DNA from: a virus | Length of the DNA stretch: 39,771 nucleotides | Virus record (IMG/VR): IMGVR_UViG_3300045988_007823 | Strand: one strand, 5' to 3' | In this document: piece by piece, positions 1 through 39,771 of the stretch | How the letters are laid out: every line of letters begins with the position of its first letter | Numbering within the stretch: the first letter of the stretch is position 1 | Notes under the pieces: model-generated | What the model was told of the DNA's origin: nothing | Database searches by the model: none | The model's input: the letters and a program-made list of their open reading frames with translations, nothing else | Translations under genes and position numbers: made by a program

Positions 1-55
1 GTGGCGAAGGTTGCCTTTGCTTTTGTCATGGTTGTTTTCCTACTTTCTGCGGCGG
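1..55. repeat. Terminal direct repeat, left copy, identical to 39717-39771. It indicates a circular or circularly permuted genome.
   Basis: Base-by-base comparison of the first 55 nt with the last 55 nt shows a perfect match. Confidence 0.95.
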
Positions 56-234
56 TGCGCCGCCTTTTGTACTCTCTTTTTGATGTCGATGGTGTAATCG
101 GCAATCGGGTGCTGCTTTGTCCGCGCTTCCAGCCGGGCTTCGCATCCGGCCTTAAATTCTGCGTACCGGGGGCAGGATGCATGGCAGCCGACGTGACGCT
201 CGGCGCAGTCCTTACACGGGGCGATCATCGCCAT
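40..234 (-). CDS. Small Cys/His-rich protein of 64 aa (MAMIAPCKDCAERHVGCHASCPRY...) with a basic tail.
   Basis: ATG at 234 lies 10 nt after GGGAG. The start overlaps the stop of the upstream gene. The spacing of four Cys plus His suggests a zinc-binding protein. Confidence 0.55.
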   Translation of the reverse strand: MAMIAPCKDCAERHVGCHASCPRYAEFKAGCEARLEARTKQHPIADYTIDIKKRVQKAAHRRRK

Positions 235-439
235 TGATTGTTTCTCCCTTTGCCCAGCGAATGAACGCAAGGCGGGGTATCTTCGTCCGGTTGCCGCTGC
301 GGAATGTCGGGAACGGCAAGCGCTCCGGGCAGTCACGCGCCATGAGGGTTATGGCATACGGCGAACATCCCAAGTACGCCGCCGCAACGTTCGAGGAAAT
401 GCATCCCTTGTCCATCGCCTCAATCTCTTCAAGTGTCAT
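212..439 (-). CDS. Excisionase/MerR-type helix-turn-helix DNA-binding protein, 75 aa.
   Basis: ATG at 439 lies 8 nt after GGGAGG. The segment AAYLGCSPYAITLMARD...TKIPRLAFIRWAKGE resembles Xis/AlpA-type HTH proteins. Confidence 0.6.
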   Translation of the reverse strand: MTLEEIEAMDKGCISSNVAAAYLGCSPYAITLMARDCPERLPFPTFRSGNRTKIPRLAFIRWAKGETINGDDRPV

Positions 440-1193
440 TTCGCGCGCCTCCCAAAAACTTATCAACGAAATATTTCTGACCTTTGCCGGTAACTTTCGG
501 CGTCCGGGCGGTGAAACTGCCGGTAGCGGATGAATGTACCGTTTCCTTGATGCGGAACAGCTCTAAATCCATGCTTCTCTGCGTCGGCATATTCTTGTCC
601 GAACCGCTATTGCACAGATAACCGTCCTTGCGCAGGATTTCAAAAAGCCGCTTCTCGCCAATGTCCACGCCGTTCTGCCGGATGATCTTTGCAAGGTCAC
701 GAATGAGGATGTCATCGTCCGCCGTGCTGATCGCATAGCCGAGAACGGTTGCCGGGCGGTCGGTCTCGATCTTCTCGGCGAGAGCCTGCCGGTGTTCCCG
801 TTCCTCCTTGAGCGCTGTAAGCACTTTAATCATAGAATCGGGGTCGGCAATCATTTTCTCGACCGTGTCCGGCGTGGCGTACATCCCGTGCTTGCGGATG
901 GACGGGATTACCTCATCGGCGATCTTTGCCTGAAACCGTTCCGCCGCTTCGTTCTTCGCTTTCATGGCGAGACGGTAGAAGATGTTTTCGGGGATGAAGT
1001 TGGGTCTTTCGCCACAAGTGGCGAAACCGAGTTCCGCGAGGTACTGTTCGACGCGCTTCCAACGAACAACCTCGTTGCCACTTGTGGCAACGGTCGTGAA
1101 TCCCAGACCGCGGGCGACGGCTTCCAGATTCAGATACGCCGTGCCGTCCTTTTCGTAGCAGCTCACGCCGCTGATTGTGATAATGTCGCTCAT
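429..1193 (-). CDS. ant: Phage antirepressor with a Bro-N-like N-terminal region and an ANT/KilAC-type C-terminal domain.
   Basis: 254-aa ORF. The motif ...RFQAKIADEVIPSIRKHGMY... is typical of Bro-N, and the C-terminal half resembles KilAC antirepressor domains. Confidence 0.85.
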   Translation of the reverse strand: MSDIITISGVSCYEKDGTAYLNLEAVARGLGFTTVATSGNEVVRWKRVEQYLAELGFATCGERPNFIPENIFYRLAMKAKNEAAERFQAKIADEVIPSIRKHGMYATPDTVEKMIADPDSMIKVLTALKEEREHRQALAEKIETDRPATVLGYAISTADDDILIRDLAKIIRQNGVDIGEKRLFEILRKDGYLCNSGSDKNMPTQRSMDLELFRIKETVHSSATGSFTARTPKVTGKGQKYFVDKFLGGARNDT

Positions 1194-1333
1194 TCCTTAT
1201 CCTCCTTCTTTTCGGCTTTGATGCCGTCCAGTCTGCCCTGCAAGTAGCCGCGGACATAATCCGCGCCGTCCGGCGGGATTTGTTTCAGACTGTCGATGAC
1301 TTCCTTTGCAGCCTGTTTTTCCTTTTCGCTCAT
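1190..1333 (-). CDS. Small leader ORF of 47 aa (MSEKEKQAAKEVIDSLKQIPPDGADYVRGYLQGRLDGIKAEKKEDKE), translationally coupled to the antirepressor.
   Basis: ATG at 1333 lies 7 nt after AAAGGAGG. Its TGA overlaps the antirepressor ATG in an ATGA arrangement. It is too short to appear in the ORF track. Confidence 0.5.
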   Translation of the reverse strand: MSEKEKQAAKEVIDSLKQIPPDGADYVRGYLQGRLDGIKAEKKEDKE

Positions 1334-1351
1334 GGTTTCGCCTCCTTTGTG

Positions 1352-1360
1352 TGATATAAT
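1352..1360 (+). promoter_or_regulatory. Extended -10 promoter TGaTATAAT firing rightward into module A.
   Basis: TG at 1352-1353, spacer A, TATAAT at 1355-1360. There is no good -35. The predicted start near 1367 coincides with the first base of the 25-bp helix. Confidence 0.5.
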
Positions 1361-1367
1361 CGGTTAA

Positions 1368-1595
1368 CCGGCTTTAGGTACTGCGCACCCCCTCCGAAAG
1401 GAGGTGGGAAAATCAAGAGATTCTATACAGATTCGTTTGCCGAGGCGATCTCGCTCATCGCCAAAGGCTGGAAGCTGGATAGTGTCGCTTATTTCGTCAA
1501 CGGCGACGGGATAAGCATCATCCTATCTAAGTAACCTAATCCAAGTGCTTTTATATCCCCCGCAGACCTCGGGGGTACGCAGTACCTAAAACCGG
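1368..1595. repeat. Module A, one of two paralogous ~228-nt elements. A 25-bp closing helix encloses a 178-nt interior.
   Basis: The arms CCGGCTTTAGGTACTGCGCACCCCC and GGGGGTACGCAGTACCTAAAACCGG give 23 Watson-Crick pairs and 2 C-A mismatches on the plus strand. Those mismatches would be G-U pairs on the minus strand. The interior aligns with module B. Confidence 0.85.
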
Positions 1596-1602
1596 CTTGC
1601 TG

Positions 1603-1628
1603 CCGCCCTGCCGGGCGGTTATTTTTTT
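1603..1628 (+). terminator. Rho-independent terminator (CCGCCC-tgcc-GGGCGG followed by TTATTTTTTT).
   Basis: A GC-rich 6-bp hairpin at 1603-1618 is followed directly by a T-rich tract at 1619-1628. Confidence 0.65.
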
Positions 1629-1654
1629 GAAACCGCTTGACCAAACTGCAAAAG
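1629..1654. repeat. Left arm of a long inverted repeat that pairs with 1928-1953.
   Basis: GAAACCGCTTGACCAAACTGCAAAAG is the reverse complement of 1928-1953 apart from two positions. Those two positions are C-A on the plus strand and G-U on the minus strand. Confidence 0.8.
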
Positions 1655-1927
1655 GCAGATAAAGTTTAGTTACCCGTCGGGTCAGAAAGGGGGATTGATA
1701 GCGTGCAGACTTTGGTCGAAAGCTTCATGAAACCTCATCTGGGCTCGCCGCAAGTCATTTGACAGCCCCGCTTTCGTGGGCGGCTCACCGGTCGTAGTCA
1801 AATGATGTGCAGTTAAGAAACTCCATCGCTCGGAGTAGGTGTCACCAGCACCTGCGCTGTACTGCGAGCCATTCGGGCGGAGCGGGGGTCGGGATGTGAG
1901 CGACATCTCGCCCTCGCTCTGTTCCCG

Positions 1928-1953
1928 CTTTTGCAGCTTGGTCAAACGGTTTT
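1928..1953. repeat. Right arm of the long inverted repeat. It is followed by a second CCGCCC-tgtc-GGGCGG hairpin at 1962-1977.
   Basis: CTTTTGCAGCTTGGTCAAACGGTTTT pairs with 1629-1654. The adjacent hairpin mirrors the 1603-1618 hairpin but has no T tract. Confidence 0.8.
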
Positions 1954-1993
1954 CCTTTCTTCCGCCCTGTCGGGCGGGGGGTGTCAAACTTCC

Positions 1994-2215
1994 GATCCGC
2001 TTAAAATACTGCGTCCCCATGGGGGGAGGTGGTATTCGACGAGATATTACGCAAGTTCCCTGCGTGAAGCTATGGACAAGATAGCTTCCGGCTGGCGGCT
2101 TGATAGTATCGCTTGCTTTGTCAGCAATGGCAACTTGAGCATTATCCTATCTAAGTAACCCCAGCACTCTTTTTTCGCTCTGCACAATTCGGGGGCGCAG
2201 TATTTTAAGCGGATC
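1994..2215. repeat. Module B, the paralog of module A. A 25-bp closing helix encloses a 172-nt interior.
   Basis: The arms GATCCGCTTAAAATACTGCGTCCCC and GGGGGCGCAGTATTTTAAGCGGATC give 24 Watson-Crick pairs and one G-U pair on the plus strand. The interior shares GGAGGTGG, GGCTGG..GATAGT.TCGCTT and ATCCTATCTAAGTAACC blocks with module A. Confidence 0.85.
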
Positions 2216-2258
2216 AGTTCTTTCTGCGGGCGGTTGGTTGCTTTCTCAACTTGGTTTC

Positions 2259-2287
2259 ATTTTAACGCTACTTAGTTTAAATGTCAA
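2259..2287 (-). promoter_or_regulatory. Strong sigma-70-type early promoter for the leftward operon (TTGACA, 17-nt spacer, TAAAAT).
   Basis: On the minus strand the -35 TTGACA is the complement of 2282-2287 and the -10 TAAAAT is the complement of 2259-2264. The spacer is exactly 17 nt. It is divergent from the repressor promoter. Confidence 0.7.
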
Positions 2288-2319
2288 GCAATTTTTGAAA
2301 CTGGGTTTATAAATTTTTC

Positions 2320-2348
2320 TTGACTATCAAGAATCCAAATGTTATATT
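2320..2348 (+). promoter_or_regulatory. Promoter of the repressor gene (TTGACT, 17-nt spacer, TATATT).
   Basis: -35 at 2320-2325 and -10 at 2343-2348. AAAGGAGG and the ATG at 2374 follow. Confidence 0.7.
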
Positions 2349-2373
2349 GAATAGCGAAAGGAGGTAGCGCAAA

Positions 2374-2766
2374 ATGGAGACCATAAATAAGCAAATTGCC
2401 GCTTTGATCCACGCAAAGGGAATGAACAAGTCGCAGTTTGCGGAGAGCATCAACGTATCGCCGCAGTTTATTTCCGCAGTTTGCACCGGGACTAAGCAGC
2501 CGAGCGACCGAACGATCGCTGATATATGCCGCGTGTACAACGTTAACGAGGACTGGCTGCGGGACGGAACGGGCGAGCCGTTCATGCAGCTCTCGCGCGA
2601 GGAAACCATCGCGGCGTACGTCGGAAGGATTACCGGCGGACACATCACGGACATTGAGGAGAGCATCATAAAGTTCATGGCGGAAACGCCGGTAGAGGAA
2701 TGGGAAAACCTCGCCCGCGCCCTGCGGCGGTTTGCCGAGACAATAAAAAAGCCCGATACGGAGTGA
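2374..2766 (+). CDS. XRE-family HTH repressor, cI-like, with no S24 peptidase domain.
   Basis: 130 aa. The N-terminal segment KGMNKSQFAESINVSPQFISAVCTGTKQPSDRTIADICRVYNVNEDWL is a classic XRE HTH. It has a strong RBS and its own promoter and terminator. Confidence 0.85.
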   Translation: METINKQIAALIHAKGMNKSQFAESINVSPQFISAVCTGTKQPSDRTIADICRVYNVNEDWLRDGTGEPFMQLSREETIAAYVGRITGGHITDIEESIIKFMAETPVEEWENLARALRRFAETIKKPDTE

Positions 2767-2786
2767 TCCGTACCGGGCATTTTTTC
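2751..2786. terminator. Bidirectional intrinsic terminator shared by the repressor gene and the convergent 33-aa ORF.
   Basis: An 11-bp stem with one mismatch pairs 2751-2761 with 2768-2778. An A tract lies upstream and a T tract downstream. The repressor stop codon sits in the loop. Confidence 0.7.
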
Positions 2787-2794
2787 TGTTGTGG

Positions 2795-2896
2795 TTACAA
2801 CATGTTCAAAGCGGTTATGTACAAGAGGTGCAGCATTTTCGTGTCCATGAGGCGCAGGATGCGGACGATCTTCTCAATTTGGCGTTCCTTTTCCAT
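2795..2896 (-). CDS. 33-aa peptide ORF (MEKERQIEKIVRILRLMDTKMLHLLYITALNML).
   Basis: ATG at 2896 lies 4 nt after AAGGAGGG. A TTTAGA, 17-nt spacer, TATAAT promoter-like element lies upstream on the minus strand near 2925-2953. The ORF ends at the bidirectional terminator. Confidence 0.4.
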   Translation of the reverse strand: MEKERQIEKIVRILRLMDTKMLHLLYITALNML

Positions 2897-3005
2897 TTTT
2901 CCCTCCTTATTTTATTGCCTTTCGACAAATTGCGCCTTGATTATATCGGTAAAAAGAGTTATTCTAAACATATCCACAGTAAAAATTTAATAGGAGTGGG
3001 ATATT

Positions 3006-3788
3006 ATGAGGAAGAAACTGCTTGCCCTTGCATTAGTCTTTGCGCTCGTTTTTGCCCTTTGCGCGTGCGGCGCGGCGGCTCAAACGGCGAAAGAAGAAGC
3101 AAGTCAGGTTGTTGAAGCGACAGCCACACCGGCACCGACACCAGAACCGACGCAGCAGCCGGAACCAGTAATTGATTACGAAATAACGTACACAAACTGC
3201 AAAGTTGGAACGGATGACGCCGGGAGAAACACGTTTGCTCAAATCCTTTTCGTCGTCGAAAACAAGGGCGACTGCAATATAACGTTAAGCTATGAAAAAC
3301 CGAGCTATGTCGATCTCGTGGACGAAGCCGGAAACATTGTTGAAACGAAGAACATCGGTGGCGGTTATCCCAGCGTCATAAAGCCAGGCGAAAAATCGTA
3401 CTTCTTCCAGCAGGAAGTTATCACAACCGAAGAGCGGAATCTTACAGCCGTTCCGTCCATTGACTTTCAACAAGCATTCGAGGAAATTACTTTTCTGCCG
3501 ACAAAGGACGTGACCTTCGGCAGAGACACCCGCCCGTATAACCCGTCCGGCGTCGTTGCTTCCGGCATTGTGGAAAACACAACCGGAAAACTGGTAACCT
3601 ATTGTAACATTTATGTTGTTCTGTTCTCCGGCGATGATCCGGTCGGCGTCATATCGTCTTATATCTCCGATCCGATACATGAGGACAGCGAGGCGGAATT
3701 TGAGACAATGGACGGGCGCGAAATGCAGCGCTTTGTCAATTTCAATGATATAACGTCTTATGAGGCGTCCGCTTACATCATAAAGTGA
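3006..3788 (+). CDS. Prophage lipoprotein (signal peptide plus lipobox) with two beta-rich domains.
   Basis: MRKKLLALALVFALVFALCAC is a lipoprotein signal sequence. A Pro/Thr/Glu-rich linker follows, then two similar beta-rich segments. AGGAG RBS. Confidence 0.8.
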   Translation: MRKKLLALALVFALVFALCACGAAAQTAKEEASQVVEATATPAPTPEPTQQPEPVIDYEITYTNCKVGTDDAGRNTFAQILFVVENKGDCNITLSYEKPSYVDLVDEAGNIVETKNIGGGYPSVIKPGEKSYFFQQEVITTEERNLTAVPSIDFQQAFEEITFLPTKDVTFGRDTRPYNPSGVVASGIVENTTGKLVTYCNIYVVLFSGDDPVGVISSYISDPIHEDSEAEFETMDGREMQRFVNFNDITSYEASAYIIK

Positions 3789-3979
3789 GAAGTGCCCCGG
3801 CATTGGCGGCAACCTCTGCCGGGGCTGCACCAGATACACCTTGTAAACCGACTTCATCTGCTGCAATCTTATGGTAGCAGATATTCACCGAAACTCAAGC
3901 GCCCGTACGGAAAAACGCTTGCCGTTTCCGCCAATCACCATGTTTAAGCGCTTTCCCGCTGGGAAAATCTTTTGCGGAA

Positions 3980-4555
3980 GTGATAGTTTTGTCTCAGATT
4001 CAGGAATTGCAACCGTTATTCGACGAATATCCATACAAAATGAAAAAAGCCCGTATGGACAAGGGCTTGACGCAGAAGCAGCTTTCCGACATGTCCGGCG
4101 TTCCGTATTCTGCCATAACGAAGATGGCAACAAACAACCAAGATGCATTGTTAAACTGCGTAGCGTTGTGCACAGTGCTTGATGTATCAATGGATGAGCT
4201 ATTCGGGCTGAAAGCGTCCGACAGTAAGGCGGAATTGCACGAGCAGAATCATGAGTTGGAAATCAGCAATATCCGGCAAGAGGGGAATATAAAACGTCTG
4301 AAAGAGCTGAACGACATGTTGACAGCGCAGGCCGCGCGGTATCGAACGATCATTTTTATGCTGCTCGGCGTTTGCGCTCTTCTGCTTGTTTCAGTCATTA
4401 GCTATATCGTCTTCGACATACAGCTCACAACCGCCGGGCTTTTCCGGTCAGCAAAAACAAGCACGCTTACTGTGTTCCTGGGCCTTGTCGTTCTCGCCTC
4501 CATCTGCGCCATCGGGTACGCCGTTCACACGATCCACAAAGGGATGAAAAAATAA
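3980..4555 (+). CDS. Membrane-anchored XRE-family HTH protein (HTH, coiled coil, two TM helices).
   Basis: KGLTQKQLSDMSGVPYSAITKMATNNQ is an HTH. The C-terminus has two hydrophobic helices, IIFMLLGVCALLLVSVISYIVF and VFLGLVVLASICAIGYAV. The start is uncertain and could be ATG 4040 instead. Confidence 0.7.
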   Translation: MIVLSQIQELQPLFDEYPYKMKKARMDKGLTQKQLSDMSGVPYSAITKMATNNQDALLNCVALCTVLDVSMDELFGLKASDSKAELHEQNHELEISNIRQEGNIKRLKELNDMLTAQAARYRTIIFMLLGVCALLLVSVISYIVFDIQLTTAGLFRSAKTSTLTVFLGLVVLASICAIGYAVHTIHKGMKK

Positions 4556-4601
4556 AATCTGCCCTCGGTCTGCACCGGGGGCATTGTAATAAGGTGATGG
4601 G

Positions 4602-5711
4602 ATGAATTGCCGTAAATGCAAAAAGGAAATACCGGAGAATAGCGCGTTCTGCCTGTTCTGTGGGGCGAAGCAACAGGTAACAGAGCGTAAACGCCGGAAG
4701 CGCGGGAACCAGCAGGGGAACGCGATCAAGCGCGGGAAAACGTGGACGGCACGCTGGACGGTGGCGACGCAGAATATCAACGGAGAAATAAGGCAAATCC
4801 GAAAGACGTTAGGAGGTTTCCCCACACAAACAGCGGCTCTGGCCTACGCTGCGAATCCTACAGAGCGGAAAGAAAAGCCAAAGTATACGCCGACGCTGAA
4901 AACGTACTATGATACATGGGAAGAAACCGCGCTGCCGAAGCTGAGTAAGTCAAAGCAATGCGCGTTTAAGATCGCGTGGAAGCGCTGGGAGGCCCTGCAC
5001 AATGAGCCGATATTCTCTCTGACCATCAACCAGCTACAGGCGTGTGTTGACGACCAGACGGAAACATATTACCCGGCGCGTGATATGAAAACCGTTATAT
5101 CCCATTTGTACCAGCGGGCATACGCCGAAGGATACGCGCGGGCGAATCTCGCGCAGTTTATCGAACTGCCGCCTCTGGATGAAAAAGAGCAGCAGCCGTT
5201 CACCGAAGAAGAAATAAAAAAGCTATGGAAAGCATACGACGATGGAGACCGTTTTCTCGCGTACCCTCTGTTGATGATATACAGCGGCATGATGCCCGGC
5301 GAGCTGATGCGCTGCACCGCCGATATGATCGACGTGGAGAAATGCGAGATCATCGGGTGCGGCATGAAAACGAAAAAGCGCAAGAGTACGCCGCTCGTCT
5401 TCCCGGACTGGATTGCGCCGATGGTTGCAGACATGGCCGCGAACGTCACCAGCCAAAAGGGCTATATCGTCGGAATGAACCGGGATAACTTCTATGATGA
5501 GTACCACGCGGCGTTACAACGCGCCGGGGTGCGCGATCTGCCGCCGTATTCCTGCCGCCACACAACGGCGACGGCGCTTGCGCTGGCTAAGACCGCGCCG
5601 TCTCTGATTCAAGAAATCATGCGGCACACGAAATTCTCCACAACGCAACGGTACATTCACCCAGACATGACAGACGCGCACGAAGCGGTAAACGTGTTGC
5701 GGCAATCGTGA
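4602..5711 (+). CDS. int: Tyrosine recombinase/integrase with an N-terminal zinc-ribbon.
   Basis: The N-terminus reads CRKC...CLFCG. The C-terminus reads ...SCRHTTATALA...IMRHTKFSTTQRYIHP, carrying the R, HxxR and Y catalytic signature. It lies adjacent to the attP core. Confidence 0.9.
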   Translation: MNCRKCKKEIPENSAFCLFCGAKQQVTERKRRKRGNQQGNAIKRGKTWTARWTVATQNINGEIRQIRKTLGGFPTQTAALAYAANPTERKEKPKYTPTLKTYYDTWEETALPKLSKSKQCAFKIAWKRWEALHNEPIFSLTINQLQACVDDQTETYYPARDMKTVISHLYQRAYAEGYARANLAQFIELPPLDEKEQQPFTEEEIKKLWKAYDDGDRFLAYPLLMIYSGMMPGELMRCTADMIDVEKCEIIGCGMKTKKRKSTPLVFPDWIAPMVADMAANVTSQKGYIVGMNRDNFYDEYHAALQRAGVRDLPPYSCRHTTATALALAKTAPSLIQEIMRHTKFSTTQRYIHPDMTDAHEAVNVLRQS

Positions 5712-5765
5712 TTCCCCAAAAGGGGAGAAAATCTGTTATTTCCCGTGTGCTTTATTACCGTTCCG

Positions 5766-5786
5766 TAGGTCACAAAATAGGTTACA
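5766..5786 (+). repeat. Left pair of candidate arm-type integrase sites (TAGGTCACA and TAGGTTACA).
   Basis: TAGGTCACA at 5766-5774 and TAGGTTACA at 5778-5786 are 12 nt apart. The same 9-mer recurs twice at 6038-6058 on the other side of the core. Confidence 0.55.
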
Positions 5787-5823
5787 ACACCAAAAAAACA
5801 TAGGAAAATCAATGGTTTTTCTA

Positions 5824-12715: not shown

Positions 12716-12847
12716 TTAGCCCTCCTTCGTTTCCGCCGCAATCAATTTCTCGATGAGCAGCTTGATATAAACAAGCTTCTCGAAATTCTCCCATCCATCG
12801 ACGCGGAGAGTTCCAAGAAGCTCCTTGATTTTGTTCAGTTCTTCCAT
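12716..12847 (-). CDS. Small helical ORF of 43 aa (MEELNKIKELLGTLRVDGWENFEKLVYIKLLIEKLIAAETKEG).
   Basis: An ATG-initiated ORF fills the gap between two tail genes on the same strand. It is below the length cut-off of the ORF track. Confidence 0.45.
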   Translation of the reverse strand: MEELNKIKELLGTLRVDGWENFEKLVYIKLLIEKLIAAETKEG

Positions 12848-12849
12848 GA

Positions 12850-13122
12850 TTAAACCTCGCTCGCGTACTTCTGCCGCAGCGCTGCCCGTTGTCCGCCGGT
12901 TTCATTGACGAGATATTCAAACTTGGTATAGTGCTCGAATACCGTCTCTTCTCCGTTTGCGGCTACATAGCGGATTTTCGCCGTTTTCTTCTCATCTCCG
13001 AAGATCGCCGCCGCTTCCACGAATGAAAGGCCGGTCAGCGTGACATACAGCAGCCCAACCGTAGCAATGCCGCAGAACGCGCAAGGGTATTCACTTCCGT
13101 CCATAAAAATAATTTTGTCCAC
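12850..13122 (-). CDS. Hypothetical tail-module protein, 90 aa.
   Basis: GTG start after AAGGAGG. It is syntenic within the tail operon. Confidence 0.6.
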   Translation of the reverse strand: MDKIIFMDGSEYPCAFCGIATVGLLYVTLTGLSFVEAAAIFGDEKKTAKIRYVAANGEETVFEHYTKFEYLVNETGGQRAALRQKYASEV

Positions 13123-13132
13123 TTTTTCCTCC

Positions 13133-14305
13133 TTAAATGAGCCGCAATCCTTTGATCTGGTGTGTTACACCGTTAACAGTAAATGTATAAGAGCTATCAA
13201 CTACCGTTTTCCCGTAAAGGCGAAAAGCCTTGTTGGTAGAAAAGGATCCCGCGGAGGCGTTCATCGCCGCCGCTGTTGCAGCACCGGAAAAAACATCCCC
13301 AGCAAAATACCCGTTTGCAACGCCGCCGTTTAAGTATCCATTGGTATTCGCCGTCGTGATTGTTCCAGACCCTATCTGGCTGCCTTGGATTGTTCCGGCG
13401 TCGCCGCCGGTCTGTATCCGGTTGGCATAGACATTTCCGGTAAACGTTCCGTCCGTTGCATACAATTGACCGTAACTGTTTACTCGGAATTTACCGCCGC
13501 CGAGGGCTATACCGTCCGCTCCGATGTACACACCGTCCACCGTCCCGTACAGTTCCGACAACTTGTTATATATGGCGTTCTGTGTGATGGTAAACCCGCT
13601 ATCCTTGCTGCCGATGAATCCGGACGTTGCCGTTATCTTGCCGGTGATGTCTACGCCGTCTTTCGTAGCCCTGAACACTTCCTGCCCGGAGCTTTCCAGA
13701 ACAAACCCGTCCGCCGTCAAAGACCAACCAAAAGAGGCGGAATTGCCGCCGGTCTTCGTCACTCTCGCAGCGATCTCCTGCGCGTGCAGTTCCAAAGCCG
13801 CCCGCATTTCCGCTTCGCTCGTTTCTCTGGCCGTGACCTCCGCCTGAATGCTCGCGGCATTAACTCTAAGGCTTGCCCGCGTCTCGGCAAACTGCCGGGT
13901 GGTCTTCCGGTCGGTCGGGGATTTGTAGGGGTACTCATGGTCAACTGCGTTCTCCTGCGGTGCGGCGATACGCGCCGCCATCAGCGTGGAGAAATTCGTT
14001 TCGTTGACATAGATTCCAGAGAAAACGCCGTTGATGGTAACGCCGTCGCCTAACTCTGCCGCAGGATCAAGCTTCGCCCATTCCGTGTCATACGGTCGAT
14101 AGACAAACTCCCCGATGCTCTCTAAGATGTCGTTCGCCATCTGTTGAGAACCCCACGGGCAGTCAAGCTCTAAGACATTATCGCCCGTTCCGGCCTCGTA
14201 GCAGGAATCATCGTCAACGTTGATGCGGACTTTGGTGTATTTCGGCAGTTCCGGCGTTGAAGTGTATCCCTTTGCGCTTCTTCCGATAAAAACCGATTCA
14301 GACAA
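13133..14305 (-). CDS. Tail/baseplate structural protein (minor structural protein with a coiled-coil segment and a Gly-rich beta C-terminus).
   Basis: It is the third gene after the tape measure. The start is chosen at TTG 14305, 9 nt after GGAGGTG and overlapping the upstream stop. ATG 14335 is an alternative. Confidence 0.65.
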   Translation of the reverse strand: MSESVFIGRSAKGYTSTPELPKYTKVRINVDDDSCYEAGTGDNVLELDCPWGSQQMANDILESIGEFVYRPYDTEWAKLDPAAELGDGVTINGVFSGIYVNETNFSTLMAARIAAPQENAVDHEYPYKSPTDRKTTRQFAETRASLRVNAASIQAEVTARETSEAEMRAALELHAQEIAARVTKTGGNSASFGWSLTADGFVLESSGQEVFRATKDGVDITGKITATSGFIGSKDSGFTITQNAIYNKLSELYGTVDGVYIGADGIALGGGKFRVNSYGQLYATDGTFTGNVYANRIQTGGDAGTIQGSQIGSGTITTANTNGYLNGGVANGYFAGDVFSGAATAAAMNASAGSFSTNKAFRLYGKTVVDSSYTFTVNGVTHQIKGLRLI

Positions 14306-15068
14306 GGATCCTGTCACCTCCGAACGTGAGGACATACCCGGCAGTATCCACAAGATAGTGTGTCTCAATGCCGATCTCATTCAGCCGGACAAGACGGAGC
14401 TTTCCATCGTCCGACATGATGAAATTTCCCGCGTACATTGCCGCGATATATCCGAGGATTTCCCTCATAGCGTATCCGCCGGGATACTGCACCGGATACC
14501 CACGCTGCATGATGTCAAACGTGCGTGGATCGACCTCCACGCCCATATGCCCAGCAATAAGGCTTACAACGTCAATGTCCGTTTTGGGCCATTCGCCGAT
14601 GTCCCCATTCACAGGAAAATCGTTCTCGGCCTTTAACATCGCGTCGTATCCGTGGAATACGATCTCGTCCGTGCTCTCTCCGTCGGAGCGTGTATCGATA
14701 TAGAACACGCCCTTTGGTAGCCATTCGCTTTCCTTCGTGTCATTCACAGCACGGATAAACGGCTTGATGGAGGACATTCTCTTGATCGTCGCCGTCGGCT
14801 TTACCATCGTGACATCGATTTCCGCGGCTACACAGCACCCGACCATCGGCTTATCGTCCGTGAAAAGGTGCTGCGTGGTCTTGATCTCTTTGAGCATGTT
14901 CCCGCCGTATCCGCCGGAATCGGAATCGTAATAAATCCTCGTCCCGCCAAACGTGATATAATCGGCGTGCTCATCGATCAAATAAAACTCGTCGCCGATG
15001 ACGAGCTTGGTCTCGAACCAATGCGTACCGGCGACGATTTCCTTGTAGGTTGCGCTTGTGTTCTGCAT
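14298..15068 (-). CDS. Tail component protein, second gene after the tape measure.
   Basis: 256 aa. The call is by position, and no catalytic motif was seen. Confidence 0.65.
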   Translation of the reverse strand: MQNTSATYKEIVAGTHWFETKLVIGDEFYLIDEHADYITFGGTRIYYDSDSGGYGGNMLKEIKTTQHLFTDDKPMVGCCVAAEIDVTMVKPTATIKRMSSIKPFIRAVNDTKESEWLPKGVFYIDTRSDGESTDEIVFHGYDAMLKAENDFPVNGDIGEWPKTDIDVVSLIAGHMGVEVDPRTFDIMQRGYPVQYPGGYAMREILGYIAAMYAGNFIMSDDGKLRLVRLNEIGIETHYLVDTAGYVLTFGGDRILV

Positions 15069-15070
15069 GG

Positions 15071-15436
15071 CTATCTCTCCACAAGGGCGAGCGCATCAAT
15101 GTTCCAGCGTTCTTTCCCATCACCGAAAGATGTATCGACCGTAGCCTTGCCGGTGCTGTTGTACATCGTCGTGACTTGCGTACCCTTTAACCACGGGTTT
15201 GTGTATGTTACTTCGACGTACTCCGGCATAAGCGTCGGTAGAACGATCTCGGCGTCTTTGGTGTACAGCGGCTTAAAAGTTGCATCAATGCGGAATTTCG
15301 TTGCGATCCGCGCCCGGTGCATCGTGTAATCCATCGTGCGCCCCGCGTCCGAGCTGTCGCCATCCTCTCTGGTCACGGTGTACCCGCCGCCGTCAAGATA
15401 CGGAAGCATATCAACGCCGTTGACAATCAATTTCAT
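15071..15436 (-). CDS. Small distal tail component protein, first gene after the tape measure.
   Basis: 121 aa. ATGA overlap with the tape measure stop. Confidence 0.65.
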   Translation of the reverse strand: MKLIVNGVDMLPYLDGGGYTVTREDGDSSDAGRTMDYTMHRARIATKFRIDATFKPLYTKDAEIVLPTLMPEYVEVTYTNPWLKGTQVTTMYNSTGKATVDTSFGDGKERWNIDALALVER

Positions 15437-17583
15437 TTGCCGCGCCCCCTGTTCCGCTCCTCAGTGTAGGTGTACATGATCTCCCCGACCTTGCGCTTAT
15501 CAAGGTAAACGTCGCTCGGTCTGATTTGTTCGTTGCCACGCGCAGTTAAACGGTCGAGAAGCGCGTCCAGCTTACTTTCCAACTCTGGGGATATACCATA
15601 CCCATATCCGGAGAAAAACGCATTAGGCGGCACTACGCCGCCCATAGCAACGGCGGGCATTTTCATGCTCAAACCGGCGAACTTATCCGTCATACGGTCA
15701 ACAATGCCGTCTGCGACCATCGACACCCACTGCGTGTTTCTCTCAAGCGGAATGACGGCCTCCGAGCCATCTTCACCGGCAATAAACGGAGTACCCTTTT
15801 TGACGATGCCGCCCTTGGCGAGACGCGGAATAGATACAGAGCTTGCACGCCAGTTTATACCGCCGCCGCCGAAGAATTGCAAAACGCTGCTGAACGCTCC
15901 GACGAGGTTGTTGAACATCGTAATAACGCCGTTTACAAACGCTTCCACAGTGCCAAGGATGCTGTTGATAAGGGACGCGCCCCAGCGTTTGATTTCAAGC
16001 CATACGTCGATCCACGCGCTCTTGATCTTGTCAAGCGCCGCCGACCAATCGCCTGTGGCGAAACCGTACACAACAGCGGCCAATGTTTCAAAGATAGCCT
16101 TTATAAGTGACAATGCCGTGCGAATAGCGCCGACGATATTGTTAAAAGAATACTGAACGACGCCGTAAAGCAGAATGAATACTTGCGAAAGGACGTTGCC
16201 CTTTTCGGAAAGCGTTTTCAGCGCATTGTCGAACCACCCATTGACTATGCCGCTGATCTTGTCGAAAAACGCGGTGATGTCGTCCCACCACCCGGACAGG
16301 AATGATCCGAGAGCAAGGAACGCTCCGATTGCAAGCGGTATCCACGAACCGGTGAGAAGGGCAAGACCGATACCGATTTTAAGAAATCCGGTTGACATCT
16401 CCGCGCACATGTCTTTCGTAAGGCTTCCGGTGTTGATGAAATTTTTAAAAGCATCAATCAAATCCAGAGTGCCGAAAACAATCAGCGCAATACTCGCGGC
16501 AGTTTTTCCGAACGCAAGCCCGATAGCAAGCGCCGCAATTCCCTCCAACAGGTTTTTGATAAGTCCGAGATTGTTCTTGATCTTGTCGCTGATCGCTACA
16601 TCTTCATACTTGATCCCGCTGCCGGAACCGCCCCCGCCGCCGGAGGACGAATCCTGCGCAATGGTCAGCGTATCAATGCCCATGAGCTGCTTTTTCATTT
16701 CCTTTGCAGCGCCAGCGCCGGAGGATAGATTGTCGCTTAACTTTCCAGTGTTGGTTATGGCTCGCTTGAATGTGCTTTTCCCGCTAAGAGCCGCAAAGAA
16801 CGCCGCGATAGCGTCCACGGCCTTTGTGATCCAGCCGATGAGCGTCTGCAATACCGGGATGACAGCAGTAAGAATTGGGGCGAACGCAGCGCCCCATGAC
16901 GCCTTTAGCCCCTGCAAAGACGCTTTCAGTTCGTTAATGCTTTTCTTCGTCTCAGGGTCGTTCTCGGCATAAGCCTTTACAGCTTCAATGGTGTATTGCT
17001 TTAGCTTTCGGAAAAGAACGAACAGCGAGCGGATACCGATGCCATATTTGAGCAGATTCTTTATGCCGCTTTTGATGGACTGCTGCGCCCCCTCCATTGC
17101 GGCCTTGATGTCAGCGCCTTTGGACGCATCGGTGATTGTTTGCGTCAGCTCCCCGGCTCTTTTTTTCTGTTCTTCCAGCTCCGCCGTCTGCTGTTTCAGT
17201 TTGTCAACGATTTTCGCGTCCTGCGCTTCAAGCCGCTGTGCGGCTTTCTCTTTCGCCGCGAGAATCTTTTCCTGTTCGGAAAGCTGCGCTTTGATTTCCG
17301 CCTGCCGCTGGGTCTCTTCGATCCATGTCTGCGGATCAGCGTTGGCGTTAATTGCGGTTTTTGCCTCGCTCTCGGCCAATGAGGATTTCAGCTTTTCGAC
17401 CTTATCATAAGCCTGCGCCGCCTCGTCCTGCGCCTGTTTGAGCTGTTCAACGATGGGTGCGCGTTTCGCCTCGCCGCTCTCTATGTTCTTTTTGAGCCTG
17501 TCCATGTCGCGTTGGAGCTTATCCAATTCTTTGGCGGCTTGCCCGGCGTCGATTTCTACCGGGAATCTAAGTTCTGTCGCCAT
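15433..17583 (-). CDS. Tail tape measure protein.
   Basis: 716 aa. It has an N-terminal Ala/Glu/Lys/Gln coiled coil, a central hydrophobic and Gly-rich region (SSGGGGGSGSG), and sits after the chaperone pair. Confidence 0.9.
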   Translation of the reverse strand: MATELRFPVEIDAGQAAKELDKLQRDMDRLKKNIESGEAKRAPIVEQLKQAQDEAAQAYDKVEKLKSSLAESEAKTAINANADPQTWIEETQRQAEIKAQLSEQEKILAAKEKAAQRLEAQDAKIVDKLKQQTAELEEQKKRAGELTQTITDASKGADIKAAMEGAQQSIKSGIKNLLKYGIGIRSLFVLFRKLKQYTIEAVKAYAENDPETKKSINELKASLQGLKASWGAAFAPILTAVIPVLQTLIGWITKAVDAIAAFFAALSGKSTFKRAITNTGKLSDNLSSGAGAAKEMKKQLMGIDTLTIAQDSSSGGGGGSGSGIKYEDVAISDKIKNNLGLIKNLLEGIAALAIGLAFGKTAASIALIVFGTLDLIDAFKNFINTGSLTKDMCAEMSTGFLKIGIGLALLTGSWIPLAIGAFLALGSFLSGWWDDITAFFDKISGIVNGWFDNALKTLSEKGNVLSQVFILLYGVVQYSFNNIVGAIRTALSLIKAIFETLAAVVYGFATGDWSAALDKIKSAWIDVWLEIKRWGASLINSILGTVEAFVNGVITMFNNLVGAFSSVLQFFGGGGINWRASSVSIPRLAKGGIVKKGTPFIAGEDGSEAVIPLERNTQWVSMVADGIVDRMTDKFAGLSMKMPAVAMGGVVPPNAFFSGYGYGISPELESKLDALLDRLTARGNEQIRPSDVYLDKRKVGEIMYTYTEERNRGRGK

Positions 17584-17587
17584 CGCA

Positions 17588-18127
17588 TCACGTCCATTTC
17601 TTCAACATTTCTTCGTCCTCTGCTGTGTACTTCGTCGGGAGCGTTACCAAGTCCCGATTCTGCCGTAGCCATTCCCGCTCGTATTTTTCGAGCTTTTTAC
17701 CTTTGGCAAGTTTCGAGCGCAGCGACACGATCTGCGAGAATGCGCAGTCCCCGCCTATCTCCATGTACGCGCCCATGAACGTCCACCAGTGGAGATATTC
17801 GACCGAGCGGCATTCGTAGCCGAGCACACGGTTGACCGGCGCGACGATATACGGGAAGTCCTTTTCCCAATCCACAAGGCGGGCGGATTTCTTCCCGTGC
17901 GGCTGTCCGAGATCGATAAACCAGAAGCACTTCTCCAATGCCTCCGAATAGTCAGTCAGTTTTTCCCAATCGGGGAAAATCGTCTGTATTGTCGCCTCCG
18001 CCTTGTCCGCATCGGAAAAATCAGGGTCATTCAGAGCCTCTATGAGGTCGAGAATAACCCTGTAGTCCGAGCGTATCGCATGGTCTGCACCGCCGACGGC
18101 AAGCGACATCGGCAGGGAGTAGATCAT
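17588..18127 (-). CDS. Gp15-like tail assembly protein (T-like partner of the chaperone pair).
   Basis: ATGA overlap with the upstream chaperone gene. Its frame stays open for 55 codons upstream of the ATG, in the -1 frame relative to that gene. Confidence 0.7.
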   Translation of the reverse strand: MIYSLPMSLAVGGADHAIRSDYRVILDLIEALNDPDFSDADKAEATIQTIFPDWEKLTDYSEALEKCFWFIDLGQPHGKKSARLVDWEKDFPYIVAPVNRVLGYECRSVEYLHWWTFMGAYMEIGGDCAFSQIVSLRSKLAKGKKLEKYEREWLRQNRDLVTLPTKYTAEDEEMLKKWT

Positions 18128-18543
18128 TTCTTGAATTTTGCGAGATACTTTTGCAGCTTCGGATTCGTCTTTTTCTTTTCCGCCGTAAAGGTATCGTTCA
18201 TGTTGTCGATGAGGCAGAGCATCAGGTTGCACCACACGGGAAGGCCGTCCGCCATCGCATAGGTGTTCATCGTGCCATACAGGGGAGTGCAAACATCAAA
18301 GCCAAAAAGCCCGTTGATAAGCTCTCTCATCTCCCCGTCCATCGCACGGGCGGCAGCAAAGATTTTCTTCGCTTCATTCTCCCCGGCGAGCATCGCCTGA
18401 TATTTGTCCTGCTGCTTGTCCATCGCGTCAAACGCATTAAAAACGCGCTCGATAAAGTCAATGTCGGTGAGGTTGAGCAACACCGTCACCTTTCCGTTGA
18501 TGGAGATTTCCTGCACTCCGGTATCATGTCTAAGTTCAAGCAT
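18124..18543 (-). CDS. Tail assembly chaperone (G-like).
   Basis: 139-aa acidic protein between the major tail protein and the tape measure. A Lys-codon run (GAA AAG AAA AAG) lies near its 3' end. Confidence 0.7.
   Translation of the reverse strand: MLELRHDTGVQEISINGKVTVLLNLTDIDFIERVFNAFDAMDKQQDKYQAMLAGENEAKKIFAAARAMDGEMRELINGLFGFDVCTPLYGTMNTYAMADGLPVWCNLMLCLIDNMNDTFTAEKKKTNPKLQKYLAKFKK
18169..18175 (-). other. Candidate -1 programmed frameshift site G_AAA_AAG.
   Basis: The heptamer is in the zero frame of 18124..18543. After a -1 shift the frame continues ...KKK-DESEAAKVSRKIQEMIYSL... into 17588..18127. Confidence 0.35.
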
Positions 18544-18561
18544 TGCTTAACCTCCTGAAAA

Positions 18562-19071
18562 TTAGGTCTCCGGCGTAAACTCGATAGCGCCGCTAGTGCC
18601 CTTCGTGGCCGTGCCCTTCGTGCGCGTGCCGCCATAGGTTACATTGATGGGCATACCGACGCTACCGCCGCCCTCACCGCCGAGACCAGTAACCTCGACC
18701 ATGCAGGATTCGTAGCGCTCGGCAAATCCAGCGTAAGTGTGGACGATGAGCATGTCCATAGCCGCAAGCGCCATCGCGTCCTGATCGACAACGGCGAGCT
18801 TCCAAATCTTCTGCTGCGCCGCGTCGCCGCTGTCCAGCTCGCACGGCTCGAAAGACTGCGTAATGACAGGCTTCTTCATCGTGCCGTAGGTATCGCCGAG
18901 AATGTCTTTCTTGCTCTCGGTAGACCAGTCGTATTCCTCGGAGCTGTCCTCCACGCGCTTGCCGATCACCGACCAAACAGGAGCGGAACTCGTGCCGGTA
19001 TTCAGATAAGCGAGAAGCAGCTCACGCGCCACAGTCTGCCCCGCAGTAGTGGTAAACGTGTATTCAGCCAT
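18562..19071 (-). CDS. Major tail protein.
   Basis: 169 aa, directly upstream of the chaperone pair, with a strong RBS context and typical size for a siphovirus. Confidence 0.75.
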   Translation of the reverse strand: MAEYTFTTTAGQTVARELLLAYLNTGTSSAPVWSVIGKRVEDSSEEYDWSTESKKDILGDTYGTMKKPVITQSFEPCELDSGDAAQQKIWKLAVVDQDAMALAAMDMLIVHTYAGFAERYESCMVEVTGLGGEGGGSVGMPINVTYGGTRTKGTATKGTSGAIEFTPET

Positions 19072-19074
19072 TCG

Positions 19075-19524
19075 TTATATCACCTCGTAAATTAAAGTTA
19101 AGAGGATCTGGTGATCCTCTATGTCTCCTTCGTATCGGGCAAAAAGAGCCGCCGCCGTGTCTCGTTTGACTTTGCGCACGCGGATATCGTCCGCAATCGT
19201 CAGGCTATCCACGTTCGCCTCCGCCCACGCGCCGTATGCATCCAGCACCTCGTCAGCGCTCATTCTCTCGTCGGCGTTCTTCGCCGGGACGCGATAAATA
19301 AGTTTGAACTGGTACTGCGCCTGATACGAGCCGTCGATAAACTGCTTGGTTTTGTACGCCGCCTGAATGGTGGAAATGCATAAACCGCTTTTCTCGCCAA
19401 GCCATTCAAAGTCGAGCTTGGAAAGCGGCTTATCCGGATACGCATTCAACCATTGCCGCACGGCGCGGCTCACGTCTGCATTTTCTTCCGCAGACACTAA
19501 GGTTTTAGGTTTCTGTTCATCCAA
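19075..19524 (-). CDS. Head-tail joining/tail terminator-like protein.
   Basis: 149 aa with a TTG start overlapping the upstream stop. The call is by position. Confidence 0.55.
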   Translation of the reverse strand: MDEQKPKTLVSAEENADVSRAVRQWLNAYPDKPLSKLDFEWLGEKSGLCISTIQAAYKTKQFIDGSYQAQYQFKLIYRVPAKNADERMSADEVLDAYGAWAEANVDSLTIADDIRVRKVKRDTAAALFARYEGDIEDHQILLTLIYEVI

Positions 19525-19948
19525 GGGACGAGATCACCGCCTTTTCTGCGACACGCGCCCACTTGTCGCCGTTTTTCTTGTAAGATGCGTCCATCCAATG
19601 GGATTGAGCTTGCGGGTGCATGTCCGTCGTAAAAACAAGGTCTTTCGCCGTCGGAGTGAGCGTTGCACCCTTGTGCCAGCGCAATCCTACATCCGGTATG
19701 TTCATTGGGCCTTTACCAGTGGCGGCGTCAACCATGACTTTGCCTTCGTACAGATATCGGTCTTGGTCGCCGGTATAGACGATCTCGTTTCCATCCGTCC
19801 GAGCCATGTTTGAGAAAACGCCCGTCAGCGCAGGGACAAAGGGAATCGTGTCTTTCAGCGCTTGCGTTGCAACAACGATCTCCGCCGCTTTACAGGCGGA
19901 TTTGAAGTCTTCCACGCTCACGGTCTTGATCTTTAGCGTGATCCTCAT
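19517..19948 (-). CDS. Head-tail joining protein (neck).
   Basis: The start is set at ATG 19948, an ATGA overlap with the upstream stop. The track start at 19966 is a TTG. Confidence 0.55.
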   Translation of the reverse strand: MRITLKIKTVSVEDFKSACKAAEIVVATQALKDTIPFVPALTGVFSNMARTDGNEIVYTGDQDRYLYEGKVMVDAATGKGPMNIPDVGLRWHKGATLTPTAKDLVFTTDMHPQAQSHWMDASYKKNGDKWARVAEKAVISSLG

Positions 19949-20382
19949 TTGCCGCCGACCTGCCAATGCATCATGTCGCCGCCAAAATCGCGGACATCAA
20001 CCGTGCTCACGTCAAAGGCGTAATCGTATTTCTCTTGCAGCTGCGCAAGGCTCATCATTTCGGAGACCTCGCCTTTGACAAAGTAGGTGGACGTGGAATT
20101 GCTATGTCCGCCGCTATCCAGCGTCCACAATCCCTGTTGATCCGCCGCCGCATAGAACGCTTTTGGCTCGACATACGTTTTCTTGTCGCCGGTCGTACTG
20201 ACCGCATCAACGGAAAATGGGATGTAAAGAGTAGCGGCGTCAGCGTCGGCAAGACCCGTCTTTGCAACGTTTGTTCCCTTGGACATATCCAACAGCACAC
20301 CACGCAGGACGGTAATGCTGTTATGCATCTTTAAGTCGTCGTCCTCGTAGGAGTTAAAGACAGTCACAGTATGTGGGAACAC
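19945..20382 (-). CDS. Head closure/head-tail adaptor-like protein.
   Basis: 145 aa. The call is by position in the connector module. Confidence 0.55.
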   Translation of the reverse strand: MFPHTVTVFNSYEDDDLKMHNSITVLRGVLLDMSKGTNVAKTGLADADAATLYIPFSVDAVSTTGDKKTYVEPKAFYAAADQQGLWTLDSGGHSNSTSTYFVKGEVSEMMSLAQLQEKYDYAFDVSTVDVRDFGGDMMHWQVGGK

Positions 20383-20755
20383 AGCGCTGCCCTCCTCTGT
20401 ACAAAAGCCCCGTCCATGCCAGATAGTCCATGGCGATGTTTTCCAGCGTTTTCCGGGCGGCTTCCGCCGTCTCCGTTCCGCTTGCGTATGTTTTGCTCCA
20501 CGCGCCTACGGTCTGGCTCTTGACCTCGCCTCCGCTCATGCTCTGCGCTTTGGCGTTCTCGATGATCTGGTACTGTTCCGCCAGCGCACAGCAGCACATT
20601 GCAAGGGCGTTGTCATCGTCCGGGTAATCCTTCGCCTTGCCTATCGTGTAATAGTCAATGAAGGAGCTTGCCCGCTTGGATGCACGGGCAAACTCCTGTT
20701 CCGTCAGGGCGCTGCCGAGATAAGTATCGGTGTAAAACGTGTATGTTGCGTACAT
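20354..20755 (-). CDS. gp6-like head-tail connector (DNA-packaging) protein.
   Basis: 133 aa. MYATYTFYTDTYLGSALTEQEFARASKRASSFIDYYT... is typical of gp6-like connector proteins. It is the first gene after the capsid gene. Confidence 0.65.
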   Translation of the reverse strand: MYATYTFYTDTYLGSALTEQEFARASKRASSFIDYYTIGKAKDYPDDDNALAMCCCALAEQYQIIENAKAQSMSGGEVKSQTVGAWSKTYASGTETAEAARKTLENIAMDYLAWTGLLYRGGQRCVPTYCDCL

Positions 20756-20773
20756 CTGCGCCCCTCCGGTTTA

Positions 20774-21994
20774 TCAACCCACGGTAACGGCGGCAGTACC
20801 GGACTTCGTGCCGTCCTGCTTGGAAGTCGCGGTAACGGTCAGCGCAGTATTCGTCTCGTTGGAGGCGATGGTCAGCGTGCCGTTCTCATCAATCTTCGTC
20901 CCAGCCTTAACAGCAGCCGTGCCGGAAACGCTCCACAGCACTCCGTTAGACACCGCACCCTCGCCGGTCACAGCGGCGGCAAACGCCTTGCTCGCACCCT
21001 TAGCAACGGTAGCGGTGGCCGGGGTTACGGTAACGGTGTTGACCGTACCGGCGGGAGCATACACCGCGAACGGGCAGTACTTCGACAGGGTATCGTTGTA
21101 CGCCGTCTTCGGGTTCGGGATTTCCCAGCCGAGACGCATAACCGCACGCAGAGCGACCATGTCATTCTGCATGAGGTTGTAAACGATGGAGTTGTCGGAA
21201 GGATCCTGCACAACGCCCTGATCGAAAATCTTGAACGTGATGTCCTGGCGAATGGAGTACACCAGCTCCGACCAGTCACCGGCAAACATAAGCGCCTTGG
21301 CAGTGTCAAAAGCGCCGTTGCGCGGGAAGTACATAGGAGATCCGTCCAGCGCATAAGGCGTCGCGCCCTGCATATCGGTTTTGAAGATGGGATTGCCGTT
21401 CAGGTCTTTCAGACCGCGCAGCTTCGCGCGCATCTGGATAGCGGACATAATGCCGTTGACGAGATAGCCGCTTTCCTCGACCTTGGCGATCACGCCGCCC
21501 TCGGCGAGAAGGTCATCATAGATGTACGGCGTCGCAGCCACGACGGAACCAGCCTTCGTGCAAGTCTCAAGGACGCTGTCGCGCCAAGAGGTGGGCTTGT
21601 TCGTGCCGAACAGGATCGCGCCGTCAATGACCTTACCGAACGCCTCGACCAGACGCGGGCGGACTTCGCCCCAGATGTCATAATCAGCATCGTCAAGCAC
21701 CGCCTCAGGAATGGGGACGATAACGGCGATCTCTTCGGCATAGATTTTCTTCTTGTCCCACTTCATCTTGGTAGTCTGCTTCATGCCGGTATCGCCGTTC
21801 ACGAAGTAGGCAGTGGGAAGCATGTCCAGAACGTTCATCGTCTGGGTCTTGCTCGTCATGTTGGGGAGACGGCGGCCCATCTGGAGGACGGCGCTGCCCT
21901 CGGTCACGCCCTGAATGATCTCACGGGTGACAGGTTCCGGGATAAGCCCGGAAAGGTCAGTTCTGTTTACAATGTTAGTAGCCATATTAGTCAT
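20774..21994 (-). CDS. Major capsid protein (HK97-type) with a C-terminal Ig-like (Big_2-type) domain.
   Basis: 406 aa. It follows the scaffold gene. The C-terminus reads TVTVTPATATVAKGASKAFAAAVTGEGAVSNGVLWSVSG...LTVTATSKQDGTKSGTAAVTV. Confidence 0.9.
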   Translation of the reverse strand: MTNMATNIVNRTDLSGLIPEPVTREIIQGVTEGSAVLQMGRRLPNMTSKTQTMNVLDMLPTAYFVNGDTGMKQTTKMKWDKKKIYAEEIAVIVPIPEAVLDDADYDIWGEVRPRLVEAFGKVIDGAILFGTNKPTSWRDSVLETCTKAGSVVAATPYIYDDLLAEGGVIAKVEESGYLVNGIMSAIQMRAKLRGLKDLNGNPIFKTDMQGATPYALDGSPMYFPRNGAFDTAKALMFAGDWSELVYSIRQDITFKIFDQGVVQDPSDNSIVYNLMQNDMVALRAVMRLGWEIPNPKTAYNDTLSKYCPFAVYAPAGTVNTVTVTPATATVAKGASKAFAAAVTGEGAVSNGVLWSVSGTAAVKAGTKIDENGTLTIASNETNTALTVTATSKQDGTKSGTAAVTVG

Positions 21995-22010
21995 GTTTAC
22001 CTCACAATTC

Positions 22011-22511
22011 TCATTTAAATTTGCCCCGAATAAGGGCGTTCATAGCGTCGTTCGTGCCATTAGCACTGTTGGCGCTGTTGCCGACGTGCGCGGACATATC
22101 CACACGCACGGAGGCGGGTTTGCGATCTTTCAGAAATTCGTCGGCTGCCTTTTCAAAGCTCACCGTGTCCGTCACTTTCTGCCCGATCTTAAAGCAGTAA
22201 AATTCCAGCTCATCAGCCGAAACGCCCTTTGCGGTCAGATACTTTTCCCGCTCAAACTGCGTAACCTTCGCTTCTGCGGCAAGTCGCGCCGCCTTTTCGG
22301 TGTCGCGCTCTTTCTCTATGCCTTTGAGCTTGTCCGCTTCGCTCTGCTGATTGGCTTTCCAAGCCTTATAAGCGTTCAATTCTTCCTCGCTGGGCATCCC
22401 TTTGGTTGCCCGCGCAAGACGCTTTGCAACGATGTTGTCTACTTCGGCCTGTGTGAAAGTAGCCTCGTTCCCGCCATCGGCGGTGTTGGGATTGGTATTC
22501 GGTTCTGCCAT
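22011..22511 (-). CDS. Capsid scaffolding protein.
   Basis: The start is set at ATG 22511, after GGAGG. It is an acidic, helical protein with a coiled-coil segment (EADKLKGIEKERDTEKAARLAAEAK) and lies directly upstream of the capsid gene. Confidence 0.8.
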   Translation of the reverse strand: MAEPNTNPNTADGGNEATFTQAEVDNIVAKRLARATKGMPSEEELNAYKAWKANQQSEADKLKGIEKERDTEKAARLAAEAKVTQFEREKYLTAKGVSADELEFYCFKIGQKVTDTVSFEKAADEFLKDRKPASVRVDMSAHVGNSANSANGTNDAMNALIRGKFK

Positions 22512-22530
22512 GATAATTCCTCCGTTTTCC

Positions 22531-22563
22531 GCCCGTCGGCGTATTCCGTTTATGCCCGTCGGC
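22531..22563. repeat. Two direct copies of GCCCGTCGGC spaced 23 bp, just upstream of the scaffold gene.
   Basis: The copies are at 22531-22540 and 22554-22563, between the 22564-22604 terminator and the scaffold RBS. Confidence 0.5.
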
Positions 22564-22604
22564 AAACAAAAAAGGAGCCTATCCCCGTTGGGACAAACTC
22601 CTTG
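22564..22604 (-). terminator. Intrinsic terminator downstream of the tRNA region.
   Basis: On the minus strand AAGGAG..TCCC-aacg-GGGA..CTCCTT is followed by TTTTTTGTTT. Confidence 0.6.
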
Positions 22605-22734
22605 AATGTTTTATTAAATTGCGGCTCGTGCGGGCGTTCCCTCCCGCGTCAACCGCGCCGGGCAGCCGTAAGCGCCCGGTGCCACAGCGAGCGAACCCGC
22701 CATGCGCTCTTGCACGATTTAATGACGCCTTACT

Positions 22735-22808
22735 TGGCGGCGCGAGCTGGACTTGAACCAGCAACAACAGGTTCAGAGCCTGTTGTGTTCCCGTTACACC
22801 ATCGCGCT
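22735..22808 (-). tRNA. tRNA-Gln(CUG), 74 nt with encoded CCA.
   Basis: Hand-folded cloverleaf: acceptor AGCGCGA/TCGCGCC with position 1-72 as A-C, D arm GTGT-AACGGGA-ACAC, anticodon arm ACAGG-CTCTGAA-CCTGT, variable loop TGTT, T arm GCTGG-TTCAAGT-CCAGC, discriminator G, CCA. Confidence 0.85.
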
Positions 22809-22974
22809 ATATGCATGGCCGCTGTTGAGCAGTAGCGGCACGGTATTTGTATCCCCCTCCGCAGGGGCAAGACAGAGGGAAAGGAAGGAAACCCCTGCCG
22901 AAGCAAGACCGTTATTTCTGTACCCGCCACAAGGTCAGGCGGCGCTCTCTGTTATGCTTTTGAAGAATAGGTAT

Positions 22975-23004
22975 AGAAAAAGCACCGTGTGTTTACACGA
23001 TGCT
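22975..23004 (-). terminator. Strong intrinsic terminator after the immunity-like gene.
   Basis: On the minus strand AGCATCGTGT-aaac-ACACGGTGCT forms 10 bp with one G-U pair and is followed by TTTTTC. Confidence 0.75.
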
Positions 23005-23252
23005 TAAATACTAAGATATTTGTCTGTGTTTTCTCGCTTCTCGATAACAATTCCGTCCGCGCCTTTTCGCGCTGTCAAAAGTATTTCAGCGGGAGATTCA
23101 TCAAGTAGCCCGGCAGAGGAGCTTGCATTGTTCGCTCGTTGAATGAACAATACATTATTGTTCCCGCACCGAGGGCTTGTCTTGACTTTTTCATAGTCTA
23201 AATTGTTCGCCTTGCAAAACTCTTGTATCGCAAGCAAAAAAACATCAAACAT
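23004..23252 (-). CDS. Small hypothetical protein of 82 aa, a candidate immunity partner of the MuF C-terminal domain.
   Basis: It lies immediately downstream of the MuF gene, in the same visibly AT-rich patch, and is followed by a strong terminator. Confidence 0.55.
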   Translation of the reverse strand: MFDVFLLAIQEFCKANNLDYEKVKTSPRCGNNNVLFIQRANNASSSAGLLDESPAEILLTARKGADGIVIEKRENTDKYLSI

Positions 23253-23258
23253 ATTCGA

Positions 23259-24950
23259 TCACTCCGTGGAAAAGCACATATAACGTCCGAGCGAATTGTA
23301 AATGACGCTTGTTTTTTGTCCAAACGCTTTCAAAACTTCATAGTCACCACCGGAAGCTATCAATGTATTCTCGTCCGATCCCGGGTGGGTATGACCACTC
23401 CATCTATATCCATTATACGCTAATTCCTTAGCTTTTGCAATGTCAATATTAACCTTTGTGCTGCTTCCACGGATGATAAGTCTTTCTCCGCCTTTTGTAA
23501 ACAGAGCATATTCGACACCAGTCTTGGCGGTAAGAGCGCTAAGATCGTTTAGGCTTACATCCGCTTTCCTTACGGTTACTCTGGAATCATATTCGGTGAG
23601 CCGTGACAAGAGATTTTCTTGCCTCTTATTCAACTCGACATTATATTGCAATACTGCAGATGGTCTGCCTTTTGCCGTATTCCTTGAGTTTACCGGACTG
23701 TTTATTTGCTGCCTATCAAGATAATCTTTGTTTGCTTTTGCAGCTTCTCGCGCTTCTTTTGGCCCAAACTCCGCGATGTTTCCGCGCTCGTATTGTGGCC
23801 TTAGTCCCGCCGCCTTGCTGAACGCCTTGTATTCCTCGTTGAGACGACGATACCGCACTGCCTTGGTGGTATACTCCTCGTCATCTCCGCGCCCTTTGGC
23901 GGCGATCAGCTCACGTTTAACTTTACGTAGCGATGCCTCAACCTGTCTTTGCTTTTGCGTCGCCTCGTAAAAGGTGTACTGCTTGCCATCAAACTCAAAA
24001 GGCGGCGGATCAATGTTCTCCAATTCCTCATCGGTATACGTCCGCTCGGAGACGCCCTCGATCCAGATGTGGTACATATGGCGGCAGTTAGCGCCGCACA
24101 AGCCGTCCACCTCGTCAAGACCGCAGACCTCATATATAGACGGGTAAATATCGCCGGTACGGACGGAATAAACGCGCCCCTGCCATTTCTTGTGGCTCGC
24201 CCATGGCGTTTTTCCCTCTCCGTCACGCGCTCCGCGGTGAGCTGTAACCTCTCTGTACGGCGTGTCCATCAACGTCGCCGTCTGCTCGGTGTATTGCCGG
24301 GAAAGCTGGGTAACGCCCGTCATAACAGCTCTGCGGGCAGCAACATCAACACGGTTATGCCAACCGGATTCATAGTCAACATACTGCAAGCCGCTGTCCG
24401 TCAGCATCTTCGTTGCGTCACGGATCGCCACGTTATAGCTCTGCCCGCTCTCCACGCGCATCAAGGCATCGTCAAGCACGCGCTGGTACATCCTGCCTAT
24501 ATCATCGACCTTTACCGTGCCGTCCGGCGCTCTGTACGCAAAGCCCATGCTTCGGGTAATGTTCGTCAGCTCTCCAAGCGTCTGCATCTCAATGGCGTTG
24601 ATTTCCTGAACGAACAGGTCAGCATTGAAGTTGTTTTCGCCGAGAATGAGGTTGTCGTCGATCAGCGTATCAAAATACTGCTGATTGCGTTGAACGGCCT
24701 TGTTCCATGCGGCGTCAAACTCGCTCTGCGTGAGCTTTAGGGTCTTCCTGATATACTCGTTGATTTTCTTGTAATCATATCCCCGCCGCTGCAAAGACCG
24801 TATATGCTCTATTGCCGTCTCCGTCATTTCTCCGGTCATGGCAACACGGGAGCATATGTCCTCAAGGATTTGCTCTTCTAAACGCTGATAGAGCCGCATA
24901 AGCGGCAGTGGCAGGGAGTACATGAACTCCGGCGTGATCGGGTATTTCAT
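23259..24950 (-). CDS. MuF/SPP1-gp7-like minor head protein fused to a ~170-aa C-terminal extension with an HxH...SxxD motif.
   Basis: 563 aa. The N-terminal two thirds are head-morphogenesis-like (..CGANCRHMYHIW..). The C-terminus reads ..GVEYALFTKGGERLIIRG...RWSGHTHPGSDENTLIASGGDYEVL... Confidence 0.85.
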   Translation of the reverse strand: MKYPITPEFMYSLPLPLMRLYQRLEEQILEDICSRVAMTGEMTETAIEHIRSLQRRGYDYKKINEYIRKTLKLTQSEFDAAWNKAVQRNQQYFDTLIDDNLILGENNFNADLFVQEINAIEMQTLGELTNITRSMGFAYRAPDGTVKVDDIGRMYQRVLDDALMRVESGQSYNVAIRDATKMLTDSGLQYVDYESGWHNRVDVAARRAVMTGVTQLSRQYTEQTATLMDTPYREVTAHRGARDGEGKTPWASHKKWQGRVYSVRTGDIYPSIYEVCGLDEVDGLCGANCRHMYHIWIEGVSERTYTDEELENIDPPPFEFDGKQYTFYEATQKQRQVEASLRKVKRELIAAKGRGDDEEYTTKAVRYRRLNEEYKAFSKAAGLRPQYERGNIAEFGPKEAREAAKANKDYLDRQQINSPVNSRNTAKGRPSAVLQYNVELNKRQENLLSRLTEYDSRVTVRKADVSLNDLSALTAKTGVEYALFTKGGERLIIRGSSTKVNIDIAKAKELAYNGYRWSGHTHPGSDENTLIASGGDYEVLKAFGQKTSVIYNSLGRYMCFSTE

Positions 24951-26365
24951 TCATTTTCGCCCGATACAAGCGCCTCCATCTTCGGCAGGGCGGCTTTTGC
25001 CGTCGCCTCGTCTTCGTTCATATAGCGCATTCTGAACTCATACGGCTGCATGATCCCCATCTGCACCATACGCGCATCTCGGTTAAATTCTGATTCCTTG
25101 TCCTCAATGATGGAATCATCGAAATCAACCGTGATCTCAACGTCCTCGTCCAGCCCGGCGTTCATGTAAGCATTGCCCATTCGGAGCAGGACGCGGCACA
25201 GCTCAATGAGAACGCTTTCAAGGATGATCTCGTGCTTTTTAATCGTGCGGAACATCTCAGAGTTTTCGCTTATGATCTGCGTCGCTGTGGAGACATTGCC
25301 ATTGTCGTATTTGTAATGGTTCTCGCCGAATCCGCACTTGCTCGACAGAAGATTAAGCATATCCTGAATCCCGGCGTTGTGTTCCGCCGTGCGAAGGTTC
25401 ATGTTGATCTCTTTGATGATATCGCCGTCCTTCCCGTCGGCAGGGAGAACATAAAAAACAACGTCGCTTGTATCGAAGAGCGGCTCTCCCGTGTGGAAAT
25501 TCTTTGTCGCCTGCGGCTTGATCATGACGCGCTTCTTGCCAAGCTGGAACTCGTTCACATAGCTGTCGTATGTCAGGTCAACACCCTTTAGCTGATCTAT
25601 GGCGTTGGCAAATACCGAAATGCCCATCGGCAGGGTTGCATCAACGTTGTTGACGATGTTGAGCCGGTCAATGACGAACATCCGCTGCGTGAATGGCGTA
25701 TGCACGACCGGAGCAACGTTTTCAAACCCCGGAACATCGGCAAGTTTCACCTCTGACAGACTGCCCTTTGTGTCACGATACAAAAGGTTTTCGATGTCGT
25801 ATGTTCCCTTTTCCGTTCGCTTGTGGATGCAGATGTAAAGGTAAGAATCTTTCTTTATTGCCTTGTGCGATCCGAACGCGCATTCGGTTACGATGCCGTT
25901 CTCCCATGTAAGAGGAAGAATAAGGTCAGCCGGTACATAGTCAATGCGGATTTCCCCGCCGCTGCCGTTCACCTTGCCTGTCTGCTCATCAACAGACGCA
26001 TTAACGACCGTCGGAACATAAGCAACCGTGCCGCGCGCCGCCTTGATCTCCTGCATCTCGTTCGATTTGACGGTGAAGTTGTTCCGCTCAAAAACGGAAT
26101 CGATGAAAGCCTGCTCTGGCTTCCCCTCGAGCGTTATCTTGCATTTTTCGTTCAGCAAAAGGTTCGCCCAATCCTCACAAACCTTTTTCGCCATGCCGAG
26201 AGAGTACAGGCGGCACTGGACGAACTTCATGCCGTTCCAGATGCGGTACCGGTGGAACTGTTTCACGTAACCGTCATACCAGCTCTTCCAATTCTCTATG
26301 TAAGTGTAAAACTCTTCCGGCACGGTTGTATATCCCCGCGCCCGTAAAACCTCGTAAATGTTCAT
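24947..26365 (-). CDS. Portal protein (SPP1 gp6-like).
   Basis: 472 aa. It lies between the terminase and the MuF gene. ATGA overlap with MuF. Confidence 0.85.
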   Translation of the reverse strand: MNIYEVLRARGYTTVPEEFYTYIENWKSWYDGYVKQFHRYRIWNGMKFVQCRLYSLGMAKKVCEDWANLLLNEKCKITLEGKPEQAFIDSVFERNNFTVKSNEMQEIKAARGTVAYVPTVVNASVDEQTGKVNGSGGEIRIDYVPADLILPLTWENGIVTECAFGSHKAIKKDSYLYICIHKRTEKGTYDIENLLYRDTKGSLSEVKLADVPGFENVAPVVHTPFTQRMFVIDRLNIVNNVDATLPMGISVFANAIDQLKGVDLTYDSYVNEFQLGKKRVMIKPQATKNFHTGEPLFDTSDVVFYVLPADGKDGDIIKEINMNLRTAEHNAGIQDMLNLLSSKCGFGENHYKYDNGNVSTATQIISENSEMFRTIKKHEIILESVLIELCRVLLRMGNAYMNAGLDEDVEITVDFDDSIIEDKESEFNRDARMVQMGIMQPYEFRMRYMNEDEATAKAALPKMEALVSGENE

Positions 26366-27928
26366 TTATGCTTTCACTCCGTACAATCTGAAAACTCTTT
26401 CGAGCGCATAGCGCGTGCTGTCTATTGTATGGTTGTCCTTGTCCGGGTATCCGCTTATCACGTTGCCTTCCCGGTCTCGCTCAAATTCGTAATTTACAAA
26501 CTCTCGGTAAACCGTCGGCGTCCTCTCCGGGTCAATGATAAATTTCCGGTTCTGTAACCACTTCATTCCGTACTCGACGCTTCCCGGCCCTTTGATTGCA
26601 GCAAAAGCGTCCACGCCACAGGCTCGGAAATCATCGACACTCTTCGTCTCCGCGCGGTCGCAAGTCACGGGGAAATCGTCATATCCGCGGCTCTTTATCC
26701 ACTCGGCATTGTCCGCGTTGCTCGTCTTGTTGTTGCAATGCTCATCAATAAAATATATCGTCTCATGCGCTACGTCATAATGAACACGAACAAAGGCGTA
26801 AATGTCCGGGTAATATCCCCAGTCAACGCCTTGGTATATCCGGTCGAAGTGTTTTATCTCGTCGTCCGTTATCCGTCTTGCCTCTATGTTATCAAAAACG
26901 TTTCCGCCGTCGCCGTTCGGAATGCCGAGATATTCATGCTCGTATGCCGACGGATTAACCTCTTTCAGATGTTCTGCGTCGTTGAGAAACATCGTTCCGA
27001 GCCATTCGGCGGGAGCGTCCATATAGGTTGAGTGATGGACAATGCGGTTTTTGTCCGGCTCTAAAAGCTGCTGATTCACCCAGTTTGCGCGGCTCTTTGG
27101 CGGGTTGTACGATCCGAAGAAATAGGAATCAACGCCGCCGCGGAGTACCGACTGCTTAACGCTTCGTTCTTCCGCAGCCCCGGCGAGCTGGTCGCGTTCT
27201 TCTATCCAGAGAATCCCTATATACCCAAATGGCGGTTTTATAGATTTCAACTTTACCGGATCGTCGCAGCCTCGAAAATATATCTTTTGCCCGGTCTTCT
27301 TAAGCGTAATCTCCGGCGGGTGAGTTTTGAAATCAAATTCGCTATAAAGCCCCATCTCGTTTATTGCCCATTGGATTTGCGAAAACACACTGTCCTTTAA
27401 CGTGTTCGTCTGCTTTCGCACAACACAAGCGTGCATCATGGGGTTGTTTTTCAAAAGCTCTGTTAGCTTTTCCGAAATATACGTCGATTTCAGACCACCG
27501 CGCCCGCCCTCAAAGATATAGTCCTTGTTCGGCTCGATCTGCCGGTTGATGTCAACAAAAGCCTTTCCAATAAGGTCATCAGGAATCCTGCACGGCTTAT
27601 CCTCTGCCGCCGCGTCGTTTGTCCAGTTTTCCCACCGGTCAACTGCTCTGTCATCGCCGCTTATCGCCTTGCCGTATACGCCCGCTACAATAGCGGCATT
27701 ACATGTCATGTCCTCGTCATCAATGGCGAGACCGGCGCGCGTGATCTGGCTTTTGAGCTTTTCCGGCGCGGGCTGCTGTGCTATCGACTTTGCGATGTTT
27801 GCGAGGCTCTTGTTTTCTCTCTTTGCCTCGCCGGAGGCTATGCCTCCTTTTCGGCCATTTTTCACGGCTTCATCACGGCTTTGATCCGATGTAAAGTGCT
27901 TGAGGTTATCTTCTTTTTTGCGTGGCAT
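26366..27928 (-). CDS. terL: Terminase large subunit (PBSX-like) with an N-terminal ~100-aa small-subunit-like extension.
   Basis: 520 aa. Walker A-like GGRGGLKST. The N-terminus MPRKKE...GRKGGIASGEAKRENK... resembles the TerS proteins of many Firmicutes phages. Confidence 0.85.
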   Translation of the reverse strand: MPRKKEDNLKHFTSDQSRDEAVKNGRKGGIASGEAKRENKSLANIAKSIAQQPAPEKLKSQITRAGLAIDDEDMTCNAAIVAGVYGKAISGDDRAVDRWENWTNDAAAEDKPCRIPDDLIGKAFVDINRQIEPNKDYIFEGGRGGLKSTYISEKLTELLKNNPMMHACVVRKQTNTLKDSVFSQIQWAINEMGLYSEFDFKTHPPEITLKKTGQKIYFRGCDDPVKLKSIKPPFGYIGILWIEERDQLAGAAEERSVKQSVLRGGVDSYFFGSYNPPKSRANWVNQQLLEPDKNRIVHHSTYMDAPAEWLGTMFLNDAEHLKEVNPSAYEHEYLGIPNGDGGNVFDNIEARRITDDEIKHFDRIYQGVDWGYYPDIYAFVRVHYDVAHETIYFIDEHCNNKTSNADNAEWIKSRGYDDFPVTCDRAETKSVDDFRACGVDAFAAIKGPGSVEYGMKWLQNRKFIIDPERTPTVYREFVNYEFERDREGNVISGYPDKDNHTIDSTRYALERVFRLYGVKA

Positions 27929-27959
27929 ACCCTCCCTCCCTTGGAGTTAAAAAAGCCGC

Positions 27960-28097
27960 CTATAATATGTCAGGCGTTAGCTTTCGACTTCTTAATTTTC
28001 CCCTTTTTTGCTGGCGCTGAATGAATTTCTGCATGTCCCGTTTTAGATACGGACTGTTCGTTTTCGCTATGATTGCCTTCGCTTCTTCAATCGTCAT
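27960..28097 (-). CDS. Possible 45-aa basic ORF (MTIEEAKAIIAKTNSPYLKRDMQKFIQRQQKRGKLRSRKLTPDIL).
   Basis: The ATG overlaps the methyltransferase stop region and the RBS is only moderate. A weak hairpin plus T tract follows. Confidence 0.3.
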   Translation of the reverse strand: MTIEEAKAIIAKTNSPYLKRDMQKFIQRQQKRGKLRSRKLTPDIL

Positions 28098-29292
28098 GGA
28101 GCAGCACCGCTTCCTTTCCTGTGAACTTCTGCCAACGGTCTATAATCACATCAACAAATTTCGGGTCAAACTCCATGCAGTATGCACGCCGTCCGTTCTG
28201 CTCAGCCGCCATGATCGTAGTGCCAGAGCCAGAGAATAAATCAAGCACATTCTCTCCCGGCTTACTCGAGCACTGCATTTGATAGTCAAACAACTTAATC
28301 GGCTTCATCGTCGGATGTTCCGCAGATCGCAGTGGCTTATCAAAATTCAGAACCGTTGTCTGGCGGCGGTTTTTGAAGAAATAATGCGATTTCCCCTTTG
28401 TCCACCCGTATAAACAAGGCTCGTGTTCGTTTTCTTCTGTTTCGCTCTCGCCGTAAAGGCATGGCTCGTGCCGCCATTGAAAGTCCTGCCGTCCGAGAAC
28501 CATCGAATTCTTCACCCATATAAGGCATTGCCGAACACGCAGCATTGCATCACGGCACGCACCGCGAAAATTGTACCCCTCACTGTCGGCGTGCCAAATA
28601 TAAAACGGCGCTCCCGGCTTCATCACCGCCGCGGCATTGGAGAATGCGTCTGTGAGGAATCGGCGAAACGCGGTATCTTCCATGTTATCGTTTTTAATCT
28701 TTCCGGCGGTGCCCTGATAGTCCACATTGTACGGCGGGTCGGTGAGAAGCAAATCCATCTGTGCCCCTCCCACAAGACTTTGTACGTCCGTCAAAGACGT
28801 ACTGTCTCCGCACATGAGGCGATGGTCGCCAAGCTGGTACACATCGCCCATTTTGCTTTTCGGCTCTTGCGGAAGGACAGGATCGTAATCATCTTCGACA
28901 ACGGAATCGTCCAGCTCGTCACGCAGACCCCAGTCAAAATCAAACGCTGACAGGTCGATCTCCGGCAACTCCATCGAAAGAAGATCCATGTCCCAATCGC
29001 TCTCGTTGGTCTTATTGTCCACGAGGCGCAGGGCGTTTACCTGTTCCGGCGTTAGATCATCTACACAGACACACGGAACGGCTTCCATTCCCAACTTCTT
29101 CGCCGCCAGAACGCGGCAATGGCCGATGACGATCACGCCGTCGCGGTCGATTACTACAGGCTGGACAAATCCGTATTGCCGGATGCTCTCCGCCACGTTG
29201 TCGATCTGCCGCTTACCGTGCTTCTTTGCGTTCCGCGCATACGGCACGATTTCCCCAATGGGGATATTTTTTACATCCATAACCTTCTCCAT
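28087..29292 (-). CDS. ParB-like nuclease domain fused to a beta-class N6A/N4C DNA methyltransferase.
   Basis: The N-terminal ParB-N-like segment reads IGEIVPYARNAKKHGKRQIDNVAESIRQYGFVQPVVI. Motif IV TDPPYN precedes motif I DLFSGSGTT. Confidence 0.85.
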   Translation of the reverse strand: MEKVMDVKNIPIGEIVPYARNAKKHGKRQIDNVAESIRQYGFVQPVVIDRDGVIVIGHCRVLAAKKLGMEAVPCVCVDDLTPEQVNALRLVDNKTNESDWDMDLLSMELPEIDLSAFDFDWGLRDELDDSVVEDDYDPVLPQEPKSKMGDVYQLGDHRLMCGDSTSLTDVQSLVGGAQMDLLLTDPPYNVDYQGTAGKIKNDNMEDTAFRRFLTDAFSNAAAVMKPGAPFYIWHADSEGYNFRGACRDAMLRVRQCLIWVKNSMVLGRQDFQWRHEPCLYGESETEENEHEPCLYGWTKGKSHYFFKNRRQTTVLNFDKPLRSAEHPTMKPIKLFDYQMQCSSKPGENVLDLFSGSGTTIMAAEQNGRRAYCMEFDPKFVDVIIDRWQKFTGKEAVLLHDD

Positions 29293-29347
29293 CTCCGCCG
29301 CCCCCTCCGCTGCGTACGGCTTTCCCGCCTTTCGGCAACAAATCCAT

Positions 29348-29402
29348 CAAAAAAAAAGCCACGCTTTGGCGCTCGGTGATCGTCCGGCGTCTCTGCGTGG
29401 CT
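29348..29402 (-). terminator. Promoter-proximal intrinsic terminator at the start of the late operon.
   Basis: On the minus strand AAAGCCACGC, a 30-nt loop and GCGTGGCTTT are followed by T9. It lies about 10 nt downstream of the predicted late transcription start. Confidence 0.55.
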
Positions 29403-29414
29403 TTGGATGATACT

Positions 29415-29423
29415 ATTATACCA
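29415..29423 (-). promoter_or_regulatory. Extended -10 promoter TGgTATAAT, the candidate late promoter.
   Basis: The minus strand reads CCGTGGTATAAT. There is no clear -35, consistent with an activator-dependent or extended -10 promoter. It lies directly downstream of the ArpU-like gene. Confidence 0.5.
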
Positions 29424-29458
29424 CGGATTTTTGAAAAGTTACTGTCTCGAAACTTCCA

Positions 29459-29905
29459 TCAGATTGCCGCGGAGCTGTACCGGGCGGCGCAGTAGTTTTC
29501 CAACGCCCGAATTGCTCGCTTCCATACTGTCGCTTCCTCGGCTATGGCAAGCTCTTGGCACAGCCGTTCCGCGCCTCTCTTCTGTCTGTCGATGTACAGC
29601 ACTTCAAGGATTCGCCGTTCCTCGTCGGTCAGCGTGGCAAGGGCTTTCTTCGTCAGCCGCACCTCTGATTCTGCAAAGCGGAGATTGTCGGACAATAGAT
29701 CGATCAGGCAAATGCTGTTGTTCATGCGTTCTTCATACGATGTGCCGCCGCCCTGCACCGGGGCCGTCCCCGTGGATGCGCTCTTGATGGATGTCATGCG
29801 GTCGCGCTCCATGTCGATCTCTTCCGGTATGGACTGGATCGCCGCCTCGTTTTTCCGCAGGTTGAAGAGGTCGGCCTTGCATTTCATTTTCCAGAGTTCG
29901 TTCAC
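29459..29905 (-). CDS. ArpU/RinA-like (sigma region-4-type) late transcription regulator.
   Basis: 148 aa with a GTG start after GAGGTG. The C-terminus ..LTDEERRILEVLYIDRQKRGAERLCQELAIAEATVWKRAIRALE.. is an HTH of sigma-r4 type. It is the last early gene before the packaging genes. Confidence 0.6.
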   Translation of the reverse strand: MNELWKMKCKADLFNLRKNEAAIQSIPEEIDMERDRMTSIKSASTGTAPVQGGGTSYEERMNNSICLIDLLSDNLRFAESEVRLTKKALATLTDEERRILEVLYIDRQKRGAERLCQELAIAEEATVWKRAIRALENYCAARYSSAAI

Positions 29906-29968
29906 TTTCTCACCTCGTCATTTAATGTTAAACGCTCTGTGCCGCGTTTTTATTTACGGCGGGTCTGT

Positions 29969-30199
29969 TTATATTTCCCAACCAAACTCGTCCTTTATGG
30001 CGTCTCTTACCATCCAGACGTTGAGATTGCCGCTTCCGACGCTCTCCCGAATGTTCGCCACCTCCGCCGACAGCTTGTTCACGTCCTCCTGCGTAGGGTT
30101 GAAGCAGGACATCCACGCCCAGACGAAGATCGTCATGGCGATAGACACGGCCTTGTGCATGGAGACGTATTTCGGCTTGCGTTTTGATTTACTGCTCAT
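29969..30199 (-). CDS. Hypothetical protein of 76 aa with a basic N-terminus and one hydrophobic helix.
   Basis: ATG 30199 lies 9 nt after AAAGGAGG. Confidence 0.55.
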   Translation of the reverse strand: MSSKSKRKPKYVSMHKAVSIAMTIFVWAWMSCFNPTQEDVNKLSAEVANIRESVGSGNLNVWMVRDAIKDEFGWEI

Positions 30200-30341
30200 C
30201 GCGTGCGGCCTCCTTTTCCTCGACAATATGCTTGGCGAGTTTGGCGCAGCTCAGCTCCCCGGGGCAATCGTCCTCGCAGTCCTGGCAAAGGCGCGGCGCT
30301 ATTTCCAGAAACACGTCATGTTCCCCGCGGTTCATTCTCAT
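30189..30341 (-). CDS. Small Cys-rich protein, 50 aa.
   Basis: ATG 30341 follows GAAAGGAG. It contains LCQDCEDDCPGELSC. Confidence 0.5.
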   Translation of the reverse strand: MRMNRGEHDVFLEIAPRLCQDCEDDCPGELSCAKLAKHIVEEKEAARDEQ

Positions 30342-30612
30342 CGGTTCTCCTTTCTCCGTAGCTGCAAAAGTCCATATCTTCAACAACCTGCAATCCACTT
30401 ACGCCACACCAGAACCAATCACGTATTTTTGATTCTTGCCATGTGTCTTTGTGCTTGCAGTCTTTGCACCGCACAACAGCGACCATCTCCAGCTTTGGCT
30501 TTACGGTTTTGCAGGAGGCGCCTTTTACGCAAACAAACTCCCGGTCTTTTCCGGCGTGCTCGCAGCTGGAAGCGCAGTCCTTGCAGTTGTCACGCACGAT
30601 CTTCGCTGCCAT
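30316..30612 (-). CDS. Cys-rich zinc-ribbon-type protein of 98 aa, paralog of 30590..30892.
   Basis: It shares V.CKDCKH.D...DFCSYGER(R/K) with the upstream gene. ATG follows GAGAAAGGAAG. Confidence 0.6.
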   Translation of the reverse strand: MAAKIVRDNCKDCASSCEHAGKDREFVCVKGASCKTVKPKLEMVAVVRCKDCKHKDTWQESKIRDWFWCGVSGLQVVEDMDFCSYGERRTDENEPRGT

Positions 30613-30892
30613 TGTTCTTCCTTTCTCCGTAACTACAAAAATCATTATCGTTTGTTGTGAACGGTGTGTGCCAGCATCCACAATCACACCGCTCGTCTTC
30701 CGGGTCTCGGTGTTTGCAGTCCTTGCAATGCACGACCGGCTCATACCCGAGCTGCGCGGCCATACGCTTAAACTGGCTGCGGGTGGGGCGGTCAATCTCG
30801 ACCGTCGGAATCTTTTTCATTTCCTCGATTACGAGATCGGAAACGTATATTCCGTTCTGCGGGCTTTCTGCGTCAATCAAGCGCATTTTCAT
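30590..30892 (-). CDS. Cys-rich zinc-ribbon-type protein of 100 aa, paralog of 30316..30612.
   Basis: It contains VVHCKDCKHRDPEDERCDCGCW...DFCSYGERK. Confidence 0.6.
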   Translation of the reverse strand: MKMRLIDAESPQNGIYVSDLVIEEMKKIPTVEIDRPTRSQFKRMAAQLGYEPVVHCKDCKHRDPEDERCDCGCWHTPFTTNDNDFCSYGERKNNGSEDRA

Positions 30893-31766
30893 AATCCTCC
30901 CAAATGTTTACTTGTCCCGGAAGAACGCCGTCCTCCATCCACCAGTGGAACACGTCTTCTCCTGTTCCCCAGCGCATATCGTTAGCCTTCCCGCTGGCTT
31001 TTCGCGCTTCGAGCATTCGCTCGAAAGCTCGTATGTAATTCCTTTGATATGCAGGATATCGAGCAAATTCGGCGTAACGATTTTTCCTCGCCACTGGGCA
31101 TCCTACGCAACCAACGCGGCAGAAGCCCTCGTTGTACAACGGGTTCACTTCGACCTTTTGATCGGTAAGGTAATCCCACACGTCACGATCCGTCCAGTCG
31201 ATGATGGGATTGCAGACACGCTTGCCTTTCATCTGGCAATTTTCAAAAAGCTGTCGGTCTTCCTCGTTGTCATTGTTTAGGATTAGTTTTTTCTTACGGT
31301 CAGAATTTTGCACTTCCAGCGCCCCACTGGTTGTTGCTCTTTTGGTAGATTCTGCCCACCGGACACCTGTGACGACGAATCGGTCTTTGCCTGCTGTTTC
31401 TTTCAATACCGCGCAGCAATATCGTGCAATTCGCGTCGGCGGCATGAGTTTCTTCGGTATCAAGTCCCACATCGAAGTGCGTTTCCCCTGATATGTCGGA
31501 AGAATTATCGTGTACTTGATGCCTTTTTCTTCGTACTCTTTGGCGCGTTTTCGCACGTGATATACCGTCTCTGGCGCGTCCGCTGTCGTATGGGAATGGC
31601 ATATTTCAAACGGGATTCCGGCATTTTCGGCGAGCTTACAGATTACAGCGCTATCTTTGCCGCCGCTGTCGGTCAGCAGTAGCGGCTGCTTATACAGTTT
31701 CAACGACATTTGCGATGCAAGATGCAGACGCTCCATTGCGGTCTGTTCCAAATCCGTCATTGCCAT
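30873..31766 (-). CDS. PAPS reductase-family PP-loop ATP pyrophosphatase (IbrA/DndC-like) with a C-terminal Cys cluster.
   Basis: It has the SGGKDS PP-loop motif (LLLTDSGGKDSAV) and the C-terminal CRVGCVGCP. The start is set at ATG 31766, after a GGGGGG/GGTG-rich RBS. Confidence 0.8.
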   Translation of the reverse strand: MAMTDLEQTAMERLHLASQMSLKLYKQPLLLTDSGGKDSAVICKLAENAGIPFEICHSHTTADAPETVYHVRKRAKEYEEKGIKYTIILPTYQGKRTSMWDLIPKKLMPPTRIARYCCAVLKETAGKDRFVVTGVRWAESTKRATTSGALEVQNSDRKKKLILNNDNEEDRQLFENCQMKGKRVCNPIIDWTDRDVWDYLTDQKVEVNPLYNEGFCRVGCVGCPVARKNRYAEFARYPAYQRNYIRAFERMLEARKASGKANDMRWGTGEDVFHWWMEDGVLPGQVNIWEDYENALD

Positions 31767-31823
31767 TCCGAACACCCCCCATTCCACCGCCACACACAGC
31801 GGTGGCATTTGCCATAGCAGGGT

Positions 31824-32018
31824 TTATACATCAGCTTCTACCTCGCTTTCGAGCCATTTTCTTATGTCCTCCTCGGGAAACTCTACGAGCGTGCAAAGGT
31901 TGGAAAATGGGCAGACGGTGCAGTTGAGCTTATCCGGGAAAACGCATTCTTCCGTCTGCGCAATATAGACTAACAAGTCGCACACGATTTTCTCACGGTT
32001 CGTCATTGTGTTCATCAT
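31824..32018 (-). CDS. Small Cys-containing hypothetical protein, 64 aa.
   Basis: The ORF is on the operon strand and is closely packed with its neighbours. Confidence 0.5.
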   Translation of the reverse strand: MMNTMTNREKIVCDLLVYIAQTEECVFPDKLNCTVCPFSNLCTLVEFPEEDIRKWLESEVEADV

Positions 32019-32124
32019 TTCTCTGATAGCAATTCAGCAGCGGGTCTGTCGTTTCGCAGAAGCAGCAGGGCTTTCCGTCCGCAGCGCTCGGGGGGTAGTG
32101 GATGCAGGATTCACATTCGTTCAT
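31993..32124 (-). CDS. Small Cys-rich protein of 43 aa (MNECESCIHYPP...CCFCE..).
   Basis: The start is chosen at ATG 32124, after GGTGG. Longer upstream starts lack an RBS. Confidence 0.45.
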   Translation of the reverse strand: MNECESCIHYPPSAADGKPCCFCETTDPLLNCYQRNDEHNDEP

Positions 32125-32263
32125 GCTTACCACCATCCGAAAATTTTGCCCGCCACCATGACCCACAGTGCGTCGGATATGCAAAGCAGAGCATTCACGA
32201 GCGCGTGAGCAGCACTGTCATCATAGCTTGGAAGGCGCAGTCGCATTATCAAATACAGGATAC

Positions 32264-32554
32264 TCATTCCGCACCGTCCATTCGTGCGCCGCAGTTGGGA
32301 CAGTAGTTTGAAACATTGCAGAATGGCATTGCCTCGTACATTTCAGCGTTGTAATCGCGGTCTCCGCATTCAGAGCATTCAAACCACGATACCCATCTAC
32401 CCAAACTCCATGTTTTCTTTTCAAGCCACCGCCCATGCCGTACCGGTGCAACTTCGATTGCGTGTTCACACGGTTCTGCATTCCTATCTCGGATAGGGCA
32501 ATTAACGCATTTCGTTTGATAACCTTGTTCGCAAATCAACCATGATTCAGCCAT
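32264..32554 (-). CDS. Double zinc-ribbon protein, 96 aa.
   Basis: It contains CVNCP...RHGRW...CSECG....YCPNCGARMDG, a pattern common in Firmicutes phage early genes. Confidence 0.6.
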   Translation of the reverse strand: MAESWLICEQGYQTKCVNCPIRDRNAEPCEHAIEVAPVRHGRWLEKKTWSLGRWVSWFECSECGDRDYNAEMYEAMPFCNVSNYCPNCGARMDGAE

Positions 32555-32972
32555 CGTTTTCTCCTTTCAGCGGTTCGGGAAGCGGCATCCAATGAGTAAC
32601 AGCGCAATCAACCGGGTTGTTGTAAATATCGTCCGGCGTGAACTGTCGATTTTCCCACCATCCTTCCGGAACAAAATAATCGTCATTTTCTTCGCTGTAC
32701 GTCCCGTAGTTTTCCAGCTCGTACCAATTCCAGATACTGTCTTGCGTCAATACTGTTCCGTCCTCGTAGATTGCAGGGCAGACAAAACGGTACCCGTTTC
32801 TGTCACAAGCGACCAAAACTTCGGTTTCGACCTCCGGCAATCTGCCCTTGACGCTGATCCATTGCGGGACAGAGACGGCGGGAAGCTCCATTATGGACTG
32901 TACGTTTTTTGCGCTGCACCCGTCCTGTATCAATCGCATAACCGCCGCTTCGCGTTCTATGTATTCAGCCAT
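32547..32972 (-). CDS. DUF551-like protein.
   Basis: It contains WISVKGRLPE....VLVA...... and the C-terminal VTHWMPLPEP motif. Confidence 0.65.
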   Translation of the reverse strand: MAEYIEREAAVMRLIQDGCSAKNVQSIMELPAVSVPQWISVKGRLPEVETEVLVACDRNGYRFVCPAIYEDGTVLTQDSIWNWYELENYGTYSEENDDYFVPEGWWENRQFTPDDIYNNPVDCAVTHWMPLPEPLKGENDG

Positions 32973-33195
32973 TGTCAGCCCTCCTATTCCATGCTTCGAT
33001 TGCTTTTTCCGGCGTAGAGAAAAGCCGTGTTTGCTGATAAGAAAAACAGAGGTCGTTGTCGCAAATCACTCGATATTTTTTGATGTGCTCAATCAAGCCG
33101 TCATCGGATTCTACTGCGGCGGGCAGATCGCAAAAAACAATCTCCCTGATGTACGGGTTACCGCCGCAGAATGGGCAATGTTTAAGTTTCTCCAT
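32965..33195 (-). CDS. Lar-family restriction alleviation-like protein, 76 aa.
   Basis: MEKLKHCPFCGG......EKAIEAWNRRA is the Lar-family pattern. ATG 33201 is an alternative start. Confidence 0.65.
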   Translation of the reverse strand: MEKLKHCPFCGGNPYIREIVFCDLPAAVESDDGLIEHIKKYRVICDNDLCFSYQQTRLFSTPEKAIEAWNRRADNG

Positions 33196-33451
33196 TGTCA
33201 TCGCTCCAATCAATCGCCTGTCCGCATTGATCGCAGTACGGAGCCCATGCGACAACGACCTGTCCACACAATTGGCAGTCGGCAAACTTTGCTCCATTGG
33301 GGTACGTCCGAATGTCAAGCGGCGTCTTCGGAATCTGCTTGTCCAGCGCCTCTTCCGCTTTCTTGAACGCTTCCGTATAGTCCAGCGGGTAGTTCCATTC
33401 AGCTTCGGCAGCGGCGACGCGGAGAATTTCTTTTGCTTCTTCGTAGGTCAT
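33182..33451 (-). CDS. Hypothetical protein of 89 aa with a C-terminal zinc-ribbon.
   Basis: ATGA overlap with the upstream gene. It contains CQLCG....CDQCG. Only the last 89 codons of the 270-aa track ORF are taken. Confidence 0.55.
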   Translation of the reverse strand: MTYEEAKEILRVAAAEAEWNYPLDYTEAFKKAEEALDKQIPKTPLDIRTYPNGAKFADCQLCGQVVVAWAPYCDQCGQAIDWSDDNGET

Positions 33452-34089
33452 GTAATCAGCTCCTTTTCGTATTTGCAAAACGACATGTCGCAGTCCTTTC
33501 TGTCGGCGCACACGCTGCATCCGTGCGCTTTGGAGAAGCGGAAATACTCTGCGGCGGTTCTTGCCGGGTAAACCTTGCGGGCAGGGGCCGGTTTCGCGCT
33601 TTTCGGCTTCCTGACTTCCACAGGCGCTTTTTTCGGCTTTCTGCCCTGCCTCATGTGTTCGGCTCTGGCCGCTCTCACTTCGTTTGCGAGACAGCCGCAG
33701 GATCGCGTTTGTCCGTAAATGATGTTGTTCTGCATGATGACTTTTTCCGTTCCGCAGTCGCAGCGGACGCGCCAGAAAATAAAGCTCTTCCTGTCCGGCA
33801 CATCGGCGAGACCGAGGACGACGAGCCGCCCGAACCGCTGACCTGTCAGGTCTTTTCTCGGTCTTGCTTTCCGAGCTTCCCTTGCCTTTTCGAGCTTTGC
33901 CCGCGAAGCGTCGGAGTTCAGACAGCCGCAGGATTTTGTTTTTCCGCTCCGCAGAGAATAACCGGCAATTACTTTTTCGTTTCCGCAATCGCATTTGCAG
34001 AGCCAGTGTGCGCCGTCGTGCTCGGAGTGGTCGTATCGTATGACCGTCAGGCTTCCGAAGCGCTGCCCGGTCAGGTCAATTCGTTTCAT
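33448..34089 (-). CDS. Protein with two copies of the LTGQRFG.L.V...W.C.CDCG....SCGC zinc-finger module and a basic linker.
   Basis: 213 aa with a clear internal duplication. Confidence 0.65.
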   Translation of the reverse strand: MKRIDLTGQRFGSLTVIRYDHSEHDGAHWLCKCDCGNEKVIAGYSLRSGKTKSCGCLNSDASRAKLEKAREARKARPRKDLTGQRFGRLVVLGLADVPDRKSFIFWRVRCDCGTEKVIMQNNIIYGQTRSCGCLANEVRAARAEHMRQGRKPKKAPVEVRKPKSAKPAPARKVYPARTAAEYFRFSKAHGCSVCADRKDCDMSFCKYEKELIT

Positions 34090-34520
34090 CCGAGCCTCCG
34101 CTTGGCGTAGAGTGCCATGAGTAAAGATTCCGCCATTCCGTCATGCTCCTTGCGGCAGCGCTGCGGGATGAGATTCACGCCGGGGAAGAGCCGCTTGCAG
34201 ACCTCGATGGACGTGTTCTTGTCCGCCGTGACGGAAAATTCCTTTTTCCACTTCTGAGGGCGGACGAGCTCATACGGTATCTCGTAGGCTTCGAGCATCC
34301 CTTGCAGCCAGCCGAAGTTTTCCCCGAAGTGGAACATGGACACGCTTCCGTTCTTCGGCATCACGCCGACGTGCTCCAAGCAGCACACCGCCTTTTCCCC
34401 GCGAAGATCGGATAGGACGCAGCGGTAGGTGTCTCGGTCGTACCGGAACGTCTGGACTTCCTCACCCTGCAGAATGGCGAGGCCGCCGTTCTTGCCGGGG
34501 TCTATGCCGATGTAGATCAT
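34086..34520 (-). CDS. RuvC-like Holliday junction resolvase.
   Basis: MIYIGIDPGKNGGLAIL is the N-terminal catalytic Asp motif. Its size is 144 aa. Confidence 0.75.
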   Translation of the reverse strand: MIYIGIDPGKNGGLAILQGEEVQTFRYDRDTYRCVLSDLRGEKAVCCLEHVGVMPKNGSVSMFHFGENFGWLQGMLEAYEIPYELVRPQKWKKEFSVTADKNTSIEVCKRLFPGVNLIPQRCRKEHDGMAESLLMALYAKRRLG

Positions 34521-35176
34521 TCTTCCGCCTCTACGATCTCGCCGTTGCAGAGAGTGTAAAATACATCCGCCTTGATGATCTCACCATCCACCTGATACGA
34601 CTTAACGCAGATGCAAGGGTATCCATCGCCGTCCCATTCGCCGTACTCGGCGAGAGTACACCATGTACCAACGGGAGCCTTGATCTTCCCGCGCTTGCCG
34701 ATAGCCGCCGCGACGCCGTGGACATTCTCGATCACAATTCTTGCGGCATCGCCGGAACTGCCGATCTGCGCGTATCTGCCGGAACTGCCGATCTTCGCGG
34801 CATCGGAAACGTCAACGTCCTCCGGCTTCGGCATTTTCTTAATCGTTTTCTCAAAAAGAAAATCAACGCACGCCTGAATAAAGCCGGAAAAGCCAAGCTT
34901 TACGCCGATTTTAATCGTGCTGGTTGCGAATTTCTTGTCGTCATCCGTTACCGGAGGATCGATAACTTCCACGGTTGTAAAGTCGCTGAACTGTCCGTCC
35001 GGTCGGACAAGCGGGTAATGGTCTAAAACGTCGAACGGATTAACACAGTAGTGTGTTACGCCCGGAACGCAGATGCCGTGACCGGATTTTTTGCAAACCG
35101 TGTTCTCTTCGTATTTGTGTCCACGGCAGATCAAGCCGGGTTCATAGGCTTTAAAGCCGTGCATATTATCGCTCAT
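34517..35176 (-). CDS. Conserved phage hypothetical protein (GFKAY..GL.CRG..YEE...C..G.H.C.NP.DV motif).
   Basis: 219 aa. ATGA overlaps on both sides. Confidence 0.6.
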   Translation of the reverse strand: MSDNMHGFKAYEPGLICRGHKYEENTVCKKSGHGICVPGVTHYCVNPFDVLDHYPLVRPDGQFSDFTTVEVIDPPVTDDDKKFATSTIKIGVKLGFSGFIQACVDFLFEKTIKKMPKPEDVDVSDAAKIGSSGRYAQIGSSGDAARIVIENVHGVAAAIGKRGKIKAPVGTWCTLAEYGEWDGDGYPCICVKSYQVDGEIIKADVFYTLCNGEIVEAEE

Positions 35177-35889
35177 GGTCTTTCCTCCTCGTTTGGTTTA
35201 TTTTCAAGATTTGCTAAAATTCTTCGTAGCCGCTCTGAATCGTCTTCATGCGGCATACGGGCGGGAGCGGTTTTCTTCGGCGCTTCCGGCTCGTCCTTGA
35301 GCGGGAAAACACCCTGCCATCCTCTCTGGATGCTCTGGTTGAGTATGGCGATCTTCTTCTCGTCATTGCCGGGTGCGAGCTTTTCCAGTTCGGAAAGCGT
35401 GAGAGCAATGGCGCGGTCGGTAAGCGGTTTGCGCATCTTTTTCCGCATTTCCGCAAAATCGTTCAAAGCCACATCCAGCGCGGAAGCGCCTTCATGTTTT
35501 TCCTCGTCAGAGGGAAAACATCTGTCTTTGTCCTTGTCTTTGTCTTTGTCTTTGTCCTTGTCCTTGTCCTTGTCATTGGCTTTTTTGGGTTTTTCAAAAA
35601 AGGCTTGGGTTTTTTGGGTTTCTGAATTAACCGGCGGCTTTTTCGGTCTGCCGCCTTTTTTCCCGTTTTCTGACTGCCGCGCACAGAAGTCGTCGTAACT
35701 GCCCTTATCCCTATCTATCTGCCACTTCATCTGCGGAAAAACAAAACGCTCGTTCCCGCGGAGGTCGGGGACTTCGCCCGTGCTGCTGTAAATTAGCAGC
35801 GCCGTGAAAAGTCGCCCGCGCTCCGCGTCGTTGAGTGGTTCAATCGCAGTAAGGTAGCTGTGATAGGCATTGAAGCTCTCTAATGCCAT
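35173..35889 (-). CDS. Replisome organizer/DnaD-like replication protein with an internal (Asp-Lys)8 linker.
   Basis: An N-terminal helical domain and a basic segment (GKKGGRPKK) are followed by the DK repeat and a C-terminal DnaD-like segment (..MRKPLTDRAIALTLSELEKL..). Confidence 0.65.
   Translation of the reverse strand: MALESFNAYHSYLTAIEPLNDAERGRLFTALLIYSSTGEVPDLRGNERFVFPQMKWQIDRDKGSYDDFCARQSENGKKGGRPKKPPVNSETQKTQAFFEKPKKANDKDKDKDKDKDKDKDKDRCFPSDEEKHEGASALDVALNDFAEMRKKMRKPLTDRAIALTLSELEKLAPGNDEKKIAILNQSIQRGWQGVFPLKDEPEAPKKTAPARMPHEDDSERLRRILANLENKPNEEERP
35524..35571. repeat. Eight tandem hexanucleotide units (GTCTTT/GTCCTT) encoding (Asp-Lys)8.
   Basis: The tandem repeat is directly visible inside the replisome organizer gene. 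Confidence 0.9.
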
Positions 35890-35901
35890 TGTGCGCCCCC
35901 G

Positions 35902-36282
35902 TCAGAACGGAAGCTGTCCGTCATCCTCGACCGGCTCCAAGCTAGCCGCCCGTTCGTAGGCTTCCTTCTGGTCGGGCTTCTTGCCGCCGCAGAAACTGAC
36001 TTCTTCGGCAACGATCTCCGTTGACCGGCGGGCGTTGCCGTTCTTGTCCGTCCAATCGCGGTTCTGGATGCGCCCGCGGACGCAGATCATGTCGCCCTTG
36101 GAAAACCACTTGGAGACGAATTCGCCCGTCTTTCGCCATGCGGTTATGTCGAAAAAGTCTGTGCCATCCTTGAAGCGGTCAACGGCGATTGCAAACGACG
36201 TGACCGGCGTGTTGTTCGGCGTGTAACGCTTCTCCGGGTCTCGTGTAAGGCGTCCCATGAGGACGCAGGTGTTCATTGCCAT
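35902..36282 (-). CDS. ssb: Single-stranded DNA-binding protein.
   Basis: It has an OB-fold N-terminus (NTCVLMGRLTRDPE...) and the acidic tip DDGQLPF. Confidence 0.9.
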   Translation of the reverse strand: MAMNTCVLMGRLTRDPEKRYTPNNTPVTSFAIAVDRFKDGTDFFDITAWRKTGEFVSKWFSKGDMICVRGRIQNRDWTDKNGNARRSTEIVAEEVSFCGGKKPDQKEAYERAASLEPVEDDGQLPF

Positions 36283-36605
36283 CTTGGATCATCCTTTCGG
36301 TAGATTAAATTTCGTTCGTCCCAGCATCGATAGTGGGCTTTCAAATAGTCGCGGCAGTAGTGTCCGATTTCCTGTCGCATCGTTGCCGTGCCGTTGTCGA
36401 AGGCGTCGTGGCAGAGGCGGCAGAGGGTCAGGACGTTTTCCTCGATCCCCAATCCACCGCGGGAACGTGGGATATAGTGGGCTTCGGGGAAAGCGTAAAT
36501 GGATTTGCAGTAAACGCAGCAGTGGTTGTCGCGCTCCCACACGCGTTTCTTCACCGCCGGGGAGATCGCGCACGCCTTAGCGCGTTTGCTTGAGATTCTT
36601 TTCAC
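36273..36605 (-). CDS. HNH endonuclease.
   Basis: GTG 36605 lies 5 nt after GGGAGGGAAAAC. It contains CCVYC...HYIPRSRGG...N...LCRLCH. Confidence 0.75.
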   Translation of the reverse strand: MKRISSKRAKACAISPAVKKRVWERDNHCCVYCKSIYAFPEAHYIPRSRGGLGIEENVLTLCRLCHDAFDNGTATMRQEIGHYCRDYLKAHYRCWDERNLIYRKDDPRWQ

Positions 36606-37107
36606 GTTTTCCCTCCCATTCCCCCAGCAGGGCGGCGAGCTTGTCCGGGGCCATTGTCTCGATACCAACGGCCTTTGCATCCTGTATCAGGTTGTCTATA
36701 AGGCGGCTCATCGTGGAGCTGGAAAATACCGATGAACCGCAGTAGAGGATCACATTCACGCAGTCGGGGATCTTGGACGCTGTGACCTCAGATTGCCAGC
36801 CGAGGCCGTTTGATGCCCAGACTTGCCGCAGCTCTTCCGCCGCCGCTGACTGGATGCAGACGATCTTCGTGTTCCCGCCAACGTCGCGGACGGCGCGGCG
36901 GTAGACTTCGGTCGCAGGAACGCCGGTAGCTTTGGCGAGCTTGTCGATCAATGCCCAGGCATAAGCGTTCGCGTCAAGGCTGCGTATGTTTTTGGGCTTG
37001 ATCTCATATTCCCCCGGCGTGAACGCATAGGCAAAGTGCCTCGCGTCCACGTCCGCGGTATGAAGCTTTAAGTAGCCGCCCTCCCAGACGGCGGAATCAA
37101 CCTTCAC
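36577..37107 (-). CDS. Hypothetical recombination-module protein.
   Basis: The start is chosen at GTG 37107, a GTGA overlap with the Rad52-like stop and preceded by GAGG. ATG 37164 is an alternative. Confidence 0.5.
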   Translation of the reverse strand: MKVDSAVWEGGYLKLHTADVDARHFAYAFTPGEYEIKPKNIRSLDANAYAWALIDKLAKATGVPATEVYRRAVRDVGGNTKIVCIQSAAAEELRQVWASNGLGWQSEVTASKIPDCVNVILYCGSSVFSSSTMSRLIDNLIQDAKAVGIETMAPDKLAALLGEWEGKREKNLKQTR

Positions 37108-37751
37108 TTCTTCAACCTCGGGTTCTTTCTCTGACAGTCGCGGCAGAGCGGTTTTCCGTACCATTTCACGCTGTAATCATGCACATCATCCTTGATCTCT
37201 GCTCCGCAGTCTGCGCAGATCATCGGAAGATCGGCATTCCCACCAATGATGATATTTGCGGGCTTTGCCGGAGGCGGCGCGGTGGTGTAATCTGCCGCTT
37301 CACCCGGCGCGGTATACTTGCTTCGGTCTTTGGCGTAATAAATGTCTGCCGCAAGGCCGAGCGCCTTAGAAGCAACGGAGATGGCGTCCGTGAGAGCCAT
37401 CTTGAAGCACTCATCGGATAGGTACGGCCCGTTCTTTTCCTGAGCGACAAGGGAGCTGCCGCCCGTTCCGGGGATTCCGTGAGACGCAACGCCGGTTTCT
37501 GGATCGACGTAAAATAAAAGAATGTCAAGGAAAACCGCGCGCTGCTGTGTGATGTTGTCATCAACGATTCGCTTGTCGGTGATTTCATACCACCAGCCAA
37601 CACCGCAGGGGCCGAACATTTCTGTCAGTTTCTTAATGCGCCACATAGGGTTAATGTCGCTGAATCCTTTCAAGCGTCCAGCGCTGATGGGCTTGATCGC
37701 TTCGTTCGGCACCGATCGGACGGCGTTATAAATGCTCATGTTCTCGCTCAT
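37104..37751 (-). CDS. Rad52/Sak-type single-strand annealing protein with a C-terminal zinc-ribbon.
   Basis: It contains ..GRLKGFSDINPMWRIKKLTEMFGPCGVGWWYEI.. and the C-terminal CADCG...CRDC. Confidence 0.7.
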   Translation of the reverse strand: MSENMSIYNAVRSVPNEAIKPISAGRLKGFSDINPMWRIKKLTEMFGPCGVGWWYEITDKRIVDDNITQQRAVFLDILLFYVDPETGVASHGIPGTGGSSLVAQEKNGPYLSDECFKMALTDAISVASKALGLAADIYYAKDRSKYTAPGEAADYTTAPPPAKPANIIIGGNADLPMICADCGAEIKDDVHDYSVKWYGKPLCRDCQRKNPRLKK

Positions 37752-37996
37752 TCCGCCGCCTCCTTTGCCTCCGCGAGCTTCTTCCGGAGATCGAAAAGCT
37801 CGGCTCTCAGATCGATGTTCTCTTTTTTCATCTCCCAGTAGTCATCGGCGAGGCGCGCCGCCTCGTTCTTCGCGGCTCTTTCTACGAGCTCGCGGTATTC
37901 CGCGACGGTGATTCTGACGGTAAACATTGCCGTGCTATCTCCGGTCTTTTCGTCGACGACGAAGCCGGTGTCAAATTCGTTTTTGTAGTAAGCCAT
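37748..37996 (-). CDS. Small coiled-coil hypothetical protein, 82 aa.
   Basis: ATG 37996 follows GAAAGGAG. ATGA overlap with the downstream gene. Confidence 0.5.
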   Translation of the reverse strand: MAYYKNEFDTGFVVDEKTGDSTAMFTVRITVAEYRELVERAAKNEAARLADDYWEMKKENIDLRAELFDLRKKLAEAKEAAE

Positions 37997-38009
37997 GTTT
38001 AAACTCCTT

Positions 38010-38501
38010 TCACTTAATTGTGATAGACGTGTTCTGCACGAGGCGAGCAAAATCAAACGCTGCGCCGCAAGTCAAGCGCTCTTTAACAGCGGTCTTGTTG
38101 ACTTCCGGCTCTTTGTATCGAAGCAGCTCTTCATTGCCAGAGGTCTGCGCCCACGCAACAAAGCAGTCATCAACTTCGACTGCGGAGGACTTGCGGAACG
38201 AAACGGCGCATTTTGCAGTCTGGAACTTCTCGCCCTGCAAGGCGTATGTAAGATAGTCTTTCAGTCGTTCGACTTTCTTCTCGGTTGTCTTGCGGCGGGC
38301 GGAAAGAGCCGCTTCCTCTTCTTTGAGGGCCTTTGCGTCGGCGGTAAGGTTCTTGATGCAACAGGCGATGTTCTCAACCTTTGCGTCCCGCTCCATCAGA
38401 AGCGCGTCTAACGCTTCATTGTCAACCGTAATCTCGCCCGTATCGGGATCAACCGCATTCACGAGCGCTTCGATGTTCTTGTCGATTTCGTAGAGTGTCA
38501 T
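38010..38501 (-). CDS. Siphovirus Gp157-like protein.
   Basis: 163 aa. MTLYEIDKNIEALV......coiled coil...KFQTAKCAVSFRKS matches the Gp157 family pattern. Confidence 0.65.
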   Translation of the reverse strand: MTLYEIDKNIEALVNAVDPDTGEITVDNEALDALLMERDAKVENIACCIKNLTADAKALKEEEAALSARRKTTEKKVERLKDYLTYALQGEKFQTAKCAVSFRKSSAVEVDDCFVAWAQTSGNEELLRYKEPEVNKTAVKERLTCGAAFDFARLVQNTSITIK

Positions 38502-38522
38502 TCCTTTTTGCCTCCATTGACA

Positions 38523-38804
38523 TTATTCAATTTCCTTTCCGTCAAAAATTTCGTTTAATGCTTTGATCTCTTCTTTGTTAAAATTGCAGAGTAAAAGCTC
38601 GTGGAAGCGGTCGCGGAGGTTCCGGGCGCAATCGTCGCAGTAGAATCCCTCGGCGTACTGCCCGCAGAGGGGACATTTGTTTCCCCATTCGATCCGGTCA
38701 GACCCACAGGTCGGGCAGCGCTCCCAGCCGTACCCTTCATCGGCGTAGACTACTGGGTAAAAACCGTCTTCGCCGCAGTCACGGCAGCGGCACGTTCTGG
38801 ACAC
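38523..38804 (-). CDS. Multi-zinc-ribbon protein, 93 aa.
   Basis: It has a GTG start downstream of AAAGGAGG. It contains CRCRDCG...CPTCG...CPLCG...CDDC. The longer ATG start would overlap the upstream gene extensively. Confidence 0.5.
   Translation of the reverse strand: MSRTCRCRDCGEDGFYPVVYADEGYGWERCPTCGSDRIEWGNKCPLCGQYAEGFYCDDCARNLRDRFHELLLCNFNKEEIKALNEIFDGKEIE

Positions 38805-39771: not shown

What the first reader, a model, noticed from the sequence alone, without database searches (positions are those of the whole stretch)
1334..2373. About 1 kb without a credible ORF between the divergent repressor and antirepressor promoters, organised as three consecutive helix-closed domains
The leftward early promoter (TTGACA, 17 nt, TAAAAT at 2287-2259) is separated from the first RBS-preceded ORF (ATG 1333) by about 920 nt. 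No cro-like gene occupies the usual position.

The interval is highly ordered:
- Module A (1368-1595) is closed by a 25-bp helix.
- A central ~270-nt GC-rich domain is closed by a 25-26-bp helix (1629-1654 with 1928-1953) and flanked by mirrored CCGCCC/GGGCGG hairpins.
- Module B (1994-2215) is closed by another 25-bp helix.

The ORFs the track reports here lack ribosome-binding sites and have odd composition.

Large ornate RNAs (the ROOL and GOLLD classes) are known to reside in Firmicutes prophages. Antirepressor operons are known to be RNA-controlled (P22 sar, P1 c4). I cannot assign this element to any of these from memory. It could be a new large structured RNA or an RNA or DNA switch governing the lysis-lysogeny decision.
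Basis: partly seen in the sequence, partly recalled or inferred. Interest (0 to 1): 0.85.

Follow-up and report, generated by a model that had tools for sequence, protein, structure and literature searches.

The report
Hairpin-closed antisense mini-gene cassettes
The apparently empty kilobase in front of this phage's lytic genes is not one giant RNA but a row of three separate hairpin-closed inserts, and two of them carry a conserved 40-residue protein gene on the opposite strand whose function is still unknown.

Summary
The three 25-nt long-range helices exist at the stated coordinates and are far beyond chance. No shuffle gave one, and they are the only three in the 39.8-kb window. Relatives conserve them with many compensatory changes.

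The claim of "no credible ORF" and the single-large-RNA reading do not hold.
- Modules A (1368-1595) and B (1994-2215) are paralogous, self-contained cassettes. Each carries a + strand mini-gene of 40 codons with a strong Shine-Dalgarno. The start codon is AUC in A. In B it is UCG, where relatives have UUG.
- The substitution pattern is coding-like. The AlphaFold2 model is confident (pLDDT 94, β-α-β-β).
- The sequence is homologous to one blade of the three-bladed DUF5648 propeller.
- The cassette architecture recurs in distant phages. It has a C-rich 5' arm end that pairs with the Shine-Dalgarno, about 175 nt between the arms, and a G-rich 3' arm end.
- The cassettes always sit antisense in or near the leader of the leftward early operon, next to the repressor gene.
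- The central domain (~1599-1989) is an indel missing from about half of the contigs that encode the identical repressor. It is an orphan: gene or RNA is undecided.
- Rfam gives nothing.

Best reading: tightly translation-locked, lysogeny-strand mini-genes whose mRNAs are fully complementary to the lytic leader. The mechanism is inferred, not shown.

The parts
2259..2287 (-). Leftward early (lytic) promoter, TTGACA-17-TAAAAT. Its transcript reads leftward through 2215..1368 into the 47-aa gene and the antirepressor.
   Evidence: scores it 11/12. No terminator-like site was found on the - strand between it and 1333.
2320..2348 (+). Promoter of the 130-aa helix-turn-helix repressor gene, TTGACT-17-TATATT with TG. 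The palindrome CTTGACTATCAAG (2319-2331) lies over its -35 hexamer.
   Evidence: promoter. (sequence of the palindrome).
1994..2215 (+). Cassette B. Arms are at 1994-2018 and 2191-2215, and GGAGG is at 2025-2029. The mini-gene runs 2036-2158 (40 codons plus TAA). Its first codon is TCG here and TTG in L029, L064 and L065.
1599..1989 (.). Element X, a lineage-specific ~390-bp indel.
- It contains hairpin-1 with a T-run (1602-1628), which is a + strand terminator for cassette A.
- Its 25-nt arms (1630-1654 and 1928-1952) close a 273-nt interior.
- Hairpin-2 lies at 1962-1977.
- A + strand promoter-like site lies at 1637-1665.
- A candidate - strand ORF runs from TTG at 1945 to the stop at 1682 (87 aa).
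   Evidence: - X is absent from L003, L004 and L006-L010.
- It has no relatives.
- The coding tests were inconclusive.
1368..1595 (+). Cassette A. Arms are at 1368-1392 and 1571-1595. The anti-SD hairpin CCCCCTCC-GAAA-GGAGGTGG lies at 1388-1407, with GGAGG at 1400-1404. The mini-gene runs 1412-1534 (ATC start, 40 codons plus TAA). A local 3' hairpin lies at 1558-1576.
1350..1360 (+). Extended -10 promoter-like element TGTGATATAAT, 7 nt upstream of the 5' arm of cassette A.
   Evidence: It is read from the sequence. It is conserved in relatives of the same arm type. TGnTATAAT-like elements sit in the same position in the distant locus L072 and in L046. This is a prediction only.
1602..1628 (+). 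Intrinsic terminator-like hairpin (GCCGCCCTGCCGGGCGGT) with a T-run, just after cassette A on the + strand.
1190..1333 (-). First gene of the leftward operon (47 aa, no family). Its RBS GGAGG lies at 1341-1345 on the - strand, 22 nt beyond the end of cassette A.
2374..2766 (+). Helix-turn-helix repressor (HTH_3), on the same strand as the mini-genes.

Best explanation
The interval is the roughly 920-nt untranslated leader of the leftward early (lytic) operon. It is built from three independent hairpin-closed inserts, not one RNA.

**Cassettes A and B**
- They are paralogous mini-genes on the + strand, which is the strand of the repressor and integrase. They are antisense to the lytic transcript.
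- Each mRNA is a compact unit. In A, a promoter-like TGTGATATAAT sits 7 nt before the 5' arm. Then come a C-rich arm end that pairs with the Shine-Dalgarno in a tetraloop hairpin, a weak start codon (AUC), 40 codons, a second local hairpin, and the G-rich 3' arm. A U-rich tract or terminator follows.
- The outer parts of the arms clamp the 5' and 3' ends together.
- The product is a 40-residue β-α-β-β protein homologous to a single blade of the DUF5648 three-bladed propeller. That domain is inferred elsewhere to bind glycans, and the mini-protein may assemble as a trimer.

**Inferred mechanism**
- The mini-genes are made in the lysogen at a very low, structure-gated level.
- Their transcripts are fully complementary to the lytic leader. 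Mini-gene expression and leftward early transcription would therefore antagonise each other, through convergent transcription and through a sense-antisense duplex open to a double-strand RNase.
- In the leftward transcript the same helices fold each antisense insert into a closed domain.

**Element X**
- X is an accessory insert in a slot that sister phages fill with small leftward genes.

**Shown versus inferred**
- Shown here: the anatomy, the coding status, conservation and covariation, the modularity and the homology.
- Inferred: the promoter and terminator use, the strand on which the helices matter, the antagonism, and the protein's role.
For: **Helices**
- They are real and non-random.
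- On a 30-sequence alignment the closing helix is 88.7% paired. 17 of 28 pairs carry double changes, 0 of 500 shuffles reach the observed values, and slid controls give 34-45% pairing.
- Wholly different arm sequences occupy the same positions in other cassette types and in distant loci. The spacing between arms is almost constant at 172-178 nt.

**Coding status**
- There are 17 distinct DNA variants and three types at about 50% identity. Only one variant, in L017/L018, has lost its stop codon.
- Variable columns by codon position are 10/4/15 in type A and 1/1/6 in type B. Synonymous codon changes equal or outnumber non-synonymous ones in most pairs.
- Indels occur only outside the ORF.
- The codon-usage score of ORF A is 0.55, against 0.355±0.21 for genes of the window.
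- The AlphaFold2 model has pLDDT 94.
- A profile search finds stand-alone 41-44-aa relatives and multi-repeat DUF5648 proteins, down to E=8e-13.
- DUF5648 is described as a three-bladed β-α propeller inferred to bind glycans (bioRxiv 10.1101/2025.01.06.631476).

**Translation lock**
- In all 14 modules tested, including distant ones, the Shine-Dalgarno pairs with the C-rich inner end of the 5' arm when the 5' part is folded alone.
- Start codons at the initiation position are ATC, ATA, ATT, TTG, GTG and only sometimes ATG.

**Position**
- The cassettes always lie between the first leftward gene and the divergent promoter or repressor region, on the strand opposite to the leftward genes.
- In single-cassette phages the cassette is essentially the whole 5' UTR of the leftward operon (L025: TTGACT-17-TATAAT on the - strand).
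- In the window, the only long + strand genes are those of the lysogeny block.

**Modularity**
-.
Against: - There are no transcript data. Every promoter, terminator and fold is a prediction.
- No convincing + strand promoter is visible upstream of the GTCGGC-type cassettes (L011, L025, L029).
- In L071 the arms lie outside the predicted + transcription unit.
- In L057 a cassette that has lost most of its ORF keeps a perfect 25-bp helix.
- The stems are almost pure Watson-Crick with no strand bias: 1091 WC, 26 G·U on the + strand, 17 on the - strand.
- Together, the L071, L057 and Watson-Crick observations suggest a role for the helix in the leftward transcript or at the DNA level.
- Covariation of the anti-SD hairpin on the alignment was not distinguishable from slid controls.
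- Window cassette B has TCG at the start position and no promoter of its own, so it may be silent.
- The protein has no signal peptide, which sits oddly with a glycan-binding blade.
Confidence: 0.55

Rival explanations
1. The helices work mainly in the leftward (lytic) transcript. Each 22-28-bp near-perfect stem would be a double-strand RNase (RNase III-type) processing site, or a 5' stabiliser or insulator. It would loop out whatever is inserted in the leader and shield a long untranslated leader from decay or premature termination. The mini-genes would be passengers.
For: - The stems are near-perfect Watson-Crick and long enough for RNase III.
- In L025-type phages the predicted leftward transcription start lies within about 5 nt of the helix.
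- The helix survives loss of the ORF in L057.
- It brackets an unrelated interior in X.
- In L071 the arms lie outside the + unit.
- The leader folds into closed domains with z=-7.6.
Against: - The C-rich and G-rich inner arm ends are placed relative to the Shine-Dalgarno of the + strand gene in every type.
- Stems are only 10-17 bp in several distant members, too short for RNase III.
- In L075 the arms lie inside the predicted + transcript.
- This rival is not exclusive of the best explanation.
Confidence: 0.25
2. The cassettes are type I toxin-antitoxin-like modules. The mini-protein would be harmful when made. Its stable, translation-locked mRNA would be held in check by antisense RNA, and the module would serve prophage maintenance or abortive infection.
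For: - The mRNA design matches type I toxin mRNAs: a 5'-3' long-distance helix, Shine-Dalgarno-sequestering hairpins, weak initiation, a very small ORF, a prophage location and a fully complementary transcript from the other strand.
- The design principles are described for aapA3/IsoA3 in PMC6733600 (found).
Against: - The protein is a soluble β-α-β-β mini-domain, not a hydrophobic membrane peptide.
- No conserved dedicated antitoxin promoter was found. Only weak, unconserved 9/12 matches appeared.
- The only antisense transcript predicted is the lytic leader, which is repressed in a lysogen.
- Toxicity was not tested.
Confidence: 0.12
3. The inverted repeats are DNA-level features. They would be the terminal repeats of tiny mobile cassettes (MITE-like or Correia-like), or recombination sites of invertible segments that flip the mini-gene relative to the lytic promoter.
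For: - Cassettes show presence/absence and shuffling between closely related phages.
- The 25-nt terminal inverted repeats are nearly perfect.
- A promoter-like -35 hexamer lies inside an arm in X and in L071.
- Correia elements share the features of an inverted repeat, a promoter and RNase III binding (PMC2649163, found).
Against: - All of the roughly 60 loci show the same orientation, so no inversion was seen.
- There are no dispersed copies: only three such repeats in the window and none of X elsewhere.
- No target-site duplication is visible, and no empty site was found.
- Arm sequences differ completely between cassette types while staying complementary. That fits base-pairing better than recognition by one recombinase.
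Confidence: 0.08
4. The whole 1-kb interval is one large ornate non-coding RNA of the ROOL or GOLLD class, or a new class, on the leftward strand.
For: The interval folds exceptionally stably into three closed domains and lies in a Firmicutes-type prophage.
Against: - There is no Rfam match.
- Two domains carry conserved protein genes on the other strand.
- The central domain is dispensable.
- Relatives function with one, two or other combinations of cassettes.
Confidence: 0.03

Closest known systems
Type I toxin mRNAs (hok/Sok; Helicobacter aapA/IsoA)
   Same: Both have a very small ORF and an mRNA closed by a 5'-3' long-distance helix. Both hide the Shine-Dalgarno in local hairpins that can form during transcription. 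Both have a fully complementary transcript from the opposite strand and are frequently located in prophages.
   Different: The product here is a soluble β-α-β-β mini-domain, not a membrane peptide. No dedicated small antitoxin RNA is evident, and the antisense partner is the leader of the lytic operon. Toxicity is unknown. The start codon is often AUH.
Phage morons (autonomously transcribed accessory genes in prophages)
   Same: Cassette A has its own promoter-like element and terminator. It is inserted between phage genes on the lysogeny strand and varies between close relatives.
   Different: It is inserted antisense inside the 5' leader of the early lytic operon, and its ends form a conserved helix. 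Tandem diverged copies occur.
Antisense control at immunity regions (P22 sar, P1/P7 c4, lambda OOP; convergent promoters of coliphage 186)
   Same: Opposing transcription units face each other at the lysis-lysogeny switch, upstream of an antirepressor operon.
   Different: The + strand RNAs here encode a protein and do not overlap the ribosome-binding site of the first leftward gene or of ant. There is no sequence or Rfam similarity to C4.
Correia repeat-enclosed elements and other bacterial MITEs
   Same: Inverted repeats of about 25 bp enclose 100-300 bp in transcribed leaders and form stems suited to RNase III. Promoter-like hexamers can lie in an arm.
   Different: The cassettes sit at a single locus and are not dispersed. 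No target duplication is visible. The arms are not conserved in sequence between types. Two of the three inserts are protein-coding.
DUF5648 (PF18885) three-bladed β-α propeller domains of secreted enzymes and toxins
   Same: The mini-protein aligns with one blade (RFYTDSFAEAISLIAKGWKLDSVAYFV against HYYTDSTTAEQNAINNGYHLEGIACYV). Its profile finds many DUF5648 proteins.
   Different: It is a single stand-alone blade of 40 residues with no signal peptide and no catalytic partner domain. It scores below the Pfam cut-off on its own.
ROOL / GOLLD large ornate RNAs
   Same: The interval is a large, highly structured region in a Firmicutes prophage.
   Different: There is no covariance-model match. 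The region is modular, partly coding and partly dispensable.

Membership tests
ROOL, GOLLD, C4 antisense RNA and all other Rfam 15 families | A match to the family covariance model | tested here: not met
   The whole window at gathering score gave only a tRNA. Positions 1150-2450 on both strands at E<=10 gave only chance-level microRNA or sRNA matches of 18 bits or less.
Type I toxin-antitoxin | A toxin mRNA with a sequestered Shine-Dalgarno and a 5'-3' long-distance interaction | tested here: met
   In silico only. The Shine-Dalgarno is paired in 14 of 14 modules.
Type I toxin-antitoxin | A small hydrophobic or membrane-active toxic peptide | tested here: not met
   The model is a β-α-β-β mini-domain with pLDDT 94 and no transmembrane helix. 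Toxicity itself cannot be tested here.
Type I toxin-antitoxin | A dedicated antisense RNA antitoxin with its own promoter | tested here: inconclusive
   Only weak 9/12 promoter-like sites lie inside B, and they are not conserved in A. The lytic leader itself is fully antisense.
MITE / Correia-like element | Terminal inverted repeats enclosing a short non-autonomous element | tested here: met
MITE / Correia-like element | Multiple dispersed copies and target-site duplications | tested here: not met
   The window holds only three such repeats, all at this locus. The X arms were not found as a pair anywhere in IMG/VR. No duplication is visible at the indel borders. Host genomes were not searched for X.
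Invertible DNA segment (inverton) | Both orientations present in populations | tested here: not met
   Every mini-gene hit in about 60 loci has the same orientation relative to its flanking genes. Read-level data are not available.
DUF5648 (PF18885) | A score above the Pfam gathering threshold over the 134-position, three-blade model | tested here: not met
   The mini-protein scores 15.8 bits against a cut-off of 25 and matches only profile positions 108-133.
DUF5648 (PF18885) | Sequence homology to the repeat unit (blade) | tested here: met
   The profile of the mini-proteins hits multi-repeat proteins at E down to 8e-13. Pfam calls these DUF5648 at E down to 2e-155. hhalign gives 81% probability and E=1.2e-5 over 27 columns.
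Phage moron | Its own promoter and terminator flanking an accessory gene, and variable presence among relatives | tested here: inconclusive
   Consensus matches are present for cassette A and for L072, L075 and L046. They are not seen for GTCGGC-type cassettes. Variable presence is met. No transcript data are available.
P22 sar / P1 c4-type antirepressor control | An antisense or processed RNA that pairs with the ant ribosome-binding region | tested here: not met
   The predicted + strand units start at about 1367 and run away from the 47-aa gene (RBS 1341-1345) and from ant (429-1193). There is no C4 match.

The most novel reading that the evidence does not exclude
A conserved, undescribed class of translation-locked mini-gene cassettes is a working part of the lysis-lysogeny switch in temperate phages of gut Clostridia.
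- The cassette has a 5'-3' clamp, Shine-Dalgarno/anti-Shine-Dalgarno pairing, an AUH start codon and about 175 nt between the arms.
- Its mRNA and the lytic leader would form a sense-antisense pair that sharpens the decision.
- Its product, a single propeller blade that would have to oligomerise, would have a lysogeny-specific function.
- Separately, element X could be a new structured RNA of about 330 nt.
Probability: 0.25. Interest if true: 0.7.

Novelty: new variant of a known kind. Interest (0 to 1): 0.5.

Why it matters
- Gene callers usually miss this conserved 40-residue protein family because it often starts with AUC, AUA or AUU. No gene was called over the cassettes in the ten close relatives examined. 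The finding therefore adds to the hidden small proteome of gut phages.
- It shows a single stand-alone blade of a propeller domain that is otherwise known only as triple repeats.
- The conserved mRNA design makes translation control in a small-gene mRNA directly testable. The design consists of an end-to-end clamp, a hidden ribosome-binding site and a weak start codon.
- Its placement antisense in the lytic leader suggests a layer of switch control that is not based on Cro.
- The result also warns against reading a long ORF-free, hairpin-rich interval as one ornate RNA.

Tried and rejected
- **Rfam.** Searches at gathering score and at E<=10 found nothing.
- **GenBank phages.** blastn of 1300-2400 gave only one 61-nt, 82% match, over the promoter region.
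- **X arms in IMG/VR.** An 18-mer search gave 16 single-arm hits. None had a partner arm or any interior similarity, so they are chance matches.
- **X against the cassettes.** nhmmer and a protein profile found no similarity.
- **The 87-aa - strand ORF of X.**
  - The only database entry is the same element.
  - The codon score is intermediate.
  - The single-sequence model is a weak helical hairpin with pLDDT 69.
  - There is no PHROG or Pfam hit.
  - Its status is left undecided.
- **Fold search of the mini-protein.** No significant match in PDB or BFVD. Homology came from the sequence profile instead.
- **Empty site.** A search for a cassette-free version of the L025-type leader found none.
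- **Anti-SD hairpin covariation.** On the mixed-type alignment it was no better than slid controls, partly because the register differs between types. Per-sequence folding was used instead.
- **Strand assignment from G·U versus A·C mismatches.** There was no bias.
- **Species-representative genomes.** Only one MAG hit, so the host could not be named.
Full report
**1. The observation**

- Arms 1368-1392/1571-1595 are 25 nt and 92% complementary.
- Arms 1630-1654/1928-1952 are 25 nt and 92% complementary.
- Arms 1994-2018/2191-2215 are 25 nt and 96% complementary.

They are not chance. In 100 dinucleotide-preserving shuffles of 1200-2450, no repeat reached 23 of 25 matches; the best was 19. The whole 39.8-kb window contains exactly these three.

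Either strand is predicted to fold into three helix-closed domains.
- Modules A and B on the + strand have z-scores of -6.3 and -6.7.
- The central element scores -7.6 on the + strand and -5.7 on the - strand.
- The 933-nt leftward leader scores -7.6.

The leftward promoter at 2287-2259 scores 11/12. No terminator-like site lies on the - strand before the first leftward gene. The interval is therefore the 5' leader of the leftward operon.

The two CCGCCC/GGGCGG hairpins are direct copies of one 23-nt unit (repeat family D2). The left one is followed by a T-run, which makes it an intrinsic-terminator-like site on the + strand.

**2. No known RNA family**

Rfam 15 finds only a tRNA in the window at gathering score. 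Over 1150-2450 at E<=10 it finds only chance-level matches of 18 bits or less. ROOL, GOLLD and C4 are among the families searched.

**3. The interval is modular**

Contigs that encode the identical 130-aa repressor come in two forms.
- About half are like the window: L001, L002 and L005, plus similar contigs that were not shown.
- The rest (L003, L004, L006-L010) have an interval 379 bp shorter.

The short form lacks window positions ~1600-1988. That stretch covers the central domain, both GC hairpins and a few flanking bases. In the short form module A abuts module B.

Across all loci collected, the array takes several forms: A alone, B alone, A+B, A+C (a third type), A+X+B, or A followed by small leftward genes and then B.

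In L056 and L058 the slot holds real-looking leftward ORFs of 68 or 50 aa plus 23 aa. They lie behind the same hairpin-2 and the same GAAAGGAAG ribosome-binding site. In the window that site is followed by element X.

**4. Modules A and B are genes**

A and B are paralogs (71 nt at 75% identity). Each contains a + strand frame of 40 codons ending in SIILSK-stop, 6-7 nt downstream of GGAGG.

The ORF listing missed the A frame because it has no ATG, GTG or TTG; its first codon is ATC.

The evidence for coding is as follows.
- There are 17 distinct DNA variants. Only one, in L017/L018, has lost its stop codon.
- Three types (A, B, C) share about 50% amino-acid identity and show no frameshift.
- Variable columns by codon position are 10/4/15 within type A and 1/1/6 within type B.
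- Synonymous codon changes equal or outnumber non-synonymous ones in most pairs, where about 1:3 is expected without selection.
- Divergence and indels begin immediately after the stop codon.
- The codon-usage score of ORF A is 0.55 per codon. Genes of the window average 0.355±0.21 and other frames -0.376±0.40.

AlphaFold2 with an 11-row alignment gives pLDDT 94 and a β-α-β-β fold.

Only ten clusters of this family exist among 5.8 billion protein clusters. None has a Pfam domain.

**5. What the protein resembles**

Fold searches gave no significant hit.

A profile search of 1.84 billion representatives gave 56 hits.
- Some are stand-alone 41-44-aa proteins.
- Many are large proteins matched at 2-12 stretches. 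Of ten hits checked in Pfam, the six long multi-repeat proteins are all DUF5648 (E down to 2e-155). Three of them also carry an M23, M10-like or transglutaminase domain.

hhalign aligns RFYTDSFAEAISLIAKGWKLDSVAYFV with one repeat, HYYTDSTTAEQNAINNGYHLEGIACYV (E=1.2e-5). The direct Pfam hit was sub-threshold (15.8 bits).

DUF5648 is described as a three-bladed β-α propeller and is inferred to bind glycans (bioRxiv 10.1101/2025.01.06.631476). It is also listed among candidate cell-wall-binding domains of endolysins (bioRxiv 10.64898/2026.04.26.720912).

The mini-protein is therefore one blade. That it trimerises is my inference. It has no signal peptide, so its ligand and role are unknown.

**6. 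A conserved mRNA design**

The closing helix covaries strongly. On 30 sequences it is 88.7% paired, and 17 of 28 pairs carry changes on both sides. No shuffle out of 500 reaches the observed values, and slid controls give 34-45% pairing.

Entirely different arm sequences occupy the same positions relative to the ORF. Examples are CCGGCTTTAGGTACTGCGCACCCCC, GTCGGCTTGAAATACTGCGCTCC, AAAAACACTGTGCGTCC and GTTCTATTGCCGC.

Distant members keep the plan.
- L073, L072 (two tandem cassettes), L074, L075 and L077 have arms of 10-23 nt.
- They have 174-178 nt between the arms. The exception is the first L072 cassette (10-nt arms), where the spacing was not measured.
- The same divergent-promoter neighbourhood is seen in L072, L073, L075 and L077.

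In every one of 14 modules folded, the C-rich inner end of the 5' arm pairs with the Shine-Dalgarno in a small hairpin, often with a GAAA-type loop. The inner end of the 3' arm is G-rich and resembles a Shine-Dalgarno.

The codon at the initiation position varies.
- It is ATC in all type A cassettes.
- It is ATA or ATT in several distant members.
- It is TTG or GTG in others, and ATG only sometimes.
- Window cassette B has TCG where L029, L064 and L065 have TTG.

A TGnTATAAT-like element lies 5-8 nt before the 5' arm in the window type (1350-1360), in L046 and in both L072 cassettes. A U-rich tract or a terminator follows the 3' arm in most types.

Together these features describe a compact + strand mRNA with clamped ends, a hidden ribosome-binding site and weak initiation.

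**7. Position and likely logic**

In the window, the long + strand genes are only those of the lysogeny block at 2374-5711. The remaining long ORFs that look like genes run leftward. The mini-genes therefore belong to the lysogeny strand and are fully antisense to the lytic leader.

In single-cassette phages the cassette is essentially the entire 5' UTR. In L025 a perfect TTGACT-17-TATAAT on the - strand places the transcription start within a few nucleotides of the helix. The helix ends about 25 nt before the first gene's ribosome-binding site.

I infer mutual antagonism between mini-gene expression and leftward transcription. It would act through convergent transcription and through a sense-antisense duplex that a double-strand RNase could cut. 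I also infer that in the leftward RNA the same helices compact the untranslated inserts. None of this has been measured.

**8. Points against a purely + strand view**

- The stems are almost pure Watson-Crick and show no strand bias (1091 WC, 26 versus 17 wobble pairs).
- L057 keeps a perfect 25-bp helix around a cassette that has lost most of its ORF.
- In L071 the arms lie outside the predicted promoter-to-terminator unit.
- GTCGGC-type cassettes show no clear + strand promoter.

I therefore give substantial weight to a role of the helices in the leftward transcript, in processing, stability or insulation. I give a small weight to DNA-level explanations. No inverted orientation was seen in about 60 loci. 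No dispersed copies were found, and no empty site.

**9. Element X**

X occurs only in this phage lineage and only at this place. It has no similarity to the cassettes.

Its 25-nt arms bracket a - strand frame precisely. The frame opens with TTG at 1945, just after the shared ribosome-binding site, and stops at 1682, 27 nt before the other arm.

The evidence on that frame is mixed.
- It has no relatives.
- It was not called as a gene in L001, L002 or L005.
- Its codon score of 0.047 is intermediate.
- It gives only a modest single-sequence model: pLDDT 69, with a C-terminal helical hairpin at 82-86.

The interior folds somewhat better than shuffles on both strands (z=-3.6 on +, -2.6 on -). A + strand promoter-like site (9/12) lies in the left arm.

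With only near-identical copies available, no covariation test is possible. Whether X is an orphan gene or an RNA is undecided. It is dispensable for this phage type.

**10. Verdict**

It is not an ORF-free ornate RNA. It is an array of hairpin-closed inserts in the lytic leader, and two of them are a conserved, previously unannotated mini-gene family with a distinctive translation-locked mRNA design.

The closest known designs are type I toxin mRNAs and morons. Membership in either is not established.

Noticed in passing
window 22735-22808 (-): A tRNA-Gln gene (anticodon CTG) lies among the leftward genes of the phage.
   Followed up: partly
window 2319-2331: The perfect palindrome CTTGACTATCAAG overlaps the -35 hexamer of the repressor promoter and may be an operator. 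TTGAC-containing motifs also occur in the X arms and at 1983-1989.
   Followed up: no
L001, L002 versus L003-L010 (integrase region, about 8166-9458 in locus coordinates): Phages that encode the identical 130-aa repressor carry either a tyrosine integrase, as the window does, or a large serine recombinase. Their early leftward genes also differ. The block of repressor plus cassettes moves as a mosaic unit.
   Followed up: partly
L057:3190-3317: A second cassette has lost most of its ORF, and only the C-terminal CCYTLSKR-stop remnant is left. It still keeps a perfect 25-bp closing helix around a 78-nt loop.
   Followed up: partly
L017 and L018, position 2621-2623: The mini-gene stop codon has changed from TAA to TCA, which extends the frame far into the 3' arm and beyond. 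This may be a decaying copy.
   Followed up: no
L056:3190-3500 and L058:3190-3440 (- strand): Small leftward ORFs of 68 or 50 aa, each followed by a shared 23-aa ORF (MKLTGWAWDHA.RNAADAGHKPG), occupy the slot between cassettes A and B.
   Followed up: partly
window 5897-5940: A 20-bp hairpin with a 4-nt loop lies about 190 nt downstream of the integrase gene. It could be a terminator or lie next to the attachment site.
   Followed up: no
window 2036-2038: Cassette B of the window lineage has TCG at the position where L029, L064 and L065 have the TTG start codon. It also has no promoter-like element of its own. The ORF nevertheless differs from the L027 copy only by synonymous changes (5 synonymous, 0 non-synonymous).
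   Followed up: partly
window 1-39771: The window looks like a complete, circularly permuted temperate phage genome of about 40 kb. Most long ORFs, and the genes among them, run leftward. The only + strand gene block is the lysogeny block at 2374-5711.
   Followed up: no

Follow-up and report, generated by a model that had tools for sequence, protein, structure and literature searches.

Most known examples of pairing between the two ends of a full-length mRNA are bacterial toxin mRNAs, and the pairing has been worked out in few of them. In the hok mRNA, the tac/fbi stem joins the 5' and 3' ends and stabilises a closed, untranslatable form of the transcript (PMC9841398). Hok is a membrane toxin that is translated via the overlapping mok frame and stands under the control of the Sok antisense RNA. 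In aapA1 of Helicobacter pylori, the end-pairing helix masks the ribosome-binding site and doubles as the terminator of the toxin mRNA (PMC5416894). The AapA1 product is a toxic peptide of 30 amino acids, with a dedicated antisense RNA.

We analysed a stretch of 39,771 nt of viral DNA (the window) from a temperate phage of Clostridia-type bacteria, in which two units, modules A and B, lie at the lysis/lysogeny switch. On the sequence evidence given below we consider it reasonably probable that A and B are paralogous plus-strand cassettes of ~225 nt, expressed as panhandle mRNAs of a 40–45-amino-acid DUF5648-repeat miniprotein. Their resemblance to hok/sok of plasmid R1 and the E. coli chromosome extends to a very small ORF, pairing of the 5' and 3' UTRs, a masked ribosome site and a structure maintained by covariation across the family (PMC9841398). 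In contrast to hok/sok, the phage product is predicted to be a soluble miniprotein, there is neither an overlapping frame nor sequence similarity, and our analysis detected no dedicated antitoxin RNA for the phage cassette. As in aapA1/IsoA1, a T-run directly follows the 3' arm in several phage copies, whereas the aapA1 helix of 11 bp compares with 12–28 bp in the phage family. Another parallel is found in antisense controls of phage immunity regions such as that of phage P22, where the non-coding RNA sar overlaps the ribosome site of ant. Common to both is a short transcript opposed to an early operon, which in this window begins with an antirepressor gene; unlike sar, the phage unit described here is protein-coding and is situated upstream of the operon's first genes.

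Closing helices and selection on pairing

The closing helix of 25 bp that an earlier note on this DNA had claimed for both modules was found at the same positions (A, 1368–1595; B, 1994–2215). The paired elements of the two modules are as follows.

1368–1392, plus strand: 5' arm of module A, closing helix, in the 5' UTR; covariation
1571–1595, plus strand: 3' arm of module A, closing helix, in the 3' UTR
1444–1462, plus strand: internal hairpin of A with a 7-nt loop, within the ORF; minimum free energy (MFE) fold and covariation
1487–1516, plus strand: second internal hairpin of A, 12 bp with loop AACGGC, within the ORF; many plus-strand G-U pairs
1994–2018, plus strand: 5' arm of module B, closing helix; covariation
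2191–2215, plus strand: 3' arm of module B, closing helix, followed by T-rich AGTTCTTTCT
2066–2088, plus strand: internal hairpin of B with a 7-nt loop, within the ORF; fold and covariation

The arms, of 25 nt each, are 92% complementary in A and 96% in B, and flanking bases lengthen both helices to 27 bp. Helix scores of 20.6 (A) and 24.3 (B) stand against a shuffle mean of ~8.4, with neither score matched in any of 200 dinucleotide-shuffled flanks, and the RNA fold z-scores are −7.6 and −6.1, respectively. The mismatches are also those described before, namely two C-A on the plus strand in the 25-bp helix of A and one G-U in that of B; the 27-bp extension of the A helix adds a third C-A mismatch on this strand. 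The inner GGGGG of the A 3' arm has an alternative partner at 1557–1561. The statement that the modules share only the TACTGCG..CCCC part is correct for the helix but not for the module as a whole, since the ORF is also common to A and B. Indeed, A and B are paralogs as had been proposed, with interiors ~75% alike over 71 nt and encoded peptides that are 53% identical.

Inside the modules, the hairpins reported with a 7-nt loop (GGCGAT-ctcgctc-ATCGCC in A and GAAGCTAT-ggacaag-ATAGCTTC in B) are present and fall in identical alignment columns. Both of the base pairs described as compensated between the copies are real: columns 82/100 are GC in 19 cases and AU in 11, and columns 85/97 are GC in 17, UA in 7 and AU in 4. 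The common inner hairpin overlaps the helix-coding codons E-A-x-x-x-I-A and, because it sits inside coding sequence, part of its conservation is conservation of the protein. More generally, the interior common to A and B is conserved mainly because it is protein-coding.

The closing helices were compared among 31 distinct copies from other phage contigs. In the outer closing helix, 15 of 17 pairs vary on both sides, and pairing is retained in 99% of cells. For the whole structure, partners shifted by 1–3 columns pair in just 33–44% of cells, and the covariation was equalled in none of 500 shuffles. Distant relatives (33–48% amino acid identity; L061, L064, L069–L073, L037 and L060) have unrelated arm sequences. 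The geometry was nonetheless kept in 11 of the 13 modules tested, the exceptions being L064 and L067: the 5' arm ends 14–42 nt (usually 14–29) upstream of the start, the 3' arm begins 22–38 nt past the stop, and the module measures 203–246 nt. In 10 of these 13 modules the helix score was matched by at most 4 of 200 shuffles. Independent divergence of the two arms, which the earlier note had named as the observation that would speak against its claim of selection for pairing, was looked for in further homologs and not encountered. That claim is borne out by the covariation in the 31 copies and by the helices retained in distant relatives; the comparisons indicate that the closing helix is selected and is not a relic of duplication.

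The encoded miniprotein

Each module holds a conserved plus-strand ORF of 40 codons that had escaped notice earlier; family members have 40–45 codons.

1412–1534, plus strand: module A ORF, 40 codons plus TAA (IKRFYTDSFAEAISLIAKGWKLDSVAYFVNGDGISIILSK); codon-position bias, AlphaFold prediction and DUF5648 repeat
2036–2158, plus strand: module B ORF, 40 codons plus TAA (STRYYASSLREAMDKIASGWRLDSIACFVSNGNLSIILSK); synonymous excess among B copies

The codon at the start position of A is ATC, 7 nt after GGAGG, and no in-frame ATG, GTG or TTG occurs in this ORF. In B the corresponding codon is TCG, followed by ACG, with TTG in L011, L055 and L056, and some relatives carry ATG starts. Variable sites at the first, second and third codon positions number 11, 6 and 18 in A, 2, 1 and 6 in B, and 13, 7 and 28 in D, a further type of module. 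In-frame stops are absent from all 46 copies, against 13–49 stops in each of the other frames; differences between the codons of B copies are synonymous in 49 cases and non-synonymous in 10; and the stop codon varies (TAA or TGA) at a constant position. These patterns indicate that the A/B ORF is under purifying selection.

AlphaFold2 predicts a confident beta-alpha-beta-beta structure for the miniprotein (pLDDT 94), and its maximum 19-residue Kyte-Doolittle window, at 0.8–1.25, is under the usual transmembrane threshold. The product is predicted to be a compact soluble fold. A profile of the miniprotein family matches 3–12 stretches per DUF5648 protein (E down to 7e-14), in proteins that are hundreds of residues long and score as DUF5648 in Pfam at E 1e-33 to 1e-155. 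The repeat motif of DUF5648, hYT..xxE....L...GW..EGIAfYV, is recognisable in P0019 and P0029. In the reverse comparison with Pfam PF18885 (DUF5648), the miniprotein reaches 15.8 bits (E 0.017), where the cutoff is 25, and covers only positions 108–133 of 134. It corresponds to one DUF5648 repeat, though it scores below the Pfam gathering threshold. The PF18885 domain has three repeats and is found in proteins that are secreted or cell-wall-associated. The miniprotein matches its individual repeats; unlike these proteins, the phage protein is a single 40-residue unit and has no signal peptide or partner domain.

Sequence searches of PHROGs, PADLOC, NCBIfam and PDB returned no family for the miniprotein, and a fold search against PDB and BFVD gave nothing under E 0.01, its top matches being uncharacterised small proteins among viruses and sub-domains of unrelated enzymes in PDB. 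A HicA-like toxin, suggested by the motif L..GW.L, was rejected, having no Pfam support and a topology that differs from the predicted beta-alpha-beta-beta. A programmed −1 frameshift in B, from the ATG at 2019–2021 via G GGG GGA, was considered and is left as speculation.

That the modules are non-coding structured RNAs with a fortuitous ORF would agree with their very negative fold z-scores and with A and B here having no ATG, GTG or TTG at the start position. We nevertheless give this reading almost no credence, given the third-position excess, the absence of in-frame stops from every copy, the ratio of synonymous to non-synonymous differences in B, the moving identity but fixed position of the stop, the relatives with ATG starts, the high AlphaFold confidence and the DUF5648 repeats found by the protein profile. 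Moreover, Rfam at gathering score matched only a tRNA, and the best permissive hit in the region 1250–2400 had an E value of 1.2. The neighbouring genes scanned include no reverse transcriptase, as looked for in a retron (msr-msd) test, and the conserved ORF makes a retron reading unnecessary.

Folding strand and setting at the switch

The modules had been presented earlier as structured elements whose functional strand was unresolved. We find the question answerable: the ORF, the ribosome-site hairpin, the extended −10, fold energy and an excess of G-U pairs favour the plus strand, and the modules rather appear to be plus-strand mRNAs of a gene for a 40–45-residue protein. The signals around them, together with a third module, are as follows.

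1352–1360, plus strand: extended −10 TGaTATAAT; predicted start at ~1367, the first base of the A closing helix
1391–1408, plus strand: anti-Shine-Dalgarno/GAAA loop/Shine-Dalgarno hairpin of A (CCTCC-GAAA-GGAGGTGGG); MFE fold, stacks on the closing helix
1602–1629, plus strand: intrinsic terminator GCCGCCC-TGCC-GGGCGG with T-run, just past A; absent in L004
1630–1952, no strand assigned: module C, a third unit between A and B, with a 25-bp closing helix (1630–1654 / 1928–1952)
2025–2029, plus strand: Shine-Dalgarno sequence GGAGG of B, paired in the MFE fold with a downstream C-rich stretch
2259–2287, minus strand: sigma-70-like promoter TTGACA-17-TAAAAT, 11/12 matches, pointing left
2320–2348, plus strand: sigma-70-like promoter TTGACT-17-TATATT with TG, serving the cI-like HTH gene at 2374–2766

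In its predicted fold, the hairpin of A masks the ribosome-binding site, and an anti-Shine-Dalgarno/Shine-Dalgarno hairpin follows the 5' arm in every family member and lineage examined. The MFE is lower on the plus than on the minus strand in 41 of 46 modules, with a mean gap of 9 kcal/mol. G-U cells outnumber A-C cells by 28 to 8 in the closing helix and by 83 to 2 in the inner hairpins, where prediction of the structure on the plus strand itself accounts for part of the excess; counted as column-states, the closing helix has 9 G-U and 6 A-C and does not by itself decide the strand. Of 23 flank contexts, 10, representing ~6 independent lineages, have a TGnTAnnnT motif in the 20 nt that precede the 5' arm. 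A simple scan found no −35 for the extended −10 of A, and several lineages (L003 and L017 types) have no recognisable promoter upstream of the 5' arm. In sum, the sequence evidence indicates that the folding strand is the plus strand.

A minus-strand early transcript would also include both arms and would fold too. The helix might act mainly in this RNA, closing the insert into a stem that serves as an RNase III site or as an operon insulator. The cassette is always embedded opposite to the flanking early genes, a promoter on the right-hand side of B is directed leftward, and minus-strand genes occur between modules. A near-perfect 25-bp duplex is a typical RNase III substrate, and the closing helix would suit the enzyme. 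In L072 and in module C, furthermore, a −35/−10 match would make transcription begin within the 5' arm or beyond it, so that the arm would be excluded from the plus-strand RNA. Against this stand the better folds and the G-U over A-C excess on the plus strand, the stacking of the helix on the anti-Shine-Dalgarno/Shine-Dalgarno hairpin, which is sensible only in a plus-strand RNA, and the placement of the −10, which starts that RNA at the base of the helix. We consider a mainly minus-strand function quite improbable, although it and the plus-strand mRNA reading are mutually compatible.

The cassette is always found at the lysis/lysogeny switch, in the same direction as the repressor gene and opposed to the early lytic genes. 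In this window the early operon begins with an antirepressor gene (Ant/KilAC, 429–1193), the early-left genes also including an ORF of 47 amino acids (1190–1333), and a tyrosine integrase is encoded at 4602–5711. Searches of GenBank phages and PLSDB plasmids gave no match to the A/B region. Module C, unnoticed in the earlier note, has an interior unrelated to those of A and B; no homolog was found in GenBank phages, PLSDB plasmids or two exact-pattern scans of IMG/VR, and tblastn with its longest minus-strand ORF gave no match. Together with its flanks, C is missing from L004, a phage 95–98% identical to this one, and the terminator at 1602–1629 is part of the insertion that bears it. Among the copies of the A/B family, a U-tract lies past the 3' arm in some only, and T makes up on average 0.40 of the 10 nt that follow this arm. 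The closing helix was rejected as a general intrinsic terminator because a T-run follows only some copies.

Gain and loss of modules as units, as with C and its flanks, raises the question of whether the arms are sites at the DNA level, either terminal inverted repeats of a small mobile cassette or the ends of an invertible segment, with recombination or gene conversion, not selection on RNA pairing, preserving their similarity. An indel of D between L003 and L005/L006 has its limits exactly at the arms and at a direct repeat of 7 bp, TGTTTTT; from phage to phage, identical arms and flanks enclose an ORF of type A, B or D; and the tyrosine integrase would fit this explanation as well. However, slippage deletion explains the D indel, because the TGTTTTT repeat is the T-run that ends each module. 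The arms differ completely between lineages yet stay complementary, unlike transposase or invertase sites, and the inner hairpins covary as well. The 39.8-kb genome has only two copies, A and B, both at the switch, and all contigs show one module orientation with no inverted copy, in assemblies, which do not show minority orientations within a population. DNA-level sites are therefore very unlikely. Invertons, which are invertible promoters between inverted repeats, and MITEs share with the modules 25-bp inverted repeats around a segment of 170–270 bp; the phage modules differ in lacking inverted copies, in their compensated arms and in their covarying inner hairpins. An inverton was rejected, as both orientations were not found among related contigs and the arms vary with compensatory change, and so was a MITE, as the arms are not conserved, the copies are confined to the switch and the direct repeat is the modules' own T-run.

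A further reading is a type I toxin-antitoxin locus, in which the miniprotein made from the panhandle mRNA would be toxic and would be neutralised by a dedicated antisense RNA or by the early-left transcript that reads through the module. The ORF is small (under ~60 amino acids), end-pairing with a masked Shine-Dalgarno sequence resembles hok and aapA1 in the predicted folds, the start codons are weak or non-canonical, and the cassette is prophage-borne. The contigs also carry tandem paralogs (A+B, A+D and D+A), which are typical of such loci. Opposite-strand transcription is indicated by the leftward promoter at 2287–2259, whose transcript would cross B, C and A in antisense and continue into the early-left genes, and by minus-strand genes between A and B in L047, L049 and L051. 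Yet the product lacks the hydrophobicity of a membrane peptide (hydropathy window 0.8–1.25) and is instead a predicted soluble beta-alpha-beta-beta protein with homology to a repeat from an extracellular binding domain; a search within the modules showed no conserved antisense promoter; and PADLOC and NCBIfam gave no match. We thus regard a type I locus as rather unlikely.

A proposed end-paired mRNA and its significance

In the panhandle mRNA that we favour, every functional step of which we infer, the 5' and 3' UTRs would pair over ~25 bp, and the small hairpin set directly on this closing helix would bury the Shine-Dalgarno sequence. A weak codon frequently occupies the start position, as with AUC in A and UCG/ACG in B. 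End-pairing would hold the transcript closed and shield both of its ends from exonucleases; some copies would also terminate transcription at the 3' arm, and translation would stay at a low level until opening or trimming of the helix. Such a mechanism would follow the logic demonstrated experimentally for the hok (tac/fbi stem) and aapA1 mRNAs.

A more elaborate possibility, which we put forward as doubtful, is that the cassette is a new kind of switch module of temperate phages. A stable panhandle RNA would serve both as an antisense brake or a sensor for the early lytic transcript, which has to pass through it, and as a tightly throttled mRNA for a miniprotein with one DUF5648 repeat that forms a trimeric binding module. 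Near-cognate starts would then throttle the mRNA, and phages would exchange cassettes as units via the arms. If this were true, the cassette would amount to a type I-like toxin-antitoxin system whose toxin is not a membrane peptide, or else to a device for maintaining lysogeny that has no described counterpart.

The modules define an undescribed gene family at the phage lysis/lysogeny switch, found in phages of gut Clostridia-type bacteria. The family is mostly absent from annotations or wrongly delimited in them, as gene callers skip its members or extend them upstream because many have a non-canonical start codon such as AUC or AUA. Its position at the switch, opposed to the early lytic operon, marks the cassette as a candidate, either for a regulator or for an accessory gene expressed in lysogeny. 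The end-pairing architecture of toxin mRNAs is here conserved in a divergent, unannotated family of phage miniproteins with a predicted soluble rather than membrane product. This, together with the clear covariation, suggests that the end-pairing design may be broader than toxin control.

Helix-closed coding modules

Three helix-closed units lie in tandem in the window, in the order A, C, B:

1368-1392 / 1571-1595: closing inverted repeat of module A, 25 nt, 92% complementary
1630-1654 / 1928-1952: closing inverted repeat of unit C, 25 nt, 92% complementary, missed in the earlier note
1994-2018 / 2191-2215: closing inverted repeat of module B, 25 nt, 96% complementary

The closing helices that the earlier note had proposed for the paralogs A and B were borne out, with helix scores that no shuffle of the flanks reached. 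Its inner hairpins were found in the window sequence at 1444-1462 and 2066-2088, and alignment covariation shows that the two compensated pairs between them are real. As single-stranded RNA, A, C and B all fold much more stably than shuffled sequence, with z-scores of -7.6, -7.4 and -6.1, respectively.

Modules A and B are genes. Each carries a plus-strand open frame ending in ...SIILSK-stop, and scans of IMG/VR, metagenomes and genomes found copies at 60 loci. These reduce to 46 distinct modules, which sort into three types of paralog, A, B and D (the last encoding MCIKTV...TLSKR). Within types, variable sites by codon position number 11/6/18, 2/1/6 and 13/7/28, so that third positions dominate. 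No copy has a stop inside the ORF frame, versus 13 to 49 in the other two frames, and the terminal stop, TAA or TGA depending on the copy, is constant in position. Codon differences among B copies are 49 synonymous versus 10 non-synonymous. AlphaFold2, run on an 11-sequence alignment, predicted a beta-alpha-beta-beta fold with a mean pLDDT of 94. In a few relatives (loci L024, i.e., IMGVR_UViG_3300045988_020305, L067 and L070) the stop is lost, through TAA to TCA or read-through into the 3' UTR, with longer called products such as proteins P0082 and P0036.

An exhaustive profile search matched further phage proteins of 40-45 aa, as well as multiple stretches in large proteins that Pfam assigns to DUF5648 (E values 1e-33 to 1e-155). 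In two of the related proteins, P0019 and P0029, the 134-position DUF5648 domain contains visible repeats of hYT....E.....I..GW..EGIAcYV. Based on these matches and this motif, the miniprotein corresponds to one DUF5648 repeat unit; on its own it scored 15.8 bits against Pfam DUF5648, below the 25-bit cutoff. No named relative was found in PHROGs, PADLOC, NCBIfam or the PDB, fold searches gave no significant match, and no hydrophobic segment was found in the miniprotein.

Selection on pairing and the functional strand

Comparison across homologs shows that the closing helix is under selection. For covariation we aligned 31 distinct modules and took the structure from RNAalifold, which recovered the closing helix plus three internal ones. 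Two-sided changes were found in 15 of the 17 pairs of the outer closing helix, with 99% of cells paired, and sliding the partners by 1-3 columns lowered pairing from 96% to 33-44%. Pairing or covariation of the whole structure was equalled by none of 500 column shuffles, a control that alone would overstate selection because the aligned modules are related sequences. A stronger test was provided by 13 modules from distant relatives found via the protein (33-48% identity), whose arms have no sequence in common with A or B (e.g., TTTATTTCGCCCATGCAGCCCCCG, ACCATTGTGCGCCC, GACCGTCCCGCACCAGAGAA and ATATGGGCTGTG). The same geometry was found in 11 of them (the exceptions being L064 and L067): a helix of 12-32 bp, a 5' arm whose end lies 14-42 nt, and usually 14-29, ahead of the start, a 3' arm starting 22-38 nt past the stop, and a module length of 203-246 nt. 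In 10 of the 13, the observed helix score was equalled by at most 4 of 200 shuffles. Independent divergence of the two arms, which would have counted against the selection for pairing proposed earlier, was not seen. DNA-level explanations of the arms fit poorly, since the arms vary in sequence, the inner hairpins covary and module orientation relative to the flanks is constant in all contigs.

The earlier note had left the functional strand unsettled. The closing helix alone indeed leaves it undecided (G-U in 9 column-states, A-C in 6), but several other lines point to the plus strand. The ORF is on this strand and, in every lineage, the 5' arm is followed directly by a C-rich anti-Shine-Dalgarno, a loop of 4-6 nt and a Shine-Dalgarno (CCTCC-GAAA-GGAGG in A, with equivalents in the D module of L003 and in L037, L060, L061, L064 and L069-L073). 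In 10 of 23 flank contexts, which represent about six independent lineages, an extended -10 (TGnTAnnnT) precedes the 5' arm by no more than 20 nt. The one in the window would place the RNA 5' end at the base of the closing helix of A:

1352-1360, plus strand: extended -10 TGATATAAT, read from the window sequence

The plus-strand fold is more stable than the minus-strand fold in 41 of 46 modules, by a mean of 9 kcal/mol. G-U cells exceed A-C cells both in the closing helix (28 versus 8) and in the inner helices (83 versus 2), the latter ratio being partly biased by structure prediction on the plus strand.

Cassette modularity and phage context

Module sets differ across phages (A alone, A+B, A+D, D+A, B alone or D alone). 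An indel of D (L003 5793-6005, versus L005 and L006) is limited exactly by the arms plus a 7-bp direct repeat, TGTTTTT, which is the T-run ending each module. In different phages, near-identical arms and flanks accompany ORFs of type A, B or D (L017, L056 and L060; also L003 and L052), which suggests that the interior is swapped through recombination within or close to the conserved inner arm ATACTGCG / CGCAGTAT. The interior of C is unrelated to A and B, and no homolog of C was detected in any collection searched; C is missing from L004, a phage otherwise 95-98% identical. Near-identical hairpins CCGCCCTGYCGGGCGG at 1603-1618 and 1961-1976 flank C (flanks 1596-1993), and its 5' arm is overlapped by a promoter match, TTGACC-17-TAAAGT.

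The window, 53% in G+C, is the whole genome of a temperate phage. Its first 55 bases (1-55) recur at its end (39717-39771), implying that this genome, of about 39.7 kb, is complete and either circular or terminally redundant. In genome collections it has a sole relative, a MAG labelled uncultured Eubacteriales bacterium (L037).

2287-2259, minus strand: promoter match, back-to-back with the next
2320-2348, plus strand: promoter match
2374-2766, plus strand: cI-like HTH gene
4602-5711, plus strand: tyrosine integrase
plus strand: lipoprotein; second HTH protein
minus strand: 47-aa ORF; Ant/KilAC antirepressor; further early genes
22735-22808, minus strand: tRNA-Gln (anticodon CTG)

From this promoter layout and these gene strands, an early-left transcript would cross B, C and A in antisense. 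In all relatives, the cassette is co-directional with the repressor gene and opposed to the cro-like and early genes. L047, L049 and L051 carry differing minus-strand small genes between A and B, three in all, in the same slot as C, which shows that the modules are crossed by leftward transcription. A less likely role for the helix, and one that may coexist with the plus-strand role, would be in the early transcript of the minus strand, where it could serve as an RNase III site or as an insulator.

Start codons and proposed end pairing of the mRNA

The start position was defined as that at which relatives have ATG, 6-8 nt after GGAGG.

Codons at the start position
Window A (1412-1414): ATC
Window B (2036-2041): TCG, then ACG
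L011, L055, L056 (B type): TTG
L064: ATA
L070: ATA
L072: TTG
L073: GTA

Many family members have ATC, ATA, TCG/ACG or GTA behind a strong Shine-Dalgarno (noted for the window, L064, L070, L071 and L073), and gene callers either skip these genes or call them with long upstream extensions (P0027, P0032, P0036, P0039, P0059 and P0083). B copies with TCG at this position are probably translated, judging from their almost only synonymous change. In module B (2019-2041), an ATG at 2019-2021 followed by G GGG GGA is out of phase with the conserved ORF, its frame lying one base ahead. The N-terminus in this frame, MGGGGIRR, is similar to that of A-type relatives (MGGGKIKR); joining of the two frames by a -1 shift is speculative.

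Our analysis establishes the structure, coding capacity and strand of the cassette. It is an mRNA with paired ends, a Shine-Dalgarno held in a hairpin on the helix, a weak start codon and, in some copies, a T-run past the 3' arm. In this anatomy it resembles the hok and aapA1 toxin mRNAs. In hok, a closed full-length mRNA that cannot be translated is stabilised by the tac/fbi 5'-3' stem (PMC9841398); in aapA1, 5'-3' end-pairing masks the ribosome binding site and terminates transcription (PMC5416894). That the cassette is itself a type I toxin-antitoxin system is unlikely, as it does not encode a membrane peptide and no antitoxin RNA was detected. Because its anatomy matches that demonstrated for hok and aapA1, we favor pairing of the ends at the RNA level. 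By this analogy the helix would close the transcript, limit its translation and protect the RNA ends.

Follow-up and report, generated by a model that had tools for sequence, protein, structure and literature searches.

An exchangeable block of low-GC DNA at the end of a phage head gene is best explained as a MuF-type polymorphic toxin cassette, in which a new, probably JAB-like metal-hydrolase domain is paired with a cognate immunity protein (estimated probability roughly 60%). The cassette consists of the last ~158 codons of a MuF gene and the following 82-aa gene (728 bp), and the phage that carries it is a temperate siphophage of gut Clostridia. All positions refer to the window, the whole stretch of 39,771 nt that was analyzed (IMG/VR record IMGVR_UViG_3300045988_007823), and the features discussed below are collected in Table 1.

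Head Gene and Phage Context

The Pfam model PF06152 (Phage_min_cap2) covers residues 6–377 of the 563-aa head protein (E 1.4e-75; 255 bits vs. a cut-off of 26.3) and corresponds to the domain named MuF2 in the literature (Jamet et al., 2017; PMC5576092). The gene lies immediately downstream of the portal gene, whose stop codon overlaps its start by 4 nt, and is part of a head module with TerL upstream and scaffold and capsid genes downstream. The initial annotation, made without database searches, had called the product a MuF-family head protein, which agrees with both the domain match and the position after the portal gene; the two peptide strings it quoted as well as the 563-aa and 82-aa open reading frames are all found on the minus strand. 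An integrase and an anti-repressor gene in the window serve as markers of a temperate phage. The identical 563-aa protein occurs on 112 contigs, one of them a 191-kb contig, and 222 index blocks list it.

Table 1. Positions of the cassette, its components and neighboring genes in the 39,771-nt window.
Feature	Position	Strand	Basis or remark
SPP1-type portal gene	24947..26365	-	PF05133, E 1.7e-17; adjoins MuF gene
MuF2-type minor head protein, 563 aa, with C-terminal extension	23259..24950	-	PF06152; phrog_581 minor head protein
Conserved MuF scaffold part, residues 1 to ~405	23734..24950	-	blastn breakpoints; GC 0.541
Exchangeable cassette (coding part of C-terminal domain and partner gene)	23006..23733	-	Homology breakpoints; GC 0.422
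JAB-like domain, residues 416–563, unannotated family	23262..23705	-	241 homologues; AF2 pLDDT 94
Span with putative catalytic residues Glu480 to Asp536	23343..23513	-	Codon positions and conservation
Putative catalytic codon, Glu480	23511–23513		
Putative catalytic codon, His520	23391–23393		
Putative catalytic codon, His522	23385–23387		
Putative catalytic codon, Ser533	23352–23354		
Putative catalytic codon, Asp536	23343–23345		
Three sigma-70-like promoter matches within the coding sequence of the domain, ahead of the partner gene	23295..23501	-	10/12 positions each
82-aa cognate partner, immunity- or antitoxin-like	23004..23252	-	Starts 6 nt after MuF stop codon
Intrinsic terminator at cassette end	22980..23005	-	11-bp stem, then U-run
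Integrase	4602..5711		Temperate-phage marker
Anti-repressor	429..1193		Temperate-phage marker

An Exchangeable Payload Slot

The C-terminal slot was compared across 37 IMG/VR phages whose MuF proteins are 96–98% identical in their N-termini (residues 1–395). The slot is empty in 18 of them (short proteins of 392–414 aa), is filled by the toxin domain Ntox50 (PF15542, E 3.5e-18) and its own ~65-aa open reading frame in eight, and by an unknown 183-aa domain followed by a 58-aa open reading frame in the other 11; the JAB-like domain of the window protein occurs in none of the 37. Likewise, the 54 phage matches in GenBank all break off at residue ~366–468, short of the JAB-like core. Near-identical phages differ at this one junction, where they have no domain, Ntox50 or a third, unknown domain, so the C-terminal region is no conserved structural element of MuF. 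Cassettes are thus exchanged at the MuF slot, as the initial annotation had expected of an ortholog comparison.

The boundaries of the exchanged block are sharp at the DNA level. The scaffold part is 91–93% identical to that of relatives with other cassettes or none, and blastn homology to cassette-bearing relatives ends at 23733 and restarts at 23005–23007. In short-form relatives homology restarts at 22961, while the breakpoint toward Ntox50-form relatives lies at 23767. The patch had been described as visibly richer in AT than its flanks, and GC values of 0.41–0.45 over roughly 22900–23800 vs. 0.53–0.60 on either side bear this out; the cassette has the lowest GC content of all 728-bp stretches in the window (mean 0.531, sd 0.033). 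The strong terminator that was said to close the patch is also recovered, with a folding energy of −16.5 kcal/mol (z = −5.5 vs. shuffles). It is common to relatives with other cassettes and missing in short-form relatives. Six sigma-70-like sites were counted in 22950–23760 (1.5 ± 1.3 in shuffles), and the three matches upstream of the partner gene give a hint of a possible independent promoter for it.

A Conserved Domain Family With a JAB-Like Signature

The domain defines a family of ~750 representative clusters at 50% identity, in all of which it is C-terminal. Among 60 long members scanned, the only N-terminal parts seen are MuF1 (27 members), MuF2 (20), portal (2), VG15 or prohead-protease domains, and none carries LXG, RHS, T6SS or other polymorphic-toxin scaffolds. 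The domain is restricted to the C-termini of MuF or portal scaffolds and to the stand-alone pairs described below. The median pairwise identity within the family is 0.60, and a conserved ~40-residue N-terminal extension (PIEQRNTGKGNP...) is unique to it.

The Glu, His-x-His, Ser-x-x-Asp arrangement pointed out in the initial annotation corresponds to Glu480, His520, His522, Ser533 and Asp536, each of which is invariant or at least 90% conserved. In an alignment of 121 sequences, Glu65, His107 and Asp121 (numbering of the 148-aa query) never vary, and conservation of His105 and Ser118 is at least 90%; a second alignment of the 60 long members has the Glu, both His and the Ser invariant and the Asp at least 90% conserved. 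The motif is hence no product of chance. The distance from the Glu to the first His had been given as about 50 aa and is in fact 40 residues. In the AF2 model, the His-x-His motif is predicted at a strand end and the Ser-x-x-Asp motif where the next long helix starts.

No Pfam, NCBIfam, PHROG or PADLOC family and no known toxin model matches the C-terminal domain. When its 148 aa were compared with Pfam, PHROGs and the PDB, nothing but noise came back (tRNA-synt_His, E 0.027; ribosomal protein L9, E 0.16), and PADLOC found nothing recurrent across the family. Plant-virus coat proteins, the sole PDB matches of the family profile (E ≥ 0.09), were judged to be chance.

On the resemblance to JAB/MPN metallopeptidases proposed at the outset, the evidence points both ways: the motif is invariant and the order of secondary-structure elements fits, but JAB Pfam models do not match and fold matches are weak. 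PF01398, PF14464, PF04002 and PF14220 have no match at E ≤ 1 in the 121 family members and none at E ≤ 10 for the window domain. Foldseek against the PDB places MPN-domain proteins, which predominate among the top matches, and deaminases first, at a best E of 0.035 and TM-scores of at most 0.35; weak viral fold matches comprise other minor capsid proteins, a RadC-like JAB protein and a tail component. An hhalign comparison with a 12-sequence RadC alignment gives a score of 22.8 (P 0.004, probability only 6–8%), which lies above all 30 column-shuffled controls (maximum 18.8) and above the reversed control. Over its 92 columns, the Glu, His-x-His and Ser-x-x-Asp elements are in register. The His-to-Ser spacing had been noted as longer than in RadC-type JAB domains, and the count is indeed 10 vs. 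7 residues, with the three-residue gap of the hhalign alignment falling exactly there. The domain most likely has a highly derived JAB/RadC-like fold, its JAB membership being tentative, and would act as a small metal-dependent hydrolase.

It is also conceivable, if unlikely, that the locus is a toxin-immunity cassette whose catalytic domain has a different fold or a new one, perhaps related to deaminases or metallophosphoesterases, and that the E...HxH...SxxD arrangement is convergent. The absence of JAB Pfam matches in the 121 members scanned, the low TM-scores, the longer spacer and the deaminases among the weak fold matches would all fit such a fold. However, in the hhalign alignment the secondary-structure order and the placement of the four motif elements match those of RadC JAB domains, and the top PDB matches are mostly MPN proteins. 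A deaminase toxin was rejected since the family has no conserved Cys and no H/CxE...PCxxC motif (HxE/PCxxC). The NCBIfam model of the metallophosphoesterase PdeM weakly matches 20 of the 121 members (best E 0.0055), which is attributed to a shared GHTH string, but neither a GNHE-type nor any other phosphoesterase motif is found among the conserved positions, and no metallophosphoesterase is among the fold matches listed. A likeness to lambda gpK was set aside as well, the hhalign alignment covering just a six-residue HxHPG string.

A Cognate Partner Gene

The partner gene has a GGAG Shine-Dalgarno sequence inside the last MuF codons, 9 nt before its ATG. Its product belongs to a family of ~450 clusters at 90% identity with proteins of 83–88 aa. 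In GTDB species-representative genomes, a partner homologue follows 79 of 82 domain copies, starting 1–76 nt away (301 nt in one case), and none of the 52 relatives without the domain has one. The two genes are adjacent in all six independent contexts inspected, and domain and partner co-diverge (Mantel r 0.66, p 0.001). The linkage is thus strict in both directions, and what had been called an immunity-like downstream gene is a true cognate partner, its product most likely neutralizing the domain one-to-one by binding.

The partner is modeled as a small alpha+beta fold of four strands and three helices, with YwmB, frataxin and one immunity protein, PIM7, as its best fold matches (all E ≥ 0.5). 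No NTF2-fold structure is among the Foldseek matches listed, and the protein has no detectable DNA-binding domain. A ubiquitin-like or beta-grasp protein was considered and rejected on the grounds of the strand and helix content, the lack of a conserved C-terminal Gly-Gly and the lack of ubiquitin-like structures among the matches listed. Net charge proved uninformative: the pI of the domain is 9.35 in the window copy (family median 7.9) and that of the partner 5.3 (family median 5.9).

In 39 of the 82 genomic copies, the domain and its partner form stand-alone pairs devoid of a delivery domain. Here, a 153–162-aa enzyme-like protein and an 83–88-aa partner are encoded 1–13 nt apart. These pairs are scattered in chromosomes, some of them inside housekeeping operons; one lies between aroC (chorismate synthase) and a pheA-type (chorismate mutase) gene. 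Delivery is therefore not essential for the function of the pair.

Proposed Mechanism and Host Target

In the model inferred from these comparisons, the C-terminal domain would be packaged, injected and toxic and, in the producer, neutralized. The MuF2 domain (residues 1 to ~405) is the portal-associated head component and would take the C-terminus into the capsid, from where it would enter the next host cell together with the DNA. The payload would be the exchangeable C-terminal ~150 residues, gained with the 82-aa gene as a lower-GC block through recombination in the interval from the MuF linker (GPKEAREAxKA...) to the terminator. His520, His522 and Asp536 are predicted to bind a metal, with Glu480 as the putative general base and Ser533 supporting catalysis; the substrate may be a nucleic acid or a peptide. 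Binding and neutralization of the domain by the 82-aa protein would keep the producing cell and lysogens from harm.

The domain could instead be an injected host-takeover or anti-defense effector, a hydrolase or isopeptidase that disables a defense such as one with ubiquitin-like conjugation, while the 82-aa protein would be an inhibitor or a packaging chaperone in the producing cell. MuF fusions have been proposed as carriers of early effectors (Iyer et al., 2017; PMC5512222), JAB domains of the classical type are Ubl peptidases (Zhang et al., 2012; PMC3482391), MuF or portal scaffolds but none of interbacterial secretion bear the domain among the long members scanned, and its strong conservation suggests a conserved target. 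Yet the same slot holds a recognized toxin domain, Ntox50, in near-identical phages, the stand-alone chromosomal pairs are hard to square with an injected factor, and a tightly linked neutralizer implies an activity harmful to the producer. Furthermore, the neighborhoods of the copies examined contain no E1, E2, Ubl, CBASS or Bil genes. This, together with a partner that is not a beta-grasp protein, leaves the ubiquitin-like or defense pathway that the initial annotation had suggested as a target unsupported, and an effector of this kind is rather improbable.

Still more doubtful is a virion-delivered JAB-type isopeptidase or protease directed against host conjugation or another defense at entry, with the 82-aa protein as a stoichiometric inhibitor and the chromosomal pairs as host-side regulators or decoys; if true, it would constitute a new class of injected anti-defense enzyme, widespread in gut Clostridia phages. 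Finally, the location in a head-morphogenesis gene and a metalloprotease-like motif that could work in cis might suggest that the domain is a conserved element for head structure or maturation, such as an autoprocessing protease for head assembly, and that the 82-aa open reading frame is unrelated, but this is very improbable and effectively refuted by the ortholog comparison, in which 18 of 37 near-identical phages have no extension and 19 have unrelated ones, as well as by the stand-alone pairs outside phages and the strict co-distribution of the partner with the domain.

Significance

MuF toxins are abundant in human-gut phages, and roughly one in three of their C-terminal extensions lacks any known domain (Jamet et al., 2017; PMC5576092). 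One MuF payload family and its cognate partner family are now delimited, with clear boundaries and candidate catalytic residues. Near-isogenic phages with no payload, with Ntox50, with an unknown payload or with the JAB-like one form a natural set in which the effect of the payload on the infected cell and on the lysogeny decision is directly testable. In the literature found, Tox-JAB-1 and Tox-JAB-2 are described by sequence analysis and prediction only, and the present domain is a tractable candidate for the biochemistry of JAB-like toxins. Judging by the stand-alone pairs, this module also seems to work in the manner of a toxin-antitoxin element.

Comparison With Known Systems

The free-standing two-gene modules (39 of 82 copies) are shared with type II toxin-antitoxin systems. 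In contrast to these, the putative neutralizer is encoded downstream, the reverse of the usual order, its product has no detectable DNA-binding domain, and the module is also found fused to virion proteins.

RadC-like JAB domains (PF04002) are likewise small prokaryotic JAB-type domains, found on proteins of phages or plasmids for which early delivery is presumed (Iyer et al., 2017; PMC5512222), and the hhalign alignment brings the Glu, HxHP and SxxD elements and two C-terminal strands into register. The likeness is weak, however, and the present domain differs by three additional residues between HxH and Ser and by its N-terminal extension, while RadC has no dedicated small partner gene.

Tox-JAB-1 and Tox-JAB-2 (DUF4329) share the residue signature E, H[ST]H, S, D, the position at the C-terminus of a polymorphic toxin with a dedicated immunity gene next to it, and the divergence from Ubl-processing JABs (Zhang et al., 2012; PMC3482391). 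Conversely, DUF4329 (PF14220) has no sequence match in the 121 members scanned and the present spacer is longer (10 vs. 7 residues). Their scaffolds are T2SS, T6SS, T7SS and TcdB/TcaC, MuF not being listed, and their partners Imm-NTF2-2 and Imm65 are NTF2-like, unlike the 82-aa alpha+beta partner, which has no NTF2-fold match listed.

The MuF polymorphic toxins provide the best match (Zhang et al., 2012; Jamet et al., 2017). Two features set the present domain apart, namely that it occurs in none of the domain libraries searched and on no other polymorphic-toxin scaffold among the 60 long members scanned, whereas for ~75% of the toxin domains on MuF proteins homologues are reported from other families of polymorphic toxins (PMC5576092). 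It falls within the 33% of gut MuF extensions that have no known domain (Jamet et al., 2017; PMC5576092). The shared features are an N-terminal MuF2 domain, a gene right after the portal gene, a variable C-terminal extension, a small open reading frame (<150 aa) immediately downstream, a temperate phage of gut Firmicutes as carrier, and sister phages with Ntox50, a listed MuF toxin domain. The locus is thereby in keeping with the established pattern of polymorphic toxins delivered by phages and does not call for a new kind of system.

The Head Module and Its Swapped Cassette

The head genes of the window follow the standard order on the minus strand: TerL, portal, 563-aa ORF, 82-aa ORF, terminator, tRNA-Gln, scaffold and capsid. 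The domain matched by residues 6–377 of the 563-aa head protein, Phage_min_cap2, is termed MuF2 by Jamet et al., 2017 (PMC5576092). The window encodes an integrase and an anti-repressor, and the phage is therefore temperate. A ParB-like/DNA methyltransferase fusion (phrog_498, E 4e-153; 28087–29292) lies upstream of the packaging module, as does a PAPS-reductase-like gene (30873–31808; phrog_424). Residues 318–398 at the C-terminus of the major capsid protein (20774–21994) show a weak Big_2 Ig-like match under Pfam's cut-off.

Features of the head module in minus-strand order
Feature	Coordinates	Strand	Remarks
TerL	26366..27928	-	first in head module order
SPP1-type portal	24947..26365	-	between TerL and 563-aa ORF
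MuF2-type head protein, 563-aa ORF	23259..24950	-	PF06152 Phage_min_cap2, residues 6-377, E 1.4e-75
Partner, 82-aa ORF	23004..23252	-	directly after 563-aa ORF
Terminator	23005..22980	-	-16.5 kcal/mol, z = -5.5
tRNA-Gln(CTG)	22735..22808	-	after terminator
DUF4355-type scaffold protein	22011..22565	-	after tRNA-Gln
HK97-type capsid protein (PF05065)	20774..21994	-	after scaffold gene

The initial annotation had placed an exchanged toxin cassette in an AT-rich patch closed by a strong terminator. GC content is indeed 0.41–0.45 across roughly 22900–23800 versus 0.53–0.60 on either flank, the terminator is as strong as described, and no other 728-bp stretch of the window has a GC as low as 23006..23733 (0.422; mean 0.531, sd 0.033). 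The sole other stretch with GC <0.45 in 728-bp windows, 5531–6458, lies just downstream of the integrase gene (4602..5711) and may be a moron or attachment-site region.

Among GenBank phages, tblastn returned 54 matches, all stopping at residue ~366–468, before the JAB-like core. A scan of IMG/VR yielded 52 relatives, 37 of which are 96–98% identical across residues 1–395. These close relatives comprise 18 without an extension (protein ending at 392–414 aa), eight with Ntox50 (PF15542, E 3.5e-18; 569–570 aa) and 11 with a 183-aa domain (590–591 aa) for which no Pfam match was found; the window's own JAB-like domain occurs in none of the 37. [quoted passage not shown] DNA homology with the relatives reaches 23733 (23767 for the Ntox50 form), and past the cassette it restarts at the terminator (23005–23007) where the relative bears a cassette and at 22961 where it is a short form. 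The breaks at 23733 and 23005–23007 thus define 23006..23733 as the exchanged unit, which nearly coincides with the cassette first delimited from the sequence. The MuF C-terminus is a swapped cassette and clearly not a conserved structural part of the protein, as 37 near-identical relatives differ there.

The third cassette in this slot (L012, 4186–4921, and 10 similar loci) encodes the 183-aa C-terminal domain (ending ...FDGYVYFTAKSDLIKHYQESLGATLI...) and the 58-aa ORF, for which no Pfam match was found either, and may represent a further MuF payload, so far undescribed, together with a partner of its own. Another relative, L041 (3001–4179), has Ntox50 cassette DNA (blastn pattern as in L011), yet its MuF ORF stops after 392 aa, which may reflect an inactivated toxin or an assembly error. 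A second indel, between cassette and scaffold gene, is formed by a ~190-bp segment (22620–22810) holding tRNA-Gln(CTG), which is missing in the short forms L015, L016 and L025, present in L012, and unmatched in L011, where the flanking alignments lie ~120 bp apart.

A Domain Family With a Linked Partner

The last 148 residues of the head protein (416–563) have 241 homologues at 54–93% identity, nearly all unnamed proteins from MAGs of Oscillospiraceae, Ruminococcus and other Clostridia, and find no sequence match in Pfam, NCBIfam, PADLOC, PHROG or PDB. Searching 1.84 billion representatives exhaustively with a profile recovered 750 clusters at E ≤ 1e-3 (548 at E ≤ 1e-10), in which the domain is C-terminal without exception. 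Of the 60 representatives of at least 390 aa, 27 carry MuF1 (PF04233), 20 MuF2, three VG15, two a portal domain and one a prohead protease, and none has LXG, RHS or T6SS-type modules. A strongly conserved N-terminal extension of ~40 residues precedes the JAB-like core (residues 416–455, window 23586–23705; consensus PIEQRNTGKGNPNAIL..LNNRQ..LL) and is kept in stand-alone proteins, right behind the start codon.

A single-sequence search with the 82-aa partner returned close relatives only. Distant domain homologues, however, are immediately followed by genes with clear homology to it, and a profile built from these genes retrieved 450 proteins, nearly all of 83–88 aa. Across 80 loci from GTDB species-representative genomes, a partner homologue begins 1–76 nt past the stop codon of the domain gene (one at 301 nt) in 79 of 82 domain copies, and none is found in the 52 MuF relatives without the domain. 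Domain and partner also co-diverge (Mantel r 0.66, p 0.001). In the window, the GGAG Shine-Dalgarno of the partner sits inside the final codons of the MuF gene. Six sigma-70-like sites (1.5 ± 1.3 in shuffles), with the surplus inside the domain-coding region, give a hint, and only a hint, of possible independent transcription of the partner in lysogens. Two copies of the pair lie inside one 6-kb locus in L136 and L120, and two partner paralogues on one contig (P0178 and P0234) have locus tags two numbering steps apart (IJ446_04550 and IJ446_04560), which suggests tandem cassette arrays.

Nearly half of the genomic copies (39/82) are stand-alone genes of about 153–162 aa; the others are MuF-sized (18), intermediate (13), cut by contig ends (eight) or short ORFs retaining the MuF NC[RHK]C end-motif (four). 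Stand-alone pairs occupy ordinary chromosomal settings, one of them among LRR surface-protein genes adjoining an IS110 element, and judging from such arrangements the pair appears to function without a delivery domain. At L009 (8001–8725) and L010 (1234–1958), a 153-aa domain gene and an 85-aa partner separate the chorismate synthase gene from that for chorismate mutase/prephenate dehydratase, and phage genes are absent within 8 kb. All copies are from Clostridia except L104, L105, L106 and L114, whose contigs come from MAGs labelled as Prevotella, Bacteroides uniformis or Bacteroidales, which could reflect binning contamination or cross-phylum spread.

Fold of the Domain

The JAB/MPN-like motif proposed initially comprises Glu480, His520, His522, Ser533 and Asp536, which two alignments show to be invariant or conserved in at least 90% of sequences; the Glu-to-His distance is 40 residues rather than about 50, and with this sole correction the original observation is confirmed. 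The AF2 model of the domain (pLDDT 94, pTM 0.87) runs helix, strand, strand, helix, strand, helix, strand, strand, with HxH closing the third strand and SxxD opening the third helix, and hhalign aligned the E. coli RadC-like YicR with the domain in the same order. In a comparison with a RadC alignment of 12 sequences assembled for this analysis, hhalign scored 22.8 (P 0.004–0.006, probability 6–8%); none of the 30 column-shuffled controls exceeded 18.8, and the reversed control reached 9.5. Glu, HxHP and SxxD fall in register, and a 3-residue gap accounts for the His-to-Ser spacer already noted as longer than in RadC-type JAB domains. The top PDB matches in Foldseek are mostly MPN proteins (CSN6, EMC8/9, eIF3f/h, BRCC36 partner, 2kcq) together with deaminases, at E of at least 0.035 and TM of at most 0.35; viral fold matches include a homologous minor capsid protein (TM 0.89), further minor capsid proteins, a tail component and a RadC-like JAB protein. 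The motif is conserved and the secondary-structure order fits a JAB domain, but JAB-family HMMs matched none of 121 members scanned. A derived JAB/RadC-like metal hydrolase is the most likely fold, at a probability of about 0.55–0.6.

The partner model is fairly confident (pLDDT 88) and shows a small alpha+beta fold, for which PDB gave nothing significant and the matches listed include no ubiquitin-like structure. The ubiquitin-like target suggested at the outset is not supported, because no ubiquitin-like, E1 or E2 genes were found near any copy inspected.

Proposed Mechanism and Relation to Known Toxins

To the observed anatomy, cassette exchange, two-gene linkage and residue conservation we add a proposed mechanism. 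By analogy with SPP1 gp7 and MuF proteins (PMC5576092, PMC5512222), the MuF scaffold would place the C-terminal domain in the capsid, from where it would enter the next cell along with the DNA. The strictly linked small partner and the presence of Ntox50 in the same slot suggest that the domain may be harmful to cells and that the 82-aa protein would neutralise it through binding.

The cassette is best read as an ordinary representative of the MuF polymorphic toxins, a class already known, and is not categorically new; it is a previously unannotated toxin-like domain family, with a new partner family, on a MuF protein. Some of the gut MuF extensions of unknown type hereby receive a name and boundaries, and natural near-isogenic variants are at hand for experiments on the cassette. 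RadC has no counterpart of the ~40-residue N-terminal extension. The signature E, H[ST]H, S, D is shared with Tox-JAB-1 and Tox-JAB-2 (DUF4329), described with it by Zhang et al. (2012), who suggest that these may be nucleases and not Ubl peptidases. DUF4329 is distinct from the present family at the sequence level, and MuF is absent from the carriers listed for Tox-JAB-1 and Tox-JAB-2 (Zhang et al., 2012).
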